A stretch of DNA of 64,000 bases from Pelomyxa schiedti. Its lineage: Eukaryota > Protista > Evosea. Positions within the stretch are counted from its first letter, which is position 1. Each line of letters starts with the position of its first letter. Shown piece by piece: positions 1-64,000 of the stretch. A program made the translations under genes and the position numbers. The notes under the pieces were generated by a model. The model saw nothing but the letters and a program-made list of their open reading frames with translations. It was not told where the DNA came from and ran no database searches. Where the stretch lies: contig JAHLWZ010000476.1 in the NCBI GenBank assembly GCA_020536535.1, positions 1 to 64,000 of the forward strand. The letters are read 5' to 3'.

Positions 1-741
1 GCCAAGGATGTCTTCCCGATTCTGGAAGAGCACACAGATCAGATTACCCTTATTAACAACAGCAAGAACTCTGTGAACTATTGTTTTTACGTTCCTGATC
101 TTCCAGATACCTTCACACTGGTCATGAGACCTGGAAAAGGAACTATAGGTGCACACCACAATAAAACTGTGGAGATCAAATTTATGTTGCTGTACACCAC
201 AACACTGGAGACGTTTGTGAAGCTAGTGATATCATCTTTATCCGGCGATACAATGGCGACAATATATCTCCCACTTAAACTGGTCGGCGCCCTGTCTCCA
301 AGACTTGATCCAAACGATATTGAGCTGGAGCACACTCCACTCGCCTCTGGAGCATTTGGGTACCGAAAACTTACCTCTTTCTTTTAAATGGAATTTTTTG
401 TAGGGCAGTCTTCCGAGGCACCTATCGTGGCCAAGTGGTTGCTGTTAAGGTTGTCAAACACCAGGAAGGGTTGCATGATGCCGAAAAGCAGGATTTTGTA
501 GATGAATGCAATTTAATGCATAAGTTGCACCACCAATACATCGTTGGTTTCATTGGGGCTTCTTATGTTCCTGGTATGAATAAAGTTCACCACTCAGTAT
601 TTTTCTTTAACGTTTAATTTTAGGAAAGATGTGTGTGTGCTCCGAATTAATGACACATGGCAGCTTGTCTCACTATCTGGAATCTGATGTTGATATCCCT
701 TACCTTCTGCTGTTAAAATTCTCTATGAATATTGCTGAAGC
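1..741 (+). CDS. Partial second copy of the EGF/CUB transmembrane TKL kinase gene (juxtamembrane Ig-like region and kinase N-lobe), cut by the window edge and the gap
   Basis: Near-identical to 37327..38067, introns included; encodes ASGAFG/AVFRG/VAVK kinase motifs. Confidence 0.85.
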
Positions 742-841
742 NNNNNNNNNNNNNNNNNNNNNNNNNNNNNNNNNNNNNNNNNNNNNNNNNNNNNNNNNNN
801 NNNNNNNNNNNNNNNNNNNNNNNNNNNNNNNNNNNNNNNNN
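742..841. other. Assembly gap (100 N)
   Basis: Run of exactly 100 N, a typical unknown-size scaffold gap. Confidence 0.99.
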
Positions 842-1278
842 ATAAAAATAACGGAAACCTCTCAATTGCAGACATTGCTCGCCCAAAGATATTAATGCAA
901 TGCTGTGTGTCCTGCTTGAGTGTCACCTCCCTCCTTGACATTTGTTGCTGCCGGTGGGCTCCTCCACTATGAGTACCATTATTGTATTGAGCCCCATAAG
1001 TAGTGCTGTACGTCGTGTTGAAACCCGTATTGAAGCCAGTACAACAGTTTCTGTTCATTTGTTTGCTGTTTCAAGTACTGGATATGTCCAAAAAAAGGTG
1101 TTGAAAAAGACCACCGGCACCAACTTCCCAAACTTACATCGTCCAACTTAGAAAACACAACTAGGATCCTTCCAACTTAGTCAGAAGAGAAAGGGAACCA
1201 AATCACGAAAACAGAAACCCATCAAAAACCAACTCAACACGGCAAAAACTTGCCAAGCCTACAATCAACCACAGCAGA

Positions 1279-1608
1279 ATGAGTACCTCCTACTGGAAGC
1301 CATTCGTTGCAAGGTGCCCAGCATGTCCAGGCAGGCAGGCTTTCACTTGGATTCATGCGAACTGCAATGGGACAATGTCAATCGGCAGAAACGCGCACCT
1401 TATGTGCTCCTCTGGTCACTCGCACCACATGAAAGATTGGCTTTTCAAGTGTGAGAACCATGACTACCTACCAGGCTCCCTCCAAGGCTTCCTGGATGCC
1501 ATCAGCATGGTGGGCCAAGCTGCTGGGGCTAGCTCAACCTCTTTGAGTTATGAATCACTTGCCATCAAACAGTGGGTTACAGACTGTGTTGTTGCACTCA
1601 ACAGCTAG
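1279..1608 (+). CDS. Small Cys/His-rich, probably Zn-binding protein of unknown function (109 aa, intronless)
   Basis: ATG after an A/C-rich leader; CPAC..WxHxxC..HxxC..H..WxFxCxxH pattern followed by a helical C-terminus; AT-rich 3' flank. Confidence 0.75.
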   Translation: MSTSYWKPFVARCPACPGRQAFTWIHANCNGTMSIGRNAHLMCSSGHSHHMKDWLFKCENHDYLPGSLQGFLDAISMVGQAAGASSTSLSYESLAIKQWVTDCVVALNS

Positions 1609-1890
1609 ATGATTAAAAAATATTTTCTTGTGCAAATTTATCCGGGAATGCTTTCTGGAGGCTGTGAACATGATTCTTGAAAGAAACAGGGTATCCACTC
1701 AGGTGATGGCGGACTTGTGCAAGAAGGAACGAGGGACAAAACAACAAAAAAAATGGATTCAAAAAAAACACCAAATTTCTCCAGATGTCCGGCACAATTC
1801 GGGACAGAGTGAATAAAAAAAAGGTTTCTTTGTGTTACAGGTTTCCTGGATAAGACCCAGGACTACAATTAACAGGCAACATTGCTTGAG

Positions 1891-4243
1891 CTATAAAGCT
1901 TCCTCTACATGCTGGCGCGTTTTGAATGTGTGACGTATGATGGGTCTCACATCCTCCACGGAAGATAACCGAGTCAGTAAGGGGATTAACTTCAGAAGCT
2001 CTTCATCTTCATTGGAGCCTTCAAAACTCTCAATGGGAATGCCGTTGTCAACCTGCGAGGGTGGTCAACTTAACCATTTTTTGAGTTTGGCAACAAACCT
2101 GATAACCAAAAACATGTGTGTTGTTGTCAATGATGAGAACTTGGGAAAGATCCCGACCAAGAATAGTGAGATCTTTCACATAGTTTCCCTCAACAAGGAC
2201 ACAACCTTCCCGGAATATTCTGTGTCTGTAGCTTTAAGTTAATAACGGTTTTAATATTGTCCTCCCATCCCCTCCCTGGATGTATATTTCTGTGGAAAGA
2301 CACGCACGAGAAATATATTCCTCTAGGATCAATTCCATCAAGGAGGGCAGTTGCATATTCAGCCTGTGAAGCAGTGAAAACAACAAGCTCATACAGGGCT
2401 GAAACTGCAACTAAGAACTCCTCCAAGTGTGGTCGCTTATTGCCATACATGTGACCACATCCAGGCACGTCAAACGACAAGTCTGCGTGCGGAATGGGCT
2501 CCATTGTGCAGTGGGCTAGAGTTTCATCTAGATCGAGTGCAAGGGTGGTACGTTTAGTTGCGGGTGGTGGGAGAATAACTGGTCTTGGTGGGAGAGAGGA
2601 GTGTGGGGGAAGGTGCTTAATAAAGGCAAATGCGTCGAACCGTGGGGTGAAGGTTGCAAGAGCTAAGGCAGAAAGGGAGTTGTTATCAGGGTACGCTGAA
2701 GCAGAGCACTCAGCAGTACCATCTTCAACATGTTCTAAAGGAGCAACATAGGAACGCGCTATTGCGTCTTTTGTCACGTCATCCAAGTTTGGGGTAATAG
2801 GGGAAAATCCACTATCATCTCCAACAGGACAACCTCCTTCGCAAACACATTCACTAGTGCCATTATCGTCCAGGTAAAAGACACAAGAATCAGTATCAGC
2901 TTCACAATCCACCTCTGTGACTGGTTTTCCAGTAAAATCATCCACAGGGGCATCATAAGTATGGGAGTATTTGCTTTCAGAAGGCTCGATTTCAGTACCC
3001 ACAATGGGGATATTAACTGGTGTACACTCACTGCCAGAAATAACGGTGCAACTGTCACAGCCCAGAGGTGTGGCAGGTGCCTCTATCTCAGCAGGGGGAG
3101 TTACATATGCCTCACTAACTTCAGAAGCACCATCGCTTTCGCTTGAGTGCAGCATCGTTAGGTTTGAGAAACCAGTTGATTCATCATCTGTGAAATGATG
3201 TACTGCTTCCACATGGTGAGAATTGGTGTGTTTGTTTGTAGTGACGGGGTTGTACTCACTTTGAGAAAAATTGGACTTGGGCATGTGCGCCTCAAGGTCA
3301 ACCCCAGTACCTACAATATCCACACCATTTACTCTCGTAGACGTCGTGCCTTCTAATACAATTGTACTCTCAACTTCAGGTGAAGCCCCACAAATACTGG
3401 GTTGAGATTCAGGTGTTCCCTGAACGGTGCTTTCAGGATCTTCCAGGTCACAGGGGGTATTGAGGTCGAAGCTACTGGGATCTGAACTGTCAGCCAAGCT
3501 ATCTGGATCAAGGATCAAAGAGCCAGGCTCACATTGTTCAGAGTCGTTTGTAGAAGTAACCTCAATTTCATTGGGAAGCTCTTCTGGGGTAAAAAAAACT
3601 TAATTTTCGGCCAGTTTAAGTCTCGCAAACCTGTAAGTAACTGAGGAGTTCCAGGGGTACTATCTCTATCCACTTCAGAAGTAAAGGCTAAGTGTCGGGT
3701 ACGCTTTCTACGCGGCTCCAGCGGCCCCTTTTCCGTAACCGGTGTGGATCTATTCCCGAGCTTCTGTCTCCACTCCCACACTTCCTCTACTTGAACCACA
3801 ACCTCCTCCACAACTACAAGGTCCAATTCCTCCACTCCGCTGCAGCATCCCTCGTAAGCCAACAGGTCTTCGCCGATACAACACAGGTCAATGTCGGGCG
3901 CGATGTCGTCTTGAGGTTCGGGGTTCCGCTTTCTGGGCAGAAAGTGAGCGCCGTTGTGTCCTGTTCGTGCTCCGCTGCCGGGATTCTTCGGGCGTTTGTG
4001 TGAGTGCCGTCGCCTGTGGTGCGGCTTGCCGGAATTGCGCGACTGAGATCTGAGGTGTTTCGTTGTCGTGGGTGGTGGTGGCGGTGTGAAAAAGAGTGTG
4101 GAGGAGTTGTGTCCGCTGACGTGGTTGGTTGTGAATACGAGTTTGTTCATGCGTGAATTGGAAGATGATGGTGTGGGGGATTCGGTTTCCGTGTCGTTGT
4201 CGCTGTCGTCATTTCGGTGTCGGATCTCGGCGGTGGAGAGCAT
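1891..4243 (-). CDS. CTD small phosphatase-like protein (FCP1/SCP, NIF domain, CTDSPL2-like) with a long disordered N-terminus; multi-exon
   Basis: [14 protein letters not shown] motif [45 protein letters not shown]. Confidence 0.9.
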
Positions 4244-4527
4244 TAAACAAACAATATTTATTTGTTTGTTATGCCTTTCCTTTGTATTTTTTCGCACAGG
4301 TTCTATTTTGTTATTCTTTTCGCAAACGCGAACGGCAGAGGAATTGGGTGCACGTTTCTTGTATGAAATTGTGTTGTACTGAGAAATACAATCAACTTCC
4401 AGAAGCATTGAATGAATTTCATTGACAATACGCGGAGGTGTTGATTCTGAAGGAGGGAAAAAGACTAGAACACGAAGCAAATATTTGTAATGGCATTAAA
4501 GTAAATACAATGACTAGTCTGCGCTGT

Positions 4528-6093
4528 TCAACTCTTGAAGCCGAAAATATACAAGGCCGAGCCATGTTTTACCTGGGTAATTGTGTAAGAGTGTTTGGAG
4601 TGTTGTTGGACTGTTACCTTGTCACCTGCATAGGCCAAGAGTAATTGCTTTGGACTCCATGCAAGTGAATTGATGGGAGCAACTTCAGTGGGTATTTTGT
4701 GCACAGTGAAACCACTCTCGACATGTGACTAAGTGGTGTAAGAAGTCATAAGGTAACACTTATGGGGTATACTATATCTATGTATTCGTCCTCTGATCCA
4801 GAAGCTATGAATTGGCCATCGTGACTAAATCCTAGCGTTCTCACTGGACAAGTGAGGCCAGGGAAAGTACGCACACAAGCCCACTCCGAGAGTTCCCACA
4901 GACTGACAAGTGCATCTGCACTGCCCACAGCAAAATATCTGTTGCAGCCCAAGTGATCAGGGGAAAGTAAATCGCGTCAAGAATGTGTACTTTTCCTGGG
5001 GATCGAAGCGGATAGCGTAATTCACACCAGTGTGTGCTGGAATAGTTCGGTGATGGACAAATTCCGGAAATCTGACAATTTCGATTGTGTTGAGGGAGGT
5101 TGTGAGGAAAAATAGATCGCCGCGAGGGTGCCATGCCATTTCATTCACCTTTTCGACGGTTTGTTTAATTAACAAGCAAGACTTACGGTACCTGAAAGTT
5201 GAATTCGAAAGTTTTCATTGGTTTCCAAGTCTTCACATCCAAAATTGTGATAACGTCATTCTACAATGTTGGTTGATGGGGGTTTTGAGAGTCTTCATTA
5301 ATATAGGCATTTATTGGAGTATAAAAGTGTACTGTACACTTCAATCATTGGACCTTATTTCCAACAGCAATGAATTTTCCATCAGGACTCCAGGTAATAT
5401 TGATGTTCTCACCAGCAGTGTCAATAGTGTTGCAACACTTGCCCGCTTGAAATTTCTTTAGAACTTAACAAAGTTATTCCCTCCCACTGATGCATACATC
5501 TAGCATCCCATATCCTAACAGTCCTGTCTTCTGAAGCTGTGGCCAATATATCTTGATTTAGTGGATCCCAGCACAACTGCTCCACAGAGGCTGTATGTCC
5601 TCGAAATTCGATATCTTTACCTTGCTGTAGAAACTCTCAGTGAACAAGAATATAGGCCGAAAAAAAATTTAAAAATATAAATAAAATAAAACAAAAACCA
5701 AACAAACAAGAAGGGGAGAAAGAAAGGGGAAGGAAAAAAAAAAAAAAAGTGTGGGAATGCAACATGATGTGGGTCAATTTGAAAGACCCTGGCCGTTGTA
5801 TCCACGCTCCCAGAGGCAAGTTTTTTGCCAGTGCAATTCCAGGCCACCGAGTGCACCTTCTGCGAATGGCTGTCGTACCCCTTGGACAACAGCACCGAGA
5901 ACGTCTTGGTGCTCTCCTCCGGCGTCATTATGGGTGTAGCAGCAACTGCCGGCGACGCAGCGCCGCCCCCGCCGGGCGACATCAGCCCCGACGCCGCCGA
6001 CGACAACGTCGTACTCGTAGTCGATGTAGTGGACACACCACCGATCACCCCCGTGGGCTTGGGACTCCCGCTGGACGCACGAATGGAGTCCAT
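4528..6093 (-). CDS. THOC3: THO complex subunit 3 (TEX1), WD40 protein; multi-exon
   Basis: HSQKVHSVAWNCTGKKLASGSVD, VNEMAWHP, RYFAVGSADALVSLW, TLGFSHDGQFIASGSED. Confidence 0.9.
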
Positions 6094-6242
6094 GATATTT
6101 TCCTATTGTTGTTGCCGCAGATTTGATGTCCTCTGTGCCAGAATCCTTCCCTGTCCCCGGCCGCAGGCGTGCGTGGGTCCGGTAATAGGAGGAATCCTCC
6201 TTATCAGGCCCTGAGGGGCACGTCTTCCAGGTCTGGGGAAAA

Positions 6243-7756
6243 ATGGCTGCCGCACCGCCCGTCGAACCGTTGCTATCTTCGCCTTCCTCGAGCGCGGATG
6301 CTTCCAGCAGCGCCACCGCCCTGCGTAGCGTCGGGGCAGCCGCGGCGTCGTTCATGAACCCGTTTGGGCGGGTGCTCGCCTCGGCCCTCGCCGCCGCGTC
6401 TGCCGGCCGTGGCGTCTTGCTTGCGGGCGTTGGCGGGGGCTACGACGTATTCGCGGGCCTGCCTCTCTACTTCGAGCTGGCAAGCTTCATCCCCCACCAC
6501 AGTACGTAGAAGTCCGGAATGTGATTTCATCCCATCCAACTTACTGATGTGTGTGGTTAAGAGCTGCACCTGAGCAACTTCAGCTTCACAAGCGGGCTGA
6601 ACTTGCGGCCGGGACGTCAGGTGACCGAGGACTGCTTGGAAGTGCGCTACTGCGACCCTGTGCAATCTGCTCACGACCTCGAGTACCACCCCTCGCGGGG
6701 GCACCCTGCCAATTACTTCCCAGAGTACCATTTGTCAAAGTGGTTCCACACTGCTCACAACATTGACAAGCCAGTGTAAGCAGTTGCTTTTCTGCATGAT
6801 CCCAACCGAGTCGAATTGACTCAAATTCTCGCTTATTGAAAATACTCACACTTGTAGGTACACTCTTGCAATAACTTCTACTCAGAAAGTAGCTGCAGCT
6901 TATCGGCAGTACGATGTTCTGCTTTCTTCCACTACTATTTACTCTAGTTAGGATTATAGCTGAAAATAACATTGGTGTTGCAATCCTTATTGATGCCGGG
7001 GTTGATAGCATCTTTCGCGGAGATGAAGAATACATGGGAACTTATCAAGAGGATGTAATAACAGTAGCAGCTTTTTCTATGATAGACAACGTGGAGAAGT
7101 ACATCACACTAACCTCTCTGTTTCCAATAACCTTCTGTTAGATATCTAGTTTGTTCTATACTGGGAAGTGGTGTGTCACCAATGAGGGGAAAAAAAATAT
7201 TAAAAGTAAACAGAAGGAGGAGTTGGTGAATACCACTTTTTAGAAAATGTGGCTGCCATTCAAAAGATGGGAGGTTTCTTTGGTAGCACATCTATCACAC
7301 GAGACATGCCGTCTGTAAAGGTTTCTCCTTGGAAAACTTTTTTGATAACCTTCTGATCATTAAAAAGCAATACGAAGATGCTGTAATGAACTGTATCCCC
7401 ACTAACACAACAATCAATGTTCAACTCATATCCGCACTGCACGGGGAATATGGCCATTTCCTTCACCCAGGTACCATTATTTTCCTACTAATCCTTTACC
7501 TGAGTGTACCATAGAAATTGCTTCCAGATGCTCCAAATCCGATCTGTATATAACCCCACTAATGACAATCTACTGGCTCTTTGATCTGACCACTGTTGTA
7601 AAATACCGGCTATTCATTGAGGAAGTTTGTAACGCCAGAGGTCTAAACGACGTAACTACGATATTTTGCAAGGGAAGATTAGCCATTGGTCTTGTTGAGC
7701 CCTACTCCAGTGATTTCACAGGGAAGCGCCTCTATAATTCCATGTTCACTTTTTGA
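6243..7756 (+). CDS. DUF1152-family protein (prokaryote-type); multi-exon
   Basis: VLLAGVGGGYDVFAGLPLY, LSNFSF, LIDAGVDSIFRGDEEYMGTYQED, ALHGEYGHF, INPLMTIYWLFDL match the family's characteristic motifs (recalled, not searched). Confidence 0.8.
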
Positions 7757-7932
7757 AAGAATGCACAGTACAGGTGGATAAGCCACACTACCTTCCAATA
7801 AAAAAAGGAATTCCATCAACTTTTTCTTTTGCCTGAAGTTAGAGCAACAGGAGAAACAACAACCACTTTTAAGGTGGAAAAAGACTTTACAAGATGTTGT
7901 TTCCTTGTGGTGTGTTTGGTTCTGTGACAGCT

Positions 7933-8529
7933 TCAAGTTTTGTCCTTTGGGGTTGGCAGGGTGGCATTTGCAGCAAGAAACTTCCTTATACGAACAAGCA
8001 TGTCTGCTTTCACTGATGCAGGAACAGTGGCTTGCAGAAAATGATGTTTAGCAAAGGGAATATTCATTGACTTTTCTATGTACCTTTGCCATGTGGAGAA
8101 ACCTGTGAAACAAGCCACTCAAGAGAAATGTTGTCTGACCCTTTCTGCTCAATCTGGGCTTTTTCAATCAGATTATTTTTTCACACAACCAGGCAATGAT
8201 GGGAGTGCACACTTTTGCAGTAGGCCCTCATGTCGTCTCGCCAGCCGCACTCGGTCAATTTCGCCCTGAGAATCTCCTTCAACCTAAGGTTGGAGAGTGC
8301 CAATGGTCAGTTCAGGTCAATGCCGCCCCCACCACAAGTGCAATGGGAGGGCAAGTTGCACAAAAGTGCCGTGGTCGCGGCATTTGTTGGTGTAGCCACA
8401 GCAAGGATAGAAACAGGACTCATTCTACTACCTATCCTTTTCACCCGACTCCACGAACTTCAGAGTGACAGGGCCCCGCATCGCCGCCGCAATTTGCTTG
8501 GCGTCGCGCCTCTGGCTGCCTCCCGACAT
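7933..8529 (-). CDS. ENY2: ENY2/Sus1 (SAGA/TREX-2 subunit); multi-exon, not visible as a single ORF
   Basis: Spliced reading [10 protein letters not shown]|[23 protein letters not shown]...[19 protein letters not shown]. Confidence 0.9.
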
Positions 8530-8729
8530 CGGTCTTTAATTAAGGGTAATCGGAACTTTTCTCCAGGAATTGATGGTTTCGTCGACTGGTCATTCCGAGG
8601 ATACAAGCTGTGCATGTGATGTTTAGGAAGAAGACATGGAGTGTCGGGGGAGGTGGGGTGACTGAGCTTGAGGCGGGGCAGACACGCTAAAAATAGAACG
8701 TGCAGCGCTGTGAGAAAATCCATCAATAA

Positions 8730-11453
8730 ATGTCGGCCAAGGCGGCGAAATGGGCGACGTGTGCGGCGGTCGTTGCGATCTTTGCTGTTTTCGTGGCGGG
8801 ATCTGGCGTGGTGGTAGTTGATCTGGGTTATGATTCCGTAAAAGCGACGTCGCTGGTTACCCAGAGTGTCACCTCCTTCCACGGTAAATTTGTACCGCCG
8901 TAGACACTGTTGTTTAACCTCTGTTCTACTTTTTTTTTTGTGCAGATGTTATTACGAGTGAGACAGGGAAACGGAAAATCCCTCCGTTGGTGGGACACAC
9001 AACTAGCGGCGAAAGGGTTGCTGGAGACACAGCCCTTCATCTGGTATGAACAGAACTTCCTTCTCGTTTTAAGCCTAACCACATGCCATCCACCACTCCC
9101 GTAGCAAGAGAGGAATCCCGGCCGTGTGTGGCGTGTGTGGTCTGGCATGGTAGGAATGCAAACACTCGAGTGCCTGTCGCAGCCATCACCTTGGAGGTGG
9201 AAGACAGCTGGAGTCGTTACAGACTCGAGAGGTTTGGCGGCATTCGACGGCTCTTTCTTGGGCGGAAGCGATAGTGTGATTTTGGTAGAAGAAGTCATGG
9301 CGTCGCTTGTAAACCATGTTGGTGACTTGACTGAGGCACAAAGACAGTTTCCAAGTATCGATAACTGTTACGTAATCGTATGCATACAAACTAGAACGTA
9401 AACTTCCTAACGCGATCACGCGCACAAAGGTTCCGCCCTTCCTTTCAGAAACGCAAGAAGCAGTCTTACATCAAGCGATTTCTCTGTCGAAATGCAACTC
9501 TTTCACACTGATCCCAGAATGGGTTGCTGGTATTCCAACTGAGGGGCACTAATGCATTAACTCATCTTTACCTAAGCCTCTCTTTCGTATGCTATTGCTC
9601 AACAGCCAACCACAACAACTACGGTGGCTTTTGTGGACTCTGGTGCATTTTCCACAAGAATTTACATTGTTGAGTACAGTCCCGGTAGAAATGTGAGCAT
9701 TGCTATTCTTTTCCCACTTCTGTCTAGGTGCGCAGCCAAAAATACTAAGCCAGGAATGGGATCTCACGGTTTCAGGATATGAATTTGATCAGTGTGTCAC
9801 CAAGGTTGCCTTCAGGGAGCACCCACATCCAGTAAATGAGGAGCAATTGGTGAAACTTGAATATGCTGCCACAAAAACAAAAGAAGCACTCAGTGTGTCC
9901 ACTGATGCTGAGGTATTTTGCGTTTTTGTAAACACACAATAACCGTTTTCACCAAGATGGAACTTCCATCAGATGATATCGTTCATATTAAAAGAGACGA
10001 CTTTGAGCAAGAGTGCGCTCATGTATTTAGTTCTGCAAGCAATCTTGTTGCAAAGGCATTACACCCTTTGAAACAGAAGGTTGTTATTACCTCCTGAAAG
10101 ACTCCAATTCAGGGAATTAATGGCATTTACAGGTAGACTTTGTGGAACTTATTGGGGGAACATCGCGGGTACCAAAATTACGCGAAACACTATTCCAGGC
10201 ATTCTCAGGGTTTTCCTGCCTTGAAATTCTTCTTGGTCTAATGCCCACCTGTACAGAGCCCCACTTGGAGCACACTTAAACGCTGACGAAGCCTTAGTGC
10301 AGGGTATAAACACATCTTACTTATTGAAATTTTTTGATATTTCAAGGGGGAGCCATTTATGCTGCAATGGCGCAGCCTAACTTTTCAATGAGAACTATGG
10401 TAACTGTACTCCCTGAAGTCATTTCGGCACCAAAAGCAGATGTGGCAAAGCCAATTAATCTTGCTGATGATAAAGTTGTGGAAATTAAGAAGAGAATGCA
10501 GTCCTTGGCTGATGCCAAGAAAACACGAGTGGATAAAGAAGCTCTAGCGAATGAGTTTGAGTCACTTGTAGGTGGCTTTTCCTTCAAAAACAACTCTAAA
10601 CGCTCACTGGTGCGAAGATCTATCATTGGAAACATCTATTGCATCAAGAAAATGTAGTCCTATGGACTACCCCCATGGAAAGGCGAGCTGGACTTGACCA
10701 CGTTTTGAGGTACACTGTTTATTGTTGATCTATTGTAATGAAAAATTAGCCAAGAAGATTGGCTTTCAACCAGAGGTGAGGATGCCTCCTCTTTAGAATT
10801 TAAAGACCGCCTGAGCCAGTTGAAACAAGCAGGTTTTTGCTTTCAATTTTCCTCTAATGTAACTTCCAAGTCAGTCGTTGCTATCAATGAGCATTACACG
10901 CAATACAGCAGTCTGGAATCTGTTGTTGGGGATGCTACTCTTTTTGCCAGCAAGTGTCAAGATAATATGTTGAAGTTCCCTCAAGCGCAACGCGGCTCCA
11001 TACAATCTTCTCTGACAAACCTCCTGACTTCAGCGGAGGTAGGCAGAAGCATTCTACTTTCTCCGGCAACATCATGGGATCTGGTTGCTAGTACGTCTGT
11101 GGAAATTCACGAAAAGATCACCACACTGCAAGCTTTGATTGACTCTTTGGATTCAACCAAGTACCACATATATTTCCTACAATATTCACCAACCTAAACC
11201 ACAACCAAGGGCTGCCAAGTCACCGACTGCGGAACATGTTGGGCCCACCCCCAAGCCCACAGCAAAGAGCCGTAAGATAGACAACAAGTCCTCTGGCAGC
11301 GTAATACCAATGGCCTTGGCACTCCTTGTCAGTCTTGTTACTGTGTTTATTGGGCTCAATTTACTTATGCGAACCCTCAAGACCAGACTGGGAGGTCGAC
11401 CTCTTCTTCTGTTTGGTGACACAAAATATGGACAGAAAAAGAGAAGGCACTAA
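8730..11453 (+). CDS. ER Hsp70-superfamily protein (GRP170/HYOU1/Lhs1-like) with signal peptide and C-terminal TM helix; multi-exon
   Basis: MSAKAAKWATCAAVVAIFAVFVAGS signal peptide, VVDLGYDSVKA, SETGKRKIP, KTKEALSV, VELIGGTSRVPKL, HLNADEA, NEFES, EDWL..GED; C-terminal hydrophobic ALALLVSLVTVFIGLNLLM. Confidence 0.85.
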
Positions 11454-11602
11454 CTAAATTTTTGCACAATTCTTCATCTTTGCGAGAAGAAGTCACATTA
11501 TTCCCAATCAAATAAATTCTATCATTGGGTGTGTTGCTGCAAGCAGAAGAGTTTTGCACTGACCAGGGCAAGATGGGATTCTGATGGAAAAGGCTTGCAC
11601 TG

Positions 11603-13707
11603 TTAGGGAAATTCGCATTCCTGTGTGGTTCTATTGTTACTGACACTATCTACGAGGGTCTTGAATTTATTGGCTATGGAACGGACTCGATCCTCTCGGC
11701 TGGTATCTGGAGTAATGTCAGGGAGATAGGAAATCGAATGCGTGAACCAGGTGGTAATTTACAGCTTTGGCCTAACTGTGCATCATTAACGGAAAACAAC
11801 TCATCAACCATATTCAATGTCCAGTTAAATACACTACTGCTGTGTGACTGCTGGGCTTCTGTGGCGTGTTATTGGGGAGAGATTGACTGGGAACCTTCAA
11901 ATGTAGGTATCGGCTCCAGTTTTCCTATGTGCTCAATCCAGCACTCTCTTTCAGGGTGACTATCACACATGTGAATATAAGGAGCAGAGCCGACATTGGA
12001 AACAGCCGTGTGGCATTGAGGACACTGAATCATTGGTGTGTCTTAAAGGCAATGAGGCTCATGATGCCGAATTTGATATCAAATGTATAACCTGGAGCTG
12101 TGTCTGGAATACTGTTTGGAGCCCACATATGAGTATAGTACCTATTCATAAAAGCTAGAAAAGAAAATGAAACGGAGCAGATTCAAGAATGAAAAAACCT
12201 CGTGTCATTGGTCTCTTCCCATCCATTGCTGGACAATGCAAAGTGATTAAGAAATAAGTAGAGAAAAAAAGTTAATACCCCATTTGTGGACTTCACACTT
12301 GTTGATTCCATTCTTCTTAATACAACAGGGTCTGCACAATGGACATTGGAGAGCTGTGCGACCTCTCTTAGTCATGCATTTACCGCACCATCCACGCCAT
12401 ATTTGGACTGGTTTTGTATCAGTATGAGAAGATTCGAGGCTTACATCAGCCCCTATACCTGCAGGAAAGTTAAAATGCCATACTCCACATCGAATTACCC
12501 AGTAGCTGCTGTGTTGGTGACACACTTGTGCCTGATGGTGGTGTAGTGAGTCCAGGAACAGTACTAGAGCTAGAATTGGGGCTAGAAACACTAGCGTTTA
12601 GGGATGTCACAGCCCCCAAAGAAGCGTTGCGAGTTTTCATGGTAGTCTTGTCATCTAACACAGGGTGGCCAAGCTTGTACAGTAGTTCGCGAAGTTGTCT
12701 TTTCATATCCGGCTTGCTGCTCTGCGGTGTGATGTCTGCCAAGTTCTCGTTAGTGAGGTCTCAACTGGGGATGGAAAATTGGCCAGCGAAAGTCGCCAGG
12801 CGAATCGGAATAGTAAGATCGAGAGTAACTGTAATGCCTGAGGTAGCACTGTATCTTCTCCGGCTGCAAAGCAGTGATGTCACTCTTCGTCTTGAGCGAC
12901 GTGATCGGCGGCAGAGACTCGAATGTTATCGGCTGCTTGGCGCTCCTCCCGTGCGACCCCCCGCCTCCCCCGGAAGAAGACACAGGAGGCGGCCCAGCCG
13001 CGTCCGCCACAGCCGCCGCGCCTGCGCCTGCGCCTGCGCCGTCCCCGCCCAGCTCTGCAGCCCCCCCTGGTGCCCCGGATGACCCGGTGGTCGCTGCCAA
13101 GGAAGCTGCGCGGTGCCTCTTGGCGGGGGTCTCGCGGGTCTTGTACCGGCCGCCGTGGGGTGCTCCTCTTACGGTGCCCGTGGGTCCTGTGGGAGCCGAA
13201 GCAGTGGGCGGAGATGTGATGGCAGTGGAAGTGCTGGTTGTTGTGGAAGCTGCTGTGTTTGACAGTGATGACCTGTATGTTGGTGTTGTTGGTGTTGTTA
13301 CTGTGCTCAGTTGTTTATTTCGTGTGAGTTGGTTGGGCGTTTGAGGGGGGAAAGGGCACAACAACAAACCTGGAGGCACCAGGCCCTGTGGGCACAGTGG
13401 GAGGGGCATTGAAAGCCAAAGGATACACATTGGGACCCTGGGAGTCTGGGCGCCGGTAATATGGGGGAGAAGACGCCGGCGGGGGCGATGTGGACGGGAT
13501 CGCACTTGTGGGAGGGGGAGGGCTGGTGCTGTTGGCGTGGGGGGCAACTCCTGCTTGCTGCTGTTGGTTCTGTTGCTGTTGGGCCAGGGGCAGGAGATTA
13601 TGGGAGTGGAGGGCGTTGGGCTGCAGGATGTAAGGCGACGTCATCGCCGACGGGGCCAACGGCGGAGGAGCGCCATACGACCCCAGAAGGTCCGGGGAAT
13701 ACTGCAT
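11603..13707 (-). CDS. Uncharacterised protein with Pro/Gln/Ala-rich N-terminus and Cys/His clusters (putative Zn fingers); multi-exon, ends approximate
   Basis: Chained minus-strand ORFs with GT-AG introns; WCGKC..CPLCRPCC..CEVH and CPQC..HMC motifs. Confidence 0.6.
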
Positions 13708-13818
13708 TATGGGCTTGTACAAACAAGCTCTCACTATGCCGCACGTGTCCAACTTGGTGATGGGTCCTCACAAACCCAAACCGGTTTTCGGATCTGCTGT
13801 GACAGTGATTGCAGACTG

Positions 13819-14946
13819 ATGCAGCGAATTGGCGACGAAGAGGCGCTCCGGGTGGGTGCAGCACTTCGGCGAGCCATCGATCAAATAGATGCCATAATTG
13901 CAACGCACCACGCCGCAACCGTTACGAACTCGCCTGTAGTTGCGTGTAGTAGCCAGCCTAACGATCGCGGGAGAACGCGATTATGGGGGCTGCGTGCACT
14001 GGACACCGCTATAGCCGAGTTAACCAAAGACGTTGTGGCCAAGCGCAATTGTGGGACAAACGCCGACGCCGCAACTGAAACCAACATGGTGAGGAGAGTG
14101 AGGAAGTTGTGCGCTGACATTGGCCTCAGGTTAATTTTGTTGCTGTCTTATTGCGTCATTTGTTGGATTCTGTGTAGTTGAAATGGTGACATTTTAATTA
14201 AATTAATTCTTCTTTGAGGACGAGGCTTGTGGTTCGGCGCTTAAGTATGTATTACATTGACTTACATGTGGTAGGGCAGAGTTCATTGTGGTGCCGGAAA
14301 ATTATTACTCCCTCGAATTGGAACAAAGAAGGTATTATTTTTCTCCTCTCCCCTTCTGTGCAAACTCTCTCTTAGGGCTATCATCGGAGCTCCATCAGTT
14401 CACTATCTGTGCAAAAGCCTTATTCTCGTATGTTCGGACATAACCGCAAACCACTCAAAACTTTATCTTTTTAGGAGAACTCCTCTTGCACAAATACGGA
14501 CTGCTCGGATCCTTTGAACTCCCGGTTTTACTGCATAATCATCCAATACACTGCACAGCTTCAAGCACAAAAAGTTTTCAAGTTTGTAAGGTCCCTTGTG
14601 CCCGGCTCCAAGAAAGACAACTACCACTTTAGAATGGCACACGACGAGGTACGCCTGTAGAGTTGAACGTGAACACCCACAACCAACCCTCCTCCCCATT
14701 CCAATTTCTTCTCACACCAACACAACACAAAAGGAAGCACAACAACTGACCGGCTACATGCACAACGCCATATGTCCGATCGGAATGTCACAGCGCATGC
14801 CCATAATCCTGGCTGAAGCAATATCCAAGCTTGAGCTGGATTGGATGTGGCTTGGTGGTGGTGAAGTTGACTTGAAGCTTGGTTGTTGTGTGTCTGACTT
14901 TGTCAAGGCCACAGGAGCCTTTGTAGTAGATGTCTACAAATCCTAA
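13819..14946 (+). CDS. YbaK/aminoacyl-tRNA editing (deacylase) domain protein; multi-exon
   Basis: VPENYYSLELEQR, HYLCKSLIL, LTGYMHNAICPIGM, WLGGGEVDLKLG. Confidence 0.85.
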
Positions 14947-15270
14947 ATACCTGGGTTAAGCCAACTGTGCCCATAATTATTGCTTTTTTGGGAACGCCCG
15001 GGTTTATTTTTTGGTTTTTTTGGGACTTGGTGTTAATTGATGATACTGATACCATTGGATATAATAATAGATGAATGTGGTGTGTACATCTGAAAAAAAC
15101 TTTTTGCCTTTTGAGTTGTTTGGCAAAGGAGTTAAAAAACTTCTCTTTTCATCGTCGTTTGAAGGTAACAAATTTCTCTTTTGTTGGGTGCGGTACTTAA
15201 CAAAATTAAATCTGAGGGAGACATGCCGATAGAGTTTTTTTTATTGCTTTGGTTATACAGTGTTGGGTGA

Positions 15271-17207
15271 TTAGGGACCAGCCTCTTCAGGAGAAATGGA
15301 CCAGTGAATGACAACCTGTGTAAGGGTTATGTGTGGTTATTTGAACAAAAAAAGGACTAAGCATACATCAAAGCCTTCTTTGTAGACAGCATATCCAAAG
15401 CCTTTCATTAGATATTGAAGCTCTATGAATGACGGCGGTGCATTGCCTAGTGCAGCCTCAAGCCTTGCAATGCCATCCGGCTTTCCACTCACCTGCTCAA
15501 CAAGGTGATGCACAAGTTCCCGTGAAGGATGAGGGCACAGCATTCCCAGTCTGTTTTAGTTTGCGTGTGTTATCACTCGACAATGAATTAGTGTTACAAA
15601 TAAAAACCTTACAAAGCCGTCGCTTGCCGTTATTACTGAGAGGCACAAGCCCTCCGTTGGAGAAGCCTTGATGGAAGAGAGCGCTTGTTCTGGTAAGGGA
15701 GGGAAGCCAAATGTAGAAAAGGCATCTACTGCTAGCTGAAAAAAGTTAACACGTTCCCACATAAAAGAAGAGAGCTTACATTGAGCTGTGAATTGAAGTC
15801 TCCCCCTGGGAGTCGCATGCGCATCTCAGTTTGCCTGGGTGGTGCAGCACCCATGTCCCTTCCGACAGAGTAGCACTGGGCTACATTGTGTGCTTCACAC
15901 CACTCAGTAACTTTTTTGGTAGGGTCACCGGGATCGGCGGATTCAATTGCTAGCTGTTGGGAATTGTCAGTTCAACGCGGGATGGAAGCGAGATACCTTG
16001 GTGGCGATATCAACAGGGAAGTACCAACCACCATCCATTCCACCTTTGCCACTCATGTCAATCCAAGACCCGATCTTGATTGGATTAATCAAAGCACCGA
16101 CATCGTTTAGTTTATCAATCTCGGACTCAGGTGCTCCAACGTTCCAGAAGAAATCCACCATCTTCTGTATGAAGAGGTTTTGTGGACCACAGGTACGCCA
16201 GGTGAGTTTCTCCATTTCTGCAGAAACAGATATGTGGAAATCAATTGCCTGTCCTGCCACAAGTTCACTTCTTGGGGGTATACTTTCACACCAAATCTGC
16301 AAAAAATTACATGGTATTTCACCTAGATCTTGCACACCTGCCAAAATTCTAGAACTTTACTCTCTGGGTCCTGAAGGAAAGGAATGACCGCTTTGGCTGC
16401 ATTCAATTTCGCTCTAGTGTCAGAAAGAACAGTGGGTACAGGAGAAGCTGGAGTGACAACTGGAGTAGGTGTGGTAACGGGGGTGACGACGGGTGTTGTG
16501 GTAGTGGTGGTGGTGGGATTGGGATTGGTTGTGGGAGTGGCAGCGCCAGTGGCATTTGGGGTGGGGTGTGCATCCTTGCCAGTTATATTGCGCTTGATTG
16601 CTTCTATCCATTCTGGAACTTCCGGTTGTGTGTCAGGTTTGATCAAGAACACACGGTGTCCCCTGTGAGAGATTAATTTTTAAATAAATTGTAATTTTTC
16701 TCCCTTGTTCCCAAATTCCTAACATAAATCGTACTTTGGGCCACGTGCAGAAATGGAAAACATGGGTTTTTTCTTTTCAGATTCGTCTTTGACCTGGCTC
16801 GTGGGCTCTAAGTCAATGAAGCCCATTGCTTCAGTATCCTTTATTTTGTACATTAAGCTTAAGAACTGTCAATTTTGAGTCCCTCACCGATCTCCCCTTG
16901 AAGTACCAAAGACGTTTCTCCTTCAGGACGAACCAACGCCTCTTCCAGGTCTTGATTGACCCACCCTGTTTTGTGCACCAGCCATCTTTATCAGCTGGTT
17001 GCAGTGAAGCAACAGAAACTTGAAGTTGCTGGGGAAAAAAGGGGAAACGAGTGAGACGACAATCAAGTTTATAGCGTTTAGTATTTGCAATCGCGAAAGA
17101 AACGCCGCGTCATAGATCTCGCCGTTTTTTTGAGATCCAACAAACGGGAGGTGGTGGGGGCGATGCCGAGTTTGTGTCGTTTTGTTATTGCGTGCCTTAT
17201 CGGCCAT
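15271..17207 (-). CDS. PH-domain protein with Thr/Pro linker and an uncharacterised C-terminal domain; multi-exon, start tentative
   Basis: KDGWCTKQGGSIKTWKRRWFVLK, WIEAIK PH motifs; ends WSISPEEAGP*. Confidence 0.85.
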
Positions 17208-17961
17208 TCGTTCCGGTGAGCGGCGTGACTTGTCCCTTTTGGTTTTTTTTTGTTTTTTTTCTTCCTTCCGCTTTTTGGATTTCGACGGGGAGAGTTAAGT
17301 TGTCGCCTATTTTTTGATTTCTTTTTCTGGTGTCCGTTTGCACACCAAAGGGAAAGGGAAAAAAAAAAGTACATCTTCCGCTAAGAGCGACAGAGGTGCC
17401 ATGGGGATTGGCAATCACGAGACTGGTTGATGAAGGTGCGTGTGTGTTTGTAATCACGAATCTTGTTGGTCTAGATCACGGTACCCGTTCAATCGGTACC
17501 AAGTCACTTGCTTTGATACCAGCAGGGCTTTGGGGTTGTGGTAGTGTCTAACGAGAAAAACCCCTTCGCTCTGGCTGAAGGTTACATACGGAACGAAGCT
17601 ATGGATGTGTTTGCGCATCGTTAATTGAACGATGCAAGGCAAGAGGCTTACGTGACAAGGAAAAGTGTTTGGCTTCTTGTTTCATCACCACGAGTTCATA
17701 AAAGTTCCTTTATTCTTCAAAGACGTGGAAATTGATCGAGTGGTCAGGCTGCTGGTTCACACACTTACCCCCAAGTTTTTAGAGCTCGTTGGGAACATCC
17801 CACAAGTGTATCTCTGAGATTCCACTCTTCTCCTCGTAATCATGGAGTTCTGACAAAGCGAGTCACAGCGAATTCAGTATTTTTAATGCGTCAATTTCCG
17901 AAAGAGAAGACAGTAATAATAAATAATTCAGAGAGCAAACTCACTGTAGTATTATCGAGAG

Positions 17962-18772
17962 ATGTTCCTGTACGATTGGTTCTGGAGTGTTCTTTCATGG
18001 TTAGGTGGCAGATCTCCTGTGACATATCACCTGTTTTTTTTGTGTAACCGTAGCTCACAGGAATTGGAAGGAAACACGCCAAGATCCTCTTCTTGGGCCT
18101 AGACAATGCTGGGAAAACCAGTGTGCACGTAGTTGGTTACGACTCTCTTATCTAATTGAGATTCCACACAGCACTGCTTCACGTTCTTCGCGATGACAGA
18201 ATTGCATGTCATCCACCCACTAAGCACCCAAGTGAGTTCCCCCTTTTTGACTTTTGAACTCACCTTTTTCAAGCAATGGAGGAACTTGTGCTAGGTAATG
18301 TATATTTTAATGCCTTCGATATGGGAGGACACGCTGAAGGTTACTTGTGATAACCCAATTCCCGAATTCTGATGCCTACAGCAAGGAGACTCTGGAAGGA
18401 ATATTATGCCCAGGCAGATTCCATTGTCTTTCTGGTGGATGCTTGGGACAGGGATCGTTTGGCAGAAGCAAAAGTTGAACTTGATGTACAACAACCCTTC
18501 CCAAACAAAATGTCCTTACCCCCCTACAGTACCTCCTGTCCTCTGAAGAACTGCAGAATGTGCCTTTTGTAATTCTGGGGAACAAGATTGACATGGATCA
18601 AGCTGTGGGAGAAGCCGAGCTTCGTACAGCACTGGGACTAGTGCATACCACCGGCAAAGGTACAGGAACCCTTACAGAGGGAATTCGGCCCATCGAGGTG
18701 TTCATGGTCAGCATTATAAAGCGCCAAGGATACGGCGAGGCTTTCCGCTGGATGTCACAGTATCTACATTGA
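17962..18772 (+). CDS. SAR1: Small GTPase SAR1 (COPII); multi-exon
   Basis: [52 protein letters not shown]. Confidence 0.97.
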
Positions 18773-18818
18773 AAACGCGACTAAAATAATAGAGAAACTC
18801 TTTTATTTGTTGCTTGGC

Positions 18819-20262
18819 TTAGGATTTTCCACCAAGTGGGATTGTGTGTTTGATGCTGAAAGGTTCATCATCGTCTTTACGACTGTATTTATCGTTAAGT
18901 GTTGTTGATGGGTAAACAAAGAAGGAAAAAGACCTAATGAGGTAGACCTTGTCAACCACAAACTCTATAGGTTTGAAAGTGGCTGCAAATTCATTTTTCT
19001 TGGTGTCTATTTGATTCTGATTTGTGTAAGGTTATACTGTCACTTCTTCAGGGAGAAAACAAGTACCTTGGCGAATTGCCCACAAGTAAGGTGCGGGTGG
19101 AATCCGTGGTGCTCCTCGTTAGCAACCAAGTCATTGAAGAAGGGAAAAGCAGAGACAAGTTTATTAGCAAGGTCCACCAAGGCAGTTGGGGGCTTAATAA
19201 ATGTATGTCACTGAGGGAAAAAACCATGATAACAGAGGTGTACCTGTGTTTGTGGTTGCAACCACATAACGCAGCTCTTGGAGTGCTCAAAGTGGTTGAA
19301 GTTGGAGAAAGTGAGCTTGAATGGTGGCACAGTGCTTAGGCATGCTGTAAGTCTTTCAGCGGCCATGTCTATTGCCTCGGGTTGTACAAAAGGCCACATC
19401 CTTAGAAAAGGGGGTTACAAAGATTATACCGGTTGTGGGGTGAGGGATGAGAGGAGGGGCTTTTTACATGTTGATGTGTGGCATCCATCTGTCATAGGCT
19501 TTATCCCACTTCTGGCGAATTGATTGTATTTGGTCCCATTTGGTCTCAGGGGGAGAGACTATAATGGCGCACTTGAAGTTCTTCCTACCACCGGTAAGAA
19601 GTGGTACTCCCTCATGAGGAAGAACGCCTCCAGCTGATGGCAAAGCAGCACTGGGTGGTGGAAACAGGATTTTTTTCACAATAGTGGCCAAATCATCTAA
19701 AAGGAGAGTCAACACATACACAACCACAACAAGCATGAAGCCAAAAAAAGAGATCACAAAAACAAAAACAACAGAGAAACAGACGAGATAGCGGGAACGG
19801 GACCGTGCGTTGGCTGCTATTATGTGATCTAAGAATAGAACTCACAGAACAGAATAGAATAGAATAGAACAAAACAAAACACGACATAACACAGGTCGGA
19901 GATGGCACAACAGCCACAGAGACAGACGCACCCTTAGGCAAGAACCCCGACTGGGACAGCTGCATGAGCACGGAGCCCGCGTCGTCGAGGTCGCCCGAGG
20001 CCTGGAGCGCATCCCCGACGCGCTCCGCCATCCGCCCCCGGTGCCTGGCCCACTCCTCGTCCGTAAGCAGGTCCCTGATCGTGGTCAGGTTGCGGCACTG
20101 CTCCACGATCGGGTGCACGACGACCGCCGCTGGTTCTGCTGCCGCCGCCGCTGCCGTCGAAGACGCTGGTGGTGCCGTCATTGTGGGAGAGGACCCCGAC
20201 GACGAAGCTGTGCTTGTTGTTGCCGTTGTTGTTGGGGCTGGGGTGGGTGCTGCTGTGGCCAT
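18819..20262 (-). CDS. 2H-phosphoesterase (2'-5' RNA ligase-like, LENG9-type); multi-exon
   Basis: DKAYDRWMPHINMMWPFV and FHPHLTCGQF give the two His-x-[TSN]-x motifs. Confidence 0.85.
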
Positions 20263-20547
20263 TTCGTGTGTTACGGTTTCTGTCTGTTTCTTGTGTTTGA
20301 TTTCGTGATGGCGTTTCGTAAGGCTTGTTTCTTCTTTTCCTGTGTTTCTTTGAGGGCTCGTTTCGTAACACTGAGAAAGGAAACAAGATTTTTTTAATTT
20401 TTTCTCATGAGGAATTGAAGTCGGAAACTGGGGGTGGTGGCTCACAGAAGGCGAACCACTGTGTCGGTGAGCTTTCGTAGAACACTCGTTGTTGTAGTAA
20501 CCTGAACGGAGTGTGATTAAGAGAAGATAGCATGGAGAGGCTGGGTA

Positions 20548-23291
20548 TTACAGAGAGGGCAGGACTAACCTGACTAACAATTCCTTAGAGGAAGGCCTCT
20601 GGTCCGCGGCCTGGTGTACACATTGGCAGTAGAGTTGTTGTATTGTTGGAGGTACACAGTTGTTGCGAGGGGCTTCAAAGGTGGCTGCTTCTAGTGTTGG
20701 CCTCAGGCCCTTTTGTACATCGGCGGAAATGATGGATGATGGTGTGGGGGAGGGAGTGGGCGTTGTGGCTGCAGCGGTGTCGGGTGTTGATACAACTGCG
20801 GATGGTTTTGCTGGAACGAAGGAATTGGGTGGAGGTGCGGGTGGTGGAGGCATGTCGAGAACGTTGAACCATGGCCTGGAATATCTGCCGTCAATGCATC
20901 GCCGCAAAATTTCCCAGAATACAATACCAATTGTGTAGACGTCACTAGAGGGCGTTATTGTTCAGTACTACCAAATGGATGGCGGTTGCCGAACCTCTTT
21001 GCAGTAAAGTTATCTGGTGATTGCAATACTTCCGGAGCACTATAAATAGCTTTGTTAATATCTGATTCTGTGGGATCGGCGGTGGCTGAAGAAAAATGTA
21101 GAGCATATTCTGATATCTTCAAATCCCAACTTTCTGTAATCTAAGAACGTGTTAAACACATGCGTTGTGTGAATGTTGACTACCATTATGTTTCTGGAAT
21201 GAAGATTACGGTGGAGTATAGGTGGGGTAAAACTGTGCAAAGAAACTATCCCTCGAGTCATTTGAACCGCAAATTTGAACACCTTTCCCCATCCAATGTG
21301 GTGCCGTGGATTATTCAGCACATCACGAAGGGCTATTCTTACTAAGAAAAGAAGTCATTTTCAATTGGGATACTTACAGCCAAGACCGCAGTATTCTTGA
21401 ACAATGCAAAGCTTTGGCTCAAAACAGGCACCTACAACCAAGTGATTAAGGGTAGTGTGGAGGGATAGATATACCAAAGAATTTAAGAAGATTTGGATGC
21501 TGGAGTGCACTAGCATTTTATTAGAAACAACCTCATTGAGTGTTAAGGCTTACCACATGACTTCAAATTCTCTTTTAAATCCTTCCTGTTCTAAGTCTTC
21601 TGCTGTCAATTTAGGCATCCTCACGGCAACTTCAGTTACTTTCTTGAAGATTGCTTTGTAAACTGCAAAGAATTGAGAACAAGCATGGAAAAAGTTATTT
21701 TTACCTTGACTAGAGTTCTGGCTTTCTACTGTTTTCCCCCCAACGCTTGCAGTAAATTCCAAGTCAGCCGAGTCTATAACCCATTTGTCCAGATTAATAG
21801 AGCCTATTGCTTTTCGAAGAACAGGGGCTTGCACTGGTAGACAGTGAGGGCGACTGAAATACAAAAATGAGAGGTTTACTGTATTCTACAGTGTTGGCAC
21901 GCATCCTCGATCTTACAATAGATTGAGCGGTGTTAATTTCACCAAGAAACTGTTTTGCTTGAAGAATTTTAGCACGGTGGGCAAATTTCTCGATTCCAAA
22001 GGATTCTAATTGCTTGGCGTTAAGCAGGGGGGCTACATCCAGGAAAATGTTGGCTTGAACAAACTAATTGGAGGAAAGAAAAGGTTTGTATTGTAATAAA
22101 TCTGTCACTGTTACCTTCGCTCTATAAAGGCGATATATTTCCGGATCTAATCCCTGTAACCACTTGAATAACTCTTAAATGAGTTAGAAATCGTGTGAAA
22201 TAGGAATTGGCGATACCATCGATTTTCTTGAGATGAGAAACAATCTTTCCTGACTTCATGGTGAGTGCTACTTCAATAGGTGTTTCTCCATTCTTGTTCT
22301 GAGGTTTTTTATCACTATTTAGGACATCAAAGAATGGCCACGATGAGACCTACAGTCATATTCAAGTCTGCGCCAGCCTGGACTAAGACAGATATCAAAT
22401 CTTCACGGCCCATACGAACTGCTAGATGAAGTGGGCTATCTCCATGATCATTGCATATGTTCACATCACTGCCACTCTGTTTTGACATGGTCATCTACTG
22501 TAATACCAGTGAGGGGACGCGGACCTTTGTGAGTAAATCAATGAGCATAAGACGAACAGAGTGATTGAAACAGGCTTTATAAAGTGGTGTCTCACCAAGC
22601 CTTCACGAATATTAGAGTGGTACAGGTTGGGAGACCTACCTATTTACAGCGTTTACATCTGCACCAAGTTCAAGAAACTTGGAAAAGGGTTCCTTGGATT
22701 AGGTGAGACTAGAAAGAAGTCTTGAGTGACATAAAAACCTTGCAGTTTGGGGAAGAGAATTTCTCACAGAAGTAGTGCAACGGAGTATTATTGTCCATGT
22801 TAGTAACCCTCACATTGATTCCCTCTACAGCCAAAAGCCTGGGTATTACTTGATCATCACCAAGTTTAGCAGCATGATGCAAAGGTGTCCAGCCTTGTTT
22901 GTCCTTGGCTCATTAAACCACAGTTGAATGATTTTGAGTGTATTACTGGGGCATTGAAGTCCAGTTTGTGTTCTTTATATACTCTGATAAGCTCATCCAC
23001 TACTAGAGGATTACCAGTGTACAAAGACGCCACCAATGGGGTCTATTTTTTGTGTTTTTTTTTTCAAAAAAAAAAAGTGGTCACAAAAAAGAAACATAAC
23101 AAACCTGGTCATTTGCGTCAGATGTGCCCAAGTCCGCCTTGGATGCCTTGTTCAGTCTTGCCTTGATCTGTGGGGTTTTTATTAACTTCATATAGGCAGT
23201 TGAATGAAATGGCAGCACTACGTACGGCGGGTATGTCTTGTTTGGTTATGGCTGCATGAAGTTTGGCCTGCCGCACTCGCGACTTCTGCAT
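20548..23291 (-). CDS. Ankyrin-repeat + SAM + TKL-type pseudokinase; multi-exon
   Basis: WTPLHHAAKLG, TPLHYFCE, ETPLYKAC, DSPLHLAVRMG ankyrin repeats; SAM-like WLQGLD..LESFGIEKFAHRAKIL; kinase fold with VAVR, HRNLHSRN, YSAPE, RPSSKEL. Confidence 0.85.
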
Positions 23292-23712
23292 CTCAAGCGC
23301 GTCCGATCAACGGTTTAATTGTGTTTCGGTGAAGAGATCTCTGCATCTCCTGTGTGCAGATCTGGGGCACGATAAGATGATAGGTCCACACGCGCAGGCA
23401 TGAAGGAGTGGGAGAACCCCAAGCGTTGAGCTTGCAAAGTCAGATGGTCGATCCGATGTGATGATGGTTGATGTTTCAGCAACGAAATAGCAGGGTCTAA
23501 GTTGTTTCTCACACAACAACTGAAGTAGCTTCCATCACTGTTCTGGAAAACGATTCCATACGGGGCACGCAATCTTGATCCCGATTAGCCTAAGTCCAAA
23601 CGACGCACCTTTTTCCCTGCCCAAGAACTAATCGCCCAACACTAAAAATTTCAAACAACAAGGAACAAAGCAAGAACCCAAACAAAACAACGAACACCAA
23701 CAAAGAGTAACA

Positions 23713-26700
23713 ATGCACCAAGCCCAACACACCCAAAATTCCAACGCCCCCACCTTCACAGTCTCCACACCCAGACAGCACCAACACCAACAGCGGTCCC
23801 CTCGGCTCTCCCCCATCCCATCGTCATCATCACCAGCCCCACCCCCAAAGTCCGATGTGTCCTCTCCCCGCCTCCTCAGCCAAACCAAGCAGCTGCAACA
23901 GCAGCAGCAACCGCAACCGCAGCCCAGCGGCCCCCCGCCGCCCCTCCCCTCCGCTCCGGATTCTTCTTCGCATCCCGGGCCCCTGACCACGGGGCCCCCG
24001 CGGGACGCGCCGTCGCCGCCCTCGCCGCCTCCGCCGCCCCCGGCGCCGCACGCCACCGAGTACCACATCGTCGAGACCCTGAGCCGCGGCGCCCACACGG
24101 TCGTCCACCGCGCCCTCACCTCCGCGGGCAGCTCCGTCATCCTCAAGTGCGTCGCCTCCTCCCCCTTCGTCATCGCCCTCGACCGCGGCGACACCCTCCT
24201 GGCGGCCTCGGGCTCCGCCGCCGCGGCCGCCGCCTCCGCCTCGGCCCTCAACCCCGACGCGGCCCGCGACGCCGACCGCCTGCGCCGCGAGTTCCACATC
24301 GGGTCGAAGCTGGGGGCCAGCGAGTGGGTCATAAAATACCTGGAGCTGGCCCGCGACCCCTTCGACCCGGCGCTTCCCATGATTGTAATGGAGGACGTCC
24401 CGGGCTCCGTGTGCCTGGACGTCCTCCTGGCCTTGATGATAACCGTGAACTCGTCGGAATCTAGCTCCAATGTGTCTGTTACGCCCACCAATGGCAGCCC
24501 GGTGATGCATCCGCAGGGGGATTCTGCCGGGCCCGGGTCCATGTCTAGCTCTTCCCTCAACTCTCTGGCTCAGTCTCCTTCTGTCTCGCCGTACATGAAC
24601 GCTTCTTCTACCGGAACCACGCTCGCATTCAATCCGGCATTGGTGGGGGCCAAACTGCCAAAAAAATTCACTGCAAGAGGAGGTAAAATTGACATTGAGA
24701 CGTTCCTTGAACTAGCTATTGAGCTTGCTCGAGGGCTCGCCTCTATTCATAATGCAGGAGTCTGCCACAGAGATATCAAGCCATCAAATATTCTGGTGGT
24801 TGTCAACAGGCAGCCTAATTTAAATTGGAGGAAAAGGTCAAATGATACTGTGGCCACTGAAAGTACACAGCCACAGCAACAAGGAAAAGTGATTCGTTAT
24901 CTGGATTTTGATTTAGCTACAAGTGCAAAAGAGGAGATACGGCAGGTAGACAATCTTGTCAGGTTAGCAGGAACTCTGCACTACATGTCACCAGAGCAAA
25001 CTGGGCGAATGGATAGGAAAACCGATTACAGAACTGATTTCTACTCACTTGGTGTGGTCTTCTATCAGTTACTGACTGGTATCCTGCCTTTTGCGGAGAC
25101 CGGAATGAGTGAACTTGTTTATTGCCACATTGCAGTCACGCCCCATTCTCCATGTGAAGTTGACATATCCGTTCCTGCAGTGCTCTCTGCAATAGTAATG
25201 AAAATGATGGAAAAAGATGCTGACAAGCGTTATCAGAGTGCTGAAGGCATTGAAGAAGACTTACTAAATTGTCAGGCAATGCTTCAGGCAAAACAACCCT
25301 TCACTGAGGTATTTCATTCAACTCAGCGAACTCTGTCTAACCATTCATATAGTTCCCTCTAGGACAGAAAGACCTATCTAATAAGTTCAGTATTCCTCAA
25401 AAGTTATACGGACGGGATCAAGAAACTGCTCTCCTTGTTGACGCATTCGAAAAAACCCTACTCGGGCAGCCTAGTCTTGTACTAGTTTCTGGATTTTCCG
25501 GAATTGGTAAAACAGCTCTTGTCAACGAGTTACAGAGGCCCGTTTTTAACAAGAAAGGATATTTCCTGACTGGAAAGTGTGACTACTTCCATAAAGCGCT
25601 TCTTTATGGAGCCTTCAAACAAGCGTTTCACAGCTTAGTTAAACACATACTTGCTACCAGTGAAGAAGAAGTTAATTCCTGGAAGATTAAAATACAGTCA
25701 GCACTTGGAGCAAATGCACAAGTTTTAGTGGACCTTCTTCCCGAGATTGAAATGATCATTGGAAAGCAAAAGCCACTTGCAGATGTCGATCCGGTTCTTG
25801 CTCAGAATCGGTTCAATCAAGCTGTTTCTAGTTTTGTCGGCGTTATAGCATCCGCTGATCGTCCTGCCGTTCTTTTCTTGGATAATTTACAGGTTAGTTT
25901 CGGGTCTTATTGACCTCTTTGTTTGACCTCGATGCAGTGGATGGATTCTGGAAGTCTTGGCCTTCTTAAAGCAATCCTCAATGGACAAAACCACATGCTC
26001 ATCATTGGCTCATATAGGTCGAATGAAATAGACCAAGAGCCCTTCCTTAAACAAACACTGGAGGAGATTGAAAAGGGTGGCATTACAGTGAACAAAATTT
26101 TTCTACAACCCTTAGATTTGGAAGCTGTGAATCTTCTTGTTTCTGACACCCTGCATTGTGCAGAACAGCATTCCCTTCCTCTTTCGAACTTTATTTTCAC
26201 CAAAACAGAGGGCAACTCTTATTGTGTGAGACTTTTCCTCGAATTTCTGTACAACAACAAGTTGCTGAAGTTAACAGCGGACAGTTCTAGAAGGCGCACT
26301 TGGACCTGGGATATAAAACAAATACAAGCAAAAGGAGTCCCTGCTGGGATGGCTGAGCTTATGACACAACGAATACACACATTACCTGCCCCAGTTTTGA
26401 GAGTTTTGACTTTTGCCAGCTGCTTTGGAAGTCAAATCCCAATCAGAGAGTTGGCTTTGGTATTAGGTATCTCCGAAAGCACTCTCTTGAGTGACTTGGA
26501 GCCTGCTTTTGTTGAGAGTGTACTTACTCAGGTTGGGAGTGACCAGATGCAGTTCCCTCATGATAAAGTCCAAGAAAGAGTTTATGACTGTATTCCACCG
26601 GAAGACAAAGCTAATCATCACTTAAGAATTGCCAGAACTCTCTTACAAAAGTTACCACCATCCGAAGTTGAGCACAGGCTCTTTGAAATTCTAAAGCACT

Positions 26701-29700
26701 TCACAATTGGAGTGAATAGGATTGAAGATGATGCAGAGCGCAGTTCCTTAGCTAAGTTATTTTTACAAGCAACAGTGCAAGCAAAAAAAATGGCTGCTTT
26801 TAAATCTGCCCTCACCTTCCTTGAGACTGGTTGCAAGTGCCTTACCAAAAACCATTGGAGCACACAGTATCAACTTTCATACCAACTTTTTTCCGAATTT
26901 GTGGAAGTATCCTATCTCAACTCTGACTTCCCGGCATGCATCCAGTATGCTGACGTCCTTATTGCAAATTCTGCAACAGTCCTAGATAAAGCTGCGGTTT
27001 ATATTCCTTTGACCATTCAATATACCATTCAAGCCCAGTACGAAAAAGCAGTTAATAGTACTGCTGCAGGCCTCAAACTTCTTGGGGCTGGGGTTGAGCT
27101 ACCTGATGACATAAATATTGATTCGGAAACAAAGATTGAGCTGCAAAAGGCAACTGAATGGATGAAAACACATGAACTTTCCTCCATTTACACCCAAGCA
27201 GAGTGTACAGATCAAACAATGAAACTCGTTCTCAAATTGTTGGCAACAGTTCTTCCCACATGTTTTTTTGGCAAGCCGGAAATGCATTCCTACTGTGTTA
27301 CAAAAGCATTCAACCTAACTGTCATACATGGTCCCACGCCAGACTATGTAACACGTCTGGGATCATTTGGTATCATTCTTGGAGGGATGCTTGGTGAATA
27401 CAAAAAAGCTGATGAGTGTGGTGAACTTGGTATGCGTTTCAGCAAAAAATATGATGACAAGATTGGATTTTGTAAAGCTGGAGTAATCTCCTGCATGTTC
27501 CACCGGCACTGGGTTGCACCACTCAGTGAAGAGCTTCAGCTTGCAGATTTAATTCTCAAGTCCTGTATGGAGTTGGGGGAGTTGGAGTATTGTAACTATG
27601 CCATTGGGATTATTATACATACAAACTTTGTTATTGGAACAAGTCTTGCTGAGCTTATCAAGAACTCGATGACCCTTATTAAGTTTTGCACTGAGAAAAA
27701 CCAACCGAGTGGAATTTTTTCTATCTTCTGTGTTCTCTTGGCTATTCTCAGGTTATGCAATAATAATCTCAATAAAAGCATTCTTGGCAACATGAACGAA
27801 GAGAGGTTCCTTCGGGAGTGCCCCACAAAAACCAGTATATGCACATATCAAATATTAAAGGGGCAAACCCTTTATATGTTCGGTGAGTACTCAAAAGCAG
27901 AGCACTGTCTGCAAAGTGTTGAGGAAATGGCACCATCGATAATTCCCGCGTGGCATGCGTTGGCGGTGCTAAACGAATTTCAGTCCCTTTCCCTGCTGGA
28001 GTTGTATGCCATCAGTACCCCTGAGGAAAAGCAGCAATACCTCAAAAAGGTGAAAGAAAACCAAAAGAAAATGGCTGTATGGGCCAATCATTGCCCACAA
28101 AATTTCCAACACAAATTAATGCTTGTGAATGCATGCCTCCAGGGTGTGCTCATGGAAAAACCCTTTGGTGAGATTCTATCTCTTTATGATGATGCAGTCC
28201 AATGTGCGAAGAGTAGTGGCATTATTCCAGAAGAAGCCCTTGCAAATGAACTGTGTGCCAAATTTTCGATTTCCCATAAGCATGTCCCAATGGGAAGATA
28301 TTATCTTGAAGAAGCTGCAAGGTTGTACAATTCCTGGGGAGCTTCTTCGAAGCGAATGCAACTGTTAGAGAAGTATTCTTCTATTATGCGGAATCTTCCC
28401 AGGCACACTACAACGGAGAACAGATCCACTGAAATTGTTGTAGGACAAGAATCGGAGAGCATTGAAGTAGATATTCAAGCTATTATAAATGCCTCCCAGG
28501 CCATTGCCCAGGAGTTGGATCTCCCACAATTACTACGCAAAATCATGCAAATTGTAATGACTAATGCTGGTGCAATGAAAGCTGCATTTCTCCTTCAGTC
28601 TGCTGAAGGTGTTCTAAAGGTCAATTCAGAATGTAAAGCAGACAAAGATATAGAAGTTATGAAAGAGATCCCCTTAAATGAATGGCCAGATGGGTCAGCA
28701 AGTATTGTCCGATATGTGAGTCGTACAAAGAAGTGTCTTGTGTTGCCAAATGCCTCTGAAGATAAGCGCTTCAACCAGGACCAGTATGTAACAAAGCAAA
28801 CTGTGAAGTCCGTACTATGCTTGCCCATTACTAACCAGTCAGAGCTAATTGGTGTTCTTTATTTGGAGAATAGTCTGACTGTCAATGCCTTCCCCAAGTC
28901 CCGAATCGAAATTCTTCAAATATTTGCGTCCCAGATAGGAATTTGCTTTAAGAACTTGGAATTACTTCGGATCCGAGGAAGACAGGAATTATTCAATCGA
29001 ACATTCCCTGCAGTTGTAGTGAAGGAAATGGAGGAGAGAGGATTGCTCTCCGACCCTAATCAGTATACAAATTATGTCCCTCGAGCAACTGTCATGTTTG
29101 CCGGTAAATTACTGAGTGATCGTCAATAAAATCCTAACGCAACTTGAAGATATTGTCGGATTTACAAGCAAGTGTAATAAACTTGGGGAATCTGACACTC
29201 CTCTCAGAGTTCTGAACAGCCTATTTTCTGGATTTGACAGACTGACAAGAGAGGCCTCTGTGGAAAAAATTAAAACAGTAAACCTCTTAAACTATCTATC
29301 CATTATGTTTTAACCTGTTTATTTCCTCCTCTTATCAGGTTGGAGACGCTTACATGGTTGCCAGCGGAGTTCCACAACCCAGAACTGACCACCTTCAAGC
29401 GGTTATTCTTTTGGCACTCCAAATGAATGACTACTGCCACAACATATCTTTTGCTGGAGAACCACTGCAGATGCGCTTTGGGCTAGCCACCGGCCCAATT
29501 CACTGTGGCATAATTGGGTTGGATAAGTTGCAATTTGACCTGATTGGACCCACAGTGAACCTGGCATCTCGGCTCGAGAGCAGTGGACGCCCACTCTGCA
29601 TACAATTGCCAGACGCTCTGAGGGTTGAACTGGAATTGGACCAAGAATTCATGAGAGCCCTCAAGGCACGAGGGGCCGCGTTTGTGGGAAGGACGGGAGC

Positions 29701-30835
29701 TGTTGTCCTCAAGGGATTTGAACCCATTTCCACTTGCTTCATTGGCTGCGCAGACAGCATCATTGAAATCACCCCCCAAGAGTCCCAAGTTCCCCAAACC
29801 TCACCATCTCCCGATGCATGCCAACAGCTTCAACCCATATCCAACAAGCCACAGCCACCACCACCACAACAGCAACAGCAACAACAACATCAACGCATCA
29901 TCATCAGTCGCACTGAACCAGCCCCGACACCGACACCGCCAACACAACCGGACAAGTACTCGACCCTTCCCACAATTCAGCCACAGCAAGGCGTCACCCA
30001 AATAACCGTTTCGCCGTCTCAGCCTCAGCACCAGTCTTGCGTACCACAGCCCCTGTCCGCGGCCACGATCACGACCGCCATAATCCCCCCCACTCCCGCT
30101 CCTTCGCCCGCGGACCTGCCGCCCCTGGTCCTGCAGCTGCAGCACTTTGCCACGCCCATCAGGCTCTCGAGCCACTCCAAGACAGCCTCGCAGCCGGAGC
30201 TCTGGGACTCGCCCTCGCCCCCGCTGGGGGCTCTGCTCCACCCCCACGACCACCGGGGCGGCGGCTCGAGGCTCTCGGCCCCTCACTCCTCGTCCCAGAC
30301 CCGGCAGCACCAGCCACAGTCCCATTATCAGCACCAGCACCAGAACCACTTCTCGTCATCGTCCCCGCACAAGCCGCCAAAGACACTTTCCCCAGCAACA
30401 ATCACCACTACAAACACCAATGCCACCAGCAGCAGCAACAACAATAACACCAAGGGCAAAGAAATCGACACCTCGTTCATCACCATTGTCCCACTCAAGC
30501 CGATTTCCACCGCCTCACCGCCAACAGTAATGGCATCCCACACATCCACAACAGCAAGAGTAGGCCACAATCTCAATCGCAACCGGCGGCACCATTACTA
30601 CCACTCACCCTCGCCGCCTCCTCCTGCTCCCTTGCCAGCAGCAACAAAGCTGGGCGACTGGAAGACGGGAATCACGCACGAGATGGGCGAGGTCAATTTC
30701 TTCCAGTCACACTCAAACAAGAAAAGCACAACACTGCACACACACACGAATGTGATATCACCAGGAAGCACGGCTCCTTCAAAATCAACAGTGACAAGAC
30801 TGCCTCCAATCACGCCTCCTCCATGGAGGTGGTAG
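23713..30835 (+). CDS. Ser/Thr kinase + STAND AAA ATPase + helical repeats + GAF + class III adenylyl cyclase (~2300 aa, about 5 exons)
   Basis: HRDIKPSN, GTLHYMSPEQTGRMDR..DYRTDFYSLG; FSIPQKLYGR; Walker A SGFSGIGKT; LFLDNLQW; GAF KSVLCLPI..GVLYLEN; cyclase FADIVGFT, EKIKTVGDAYM, QFDLIGPTVNLASRLES. Confidence 0.92.
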
Positions 30836-30973
30836 GTAGTGTGGGGTTAGGACTCCATTCATTGTGTATTCATCCCTTTTGTTTTTGTATGTAAAAAGTG
30901 ACTTTATAAAAGCAACCTTTTTATTTTGTATTTGAGAGGAAGTAAAGCAAAAACAGAAACCACAATATGTTCA

Positions 30974-32955
30974 TCACGTGAACAGGTGTGGTGGCATTGG
31001 GGCCAATGTTGATGATATTGCTGGGGTAAATCCCATTTGCTCTATCAAGCTTTCAACGGTTATGCCTGGGGCAATTTCACACAGTTCCAGGCCCGTCTCA
31101 CACAGGCGGAACACACATCTCTCTGTAATATCTTAGGGAATGTTAGTAGCGTCAAAAGGGTAATGGGTGGTTTACAAAGAACAAGACGTCGCGGGTGTAG
31201 CCTGAAGGAAGTGGGACCACTGAAGCTAACTTGTTCTACTTGGTTCATAAATTTCCTCACTTTACCCTCCGTCAAAATTGCTGCAGAAATTAAGATAAGA
31301 TAGATGGCACAAGAGGGCTTTACTTAAAACATCATTTCCTGTCCCAACAGTGAGCCCAATGGCTGTGAAAGAACCCATAAACACTAGCTTTTTTGTTGAT
31401 GCTGTAATGTCAATGAACGCTCCTGTTCCAACGAGGGTCGAGCTGAACTTAGAAACATTCACATTCCCAAATCGATCTGCCTATTAAAGAGATGAGTTCT
31501 TTTAACGTTGTAGTTTAGATACCTGCGCCATTCCGAGAAAGGCGATGTCGAGGCCACCGCCGTGTATCAAATCAAATTGCTGGGCTGGATCTACAGCAGA
31601 AGAGCCATTGATACTTGCACCAAAGTCCTTCCCCATCTGTGGAATTCCGCCATACACCCCAAGAGCTGTCTGTGTGAAGGCATGGAATAGTACTTGTAGG
31701 CAGTACCATTGGTGACAATAAAATTCCTGACTTTATCCTCAAGAGCCACCAACCACAGGGACTCCGGCATTCCAACGCCAAAGGTGACCTGCAACAGTTG
31801 TTAGACAAAGATCTCAGCTAGTTGGGTCTTACAAGAGAGTTGGGGAACAATTCCTGTGCTGCCCTCCGCCCTATGATTTTTTTAACCCCCATTTGCAGAG
31901 GTACAGGTGGTTCTAGGGGTGCCACTAGTTCCCCACTAAACAATGGAGAATAAGTCGTCCCAAATGTCTGCCAGTGGTGCTCTGGGGGAGCCACAACAAC
32001 AAAGTCGACGAGATTCCCTTTATTAGTTCTGTAAGGTGCTATAAAAAGGAGGAAAGTCAAACCGGGGATCCGCACAAGAGCTCTAGGAATAGTTTTTGAA
32101 GCAGCAATCCTCTCAACTTGTACAATAACAATGCCACCATGACACTTTACTGCAATTGCAGCAGTCAGGGCTTCCCCAAGAAATATCTGACGTTGGGAAA
32201 AGTTATACGAGGAATAAACGTAGCACTGTATTACTTCGTGTTCCACACTGATGTTACCCTCCAAATCGGATGTAGTCCCTCGTAGAATAGCCACATTCAA
32301 CCGGGGACAATCGTAGGATAGGAATTCTTCACCGCGGTGTGTTACCTGAGTAAATTTGAGGGCTTACCATTTCCAGGAGGAAATACCAAATTGACCATGT
32401 CCTTTGTAGTTATAGAATTCAATTTTCCACCATTCAAGCGGGGATCCACGAACGTCCCTAAGCCAACTCTAGAGAGTGTGTACGGTAGACCAGCTGAAGC
32501 ATTCCGCAACATATGCAACATCACACCCAATGGAAGATTAAACGCGCTCACTTTGTTGGATGCAACCAGCTTCTGTATCTTAGGAATGTTCGCCCAGTGT
32601 GCCCCGATGCAACAATCGACGAGACCCTCGTGGGCCAAGTGGTTAACGCCTCGGTCTTTTCCATCACCCTTGGGGGACGAGTTGAGAGGCCGGAAACTGA
32701 AGGCGAGGGGAGTATACAGGCCCACCGAACCACATCAGAGTCAGCCTCCGCGGCAAGCCGCTCTCCAGGAAGATGCGTTCCAGGTTCAGCATAAGGTATT
32801 CAGCATGCCCAGCGCCGGCATATCCCCCTGGGAAACAACAACTGGTTAGGCCACCGGCGTGGAGATCTTGCCTCGGCCCCATAACCTATTACGACTGTGT
32901 CGCCATCTCTAATGTGCTGCAGGGCCTCCACCGCTCCCGTGACTTTTCCTTCCAT
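30974..32955 (-). CDS. YdiF/propionate CoA-transferase-like protein (family I, fused alpha-beta); multi-exon
   Basis: IRDGDT, GDGKDRGVNHLAHEGL, VGLGTFVDPRLNGG, RGTTSDLEGNI, KIIGRRAA, FGVGMPE, GGGLDIAFLGMA, GNVNVSKF, GAFIDIT, KFMNQVEQVSFSG, ITERCVF. Confidence 0.92.
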
Positions 32956-33063
32956 TTGTTTTAAATCGAAAGTGGTGACATCGTGTGTTGTCAGGCATCA
33001 CGGACCTTTCAAAGAAAAATGCCACACGAGAGTGATAAGCCGGAGGCAGTTGTGTAATTTTAT

Positions 33064-34985
33064 TCAGTGATCTGTGGAGGGGGGTGCGGATGGGGTCAGA
33101 TCTTGTGCGGAAGGTGGGAGATCTGTGGGTTGCTGTGCTTGGTTCTGTGGAATGGCAATGGTACTATCAGAGGCGGTGGCGGGAGGCAGTGTGCTGTCTG
33201 CCGATGTGGTCTTTGGGGCGGAGATATCGTCGAAGTCGATGTCGGCAATGGCTTCTTCATCCTCCGGGCTGATGGCGAAACTATTCCCCAGATCTGCAGG
33301 TTGGTGCCGCGGCGGTTGCGTGATGGGAGCCTGAGAGTTCTGCGGCGGCTGGCGCTGCTGCGCGCGAGGAGCCGACAAGTTGCCTTTGTTTTTCCAGTAC
33401 TGGAGGCTGTACTCTGTGTATTGGTTGGGGTGGTTGAATGCCAGCTCAGTCAGGTCGGCTGACGGGTGCTTGGCCTCAAAGTATTTCCTGCATGCAATCT
33501 GGAAGTGGTATCCTTCGGCATACCGAAGTATCTCAAACGCAACTGATTCAGGGAAGTCACTGCCCTTATTGGTCGTTACGTTTTGTTTCTCTTTAAGTTC
33601 TCACCTGTAACAGGGCCTCCAGGTCAGATCTTGGCACTTGGTGTGAATTAAACGGGCACCCGTGGTACTCATTTGCACTGATTTGTACCTAAAGATCAAA
33701 TGCTTGAGTCGTAATTTATCTGTGTGCTTACAGACCATCATTGAAATTACTTTTGCACAACCATAAGGTGTGTAGTCTTTCTGGGCACCCACTTTACCGT
33801 AGCTGTGACGAACGTTGTACAGATATTCCTTTGCCCACTTATCTTCAGTCATTTTGTGCAGCAATTCTGATCTCCAAAAGTTGATGCTCTGTTCCACAGT
33901 TAAACCAAGCCCTTAATACAGTGAACAAAACAAGGTAGTGCTAATCTGAAAGGAACCTTTCAGGAATAGTCCATATTGGTGGCGCCCCCAGTGCTTTAGG
34001 TGGTGCTCTTCCCGAAGGTGATGATGAAGTCGTTGCATACAGGGCGGGAATGATCGTGCACAATGTAAATCGAGGTCTGTTTTTGTTCATGTTGGATGTA
34101 TCATAAAGTATGATCTCTTTAAGGAGTACCTTCAATTTCGATCCTTCCTGCAGTTTGACGTGGAATAGCTGAATGAGAGGAGACAGCTTGCTTATTGGCC
34201 AGTGATACCAAAAGTGGAACCAGATAAGGAACCTTGGCCACTACTTGAGGATATGCCCTCTGTGCGCGAGCCAAAGCTTCAGTTAAGTGAACCCTGAACT
34301 TTCCAATGATAACAGTAGGCAGGCGGTCAGCCGTGACATAGGCATATCCATTTTTCAAGAATGCACCACGATCAGCAACGATGTCTATTGCTTCCTCAAA
34401 TGGAACAACATACACAGACGTCCTAGATGCACCCGCAGCATTTCCTGCTGTTGTTGCCTTCTCAATATCCCTGGTAGCACTAAATGCCACTGCTTGCATT
34501 GCACCAGCTATACCAGCAGACGTTTCCGCGAACTCCTCAGTGGATGGATTTCTGTATGACATTTTGTTCGCCACAAGGAACGACGAAAGGTCTTCTGCCG
34601 AGAGTCGCTCCAGTCTGTACTTGAGGAGTGTGCGCTCGTGATTGATGAACCATGCACGATTCTCTGGAGTTGCAGAGAGTGCTAAACGCAGTGCAAAGTG
34701 GGAGTGAAGGTCCCTTTTTAACGTTAACGACGTGGGAAAAAGGAAATAAACGTACTTTCGCAAGTCAGCAATTGTTATTAAGGGCATGTATCGTTGGATT
34801 GCCTGTGAGACTCGCTCCTCTGCTGTTGCTCGCCCTATCTCTCCACGACAAACATTAATGTTGTCTACAATTGCGAACAACGCGATTCTGTCCTGCGCCC
34901 ACTTGGTATAAACATCAGTTGATACCTCCTCGCACGGGGCTTGGCGATAGAACGGTGCTTTATCGGTGGACACCCGGGACGTCAT
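33064..34985 (-). CDS. PRIM2: DNA primase large subunit (Fe-S); multi-exon
   Basis: [66 protein letters not shown]. Confidence 0.93.
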
Positions 34986-35052
34986 GAAGAAATTGTTTTA
35001 AAAGAAGTTGAAATTTGGTTTATTGACAAGGGTGGGTTGGTCTGCCAGATCT

Positions 35053-35416
35053 TTACATTCTGTGAGCCACCAGCCTCTGCATTGGAGCCCTCTGCGACAA
35101 CCTTAAGATGGTCTTCACTTGTCTCCTCTGTGAGGCCTGCCTGATGGAGCTTCTAATTTGTCTCTGCTGTGTCAAGCGCAGGGTGGTGCCCCTCGCACTC
35201 TGCCACCTGTTGCGAGCTGCCCGAAGGGTGGCGCCCCTCGCACTCTGCCACCTGAATTTCATCTCCCTAAGAGGTGCGTGGATCTGTCGATTCACTAACG
35301 AGGTCATCCTGGCATCGACCTCCTGCAGGGAGTTACAAGACAATAAAAAGGCGTAAACATACCAAAGCAATGAGGCAAAGAAGGACGACAAGGAACAGAA
35401 TATATATTGGCGGCAT
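35053..35416 (-). CDS. Predicted secreted, highly cationic Arg-rich peptide (107 aa; exons 35416-35363 and 35322-35053)
   Basis: ATG, signal-like MPPIYILFLVVLLCLIAL, 40-nt GTATGT..CTGCAG intron, in-frame EVDA|RMTSL...HRM*. Confidence 0.7.
35180..35254. repeat. 30-bp direct repeat x2 (1 mismatch, 15-bp spacer) encoding RWQSARGxTL twice
   Basis: agggtgg(t/c)gcccctcgcactctgccacctg at 35180-35209 and 35225-35254. Confidence 0.9.
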
Positions 35417-35584
35417 AGCCGTCGGTATTTGCTGGTTGTTACGGTTGGTTGCGGTTGTTGATTATGCTTTGTTGGTTTATCTTCTTGTTTTTTATTTGGT
35501 TCGAATATCATCGGAATAGTATATAAGTACTCTTTGTGCAACTGCAGTCTGCACAAAACGCCCACCCAGGAAGGTGCCAAAAAA

Positions 35585-38500
35585 ATGACGAAGATGTTTC
35601 GTGCCATGTGCGCTTTGCTTGGTGTTGTCGGTCTCATCCGCTCGCAGTGCGTAGGGCCAAACATCAATGTGCAGTTGCCCGAGCCATACAACTACGAGGT
35701 CGGTACCACCCCCGACTGGGTCATAACCCCGGCCGTCAAGTGTGGCGTGGTGCAAGACGGTTTCACGTGGGGGTCAGATCCTACAGTCGCGGTTGCCGAC
35801 GCCGAAACTGCCGATTTGACGTTCACGTGGTGCTGGGGCGACTGCGCCGGTGGCCCCACCCAGGCCAACTACGTGTTGTCACACTACCTGGCATCCACCG
35901 ACAAGGCCACCAATTCCACTTTCCACAGCGAGCTCTCATGCGACCTCCCATCATCGGGTTCCGTGCCCTCCTCCGCCACCTCCTTTGACGTGAGCGTCGT
36001 CTGCGGTGCGGATTTTCTGGGCACCATAGTTATGTCATTCCTGTTTGTTGACGCTTCAACGGGCGCAACCACACTTGTTGAGTTTGTGGTTCGCTATCAG
36101 TGTTACACTCCTGGGTGCTCTACACTATGCTATGAGCACGGGAACTGCGACGTCCTGCGTGGGCTTTGTAAATGTAACACAGGCTGGCTGACTGATGACT
36201 GTGCATTATACGTCACCTACCCGAAGGAGCTATGCTCCCTGCAACACTTCAACGTATCCTATATAATACCGTATGTCTTCACCCTACCCACCTTTTGGTT
36301 GCACTTCTTACCAAGAGGCACAGAGCTGATTTCAATGGCGTCAATGGCTTGGGTTTTCAAATATATTTCACCCTGATTCGCTCGTTCATAACTGCGGAGA
36401 GAAGAAACTTTGCCACTTGGACCACAGCAGTACCAGTGAGCACTGACCCAATCCGAGACCAAGATTTCCTGAATGATACAAAGCTATTTACATGCTTTTT
36501 AGTTCCTGGACATTATGACGTTCAAATATCGAGCAACTTGATTACAATTTACAAAGATAAACTTCTTGTACATGACTATGAGACCTGTGGAATGGCAGAC
36601 AACTGCAGTGCTGATGCTACCTGCAATGGACATGGCACTTGCAATATCAACAGTTCCTGTGAGTGCAATGAAGGTTATTTTGGATCAAACTGCACGCGCG
36701 GATGTTCCTCAAACGCAACACATACAACCCCCGAGGGTACAATTCAAAGTGACTATCCATGGAATGGACAAGATTCGTCAATGGAATATAAATATTCCAC
36801 CACTTGCCAGTGGAACGTTGATGTCGGCGGATCTTACGATGCTATTGAGTTTACAATACAATACTTATCGCTGGGAGATGATACTGTAAGTATTTACGAA
36901 GCTGACGGGATAGCATCACCTCAGAAGCTTATTTCCACCTTTTCTGGGTCCACGTTCTCCAGTGATACAATTACTGTTGACGGGAGATACTCTGTAGTGA
37001 CATTCACCTCAACATACACAAATGCTGAATCGGGCTTTGTTCTGAATTATAAAGCAATTAATAACCCCATTCCGGCAGTGGGAATAGCCTTCATTGCTGT
37101 TGCTGCAGCAATCGTTCTAGGTGCAGCAGCTGCTGCTTTGGGTGTACTGACAACTTTCTTGGTTCGTCGACGTCGAAGGCTTCTTGCAGAAGCCGAGGCA
37201 ACTCCAGCTGAAGCCATGCCAGCATCCGAAGTTGAGAACATTAACTACTCAGAAAGTGAAACTACCACACAGATGGATGAAGCTTCGTTCAGTATGGACA
37301 AAACAAAGATCGACTTCGGTTTGACTGCCAAGGATGTCTTCCCGATTCTGGAAGAGCACACAGATCAGATTACCCTTATTAACAACAGCAAGAACTCTGT
37401 GAACTATTGTTTTTACGTTCCTGATCTTCCAGATACCTTCACACTGGCCATGAGACCTGGAAAAGGAACCATAGGTGCACACCACAATAAAACTGTGGAG
37501 ATCAAATTTATGTTGCTGTACACCACAACACTGGAGACGTTGGTGAAGCTAGTGATATCATCTTTATCCGGCGATACAATGGCAACAATATATCTGCCAC
37601 TTAAACTGGTAGGCGCCCTGTCTCCAAGACTTGATCCAAACGATATTGAGCTGGAGCACACTCCACTCGCCTCTGGAGCATTTGGGTACCGAAAACTTAC
37701 CTCTTTCTTTTAAATGGAATTTTTGGTAGGGCAGTTTTCCGAGGCACCTATCGTGGCCAAGTGGTTGCTGTTAAGGTTGTCAAACACCAGGAAGGGTTGC
37801 ATGATGCCGAAAAGCAGGATTTTATAGACGAATGCAATTTAATGCATAAGTTGCACCACCAATACATCGTTGGTTTCATTGGGGCTTCTTATGTTCCTGG
37901 TATGAATAAAGTGCACCACTCAGTATTTTTATTTAACGTTTAATTGTAGGAAAGATGTGTGTGTGCTCCGAATTAATGACACATGGCAGCTTGTCTCACT
38001 ATCTGGAATCTGATGTTGATATCCCTTACCTTCTGCTGTTAAAATTCTCTATGAATATTGCTGAAGCCATGGCCTACCTGCACAGTAACAAAATTCTATA
38101 CAGTTATTCTCCTCTGTTCCATTTTTGTTGAATCTTACTAGTGATAGGGGACTTGAAATGCCAAAATGTTCTGCTCGTTTCAACTGTTATTTCTGCAAAC
38201 ATTAACTGCAAGCTCACTGGTTCGCCTCTATCCCTCTTTTTCTTTTTTTTTTTTAAAAAAAGAGAACAGATTTTGGAACTGCACGAAATGTTGAAAACCC
38301 AGGTAATTTACCATTTTCGACCATTGAAAGCATCCCTGCTTAATTGTGCAGATAAACTTTTCCGCTACACAAATGGTGTTGGTACCCCAATCTACATGGC
38401 CCCGGAACTTCTCAAGGCAGAGATGTACAACGCCAAGGTTGGTTCCAAACCAAAAACACAACAACAACCCACAATGACCAAGAGCCTAACCCTCCAACAA

Positions 38501-38988
38501 TAACAAAGGCCGACGTGTACAGCTTCTCACTTGCAATGTGGGAAATGTGGACCCGCGAGGAGGCCTGGTCCGACACAATCTGCTGGGACATTCCCCGCAA
38601 GGTGCAGAAAGGCGAGAGGCCCAAGATACCCGAGGACTGCCCGGCGCCCTTCGCGCAGCTCATAGTAAAGTGCTGGGACCAGCTTCCCGACAACAGGCCC
38701 GAGTTCTCCTCCATCGCCTCTTCGCTCGACGAGATATTCACGGCCTCCGGCGGCAAGTCCGACCACGTGGCACGCGCGGCCGACGGAGGAGACGACGACG
38801 ATTCTGCTGCTGCGGGCAAGGGAGGAGCGGCACAAAGCAGCCGACGAGGCAAGATAATGTCCAGGAAGCGCGCTACTGCGAGCGGCAAGGTGTCATTCCA
38901 ACCTGATGCCCCTGAGGAGGACGAAGTCACGGCCGAATCGTCTGGGTTCAAGAGTACTGACCTGTCAAAGAAGAAGAAGGGAACCTAA
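35585..38988 (+). CDS. Single-pass receptor kinase: signal peptide, EGF-like repeats, CUB domain, TM, Ig/MSP-like juxtamembrane domain, TKL kinase; multi-exon
   Basis: CYEHGNC..CKCNTGW, CNGHGTC..CECNEGYFGSNC, CUB GTIQSD..CQW..GFVLNY, TM followed by RRRRR, HRDLKCQN, GTPIYMAPE, DVYSF, CW..RPEF. Confidence 0.92.
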
Positions 38989-39132
38989 TCTCCCGCACTT
39001 CATCATTCGTACTGTAAAAAAAAGTCCCAAAAGTGAAAAGAAAAAAACAGGTTCTTTTTTTTTGGGGATGAACAGAATTGGTGGAATGTGCCAGGGATTT
39101 GAGTAATTCGGTTTATTTATTACTTCACACAT

Positions 39133-42100
39133 TTAGGATTTGTTTGTGGCTACATTAACCTGATGAAGCCAACAGGAGGCTTCTTTTAGTTTTGTTAACC
39201 ACTTGGCCTTTTGGTCTGCAGTGTTGCAGGTTATACTGAACACTAATAGCGAATTGAGGTTGGAACGATTACAAAAGGAAATGAAAGCTACCTTTGCTAT
39301 CGGTGGCAAGTTGGAAAGTAGTGTCTGTGTCTTCAGTGACACTGCTGTTAAGTAGGCTCGCACTATTCACATATTTGTACACTTCTTGCCCTAATAAGGT
39401 AGGTATTTGAATATACTCAAACATCGAAATAGCGGAATAGGAATTAGTCACACACCAGTTTTATTGAAGAAGGTCTTTTTTGCTGTGTGAGTTTCCACAA
39501 TAATGTCGTTAAACAGGAACAGGTAGCGAGGAACAAGTCCTTTTTCTGACTTGAGCATTACTGCACCCTTTTTTGAAAATAAATAGAGCACTTAAAAATG
39601 AAGGCGGGTGAACCTCGTGTATAAAGCGGCGTTGTGGTTGCACTAACGGTTTATCAGGCATTATCGGGTCCTGTTTGAGAAAGCATCAAAACAATTTGCT
39701 TCATTTTTGTCCTCTTACCACAAATTTCCCCACTATAACGTCTTCAATATCTTTCACTTTAAGCATGGCTTCTGCATCTCTCTTCTACAGGATTTATTAG
39801 ATTAGATTCCCATTTGGCAATACAGATTACCTTCTCATTAATATGCAGAGCAACACTTTTCATTTGTGCGTGACTTTCAGTAAGTTGCCGATAATCGGGT
39901 TGCGTTTTATCAGCGTACTTGACAATTTGTTCCAAGAGCATAACATATCTTTGTGGTGTGATGCTATGCTCCAAAGTGACTTTTATACCTTGGGATACGC
40001 TGGACAGGAAGGATTAAAAACGAGAAGATATCCATTCCTGCTATCTGTTTTTGTTTCTGGAAAATCCATTAAACTTGTCACAATAAACTGTCTTTTACTT
40101 GCAACCAAGATGCAAATTCTGGTGTTTGTGACAGTCCGCCTATTACTGTGCAAGCCCTTTCGTATGTGGATACCCAAAGTGTATACACTTTCAGGAAGGC
40201 ACACTAATAGAATTACGTCAGTTATGGAATAAGGAGTGGGGAGGTACAATTCCCATAAAAACTGTACCGAAAGCAGGTGCTGTAGGAGATTTTGTGACTG
40301 CTGCATTCAGCTGTGCCAAAAAGATAGTGTTGTAGTTTTTAATAATGTCGATTGTCGAAAATGTGTTGGAGTTAGTTAAGGCTTGACAAGTTTTTTGTTG
40401 AGACAAAGGGCTGGGGGTTAGGATATGCTATGAGTTTCTTCTGGGCATACTGACTCAGGGAGTGATTTCATTGGCTTTAAATAAACGTTGATCAGAACCT
40501 CGAGATTTTTCAAGTAAGTTGTTTCTGACTAAGTAAATATTCAGAATTAGGTGTGGCAACATTACCAGTGGAAAGAAGCTCCGCAATTGCTGAGCCTTGA
40601 TTGATTTTCCTCTTTTCTTCATCAACTACTTCTTCTATAGGTGCTGGCTCTTTGAATGGAACTCGTAGTTAGGGATAGAAGAGAAATTATTGTGAAAATG
40701 CCTGGTGCCACTGGTTCCTCCTGCGTGTCAGGTGTTTTGTTGCACACTGGTGCCTCAGTAGTGGGTTGGGGTTCAGTTGACTGCCGTGTTAGTTTAGGTG
40801 GAGGGGAAGTGCTTTTTTCAGGTGGATTGTTGTAGTGCGTGGGGGGAGGTGTTGTACATCGATTGGTACTTCGAACGACTGGAACAGAAGAACGAGATCT
40901 TCTTCGGCTTGGAGGAGGGGGTGGGGCTGGAATTAAGAGAGCAGGTGCTGAAGGAAGAGAAGGGGCACATGCTGGTGGGTTGGATGCAGCTGTCCGAGGT
41001 AGTGATTTCTTAAGTATCTTCTCCAGGCGAACCTGAATTTTTGATGGAATTAGATCTCTTCCTATCGGGGGGCTTGCACGAAATTTGAGGATCTACATTA
41101 AAAGTACTTGCAGATGAGGGAGGGAGAGCAGAAAGCAAGTCCGTCAACAATGTCACCATTTCAGAAACCAACGCATCTCGCTCTTTTTCCTTTGCTTGAA
41201 GAACATCCACTTGGCTTCTGAGTTTCCTAGCAAAGTATTAAGTTAAACTTAACCAATCAGAATAGGAAGAGTACTCTAGTTCACTGCGTTCAATAGACAC
41301 AAGTCCACTGCCACCGGGGGATATAGTAGTTGGAAGGACAAATGGTTTCATTCCCAGACCCCCACAAACAATGCCTAGGCAAGCATTCAGTGCCATCCCA
41401 AAATTACATCCATCAAACTTATCCACATGTTGTGCCTTACCATCCAATTGGTTTTGTTGTGATTGTACAACAGTCTCGTTTGGCTTCTCCTGCGCACCAG
41501 TCCCATAATTCCCGTCCCTCGCCTCAACGAAAGTGGATGAACTCGCCGTCGTGATCACAGTCGGGCACATTCCAGCGTCCCTGTGGTGGTGCCGGATGGC
41601 ATGCGGCGAAGTCGGCGAAAGCAAAGGGGAAGGGGAAGGAGAAGGGGACGCCGACGGCGAAGGAGAAGCCGAGGAGGAAGCCGAAGAAGAGCCCGGCTTG
41701 ATGGAATAGTTACAGTTTGCCAGCGAAAACTGGGACTCCCTCGTGGCCTGCGGGCACACAACAGTGATCGTCGGCGACGACGCGGCGAGGCTCCTGATGG
41801 GGTTCCTGCTCCTGTGGTGATGGTGCCGCCCCCCGTGCGGCTCCTTCGGCCCCGCGCCCAAGGCCGCCGCGGCGCCGCTTTCCTTGTCCCCCCCGCCCCC
41901 GCCTACTGCGCCGCTGCTCACGGGCGAAGAGGGGAGCAACAGCAGGCTCTGAGGCTGGGCTGCGGGGGGCGACGGGGGCAGCAGGGGCGAGGGCGACGGG
42001 GAGAGGGAGGGCGAGGGGGACGGCGAGGACGACGACGAGCCCCCGGTGGTGCCCGTCGCCGAGGAGGCCGAGGCCGACGGCGACGACTGCGGCGGCTCCG

Positions 42101-42419
42101 GGCTCCACGACCCGCGGCGGGCCGCCGGCGCCGCGGAAGCCCCCGTGGCCAGCTCCAGCGACGGCGACGGCGGCGTCACCGCGATCCCCGGCGGCGGCGG
42201 CACCACGGGCATGTGGATCTGGCCGTGTCCCGGCACCGAGGCTATAGGCACACATGCAGTGGGGGGCCCCACGTAGGGAGGCGGCGGAGGCGTGGGAGGC
42301 GGGGGCGGGGGGGGAGGAGGCGCCGGCGGAGGTGGTATGTCGTTGGGCGGCGGGAGGAGTGGTGGGAGTATCCCGTCTAGGATGTCGTCGACTTCGGCGT
42401 GGTGGCCAGGGTCACCCAT
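39133..42419 (-). CDS. RhoGEF (DH-PH) with Pro/Ser-rich N-terminus; multi-exon
   Basis: AELLSTETTYLKNLEVLI, ITPQRYVMLLEQIVK..PDY, PH RYLFLFNDII..WLTKL. Confidence 0.88.
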
Positions 42420-42567
42420 CGTTGGGGTACCAATTTAATTAGCGGAAGAATGCAGTTTTTTTTTTTTTATTGGCGATTGGTTTAGGAGAAAAAAAACCGA
42501 AGAAACGACTCTGGAAGAGCATTTCTATCGCTAGAAAACGACGATGATGGGGTGTTTGTTTGATAAG

Positions 42568-45500
42568 CTAAAGGGCAGAGAGGTTGCATAACACAGAGGC
42601 GCCGAGTGAGGGAATTAGTGGCAGGTATGTGCTTGAGCAGTGCATTGTGCCGGATACACACATGGTGCAGCCCACATAGCCGCCACAGTGCTTGCAGCTT
42701 TCAGTAAGCCTGGAGGCTGTTTTAATTACATCCGATATCATCGTGAAGAGCCCTTCACATGCCCCTATAAAAGTGATTCGGGTTGTTTGGAAGTATCACA
42801 GAGTTGGAGTGAAACCTACCGGTTCCATTTTCATAAGCGTCCACCAGGAAAGCCGCAGCGGAGCAGGGTGGGATAGTCGTGTCATTAGCATCGTTGGTGG
42901 AAAGCATATGTAGAGAGGCCACATTGACCAACTGGTGAAGAAGTGTGTGCAAGGAACTACTGGCACACGCCTCAACGGGAACACATGTCCTGAAATCGCC
43001 AAATGCATTTGCCCATTTCTTGAGAGTGGAGCGTGCAAATTCTATTGCCGATTTTAACGGGGTACTGGAAGGTATCAGGTTGTTTGTTTCATTGGGAGAT
43101 CGGCCATTTGACACAATATCATTGTACTTGGCAAGTATTACTGGAGCTATAGATTGCAGGTAGAGACCAGCAGCTTCCGTATAGGATACCCTCAGATAGG
43201 GAGTGTCATAGCTGTCTGTGTGAGGGTGGGAGTATTTATTTGTCTTAGTATGGACTGCGGTGCTTTTAACTTTATATCCATGCAGGGTAGTGGTGACGGT
43301 GCCCCAGCCAAGTTCAATATGTAATTCCCCCTTAATGTTTGCAGTGTGATTGATCAGGAATCTTTTCTTCTGCCAGGGCTGTGTTGATGCTACACGTCTG
43401 TCAATTATTGGGAATTGTCTGGAGGCTAAAGCTTCGGTTGCGGTAATTGCTGTTAGCATGGCTGTTGGTGGATCAGAGTCAATATCAAGGCTCGTTACTC
43501 TATAGTACTTCGACTGATTTGCCTGACTGTAAACAGTGTGTGTTGCCCCAGGGAAAAAATGAAGCAATGCATGTTGCACAGAAACAGGCTCAAGGTTACC
43601 ACCACAGCTAATGACGACTTGCACTTGTTTCTTTGACTTAGAAACTGCAGTTAAGCAGAGGATTGGGGGATAGTTGGGAACCATACAGAGTCTGACCCTC
43701 TAACACTTAAGAGTTTGTGCGGGTACTCTTTGCTTCGCCATATTACGGTTCCGTTTAGATTTACAGCATAAAGCTATAGAAATTAGAGGGAAAAACTAAA
43801 TGAACTGAAATTTAGTACCTTATCAACAAGTGATTCAAATGCGGAAAGACCACGAGCACCGAACAATTGTTCAACCTGCTCTCTGGTGATTCCTTGTTCA
43901 GCCGAGGCACACCAAAGGTGCATTCTGACAATTGTTGGATAATCAGGATTAAAGATAACTGCCTAGAGCAAGGGTAGCAATAACAGAAGATAAGAGTAAA
44001 AGATAGTTCCAGTAGTTAAATTGCACCTCAACATTTCCATCCCACATGGCTTCTGGATTTGTGGCAAAGAAACAATCAGTGGCACACTCAGCATTGGGTA
44101 AATAAATAGCTAAGCCAGGCTCTCTTCTTCCAGCACGGCCAACTCTTTGCTTGAGGCTCACTCGTGACCCAGGGTAACCCATTAATAAACAACAGTCTAA
44201 AGCAGGAATGTCTACACCGGCTTCAAGTGCGTTGGTGGCAATAAGAATCTGGGCCATAGCATGAAATCACGAAGGGATGCTTTTTCAGTCACCTGAACAC
44301 TGCCGGTGCGCACGTTTTCAAGAATGGTCTGCTTGCTGGTTACATCTATACCTGCGTGGAAGCACTTCACTGACAATTTTGGAAATTTCTTCTACAAGTG
44401 AGTACAATTGACAGGGTAATGCAACTTACTTGAGAAAAGACTGAGGCAAGTTCTGCAAGTTGCTGGAGGGTGTTGCAAAAAATAATCCCTTGGCACCTAT
44501 GCAAAGCCCATTCAGCTGCAATCCGGGCACCATCATGAAGAAAGTCACTTGATGGAGCTAGTACAACAATGCCACGACAAGGTGAAGATGCTCCACTGTT
44601 TGAGGTGTAAGAAGTATAAATAGGGTATTGATACCTTTTCATTATAGTGTGCAGTCTTCCTTCCTCGGAATGGCGGTTGGTCAATTTGAAGCACATGTCA
44701 GGGGCATTGGCAACAGTGGCAGTGGCAATAATAAACTGTAACTTCTGAGGATCCCCGCCACAATTCTGAATAGAAAGGTAGAGTCTTGTGTGCTCAATTA
44801 GGTGGATAGAGCGGCGGCAGACCTACCTGCGAATGACATTGGACACGTTTGTCCCGAATATTCCAGTATATGAGTGGGCTTCATCAAGGATGATGATATG
44901 CAAACAGCGAAGGAACTCTTTCCAGCCCCTCCAACTATTCTTCAGCAGATGGTGGAGCATATCCGGATTTGTTATGACAATGTCAGGTGGGATCCCAGAA
45001 GAGAAGATTTTCTCCCTCTCTTCGAGTGTTGTCCCACCAATAATTGTGGCAATGTGAAAACGTGCAGCTGCTTACAGTGAGCCACAATAAAAGAAGAAGG
45101 CGACTACATAGTGGCCTGGTATTGTTTAACTGATGGAGATTATTTTCCTGGTCTTTCAGAAGAGCATTCAGGGGGAAAAGGTACCTGTTTATAAATTAAA
45201 AAGTTTCAAGAGAGAAACGATTTTACAGTGCTGTGCGATGTTGAGGAGAAGCAAGTAGCATGTCAAAGGTTGCCATGTTGAAGCAAAGAGATTTTCCTCA
45301 TAAACTGAGAGGTGGGCATAATAGAGGCAAGGATTTACCAGAACTTGTGGGAGTTATGACAACGACATCCAGTCCTTTCTTACAAGCAGACCACGTTTCG
45401 ACTTGGTGACGAAAAAGCTGACCAAAGCCACAATTCTTCAAAGCAAGAGCAAGATGTCCTACGGGTTCAATTGTTCAACCAGTTGTTGGTAAGAATAGCA

Positions 45501-46219
45501 TGAACATCCAAACCATGGAGATCAGGGGGAATCGGACAAAAGTCAGCCGGTACAGCAGGATAAAGTTTAGTGTGATGAACTTGTGAGACATTCTGGATGC
45601 GAATAAACAGATCAGCAAAAGCAGGCGGGACGCCACTCGCTGCCGCCGTCGGGGCCTCCGACTCCCCCACGTGGGACTTCTCCGCAGCGCAACTTCCGCC
45701 AACACCACTCCCACTCCCACTCTCAACCACAGATCTCTCGCCCTCGGTGCCAGTCCTCGCCGTAGACGTAGATTTGGAAGTCGTAGATCCGCCCACGGCC
45801 TCCGGCCCCACCCCCTCCTTCCTCGCGCCGTCGTTGTTTCCCAGCAGATGTGCCCTTCCCTGCGGCCCATCACACCCACGCGCAGCCGCGCCGGGTGTTG
45901 TTGTCACCGCCGGCGCGCCGCCCGTTGTTGCCCCGCCCCCTTGCCCCGGCGGTGCCAACTTGGGCGGCCCGGCGCCGCCTCGGCTCCTCGAGCTGCTGCT
46001 GGTGCTGCTGCGGGGCTGCTGCGCGTGGGCGCCGGTTTGCGCGACTGCCACTGCTGCGGCGGAGGTGTGGGCACCGACTTGGGGCGGGCGAGGGAGGAAG
46101 GAGGCGACTGTCACGCGGCGGGACGCCACGTCGCTCCTTGTGTCGAGGGGTACGAGCAGCCTGGCCTTCTTGGGCTCCGGGGGCAGTGCCGCTGTCTCTG
46201 GTCGGATGTTTGGCTTCAT
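42568..46219 (-). CDS. SF2 DEAH-box helicase with C-terminal DUF1998/MZB (Hrq1/MrfA/YprA family); multi-exon
   Basis: TPTSSGKS, DEAH, ATATVAN, ATNALEAGVDI, QRVGRAGR; C-terminal DAYENGTG..CKHCGGYVGCTMC. Confidence 0.9.
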
Positions 46220-46256
46220 CGTCGGAATTTTTTTGGAGTTGAAAAAAAAAAAAGTC

Positions 46257-47549
46257 ATGTTTGCCACGAGTGTCGCTACTGGCACGAGGGAGTGGTTCTG
46301 TGAGGACGCGAGATTGTCAATCGAGAAGTGGCCGGAGGGTCTGCTGGCACTGTCGGCGCCTTCTCGTGCAGTGCCCATGTCGCGGGGCACCATCGCCGCA
46401 GTTCTTAGAAACAGCGATCTCTACTGTGGTGACGAGGACGAGGACGAGGATGCAGAAGGAGAGGCAAGCGACGACCGTGCGAACGAGGAGCTGGTCAGAA
46501 CTTTGACAGAGCAAATCGACGACCACGTGAGGGCGTTTGGGGGTGCTGCATTTGTGAAAATTGGGCGGTCTCCCAAAGGTGCTGCTTTGTTTTTTTTTTA
46601 CCCGCTTCCAGTGTGTTGGGATTGAATGCGTTCAAATGCGCAGATGTTGTATATTGTGAGGCGAGTGAGGCTTTGGAGAGGAGACTTTATGAAGAACTCA
46701 CGAAAATTGCTGAGAGCATGGATGGTACTGAAACACCTGCGGAGATTTCGAATTTGGAGGTTACTGGTCTATTTCCTGGGCAATGGATTTTCCATTTTTC
46801 CAGATACTCACCCCACTTTCTAGCTTATTGCATTCACAGCAAGTGCGAATTCGTGTCTCCAAATCCGTTCAGGAAAGGAGGCCGTTCAACTTCTATTCAA
46901 TCAGTCTGTACGAGTGAATCAAGATCTACAACGGTTTGTGTTTATTGTTTTGTTTCATGACAGTATATTAGAACACTGGAGTTGAGTGCTGAAGAGTATC
47001 CTTGCAGCGTCATAGTCCGCCAATGGGTTCAAATTTCACCATGTGATGAATACAGGGTCTTTATTCACGATGGGAACCTAACGGCGATATCCCAATATTA
47101 TCATCATTGCTTTTTTGGTCACAGCTGGTGTGCAAGAATTCCGGAAGTATCGGCACTCATACAGGAGTACTACCAAAGCCGTATATATCCAGTGATGGTA
47201 AGGCGATCCTATGTGATGGACTTAGCAGGTATCTTCATAGATAGAAGATAGATTGGCGGTACCATCTTACCTACCAAGCATTTTCTTTCTAGTACACCAG
47301 GGACATGTTTTTCTGATAGAGCTAAACCCGCTACACTACAGCACCGACGCATGCTGCTTTTCCTGGAACAATCGCACTGACGTGGGTATTGTACTCTCAC
47401 CAGCACAAACACCATCAAGGCCACCCACAGTGAGGTGGGTTCAGGCTGTACCCCCCATTGAGGAGACCAAAGGACAGATAGTACCCTATTGGGCCAGGAA
47501 AATTGCTGCATTTTGGAGCTCCAAGTGCAGTAAAAGCAACTCCACATAG
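46257..47549 (+). CDS. Cdc123/D123-like ATP-grasp (R2K family) protein; multi-exon
   Basis: AFVKIGRSPKD (spliced), VRQW, EYRVFIHDGNLTAISQY, YVMDL, LIELNP..TDACCFSW. Confidence 0.85.
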
Positions 47550-47607
47550 GAGCGGGCCAGAAAAAACAAAAAGGTTTGGTTCAAAATTTTTAGTTAAACA
47601 GTTTGTA

Positions 47608-50600
47608 CTATGGTAAATTCTTCAAAATTGCTGAGTACGTGACTTCACTGATATGTGTCCGATTAAAATCGTCAGTGAGTTGAAGGTGAGAGGCCGTTTC
47701 TTGGCATAGTGTGTCATAGATGTAGGTAAACGAGGGCCGTGACGGTGGAAGGGGATCCCAGCATTGCTTAAGAACCTCGGCCAGTGAAGGGGGGCATTCT
47801 GGTGGAATTGCTAATCTTTCACCGGCATTAATAAGCCCACGGATGTGGGCCTCAGGTAATCCGATGAACGGGACTTGCCCATTAGTCAAAAGCTGAAAGG
47901 GGGTGAGTTGGGGCTAAAGAAAAGAGGCAGGAGTCCATTTACCTCCCATATGGCAACTCCGAGACTATATTTTTTGAGTGAGTTGGAAAGTTCAGGTGGA
48001 AAAAATGAGAAGAAACTACCTCCAAACGTCGGAAGCACTTGTGCATATTCCACTGTTGAGTGTTTCTATTGCCGCCCATCGGCATGCAACAACTGACAAT
48101 GTTGTTCGATAGTCTTCAACAGAAAATGTTGCAAGTCCAAAATCCTAATACCAAAAAGTTAATAGAGCCTTTGAAGTTGATTCAGTATGGCTTACAGAAA
48201 TCAACACTCTATAGCCGTGGGAATGTTTTGTGTACAATAAATTTCTAGCTGCTAGATCTCTGTGGACAATTCGCAAAGTACAGAGATATTCCATTCCAGC
48301 AGCAGCATCAGCAGCCATCCGCAGCCGGGTGTCCAAGCTAAGGTTATGGTTTCTAACTGTAATATCATCAATGTACTTCTTTTTATTGGGTGCAGTTGAC
48401 GAAACCCAAATCAAGAGTGTTCCCATCGCAAAGTTCCATCACCAAGAATTTCTGTGTCTCATATTTGGCATGTCCAAATACTTGAACAACATGAGGGTGC
48501 CGTAGGGTAGTTAAGATATTGAGTTCTTCGAAATTGGGTCTTGTGGGGTCCTTCGAAGCTGAAAGAGACTTCATTGCTACAAGAGTTGTGCCCGCCCAAA
48601 TTCCTCGGAATATGTGCCCAAAATTTCCCCTACCTTTCTTTTTGGTTAATGCAAAAGTATAATTACTTGCAAGAGTGAACCATGAACAGTGAGTGGTACA
48701 ACATTCGTGAGGTTTCTCATCTCCGGGGCTGCAATCCCTCCCAGATGGAAATAAGATAACACAAATCGAATTTTAGCTCTGTCCCCAATACTTACGCCCA
48801 GTGTATCAAAATTCGAGTCAGTGAGATAACTGAGTGACTCGGTTGTGTCCACTTGATTTTCAACAAGTAGTTGAGCAAGGTGTTTCGCATTGGGATATCC
48901 AATACCAGCTGTAACTAGAAGGTTCTCTAAAGATGGTGACGTGAGAGGTAGATTTTGTTGTGAAGACTGTGGTGGGTGTGACGAATGGACCGGCAGAAGT
49001 GATGGTGGCCGTGGCCCTTGCTCAGGTGCAGACATGGGCGGGAGAGGGGAACGAGAAGAGGAGGATGTTGGGGATGGAATAGTAGTTACTAGACATTGCT
49101 GAAACTGGCTACTTGCATTGCCAGGCAGCAATTCATTTGGGCTTGTAGGATGTACAGTCTGGGGTGATAGTGATGTTGGTGGTCGGTGCACAATATGTCG
49201 TGGATGTTCAGAGGTATATGGTGGCTGATTGTCGGAATGTTCATTTTGAGTGGCAGACGTAGTGTTGTGTTTGTTTGCAATATTAATGGAAATGGAGGAC
49301 GATTGCAGCAGCGAAGACTCTGTGGAACTAAGTGTATTTCCTTCTGAGTTCTTAGTCTGGTCACCATGCTTTAGGAGATGAGTCTCCACAGCCTCAATTA
49401 CCCCATTAATATTTGGCCTTTGGCTGGGGTCAAGACTCAGCATCTTGAATATTAAATGCTGTAGTTTTCCACCTTTCTTAAAAATACATGCATGCACGGC
49501 CGCAAGGCTGTTGACAGATGGAGGACCTGGAACAGTAAAGGCTCCCCGGTTGTTTAGGAGGAGAAACAGCAAACAGCCCAAGGACCATATCTTTTCACAG
49601 TTACAACTAGACTGGAAAAAGGACTCATACATCACTGGAAGTGTGTGATTTGCAAGGATCTGAAGAAAAGAGTTCAGGAGCAGGGTAAACAGCATTCATC
49701 TATCAATTCGGTCATCCTACTTGAGATAGAAAGGAAAAAGGAAAAACCCTTTGAATTCTGTCCTCGTGTGTTAAATATGTATCACCAGAGCAAACCATCG
49801 AGAAGTTGGCAAGTTTGTAGAGCTTTTCTTTACGAAAAACGTTCTGTGCACACACGTTGTAGTGAACGAGGTTATGCATATGTAGTGCCGCCACTCCGAG
49901 GCAAATTTGATGGAATGTGCACAGTGGACCTCCAACAATATTGCCACGAGGGCTATCTATTCAAGTTAATAACTACTCAAAAGGGAGAAGGCTTGCCTGC
50001 AGTGGAGGATGTTGAAGGTGGAGAAGATGGTGGGGATACTTGGACAAGTTCATCTGATAGAGCTTTGTCGCAGTGTTCCAACAACATAACGTACTGCGTC
50101 ACGCCATTAATCTGTGCGGGACTGTGCTCCTCTAAAGCCATTATGTGCTGTGACGTGAATCGATGGTGTGTTAACAGATCTCTATGAAAGAGTAAATACG
50201 GAACTTGGCCAAGGATTCAGCACACATTTCTGTCTGCATCTGGCGAGACAACTTCAGTGGAAGAATTTTTGCCGCAAAATGTGCTGAAGGTCCATTTGAG
50301 TGTTCTTTTGGCGCACGAGACTGTTGTGGTGCTTCTGAGAGCCAAAGTTGTCTTGGTGAGTAATGTGGTTGTAAAGTTCGAGTTGGTGGTGACCCTCTTG
50401 GAGATTTTGGCACAATTAGAGGAGGGAGTTTTGGAGAGTGTTGAGGTGACTGAATCTTAGATCTAGCAGATTTTGGCACAATTTCTAAAGGCGGAAGGAC
50501 ACGTCGCGGGAGAGGAGGAGAATCTGCAGTTCTTTTTTGCCATAGTGTAGGCGGACCTCTTTTTTTTGCCAAGGTGGAGCCAGTTGAGGGTGACCTAGGT

Positions 50601-51310
50601 CGTATCCCATTTGTAGTTGGTGAAGATATGTCTGGTGATGTTTCTGAATGTATTCGGAGATGCAGTAGTGGGGGTGGAAGAAATGATAGTGATTGAGTAG
50701 GTAGTGGTTTTAGTTTTACGGATTTTTTCGGCAAAGGTTGTGTTTGTGATAAGGAGTGATACTGTTGCCCTTGTGACACAAATGAGTGTGAGAGGGAGTG
50801 TGGAGGAGATGTGGTTGGGGAAGGTGAATTGCTTGAAGAAGCTGAATGAGAAGAAAGTTTATTGGACATAGATTGCGGGGAAATAAACATAGGGCCATCG
50901 TATCCACTAGGTCCTCTCTCAAGTGGTACATATTTGACATCACAACTTGAATCACATGACGAGGACCTTCTATGGGGAGGTAGTGGCGCCCTTCCAGTTC
51001 TGACTTCTCCGCGTTGGGGGTGAGTGGGCCCCTTTGTGTTGTGCCGTGTATTTGCAGTGTCCTCAATGCCAGTTAATTTCTTAGTGTGGCTTTTGGAGTG
51101 CGTGTGGCTGGTGGGTGATGTCATCGCTGGTAGGATGTCTTGGGGTGACAGTAACGGTGGAGAGACAGATCTTGCGTTACACAAGCACTGTGGAAGATCC
51201 CGCGTACGCAAGGAGATCCGCATATGGTCGCTCGGTCTGTCGTCAGTTGGCAACACTTCCTCCACCGAATAGAGTGTGTCCAATGCAGTGGACGATATAG
51301 TATGCCCCAA
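47608..51310 (-). CDS. Tandem pseudokinase - SAM - tyrosine kinase; multi-exon, start uncertain
   Basis: N-terminal kinase fold with HYNVCAQN/LANFS/IWSLGC/DPSQRP; SAM-like LGVSIGDRAKI; C-terminal GKGNFG, VAMK, HRDLAARN, DFGLA, RWAAIE, SDVWS. Confidence 0.85.
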
Positions 51311-51750
51311 CGAGAACCATCTGCCTAAGTGCCTTATTACTTACCATGTTTACAAGTAAAAAATAAAGAAATAAAGAAAAAAGGGAAAAAGACGGAGGCG
51401 ACTCGCGCTGCAGTAAAAACGTGAAAAAAACAGAAAGTCCAGGGTCGTTGCTTCAACCTGAACGCAGGCAAAAACGGTCCATGTCCCAACGAAGGGAGAA
51501 AAAAAAAAAAGAAAGACTCACTTAGCGTAATTGACATGTGTCAAAAGATTTGATAAGCCGGCGTGTCCGACATTGACACGAAAAGTCAAAGGAGATGCAC
51601 AGCTTGCCAGAACCCCCTGTGTGGAAAGGAAAATTCCCTTTTTTGTCAAACTTGCACTGATCAATCCCTGTGGATGGTGACAGGTTTGGGCCAAGCAGAA
51701 CAAGGTGATCCCGACCAAGGTTTATGATGTGGTACCTCATCTCTTCCACC

Positions 51751-54255
51751 ATGAACCATTCCGGTAACCCCAGTGGTCGCCCAAACTCCAATTTCTCGAA
51801 AATGAACGAACGGCAGCGAACCGCAACGGGTACGACCACCGGGTCCCACAATTCCCGCTCGCAGAGCCCCCTCCAAACACCATCGTTGCGCCCAACCGGG
51901 GCCGGCGCCCCGACGGCACCCGCCGGCCCAGTGACCAACAGCAACAGCAATCGTGGGACGTCGACCACAGGCCCCCCGGAACCCAGAGCGGGTGACACTC
52001 TAGGAGTCGCGGACCATCGCAGCTATACCACCACCACCACCAACTCATCGTCGTTCACCGCCAGTGTATGTGTCAGCGACATCGACGGCGGGTCCAACTA
52101 CAACGACACGGCCAGCACATGCACGGACATCACCCCTGAAGCTGGTGGTACATGCACTGGCACCGCTACTGTCACTGGTACCGGCACTGGCACCGGAACA
52201 GGAACGGGAACGGGAACGGGAACGGGGACTGGGACTATTATTGGCACTTGCTCTGATACGAATAGTGACGTGGACACTGTGTGCGACAGTTGCAGTGGCA
52301 GTGCCAGCGGAACCGGCAGTGGCAGTAATAGTAATAGTCATAGTAACAGTCGCAGCAGCAGCAGCAGCAGGAATACTGGAAGTGAGGATATGTCAGACTC
52401 TGCCACCAAGGCCAAGGTTAATCCTAAGGGTGGGCACAGGGTGGCAATGGCACCTGGTTCGCGTTGTACAACAACTACAACTGAGACTACATCCACAGTT
52501 AAAACTCCCAATGGTCATGGTAGTACCGCCGCTGGCACTAGATGTCACTCAGATGAGTTGTGTCAGAGCACACAGGTAACCGGCACTCCGTGCGAAAAGG
52601 TGGGAGAGAGATCAGGGTCTGTGCCGGGTGATGAAATTGATGGTTTAACACGAGGTAGCATATCTTGGATGCCGGAACTGAGGCACGCTTTGAATTTGCT
52701 CGGCTGGTGTGTCATGTCTTCTGTTGCCTGGATTATATGGATCCCGCTCGTTGTTCTCACTTTATCTCGTATCAAGTGGGCTACCTGTTATTTAATAACA
52801 CTCTGTAACTGATATGAACTTGAAGGGATTCAGCAGGAAATAAGGCCAAGTATCTTCGTAGTTTCATATTTACACTTCAAAGTGAGTGTGCAGTCCTATG
52901 CTGGGAGGGATGTTTACTTTTTTTCCTTTTCACGTGATGAAACAGTCTGTGGAATGATGTTACCCGTACCGTTTATTTTTTATGGGGCCCTTGGCCCCTA
53001 CTTGAAATTGTCCAAATATAGTAAGTTGGCCTTCTTATTTACCTGTTTCCTCTGTGTAGTTGCCATTACTACCGTTCCTTGCATTGTTCTTTTTGAAGGT
53101 TGCAACTCACATATACCCCGCCTAAACTCACTGCAATCAGTTGGAATTAATAGGTTCGCAGCTTTTCGTATTCCTATTCCATCAACTGTTGCAATACTTG
53201 CTGTAGTCATTGTGCTTTTTGCCATCGGCACACACAAGTTGCGCGTACTATTTTTCCTGCTGCCAGTGGGAATTGTGGGGGCTGTTGCTCTATTTGGAGA
53301 CATGTTTATCATACCAGCCTCGAGAGATATGGATGGGGCTGCAGGCACGCTGTGGAGAGCTATCTCTTTACCCCTGATGTCATTGCTTGCTGTTGTGACT
53401 TTCCGAGGAGCATCGTTTAGGTAATTCTTAATTAGTCTCCTTAATCTGATGGAAAAAGTTTGTACCATTCATTACCAGTAAAAACCTTGAGTACATTGTT
53501 CCCAGAAGCTTGCACGTTACCTTTAGTACTCTTTTTTGGTCGGTTCTCTGTAATCAATCTCCCGTCCCTGTGGGCCACTTTATTAGGGACCATAACCTTC
53601 CGTGCACTTGAGACACTTTGGGTATGCAGCATTCATTTATAGGCACTTCTAAGAGTAACGGATAGATCCTTATTGGTTGGATTCTCACTCCTCCACACAT
53701 GATTGAGTACGTTAACACTTGCGTGGCTGGAAAATTTGGTTTGAACAAGACCAGTCCGGCAATGAAACTGTTCAAAGGCTTACTGGAATTCTTTGTCACA
53801 CCAGACCTGCCCTTTCAGCTGGAGCACACCAACATCGTGTGCTTTGCTGGAACTACCGCCGGTGTATTCTCCTGTGTACTGCTTTATGTATTCACAAATA
53901 CCTACGTGAAGGAGGTGTTCCAGGAGAACCTGAGGCACGACGTGACATTGGTTTTGTGCTGTATGCTGGCTGCTGATGTGTATTTCCTGGTTGTTCTGTG
54001 CTATGTATCCAGGAGAATGACCGGCAGCGCTCCGGCTTTTGGCTTGCACAAATTCCCGTGCTTTGTGAATGCTTTGGGAATGGTGTATGGAAACATGTTC
54101 GTTACGTTCTGGATGGCTTGGAAAGCTTTCACCATGCTTATTTGTCAAAACCAAGTATGTACAATTTCCTATCTCGGGCGTCCAAATTCATGCACAAAAA
54201 ACTAAAACTACAGAGCATTGTGAAGAATGAGTGGGCGTCGTGTGATTTGCGGTGA
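51751..54255 (+). CDS. Multi-pass membrane protein of unknown function with Thr/Gly/Ser-rich N-terminus; multi-exon
   Basis: Chained + ORFs with about 10 or more hydrophobic segments; no family recognised. Confidence 0.7.
52153..52236 (+). repeat. Coding (Gly-Thr)n hexamer repeat
   Basis: ggcact/ggaacg units encoding GTGTGTGT. Confidence 0.8.
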
Positions 54256-54360
54256 AATACCTTTCCCCAGAAATTGTAGTTTTGGAAATTTTGTATTGTA
54301 AGACAAAACTTTTTTTTTGCTATTACGTTTATAGTGGTTTTTTGTGATTCTCTTTACTTG

Positions 54361-57300
54361 TTACATGCCAATGTCGGCAAGTAGTCGTGGTGGCAGTACT
54401 ACTTTGGCCGCTTGTGTCAATAATACATCGTATTCTGCATAACGGGTTTAGCACGAAAGGTAGTGTCTGGTTGTTACCTTGGGGTGACATTTTGTGGGGT
54501 TCACTTTGGAGAAATGGTATTATTTCCGAAAATGACAACTTGAAGAGTTTTTCTGTTGGGCATTAGCCCAAAAAAAGAATTTAGGTTGCACAATACCTCT
54601 GTTCATCTTCAGAAAGGAAAGTGCAACTTTGAAAACGACAGTAAAATCTTCACAAAAAAACCAATCCCTAATGGGAGTTAATGGTTCTCTAATCCCGCCA
54701 AGAGGTACCATATCATGGATACCAAAGGAACAGGAAAAGAGCCTGCGAAAATTGTGAGAAACCATGAGGCAAATGCACCATAGGGGACATTCAAATCGTT
54801 CTAATGAGAAGTTAGTTCCAAATCAGGGAAATAGCATTCCTACAAAAAACTCGGAAATATCAGGAATGAGTCTGCTAACGAGAGCCTCGAATGCTGTTAA
54901 TGAGGAGGAAAGACATGGAACACCAGCCAGAAAGAATCCGCGCATACTATACAACAGTAGAATGCTGTCAAGAGTCCAAAAAGCCGCTTCCTCATTCATT
55001 CGCATAAGGAGTGTTCCGACAACAAAGTTTAGACCCTGGCAATACCCAACATCACTGTCACGAACGGAGTATGCATACAAAACTCGATAAAGAGTTTCTT
55101 GTCTGTAAAAAAGAGATTAAAGAGCAGCTTTTCCTCCCAAAAAGTTACCCAGTGGCAGTGGCGAAGAAGGGGTGATTTGGGAAAGTCCTCCCAACATCAA
55201 CTTTAATCTTCCGGGCAAACTCATTGTCCTCAGTACTTTTAAGGTGCATCTTGTTTCCGTTGGAATCGAGGAATGACTTTTATGTGTCATACTTCATATT
55301 CCTGGGGGTGTGAAGTTTGTCTTTCCCCAGAACACGATAGCTTCTGCCATAAATACCCTCGCAAGCAGTCAGGAACACCTTTTCGGACTTTTTCTTTGAT
55401 CTGCTGCATAAGGCCGATGAAAATTAAGGAGGTATATACCTTCTTCTTTCGGGGTTGATAAAAGGCTTCCCAGTTTATTAAAGCAGAAATCCACTTGGAA
55501 ATGAGTTTTTCCATTGCAAGGTTGTTTCTTAGCCATGTGTATGTCGATGTGTCAATTATCTTTTCGTCAAATGTCCCATTGTATAGAATGAGTGTTGGTT
55601 CCACCTTTTGGCATAAGTATTGCTTCTCCTACTTAGTGTTGTATTATACCAGTGAAGATAAACTGTATGACTCGAGAGTTCGCGAGTTATCAAGCCAAAG
55701 CCCCACAAGCTTTTGCTGGTACCCTAGTGGCAAAAAAGCTAAGAAGTTCTTAACACCACTTGTCTCATAATTCTGTTTTAGAAGTGAGTGTTGCCCATGA
55801 AGGACAGGAATGAAACATGCAGTAATGATGTTATTAAAGACTGTGCTGTGTCTGTTGCGGAATATGTAATTTTCCTTGCAATATGGAACTCTGGGATAAT
55901 GATTCTGCCCAATCATTAGACCAACAGAAATCAGAAAAGAAATGTCTACGTGACGCTGAGCGTTTTCACTTCGTATAGTGTTTGGTAAGACCATAGAGCA
56001 TCAATAACCTACAAGAACCATAGGTTAACACAAGAATACAATAAGCTAAAATTTAAATGTGTTGTTTGCATGCAAGCTTATTGTTGGCGCCATTAGTCTT
56101 CACTTTTTGCAGCATCTGCCTGGATAAAACCGTGGAGCTGCTCAGAGGTACAGTGAAGTCCTATTGCCATCTTAGTAGGAGAAATAAAACTATCTAGTAC
56201 ATCAGGAATGTCAGTTCGGGAGGTGTTTGAGTAGCCCTCAGTTCCGAATTTTGTTACATATCTTCTGAATCCCCAGGCAGAGTCTTCTGGATAAGTTACG
56301 TGATTTAGATAAGCATTGACATTTCTGAACTAATAATTGCATAAGGACAGACATCAACAACATTAATACTACCAGTAGGTGTAGATGACGATTTAGCAGG
56401 TTCTTCCAAGACATCGTTATCTACCACCACAAGAGAGTGCTTGGGGTTCTCATTTGATAATGGTGAATCAGTGCGTTCGCGATTCGCGTGCCTGTTTTCA
56501 CAGGTTTCGGATGTTGGTGAGTGTCGAGTTTGTGATGGATTGATTGAAGCAGTTGAATCCATAAGGGCCATCAGTGCAGGTGCTGATGAACGCAGAGTGG
56601 AGTTTAGACTTGCATCCGTCAGTGAGACGATTTGCTCCGAGGTTGCCGATTTCATGAGCCCGGGACGCTGTGAATTGATCTTGGATTCACTTGAAGGGGA
56701 GGCGGTGCTGGAAGTGTTTAGTGTAGTGGATTTTGGCGGCGCATCTGCAGCAGTTTTTGTGTTGTCTCTTCTGCTGTTATTTGGACTTGCCACTGGTTCA
56801 GTGGGGATAAAGAAACGAGAAGCCATTCCGGGTTGGAGACTGTCCATCATTGCCTGCACCCCCACCAGCATCCCCAAAGCTTCGTACAGGCAGCCAATGA
56901 GCTCGTCGCGCCACGACCTGCCTCGCCCAACGACCACACACACTCTTCCGACGCCAATCAGGTTTTTGGTCCCCACGCCTATCCTCGCATGGAAGCACAC
57001 GGATCTCATGCTTGGGATAGATCTGTGCGCCCTCACCGAGGTCACATGACTCGGCCTCGGCGGTTTCGACGTGGGTGGACCGCTCATCGCGCTCGTCGTT
57101 GCAGCGTTGGCGGCGTGGGTCTGGGCCGCAGTTGCAGTTGCAGCCGCAGCCGCAGTCGCAGAGCTTTTCTTTGTGGGAGGCGGGGAGTTCTTAATTATTT
57201 CGGCGAGGCTTTTCGGCTTGGCATTGGAGGCGGCTGAAGGCTTGGATTTCGAGGGCGACTTGGATGCCGCCGGTTTTTTTTGCGCTTGCTCTGGGACGGC

Positions 57301-57402
57301 AAGCAATGACACAGCCCTTCGGTGACCTGAGGACCCAGACGTGCTTGTGGGGGGACTTTCCTTGCCGGTAACGTCTGCTGTGTCGTCACGGCGTCTCGAC
57401 AT
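54361..57402 (-). CDS. TBC-domain Rab GTPase-activating protein; multi-exon
   Basis: RKGVPDCLRGYLWQKL, IKVDVGRTFP (R finger), GYCQGLNFVVG (Q finger), VFKVALSFL. Confidence 0.92.
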
Positions 57403-57670
57403 TTTGTTTTTCTAATAAACGGACATGCGTAGTGACCGATCGGCTTTTTTTGGATTGAGAAATTCCGACAGATCTGTAAATGGACTGTGTGCTGTCTGGT
57501 TTTTTTCCAGATCGTGGGTGTCTGTGATGAAGCACCCAGGAGGAGTTAGAGACGCAGGAACAAGATGACGAGGATGAGGAACTTCTTCTCTTTTTCCAAA
57601 CCAAATGTCCTAAGAATCAGCATGTAAAATAGCTTAAAAACGTGTGATAGTGGACCTAGTTTCAATTAAC

Positions 57671-59280
57671 TCAACAGTTACTCGTAGTCGCGGTGGAGTC
57701 CCTGTCACCACGTGAATTGGGTGTAGAGGATGCGGCAGCAGTGGCCATTATGGGATCGGTTGCATTGGGGGTTGGAGTATGTTGTGCTTCAGGGCTGTGT
57801 GTTTCAGTGGGAGAGGGGTATGTAAGAGGAGGTAGGGGATTCATAAACTGACTCCACATGACTTTTGGTTTGCCCGCGAGGCTCCGGCAGAGTTCTTGGA
57901 TAGCCGCATCGGTTTGACCTTGAATGATCTGTTGCACATTTCGTTTATCTTCTTCGGTTTGCACTCTTACGCGCTGGGTAATCATGTTCATCTGTGGTTA
58001 TTTTAGTTGTTGGTTAATGCAAACAAATCCGTATTGACGGAACACGTGCCTTTCCTATATAAATGTGGTCAGTAACAAATTGAGACAATAGGTCCACGAG
58101 GGCCGCGGCATTGTGTGTGTCAAGACACGGCTCCATATTGACACTTGTTCTGTATCCCTCAGAGAAGGCATACTACTTTAACATCACAAATTTCCTTAAT
58201 TAGATATTGTTGTAGACTTTAAGGGCCTCGAATCTCTCTTCAAAAGTGGGTGCATGAGGTTCCCAATAGCTTAGTAAAGAATTGTTCTGTGCCCCAATAG
58301 TGAATCGGAAAACAAGTAAATGCTTGTAGGGTTTAAATTCGCTGCACATTCGGGTTACGCAGGACATATGGGGTTTAGAAAAGATGTAGACAAAGTTCCC
58401 TGCCTGAAAAAGCTTTTTTAACACCTTCAAGATGTTATCCAAGTATAAAATGTTAGGTGGAGCCCACAGTTATGCATGCTTCAAGAACAGAGGGGAAAAT
58501 ATCGTGGGACGACGGAAACATTACCTAAAACTTTAGTGCACTTCTTCAATCCCTAATCCCACACCGCTCCATTTTTAAGCTTCCTCCTGGATTTGTTTAC
58601 TTCACTCCAGCGGATCGATGGATTCTGGTCCCATTCATCGGCACTTGTTTGATGGTATCTTGAAGTAGCATAGTGCCTAGCATAACAATATCTGCATTTG
58701 TGCAAGCAACCTGCACACGGTGAGAAGGGAAAAAAAAAGACTCAGTACACTCCCTAAACAAAACAAGTGGCATAATAATAACACAACAAGACCAAAACAG
58801 AAACACCCAAATATAACCAGCCGTAACAAGAGAAAACACGAAGCCCAAAAACTCACCCGTCACGCAGTTGACAGAGTGCCGCACGATCCTCTCAATGTCG
58901 TTGTCCCCCTCGCACCCCTCGTCCCCGCCCATAAGCCCCATCCTTCCCGCCTTGGTGGCGTTGTTGTTGGCACTAGCACCAGTCGCGCTCGTAGTAGTCG
59001 TAGTCGTAGTAGTCCTAGTCGTAGCCGTTGTTGTATCATCGCTGATCCCCACGGCGTTTCCATGGCCGCCCCCAAAATTCGCCTTGCTGGTTGTGGTCGC
59101 GTCCAACGCCGTGGTGGCTGCTCCCGGGCTCGCCCTCACAGTGGCCGTCGGCGCCGCGTGGCCTGGGTCCGCCACCGTCTTGGTGTCGGGCGAGGAAGCA
59201 CCCAGTGCCCGGCCAAAGACAACTTGGTCCAGGGTGGTTTGCACCAGGCGACGTCGCTTCGGTGTCGTCGCGTTGGCCAT
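57671..59280 (-). CDS. Radical SAM protein, spore-photoproduct-lyase-like (prokaryote/phage-type), with eukaryote-style N-terminal extension; multi-exon
   Basis: After removing intron 58856-58711: NCVTGCLHKCRYCYA (CxxxCxxC); then VMFPSSHD, FSKPH, FRFTIG, WEPHAPTFEERFEALK, TSVNMEP, IYIGKMN. Confidence 0.88.
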
Positions 59281-59476
59281 TACGCCGGCTAGATAAATCT
59301 AGTTTCAGACAAGTCGCGGGTTGGCTTGAGTTTGGCTTTCTTTTCTGCATGCAAACAAACCAAATAACAGAAATGACACGCGAACTCTGCCGTGTCCGGC
59401 AATAAACATATATGTATTTGGTGTGTACAGAAATACAAGTCTTGGCGTTGTGAGGAGCCTCGATGAGGACACCACA

Positions 59477-62027
59477 CTACAGCCGTATCTTGGAGTCCAA
59501 CTTGGACTCTAGCTTCTCCTTCAGTTTCGCAGGAAGCTCCTTTGGCTTGTACTTCACGTAGGAAGCACCCAGTGCGGCCTCCCTAGCTTCTTCACTGGAG
59601 CCAGACTTTGACTCCCCATCTGATGCAGGATCGAGTTCTAACATCTCGGGCTCTAATTCCGCCGGCTCCAGTTCTCCTTCTTCAGCTGGTTCTAGTTCGA
59701 GAATATCACTATTATGTGGGGAGAGACGGCCTTTGGGCGAAGGTGTTCCTCGACCTGTGAGTGGTCAGAAAAGCGAGTGCGCTGGGGTATTGTTTTTTTT
59801 TTACCTTTGAAGTCGGCTGATAGCTTCATAGAAGCATCTGTGACAGAAGGTAGTTTTCCAGATATTTCTCGCTTTGTCTCGGTTTGCTTTACCACCACCT
59901 TGGGGATGCTACTACTGGAAGACTTGCTTTTGCTGCTGCTCGACGAAGATGACTTACCTTTTTTACTTGAAGATTTGGCTGAAGGTTGGGTTGTTACGAG
60001 TACTGATTGCACAGGTTGGACCTTCTGAACAGTTAAACTGAGCGGCTTTTCAGTTCCCTTACTCGACTTTGAAGAAGACGAGCCAGAAGACTTACTCTTA
60101 GAGCCACTCTTGCTGCTTGAGCCACTCCCGCTCTTGCTCTTGGAGCCATTGTGGCTTTTTACACCACTTGAACTTAGTGAAGATTTTGCTGCTGTGGGTA
60201 CTGCAACGTCAGTCTTGGGACTTGTGAGGACAGTTTTGGGTGCGATTTTTGGTTTTGAGGAAGAGGAGGAGGCACTGTTAGATTTGCTTCCTTTTTTCTT
60301 TGGAACGGCTGATACTGCCGGTTGGGAGGGCTTTGTGTCCACTTTGGCTTGTTGTGCTGGCACCGCAACTACATTTGAGGACTGCCGAGCGGGAACTGCA
60401 GGTTTACTTTCTTCAGGTTTTACAACCACTTTAGGGGTTGGAGATTTGCCAGATTTTGAGTGTGACTTCGACTTTGAGTGCGACCGGGAAGATGACTTAG
60501 AGTGTGAACGGGAAGATGGCTTGGAGCCCGACACAGAACCAGACTTGGAACTTGAACCAGACTTAGATTTCTTCTTTGTGACAGTCAAGGAAGTATTTTT
60601 GACAGCAGCACCTGGTGCATTCTTTGTGGCGCCAGTGCTGGGTACAGAAATTTTGGCTGCTGTATTTTTTGTTGCATCCAAGGATGGGGCCGAAGGTTTG
60701 ATTGGTTCTTTTGACTGGGTCTTTGGGGTTTTTTGCTTGGAGTTGGAAGAACCGGAATTGGACTTTGACCCGGAATTAGACTTTGAACCGGAGCCGGACT
60801 TTGAACCGGAACCTGAATGTGATCCAGACCATTGTGCTTGTAGCGCCCGTGCCTTTTTGACCAAGGCTTTTGCTCGTTCAGCGGCATCTGAATGTGATTT
60901 TGATCCTGATGTTGACTTGGATGTTGAGCCGGAGTGTGAACCAGGTTTGGATCCAGCCTTAGTCTTCGGGTTGACTTGTGGTTTGGGTTTTCCTGTGGCT
61001 GGTCCTGATCCAGACTTCGATACTGAGCCAGAAGCTGATTTCGAAATAGAGCGAGATCTTGACTTTGACCCCGACCTTGAACGGGAGCCCGAGCCTGAGA
61101 CAGAACCTGATCCAGATTTGGAGCCGGATCCGGAACGAGATTTGGAACCGGATCCGGAGCGAGATTTGGAACCAGACCCGGAGTGAGATCGTGAGCCGGA
61201 ACCTGAGCGTGATCCTGACTTCGATTTAGTGCCAGAGCCAGACCGTGAGCCTGATTTTGATCTCGATCTTGATCCCGAGCCCGATACTGAGCCGGACCCA
61301 GACTTGGACCTGGACCTGGACCTGGACGCCGATCCTGATCCCGATTTTGATCTTGATCTAGAACCTGAGCCTGATCCTGATACAGACCTCGACCTTGACT
61401 TGGATCCAGAACGTGAGTCTGATCTAGATCTAGATCCCGATCCCGAGTGCGATCGTGAACGTGAAGCTGATGATGTAGACCGTGAACCAGAAGACTTTGA
61501 TCTGGATTTGGAGCGAGACCTCGATTTTGACCTGGACCGGGACCTGGAAGAAGACCTAGCGCCTAAATGCAGTATTAACTGAGTGTCGTTCATACTTTTA
61601 AGGGGTGTAGAATTTAAAGGAGATGTAGAAAAAGGGAGAAAGTAATGGGAGAAATGTACCTGCAGCAGGTTTTTTTCCTGCACCAGAAGGTGCTTGGGCT
61701 TTGACGTTTGTGGCTGGTTGTTGTGTCTTTGTTTTGGTGTCTTCTACTTTAGTGGTTGGTTTTTGTTGGGCAGAGGGTCCCGGGTGAGGTTGCTTTTGTT
61801 GTTGCTTGGCGTCGATGACAGGTTTTGCGGTGGCGGCACCAACTGGTGGATTGTGGGATTGGGACTTGCCTACCTTTTTTCCTTCTGGTTTCTTCAACTT
61901 AAAATATCGAGTTATAAACTTGACAAACAAGATGCACAAGGATGAAAGAAAAAAAAACCTGGGGCAAACGAGAAAGAACAAAAAGACCCTGTTGGGTCTT
62001 CTTCATTTTGTACACGTTGTTATACAT
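59477..62027 (-). CDS. Ser/Lys/Gly-rich low-complexity protein with long alternating S-X (RS/SG/KS) tract; multi-exon, start uncertain
   Basis: 663-aa open frame with SRSRSKSGSGS repeats, splice-compatible flanking exons, acidic C-terminal exon ending KIRL*. Confidence 0.75.
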
Positions 62028-62464
62028 TTAGTCTTGTAAGCGTGCGGTACGGCGATTAATTCCGCGCGTGCGTCGGTTTCGACGGGGTTTTTTTTGTTTT
62101 GTTTTTGGCGTCGCTTTGTTTTCATTCAAAGAACCTTCAAATTTCCCTTCCGATAATATCCGAGAATAGACGTCTTTTCTCTTGAATCGAGCGCGGAGGG
62201 GTGAACATCCGAATGATTCTGATTATTCCCTGTTGCACCCAAGGTCAACCCACCCGTTAAAGCTCCATCAAAGTAGATGAATACACAGTACCTCGAAGCA
62301 AACTATCAAGAGAGTTAAGTGATTGCGGACTTGCCACCCTCCAATTGTGGGAACTCAAATGGGACGCGCACGCATTGGGGTTCTTTGGGCCTTCACATGT
62401 TTTCCTGCTCTTCATCAACTTGAACTTGTTGATTTTCTTTTCTGGCTAATTGGAACGCGAAGGG

Positions 62465-63757
62465 ATGCACCACCCACACTCACAGTCCAGTCCTTCGTTG
62501 GCCAAAGTTACCAGCGATTCAGTGGTGAAACTAAATGTTGGGGGTGAATTCTTTGCCACGTCACTATCAACGCTGACCTCTGTGGAGGCTTCTTTTTTCT
62601 ATTCGATGTTTACTGGTCGCTTCACTTCCATGACTCTTGATGGTTGTGCTCGAGCGTGTTTCTGTTAGACACTACAAATTCATATTCACTCTCATCCACA
62701 AAATTGTGAAACTACCCGTTTTTAATGTTTTAACGCAGCTACAAACAAATTGTAAACCATTATGCCAGGCTGCTTCTTTGTTGATAGGGATCCACATATG
62801 TTCAGGCACATACTTAACTTCCACCGAGGTCAAAATGTTCCAGTCCCGCACCTCTGTAATGCAGACCTGGCACAGCTTGCTGATGACAGTGCATTCTACG
62901 GGCTACCCCGCCTTGAAGAAGTAGTGCGAAGGGAGCTAAAGAGGCGCGGGATGGACACAGCAGACGACAACATAGAGGAACGTAGAATGCGTGAATTCTG
63001 CACATTCAGGCCCGGTCACCCCCACTTCCCCTACACAGTTACAGCAAGCGGGCCCGAGAGTTCTAGTTCCGGCAGCGGGAACTCGACCCTCACCTCCGGA
63101 ACTTCAACGTGGCGGCGTAGAGCCACCAAGAAAGGCTCAGGCCCTGCCGTTGCGCTCGGAATCAGGCCCCTCGCTCCAGGCCTCGGCAAAGTCTGCAGGT
63201 GGGGTGTCAGAATCGTGCAGAGTGCCAAGGCTAATATCTCCATAGGCGTGGTGCGGGCCTCTATACTGACAGCCGCTCCCTCTGGGGGGGCGTTCGACGG
63301 ATGGTGGTGCTTCCACGCGGGGAGTCACAGGCCCTCTGGCTATGCATATGATAGGTACTGCGTTTGGGTGCCAGACAATATTATACCCCGCGTACCTACT
63401 TCTGATTCGCCTGGCCTAGCTTCATTCGATCCTCCGGTGGAATCTGCTGTTACTACTTCCACTGCTACTTCCGTGACCAACTCAACAACGGCAGTGGCAA
63501 CGACGCCTGGGACATCCACAACACCAAAAACTCCCTGTAAGAAGAGGCCTGTGACACGGGTGGCCGAGGGTTCCATTGTCAAAGTGGCTGTGGAAGTTGA
63601 TTCTGGTGTCATCTCGTTTGGCGTTGATGACAGTGACTACGCCGTGGCCTACAGCGGAGTCGATGTGCACTCTGAGCCACTTTTCCCCTGTGTGATTATG
63701 TACGATGACGGTGACACTGTAGAACTGGTGCCCCCTGAGGAATTTGACTTTGCCTGA
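62465..63757 (+). CDS. KCTD-type BTB/POZ + SPRY-like domain protein; one intron, start tentative
   Basis: VVKLNVGGEFFATSLSTL, FFVDRDPHMFRHILNFHR, FYGL; SPRY-like ISIGVV..GSIVKVAVEVDSGVISFGVD..LFPCV. Confidence 0.88.
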
Positions 63758-64000
63758 GTTGGCGACCAAGCGAGAGACTCAGGAACGAATTTTCCCCATC
63801 AGATTCTGGGGAATTTGCAGCACTTGCCGTTTTTGTTACAACTTGGGGGACTGAGGAAAACTTCTGCCTTTTAAAAAGAAAATTCTGTTAAAGTTAAGAT
63901 TAAACAAACAAACAAAAAAAAAAACCGACAATGATGTTGGGCTTGGCTTCGGAGCACGTTCTTGTACGTTTTCGAAAGGGGTATACTGCCAAGCTTTTGA

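Follow-up and report, generated by a model that had tools for sequence, protein, structure and literature searches.

The window, i.e. the whole 64,000-nucleotide stretch of the Pelomyxa schiedti genome analyzed here (contig JAHLWZ010000476.1), contains one member of a family of at least five paralogues that have a common leader exon and are entirely different in the rest of their sequence. This member is a spliced, transcribed gene of the minus strand, whose product of 107 residues consists of a signal-peptide-like leader followed by an extremely cationic body. The original prediction had presented it as a hidden gene for a secreted Arg-rich peptide unrelated to amoebapores: the spliced gene is genuine, the anatomy of the leader holds and the product is not an amoebapore, whereas "hidden" has to be abandoned, given that an identical protein of 107 aa was already in GenBank (KAH3762172.1, Pelo_5983). 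The family of five, with its unalignable mature parts, had been missed, and is new here together with the contrast between leader and body and the transcript support.

The gene lies between a minus-strand open reading frame (34122-34985) that matches the Pfam family DNA_primase_lrg (PRIM2) and a plus-strand gene starting at 35585, with matches to EGF, WIF and CUB, a transmembrane stretch followed by R-R-R-R-R and, further along, kinase motifs that were read directly, which agrees with the proposed location between PRIM2 and a receptor kinase. No Rfam match (E <= 1) was detected on either strand of 34900-35650. The features of the gene, all on the minus strand, are the following:

35519 to 35546, minus strand: promoter-like stretch, a GCAGTTGCAC-type motif and then a TATA-like box, CTTATATA, at 35527 to 35520
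35417 to 35459, minus strand: A/C-rich 5' untranslated leader; RNA contigs extend up to 35459 (run X1) and 35437 (run X2)
35363 to 35416, minus strand: coding part of exon 1, 18 hydrophobic codons from the ATG at 35416, M-P-P and then 15 apolar residues
35323 to 35362, minus strand: GT..AG intron of 40 nt, phase 0, starting with GTATGT and ending with CAG
35053 to 35322, minus strand: coding part of exon 2, 89 codons plus TAA, opening with E-V-D-A-R; stop codon at 35055 to 35053
35177 to 35209 and 35222 to 35254, minus strand: in-frame duplication, two 33-nt copies encoding R-W-Q-S-A-R-G-[A/T]-T-L-R
34981 to 35052, minus strand: 3' untranslated region, AATAAA at 35024 to 35019; RNA contigs end at 35030 (X1) and 34981 (X2)

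The stretch upstream of the transcribed region would, judging from its motifs, act as the promoter. There is no upstream ATG in the 5' leader (35417-35459), so that the first ATG of the transcript opens the coding frame, and the AATAAA lies 29-34 nt past the stop codon. The internal duplication, already noticed in the original prediction, is a 33-nt direct repeat with 94% identity, and since its copies are spaced by 45 nt, or 15 codons, it is in frame. At 35323-35328 of the minus strand the acceptor reads CAG and then GAG, a tandem NAGNAG site; the second AG, if used, would remove the Glu before V-D-A, and only the 40-nt form of the intron is present among the RNA contigs.

Expression of the member in the window is documented by four single-cell RNA libraries, which come from one sample of one study and are counted as one line of evidence. 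Over 34000-36400, all four runs contain a contig that omits exactly the 40 nt of the intron with zero mismatches; the omitted segment has the ends CT..AC on the plus strand, that is, GT..AG on the minus strand. The exact splice that had been proposed, with its canonical 40-nt intron and its 18-codon hydrophobic exon, is thus found in minus-strand mRNA of every library. The contigs of the small gene are separate, spliced and 232-426 nt long (35030-35459, 34981-35437, 35111-35406 and 35155-35406), corresponding to a transcript of its own of about 390-430 nt, apart from the PRIM2 contigs, which speaks against a 5' UTR of PRIM2; PRIM2 is present as separate RNA contigs, with its own 53-nt intron removed. 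Because the receptor gene and the segment 34680-34980 are without cover in the same runs, the contigs derive from RNA and not from DNA carry-over. Past 35437, the X2 contig carries 9 extra letters, the reverse complement of which is GTACATGGG, a sequence that we take to be the end of the Smart-seq2 template-switch oligo. The P. schiedti RNA libraries were prepared by a modified Smart-seq2 protocol (PMC10579272), and the tail at 35437 should therefore mark a point where a minus-strand RNA begins, 21 nt upstream of the ATG. As the same contig extends to 34981, 5 nt inside the PRIM2 reading frame, there may be some transcriptional read-through into PRIM2.

Antisense to exon 2, the plus strand has an open frame of 82 codons, rich in Cys and Leu (35108-35356). 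It was rejected as a gene, since GT..AG ends of the intron exist on the minus strand only, and the 5' end indicated by the template-switch tail is that of a minus-strand RNA; none of the RNA contigs supports this frame.

The 85 residues that follow V-D-A include 19 Arg, 2 Lys, 1 Glu, no Asp and no Cys, the composition stated in the original prediction, with a net charge of +20 and a pI of about 12, and the body as a whole is Arg/Gln-rich. The leader appears from its sequence to have the anatomy of a cleavable signal peptide, as had been suggested for the V-D-A site. In all five members the hydrophobic run comprises 15-17 apolar residues and no charge, like the uninterrupted h-region of signal peptides (roughly 7-15 residues near the N-terminus), and the junction triplets (V-D-A, V-D-A, A-D-A, V-D-A and V-E-S) occupy the same aligned place just past the intron. 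By eye, all five have V or A at -3 and a small residue at -1, in keeping with the -3/-1 rule. No basic residue precedes the h-region in the leader, which is therefore devoid of a basic n-region. A single-sequence AlphaFold model predicts one long helix running from the leader into the body (pLDDT 82), to be read at best as helical propensity.

The two exons were searched separately against protein databases, and full-length work was done on the database record. A word search with exon 2 found a single protein, the 107-aa hypothetical protein Pelo_5983 of P. schiedti, with 100% identity over the exon and a sequence equal to exon 1 plus exon 2. Among 5.8 billion proteins, word searches with exon 2 of the window gene and with residues 1-40 of KAH3762172.1 found only this protein itself, and exon 2 of the paralogue on contig C1619 likewise found only its own protein, present in GenBank as Pelo_18072. 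phmmer on 1.84 billion representatives returned the window protein itself only, the ESM Atlas gave no usable match, and Pfam searches with the exon 2 products of all five members (E <= 1) yielded only sub-threshold noise. To judge from these searches, the family is known only from P. schiedti. A full-text search of the literature found no paper mentioning Pelomyxa together with antimicrobial peptides.

The single-cell assembly of P. schiedti has been described as 52.4 Mb in 5337 scaffolds (PMC8887013), and 52,367,397 bases in 5337 contigs were searched here. The 364-nt gene matched two further loci (C277 and C1619), in the leader exon (plus intron) only, with 80-86% DNA identity in exon 1, and two more, C320 and C830, were recovered with degenerate codon patterns of the leader. 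A search for paralogues sharing the signal exon, one of the checks suggested originally, has thus uncovered four further loci. With one mismatch allowed, the start-of-exon pattern had 72 matches versus 47 in the control, and on inspection C830 was the sole new member among them; a donor-side pattern led to the same four loci, and its one-mismatch matches were rejected as unrelated genes. No sixth member was found by further searches of the genome with leader and donor patterns. Because only leader-like sequences could be sought, five is a lower bound.

The two-mismatch matches of the leader pattern were rejected as family members, being leaders of cathepsin-like proteases. The loose pattern matched leaders of the type M-K-A-V/I-L-V-L-L on contigs C792, C1407, C948 and C1475, in genes where the leader is followed by a cathepsin-propeptide-like region and a papain-type active-site region. 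These genes read like ordinary secreted proteases, and their leaders like the typical signal peptide of the species, with a basic n-region.

All five loci have the same layout: an ATG-started exon of 18-19 hydrophobic codons, a phase-0 GT..AG intron at one codon boundary (40 nt in the window gene, and 41, 41, 64 and 85 nt), and a second exon that opens with E-V-D-A, A-D-A, V-D-A or V-E-S and continues for 75-95 residues to the stop. The five bodies are free of Cys, have 0-2 acidic residues, a net charge of +11 to +25 (about 0.15-0.26 per residue), a pI of 11.6-12 and a mean Eisenberg H of -0.2 to -0.45. Beyond the E/D of the junction they have no acidic region, one member ending in E-E, and no K-R or R-R site is conserved among the five, each having at most one. 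Most bodies are built of in-frame tandem units, with repeat periods of 33, 45, 48 and 60 nt, all multiples of three: the C1619 member has five 11-residue units with R-W-G, the C277 member seven M-H-S-P-K-W units set within units of 20 residues, and the C320 member 16-residue S-R-Q units. There is no tandem repeat in the C830 member and only one duplicated unit in that of the window. No part of the bodies can be aligned across the five members, and exon 2 of the window gene, searched against the genome in six frames, matched only itself.

Upstream sequences are also partly shared. In C476, C277 and C1619 a GCAGTTGCAC-like motif precedes a TATA-like box by about 10 nt, and the resulting promoter-like motif is located at 35519-35546 of the window (minus strand), at about 1690-1720 of locus L002 (minus strand) and at about 1375-1410 of locus L003; the 5' leaders are A/C-rich in all five members. 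These resemblances hint at a common regulation of the family members through a shared promoter type. A GTCAATAAA..CCAA element, resembling the hexamer region of the window gene, is found 3' of the C1619 paralogue.

The C320 member (4452-4760) has a gap of 100 N within its intron, flanked by a 121-nt duplicate of the leader plus exon 1, and the short contig C4921 (543 nt) is a duplicate of this locus, 94% identical upstream and ending in the same intron. The assembly breaks at the start of the variable part, as if strong differences between alleles set in at the intron.

Of the four paralogues, only that of C1619 has PRIM2 and a receptor gene beside it: it is within a duplicated block, and its leader and body can be compared there with their surroundings. 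Positions 1-4224 of this 4.2-kb contig correspond to 32746-36919 of the window and hold a second copy of the start of the receptor gene, the small gene and PRIM2, so that the assembly contains two PRIM2 copies. Since coding parts of the block are about 91% identical, against near-random identity in its intergenic DNA and introns, the block appears to be either an old duplicate or a haplotype of very high divergence. In 60-nt windows, the two copies (C476 versus C1619) compare as follows:

Coding parts of the flanking genes: identity mostly 44-57 of 60
Intergenic DNA and 5' leader: identity 26-35 of 60, gapped, near random
Leader exon: identity 50 of 60
Intron, exon 2 and 3' untranslated region: random level

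For the last of these, the Smith-Waterman score of 23 compares with 18.6 +/- 2.3 in shuffles, and the sole exception to the random level is a stretch of 14 nt encoding V/A-D-A-R. From these identities, the leader and the junction are held and the body drifts at the non-coding rate. The body sequence thus appears to change as fast as non-coding DNA, yet its frame, length and charge are kept: an in-phase open second exon of 78-98 codons is present at all five loci, for which composition-matched shuffles give a joint chance of about 8e-8. Among the repeat units, 10 variable codons differ only synonymously and 11 with a change of residue; although these are small numbers, synonymous change exceeds what is expected from random mutation, which is weak evidence for selection on the peptide.

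Taking these data together, we tentatively favor, as a reading somewhat short of probable, that the family encodes polycationic effector peptides of the secretory pathway acting on microbial envelopes, because of the anatomy of the leader and a layout like that of myticalins and NCR peptides. The hydrophobic leader of 18-19 residues would direct the nascent chain into the ER, and signal peptidase would cut after the conserved [V/A]-[D/E]-[A/S] triplet, releasing a helix-prone, Cys-free polycation of 75-95 residues (net +11 to +25) into the secretory or endolysosomal route. There it could bind the polyanionic envelopes of microbes and, once it has entered, perhaps also nucleic acids, like linear cationic host-defense peptides; its targets might be ingested prey, vacuolar or cytosolic prokaryotic symbionts, or competitors.

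The closest likeness is to the myticalins of mussels, which have a well-conserved signal peptide and an extremely variable, Arg-rich and Cys-free mature region with pI > 11 (PMC5577615). Both are taxonomically restricted multigene families with short repeats, in which paralogues are found through the signal peptide and not through the mature part, and the Pelomyxa family shares with the myticalin and dermaseptin type the combination of a conserved leader with a hypervariable, cationic (pI > 11) and Cys-free body. There is no sequence homology with myticalins, however, and the dibasic cleavage site and the conserved anionic C-terminal pro-piece of myticalins are both absent from the Pelomyxa family. 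The mature part of myticalins is shorter (23-42 aa versus 75-95 aa) and is encoded in one exon with the signal, whereas in Pelomyxa the two are split by an intron. In addition, myticalin activity has been assayed, whereas the Pelomyxa family is known here from sequence and transcript. NCR peptides, too, combine a conserved signal peptide with a cationic mature part that is hypervariable (PMC12176269). Like the legume NCR peptides and the secreted peptides of aphid bacteriocytes (BCRs), the Pelomyxa family belongs to a host with endosymbionts; NCRs and BCRs, though, have 4-6 conserved cysteines in 35-55 aa, against none in 75-95 aa in the mature parts of Pelomyxa, and NCRs form families of hundreds rather than five.

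Among the effector peptides of Archamoebae, the saposin-like amoebapores are, to our knowledge, the only ones that have been studied well. These and other saposin-like pore formers are amoebal proteins with a signal peptide, aimed at ingested bacteria, and have a six-cysteine saposin fold; the Pelomyxa family has no Cys and no Pfam match, as expected from the original claim that the peptide is unrelated to them. High Arg content together with Trp or Gln is a property of indolicidin, tritrpticin, PR-39 and arginine-rich RNA-binding motifs, which have 13-39 residues and are often Pro-rich, and we take this likeness as a lead only; the charge density of the Pelomyxa bodies lies within the range of such Arg-rich linear peptides, with no homology to them.

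Against an antimicrobial role, classical helical antimicrobial peptides are shorter and more hydrophobic than these mature parts, which also have no anionic pro-piece, a common element in precursors of cationic peptides. Against secretion itself stand the missing basic n-region and the strong positive charge of the body, which could stay in the cytosol by the positive-inside rule, according to which positive charge favors the cytosolic side of a membrane. The main rival, which we consider unlikely, is therefore that these are small membrane-anchored proteins, with an uncleaved N-terminal anchor and a cytosolic Arg/Gln-rich tail whose partners at an endomembrane would be RNA, ribosomes or acidic lipids. 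A body charge of +11 to +25 with no basic residue before the hydrophobic stretch would place the C-terminus in the cytosol, the continuous helix of the model is predicted to span the leader and the body, and stretches such as T-R-Q and R-R-W are reminiscent of arginine-rich RNA-binding motifs, a lead that we count for the anchor. The hydrophobic run, on the other hand, is just 15-17 residues long and is directly followed by conserved acidic and small residues (E-V-D-A, A-D-A, V-D-A or V-E-S) instead of the basic cluster of a reverse signal-anchor; the conformity of the triplet with the -3/-1 rule in five of five members also speaks for cleavage, and a wholly changeable body sequence is a poor fit with a specific cytosolic partner.

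Cationic peptides of this kind might also be directed specifically at symbionts, although we regard this as improbable. P. schiedti is an anaerobic archamoeba whose three prokaryotic endosymbionts, two bacteria and one methanogen, reside partly in vacuoles, and it is kept in polyxenic culture (PMC10579272). The leader would then be an address to the symbiont vacuoles or contact sites (Ca. Vesiculincola, Ca. Syntrophus or Ca. Methanoregula), and the fast-changing polycationic bodies would control the growth or permeability of the partners. If so, the family would be a cysteine-free amoebozoan counterpart of the NCR peptides of legumes, and might be the first case of host peptides directed at an endosymbiont that is an archaeon.

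It seems similarly improbable that the family is simply fast-evolving and lineage-restricted, without any sequence-specific function, its bodies being drifting low-complexity repeats or a poorly translated frame. Divergence of exon 2 at the non-coding rate between the syntenic copies, the lack of relatives in the protein databases searched and the resemblance of the repeats to products of replication slippage would all agree with such drift, but the leader exon is clearly constrained, synonymous changes are in excess among the repeat units, and the frame, the length (78-98 codons), the extreme positive charge, the absence of Cys and the scarcity of acidic residues have been kept at five loci despite saturated divergence.

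Less credible still is that the products are multi-peptide precursors, in which tandem units of 6, 11 or 16-20 residues are cut into many short signaling or defense peptides. The five 11-residue units of C1619, the seven M-H-S-P-K-W of C277 and the 16-residue units of C320 would suit such processing, but there are no regular dibasic or other processing sites beside the units, with a maximum of one R-R or K-R per protein, and the window member has a single duplicated unit and C830 none. A chance open frame in a divergent promoter or in the 5' leader of PRIM2 can be practically dismissed. In its favor, a distance of 68 nt separates the gene from the PRIM2 start downstream of it on that strand, an RNA contig extends as far as 34981, and read-through across the uncovered 34680-34980 is conceivable; against it, the small gene has spliced RNA contigs of its own and an AATAAA past its stop codon, only one of the four paralogues has PRIM2 and receptor genes beside it, and the frame is kept in five of five.

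The secretory effector reading is of interest because this expressed, species-restricted family bears the genetic signature of an arms race or of partner control, with a constant leader and a body that is free save for charge and length, in a host whose biology is dominated by three intracellular prokaryotes and by bacterial prey. If secreted and active, the peptides would make it possible to study at the molecular level how bacteria and archaea are killed, tolerated or managed by an anaerobic amoeba, and would add a cysteine-free, repeat-built class to the cationic peptides of eukaryotes; if they are membrane-anchored cytosolic polycations, they would still be an orphan family in need of an explanation. 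In both cases, five "hypothetical proteins" are now to be regarded as members of a single family.

The PRIM2 RNA contigs gave one further observation. Over 34130-34679 of the window, those of X1 and X2 differ from the genomic sequence at 20 of 550 and 8 of 170 positions, respectively, with differences mostly spaced in threes, at third codon positions, and those of run X4 match it exactly. A second allele or strain, about 3-5% divergent, is expressed in the same culture.

Follow-up and report, generated by a model that had tools for sequence, protein, structure and literature searches.

Does an anaerobic amoeba carry, in a gene interrupted by introns, a radical SAM enzyme of a kind familiar from bacteria and phages, and if so, on what would such an enzyme act? 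The question is raised by a locus at 59280-57671 on the minus strand of the window, the 64,000 nucleotides of Pelomyxa schiedti contig JAHLWZ010000476.1 (assembly GCA_020536535.1) that were analysed here. A first-pass annotation of this DNA had proposed that removal of one intron creates the cluster loop of a radical SAM protein related to spore photoproduct lyase (SPL), that the gene was laterally acquired by an anaerobic eukaryote, and that its leader directs the product to the nucleus and possibly to PCNA. The proposal about the host was right, as P. schiedti is a free-living anaerobic archamoeba (PMC8887013). The other parts fared differently and are taken up below with the evidence that bears on each.

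Gene model and transcription

The window copy is a six-exon gene with its ATG at 59280 and its stop codon at 57673-57671. In the model built from these coordinates the exons sum to 1278 bases, corresponding to 425 codons and the stop:

58857..59280, minus strand: exon 1; ATG at 59280, leader MANATTPKRRRLVQTTLDQVVF, low-complexity linker, and domain start ...RHSVNCVT with the first base of a Gly codon
58711..58856, minus strand: intron 1; 146 nt, phase 1, G-GTGAGT donor, GTGCAG acceptor
58565..58710, minus strand: exon 2; GCLHKCRYCYARHYATSRYHQTSADEWDQNPSIRWSEVNKSRRKLKNGA, with the cluster cysteines C143, C147 and C150
58525..58564, minus strand: intron 2; 40 nt, phase 0, GTGTGG..TTTTAG, homology-based
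58468..58524, minus strand: exon 3; VMFPSSHDIFPSVLEACIT, with the invariant His197-Asp198-Ile199
58425..58467, minus strand: intron 3; 43 nt, phase 0, GTGGGC..TTGAAG, homology-based
58218..58424, minus strand: exon 4; VLKKLFQAGNFVYIFSKPH...FRFTIG...WEPHAPTFEERFEALK, with an RNA contig over 58218-58391
58173..58217, minus strand: intron 4; 45 nt, phase 0, GTCTAC..AAGTAG, RNA contig spliced from 58218 to 58172
58050..58172, minus strand: exon 5; YAFSEGYRTSVNMEPCLD...VTDHIYIGK
57992..58049, minus strand: intron 5; 58 nt, phase 0, GC-AG (GCACGT..CCACAG), spliced RNA contigs from three runs
57671..57991, minus strand: exon 6; MNMITQRVRVQTEEDK...GQTD...KPKVMW, then a Pro/Thr/Ser-rich tail

The intron on which the original proposal turned is present at 58856-58711 on the minus strand. 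Its removal (GTGAGT..TGCAG) fuses ...SVNCVTG to CLHKCRYCYA, and the joined reading of exons 1 and 2 is ...SVNCVTGCLHKCRYCYA. The CxxxCxxC loop, C143-x3-C147-x2-C150, arises by this splice, and its three cysteines are invariant across the family alignment. On the exon 1 side, the domain start that follows the linker reads ...IERIVRHSVNCVT, and the exon end aligns with positions 15-22 of the family profile and with bacterial HSVNVILG; exon 2 alone gave weak Radical_SAM/Fer4_12 matches. We consider intron 1 to be real because its ends are canonical (GTGAGT..CAG), because the profile alignment crosses it without a gap, and because both the paralogue P0025 (SCVTGCKHECRYCYA) and bacterial homologues (HSVNVILGCPHRCRYCYA) are unbroken across the same point. 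Splicing of intron 1 is thus predicted from homology.

Downstream, the motifs MFPSSHD, SKPH, FRFTIG, WEPxAP (within WEPHAPTFEERFEAL) and SVxxEP (as TSVNMEP) were all found as predicted, as was the N-terminus. The single-intron model held for intron 1 but was incomplete beyond it, where local tblastn against paralogues and bacterial homologues requires four more short introns of 40, 43, 45 and 58 nt. The intron 2 junction, KLKNGA-VMFPSSHD, corresponds to RLENGSVMFPATHD in P0025, and the intron 3 junction, ACIT-VLKKLF, aligns with PCMIVLTKLL of the same protein. Intron 5 has GC-AG ends, a class that makes up 1.59% of P. schiedti introns (PMC8887013). The Pro/Thr/Ser-rich tail of exon 6 stands in place of the C-terminus usual in the family.

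Single-cell cDNA contigs from three runs of one study, ending in template-switch oligo sequence, span 57648-58391. Introns 4 and 5 are confirmed by junctions in these contigs, from 58218 to 58172 and from 58050 to 57991; no additional splice was seen in the RNA contigs over 57648-57991. The window gene is therefore transcribed, and its introns 4 and 5 are spliced.

When aligned to a profile built from 148 family members of 255-280 residues each, the spliced product scored 318 bits (E 5e-97) over positions 15-247 of 263, with zero gaps at all five exon junctions. A 44-sequence family alignment has 19 invariant positions, and the product retains every one of them, which is far beyond chance; they include C143, C147, C150, H197-D198-I199, K226-P227, W263, A267-P268 and R273. 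The profile match and the two introns seen in cDNA bear out the proposal of an intron-bearing eukaryotic radical SAM gene.

A radical SAM family of anaerobic bacteria and phages

The family to which the window copy belongs has a domain of about 265 residues (262-266 in typical members). Databases were queried with single exons or with deposited paralogues, and the joined product served for local work, namely profile alignment, tree building and motif scanning. Against 1.84 billion representatives, the 80 residues of exon 4 alone matched 730 clusters at E<=1e-3, of which 310 reached E<=1e-10. Members are named 'DNA repair photolyase' (the COG1533 label) in IMG and 'radical SAM protein' at NCBI. 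The PHROGs entry for the family is phrog_13321, function unknown, which was matched by bacterial members and by paralogue exons and by none of the window exons. A literature search for earlier work on this radical SAM family found nothing.

Radical_SAM (PF04055) scored 16.9 bits on the separate window exons, below its gathering cut-off of 29.5, and up to 46 bits on full-length homologues; among the 59 members of at least 400 residues, 33 matched at E<=1e-5. The partial TIM-barrel fold of the superfamily is present. With individual window exons as queries, Pfam and NCBIfam gave sub-threshold matches only, and a PDB sequence search with exon 4 alone gave no match. In profile searches of the kind suggested as a check, Radical_SAM exceeds its cut-off in many full-length members; the SPL and DUF5131 models remain below theirs.

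The claim of prokaryotic and phage kinship is supported. In GTDB, scanned at one genome per species, 371 matches were confirmed, most of them in Desulfobacterota (Desulfopila, Desulfocapsaceae, Desulfobulbaceae), Planctomycetota, Verrucomicrobiota, Bacteroidota and Cloacimonadota, with a few in DPANN archaea. At least 239 viral contigs in IMG/VR carry the gene, some of them 230-340 kb long, and viral sequences make up 60-92% of the nearest ESM Atlas clusters. Among the loci inspected directly are one on a 363-kb phage-like contig and one in the Desulfosediminicola chromosome. Among cultured-phage GenBank records no close member was found, the only match being one of 29.5% in Acidianus two-tailed virus, and PADLOC assigned the radical SAM domain to no defence system. 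Outside Pelomyxa, the family occurs in anaerobic bacteria, in some archaea and in a large number of tailed phages, jumbo phages among them. Two lists of the 120 best database matches were examined, one of them confined to a length of 285-906 residues, and three Pelomyxa proteins were the sole entries with eukaryotic names; the closest homologues are therefore not the widespread eukaryotic radical SAM families that would have spoken against the original proposal.

The proposed placement in the SPL/COG1533 branch is supported, SPL being the nearest characterised relative. In a comparison of the family profile with all PDB sequences, SPL was the sole significant match (E 9e-5 to 4e-4 over ~160 positions), the alignment running from the cluster loop through the [WF]EPG...RL motif, and SPL was also the top Foldseek match of a pLDDT 96 model (TM 0.57). 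SPL (SplB, PDB 4FHC, PF20903, TIGR04070) shares with the family a radical SAM core, the CxxxCxYCY loop and the later motifs FRF[ST]I ... [WF]EPG.. ... RL, and its substrate is DNA, in which it repairs the 5-thyminyl-5,6-dihydrothymine lesion. However, identity to SPL is only about 16%, the family domain is some 75 residues shorter, and the SPL models score 13-22 bits (PF20903, cut-off 27) and 15-25 bits (TIGR04070, cut-off 400) on family members. The hydrogen-donor Cys140 of the Geobacillus enzyme, located by profile alignment to the mutant chains 4FHG/4FHE, aligns with a Ser or Thr of the family motif MFP[TS][TS]HDI (Ser in the window copy), and because of this replacement the family is not simply SPL. 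The family also differs from SPL in invariant motifs of its own, H-D-I, K-P and W-E-P-x-A-P. By VIA Z, SuiB, RlmN and viperin are at least as near to the family as SPL is.

Rv2578c (NF038135) and PA0069 (NF033668) share the COG1533-type name that the family bears in IMG. Their matches to it, weak and collinear, take in the cluster loop and the EP..AP..ER..L region, at 18-42 bits where the cut-offs are 430 and 360; these two families have ~320-350 residues and are likewise of unknown function. Radical SAM mobile pair protein B (TIGR04470) gives a weak, near-full-length match (profile 19-202 of 285, up to 38 bits), and DUF5131 and DUF1848 give sub-threshold matches at the cluster loop. These last three, like the family, are associated with mobile elements, and DUF1848 is fused to the family domain in four of the 59 long members. 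Overall, the models for SPL, Rv2578c, PA0069, mobile pair protein B, DUF5131 and DUF1848 score 13-42 bits against cut-offs of 27-430. Judged by its sequences, the family forms a separate, uncharacterised branch; SPL is its closest characterised relative, but the family is not SPL.

Paralogues and history in Pelomyxa

Any impression that the window gene is unique would overstate the case. The P. schiedti genome has four clear copies, on contigs C476 (the window), C676, C518 and C267, and a divergent fifth on C1005. Domain identity is 43-54% among the four and 47-58% between them and the best bacterial or phage members. Three paralogues are already in GenBank (P0025, KAH3761550.1, here P0093, and KAH3764692.1, here P0041), with 'radical SAM protein' as a name in use among them. 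The GenBank name of P0041, 'DUF1848 family protein', is unsupported by a Pfam scan of its exons and looks wrong. Like the window copy, these three proteins have introns and unrelated low-complexity N-terminal extensions; the window copy differs from its paralogues in having the longest C-terminal tail. Its product would score 234.4 bits against the query of one best-120 list and is absent from that list, in which P0041 stands just below this score, so that a complete model is probably missing from the deposited set. A neighbouring 365-residue ORF led to no record showing the gene calls deposited there. The window copy is therefore probably unannotated in the deposited P. schiedti genes, and is apparently a new member of a gene family that is already in databases.

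Intron sites in the four clear copies, given as profile column/phase, are as follows:

C476 (window): 22/1, 68/0, 87/0, 156/0, 197/0
C676: 93/0, 139/0
C518: before the domain (phase 2), 47/2, 93/0, 139/0
C267: 47/2, 108/0

Two sites are common to C676 and C518 and one to C518 and C267; the five of the window copy are all private. Since C676, C518 and C267 share introns, they descend from a common intron-bearing ancestor within the eukaryote.

In a site-heterogeneous maximum-likelihood tree of 46 rows, the four copies fell in a weakly supported, unresolved group of nine rows with a few metagenomic sequences. The window copy paired with C267 in this tree (91/93), and C267 also draws a long prokaryotic branch. 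An AU test did not reject monophyly of the four copies (p 0.255). FastTree and other quick trees placed the Pelomyxa copies inconsistently, with the long branches of C267 and P0085 attracting one another, and for this reason we relied on intron positions and the AU test. The simplest account is one transfer followed by duplication; the window copy may instead have arrived by a separate transfer.

Lateral acquisition and intronisation, as first suggested, remain the best reading of a prokaryotic and phage range combined with spliceosomal introns. Lateral gain of Fe-S enzymes is recurrent in anaerobic protists, and transfer of this kind into such an organism is an ordinary event.

Substrate and destination of the enzyme

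What the family acts on is suggested by its relatives, its fusions and its neighbours. Extra domains in the 59 members of at least 400 residues comprise ParB_N in five (two with ParB HTH), clamp-loader-type AAA+ in five, DUF1848 in four, inteins/LAGLIDADG in 3-5, N6/N4 DNA methylase in two, and a DnaG zinc ribbon and MgsA_C in one each; those that are recognisable are all DNA-related. On viral and integrative elements the family gene neighbours Prim-Pol/D5 helicase, ParB, integrase and portal genes. Because the characterised relative SPL repairs DNA, and in view of these fusion partners and neighbours, we tentatively infer a DNA substrate for the family, at a little under even odds. For the window enzyme itself, remote homology and domain fusions suggest a role in DNA repair or modification.

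An RNA substrate, tRNA or rRNA, would make the amoeba copies RNA-modifying enzymes. At 27 of 28 Desulfobulbales loci, RNase PH is the gene immediately upstream on the same strand, and in 22-28 genomes the family gene sits between RNase PH and a PNPOx-like flavoprotein. Modification of RNA is, moreover, the task of many radical SAM enzymes, and the structural score of RlmN equals that of SPL. This synteny may hint at RNA or may be inherited, but it is limited to one bacterial order; the fusion partners, where recognisable, all point to DNA, and SPL, the only significant sequence relative of known function, acts on DNA. We therefore regard RNA as an unlikely substrate, if one to be taken seriously. 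The rest of the odds goes to substrates that are neither DNA nor RNA.

Where the protein goes is a question for its leader, MANATTPKRRRLVQTTLDQVVF, which precedes a Thr/Ala/Gly-rich low-complexity linker of about 100-125 residues. Residues 8-11 of the product, KRRR, satisfy the classical K-[KR]-x-[KR] NLS pattern, which appears within the first 125 residues in ~5% of shuffles of the window protein and is by itself a weak indicator. The C518 extension carries the basic cluster KKRKNKGKGKGK, and the C1005 leader has several; the C676 and C267 leaders, scanned for an NLS-like basic motif, yielded none. The leaders of the Pelomyxa copies are mutually unalignable. Nuclear import of the window product by way of its basic N-terminal cluster is plausible.

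A more elaborate destination, in which PKRRR brings the protein into the nucleus and QTTLDQVVF tethers it to PCNA for replication-coupled radical repair or modification of DNA, draws on the fit of KRRR to the NLS pattern and on the basic clusters in the C518 and C1005 leaders. Clamp-loader-type AAA+ ATPases are fusion partners of some prokaryotic members, and a link to replication proteins is therefore not absurd. The proposed PIP box did not hold up, however: QTTLDQVVF has Val-Val at both aromatic positions and its Phe one place late, and the pattern Q-x-x-[LIMV]-x-x-[FYW]-[FYW] matched neither the window product nor any paralogue, even with position 7 relaxed; a counterpart of QTTLDQVVF is likewise absent from every paralogue. 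Coupling to PCNA is accordingly very improbable. The P. schiedti PCNA gene, on C949, is divided among several exons.

Equally poor are the prospects of an N-terminal extension that targets the mitochondrion-related organelle, a subject of PMC8887013, with a non-nuclear substrate there. Several laterally acquired Fe-S enzymes of anaerobic protists do go to such organelles, and the first 30 residues of the window product are rich in Arg, Ala, Leu and Thr; but Asp17 lies within the leader, ~100 low-complexity Thr/Ala residues come next, and the paralogues have unrelated leaders.

A view of the window copy as a degenerating or non-functional paralogue, or as bacterial contamination brought in by mis-assembly, is scarcely credible: the copy does have the second-longest branch of the four, lacks the GTxEW motif and the C-terminal KESIKxVxGL, and its product seems absent from the deposited protein set, but a pseudogene is rejected by 425 codons that are open when spliced, 19 of 19 invariant residues intact and a transcript that is spliced, and contamination by spliceosomal introns, spliced cDNA and eukaryotic flanks.

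Taken together, these data favour, with a probability of roughly 0.8, a predicted-functional, transcribed six-exon nuclear gene with a history of lateral transfer, intron gain and duplication, encoding a radical SAM enzyme with DNA as its most probable substrate. Its catalytic domain would span approximately residues 134-369 and belong to a family that is probably a distant sister of SPL within the COG1533-type group. A bacterium or phage that carried the family is the most likely lateral source of the gene line; once in the amoeba, the line would have acquired spliceosomal introns, been extended at both termini by low-complexity sequence, and given rise to at least four copies and one divergent copy. 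Cys143, Cys147 and Cys150 are predicted to hold a [4Fe-4S] cluster at which SAM would be cleaved to the 5'-deoxyadenosyl radical. This radical would take a hydrogen from the substrate, which is most probably DNA, and so serve repair or the modification of bases; the basic N-terminal cluster may send the protein to the nucleus.

A bolder extension of this reading, which we hold to be doubtful, is that an SPL-like enzyme captured from a phage or bacterium, encoded by five nuclear genes with NLS-like leaders, performs oxygen-sensitive radical chemistry on the amoeba's own nuclear DNA. If this were true, it could mean a new DNA base modification, or the repair of a lesion that is otherwise irreparable in photolyase-free anaerobes; the enzyme would be the first of its kind in a eukaryotic nucleus and would give a handle on what a large family of phage and bacterial proteins does. 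The retention of four or five expressed copies with introns indicates a use for the activity beyond phage-host conflict, and the amoeba copies offer a second system in which to seek the substrate of the family.

A divergent paralogue and the naming of another

P. schiedti carries a divergent fifth SPL-like radical SAM (spore photoproduct lyase-like) gene:

L020:21-1938 (G000:C1005 of the P. schiedti assembly, about 16290-18207): divergent fifth SPL-like radical SAM gene

This copy, which contains at least one intron, shares 27% identity with the P. schiedti paralogue P0025. Its cluster loop reads CKHVCTYCY, and the motifs FFPSSCD and FEPRASSYAERL are present. The N-terminal extension is very long and of acidic and basic low complexity, with several NLS-like clusters.

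Another paralogue, P0041 (locus L002, G000:C267; KAH3764692.1), is labelled 'DUF1848 family protein' in GenBank. This name looks like a misannotation, because a Pfam scan of the two largest exons returned no DUF1848 match, and only sub-threshold matches to SPL and Radical_SAM.

Possible transcript variant and neighbouring ORF in the window

At intron 5 of the window gene (window 57990-58050), one RNA contig from run X2, a single-cell cDNA run, places the junction at 58049|57990 rather than 58050|57991. Exon 6 then opens with GTG instead of ATG, an A to G difference that puts Val in the place of Met and keeps the frame. The difference could reflect an allele, a shifted alignment, or an error of reverse transcription or assembly.

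A further ORF lies past the radical SAM gene, upstream of and close to the next one:

window 59692-61683, minus strand: SR-like low-complexity ORF of 663 residues, almost entirely Ser/Arg/Gly/Lys repeats (SRSRSKSGSGS...)

Inteins, fusions and chromosomal setting across the family

Two metagenome family members, P0002 and P0042, carry LAGLIDADG inteins inserted at or adjoining the cluster-binding loop, a site resembling that in the intein-containing Rv2578c family. The TubC_N docking domain, otherwise familiar from NRPS/PKS assembly lines, forms the N-terminus of P0007, P0013 and P0297, which are methylase-radical SAM and clamp-loader-radical SAM fusions.

In Desulfobulbales, a conserved same-strand order of genes for RNase PH, the SPL-like radical SAM protein and a PNPOx-like FMN-binding protein was observed at L006:7257-9403 and at 27 further loci of this bacterial order (L107-L186). 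This chromosomal trio differs from the surroundings of other family members, which lie in phages and on mobile elements.
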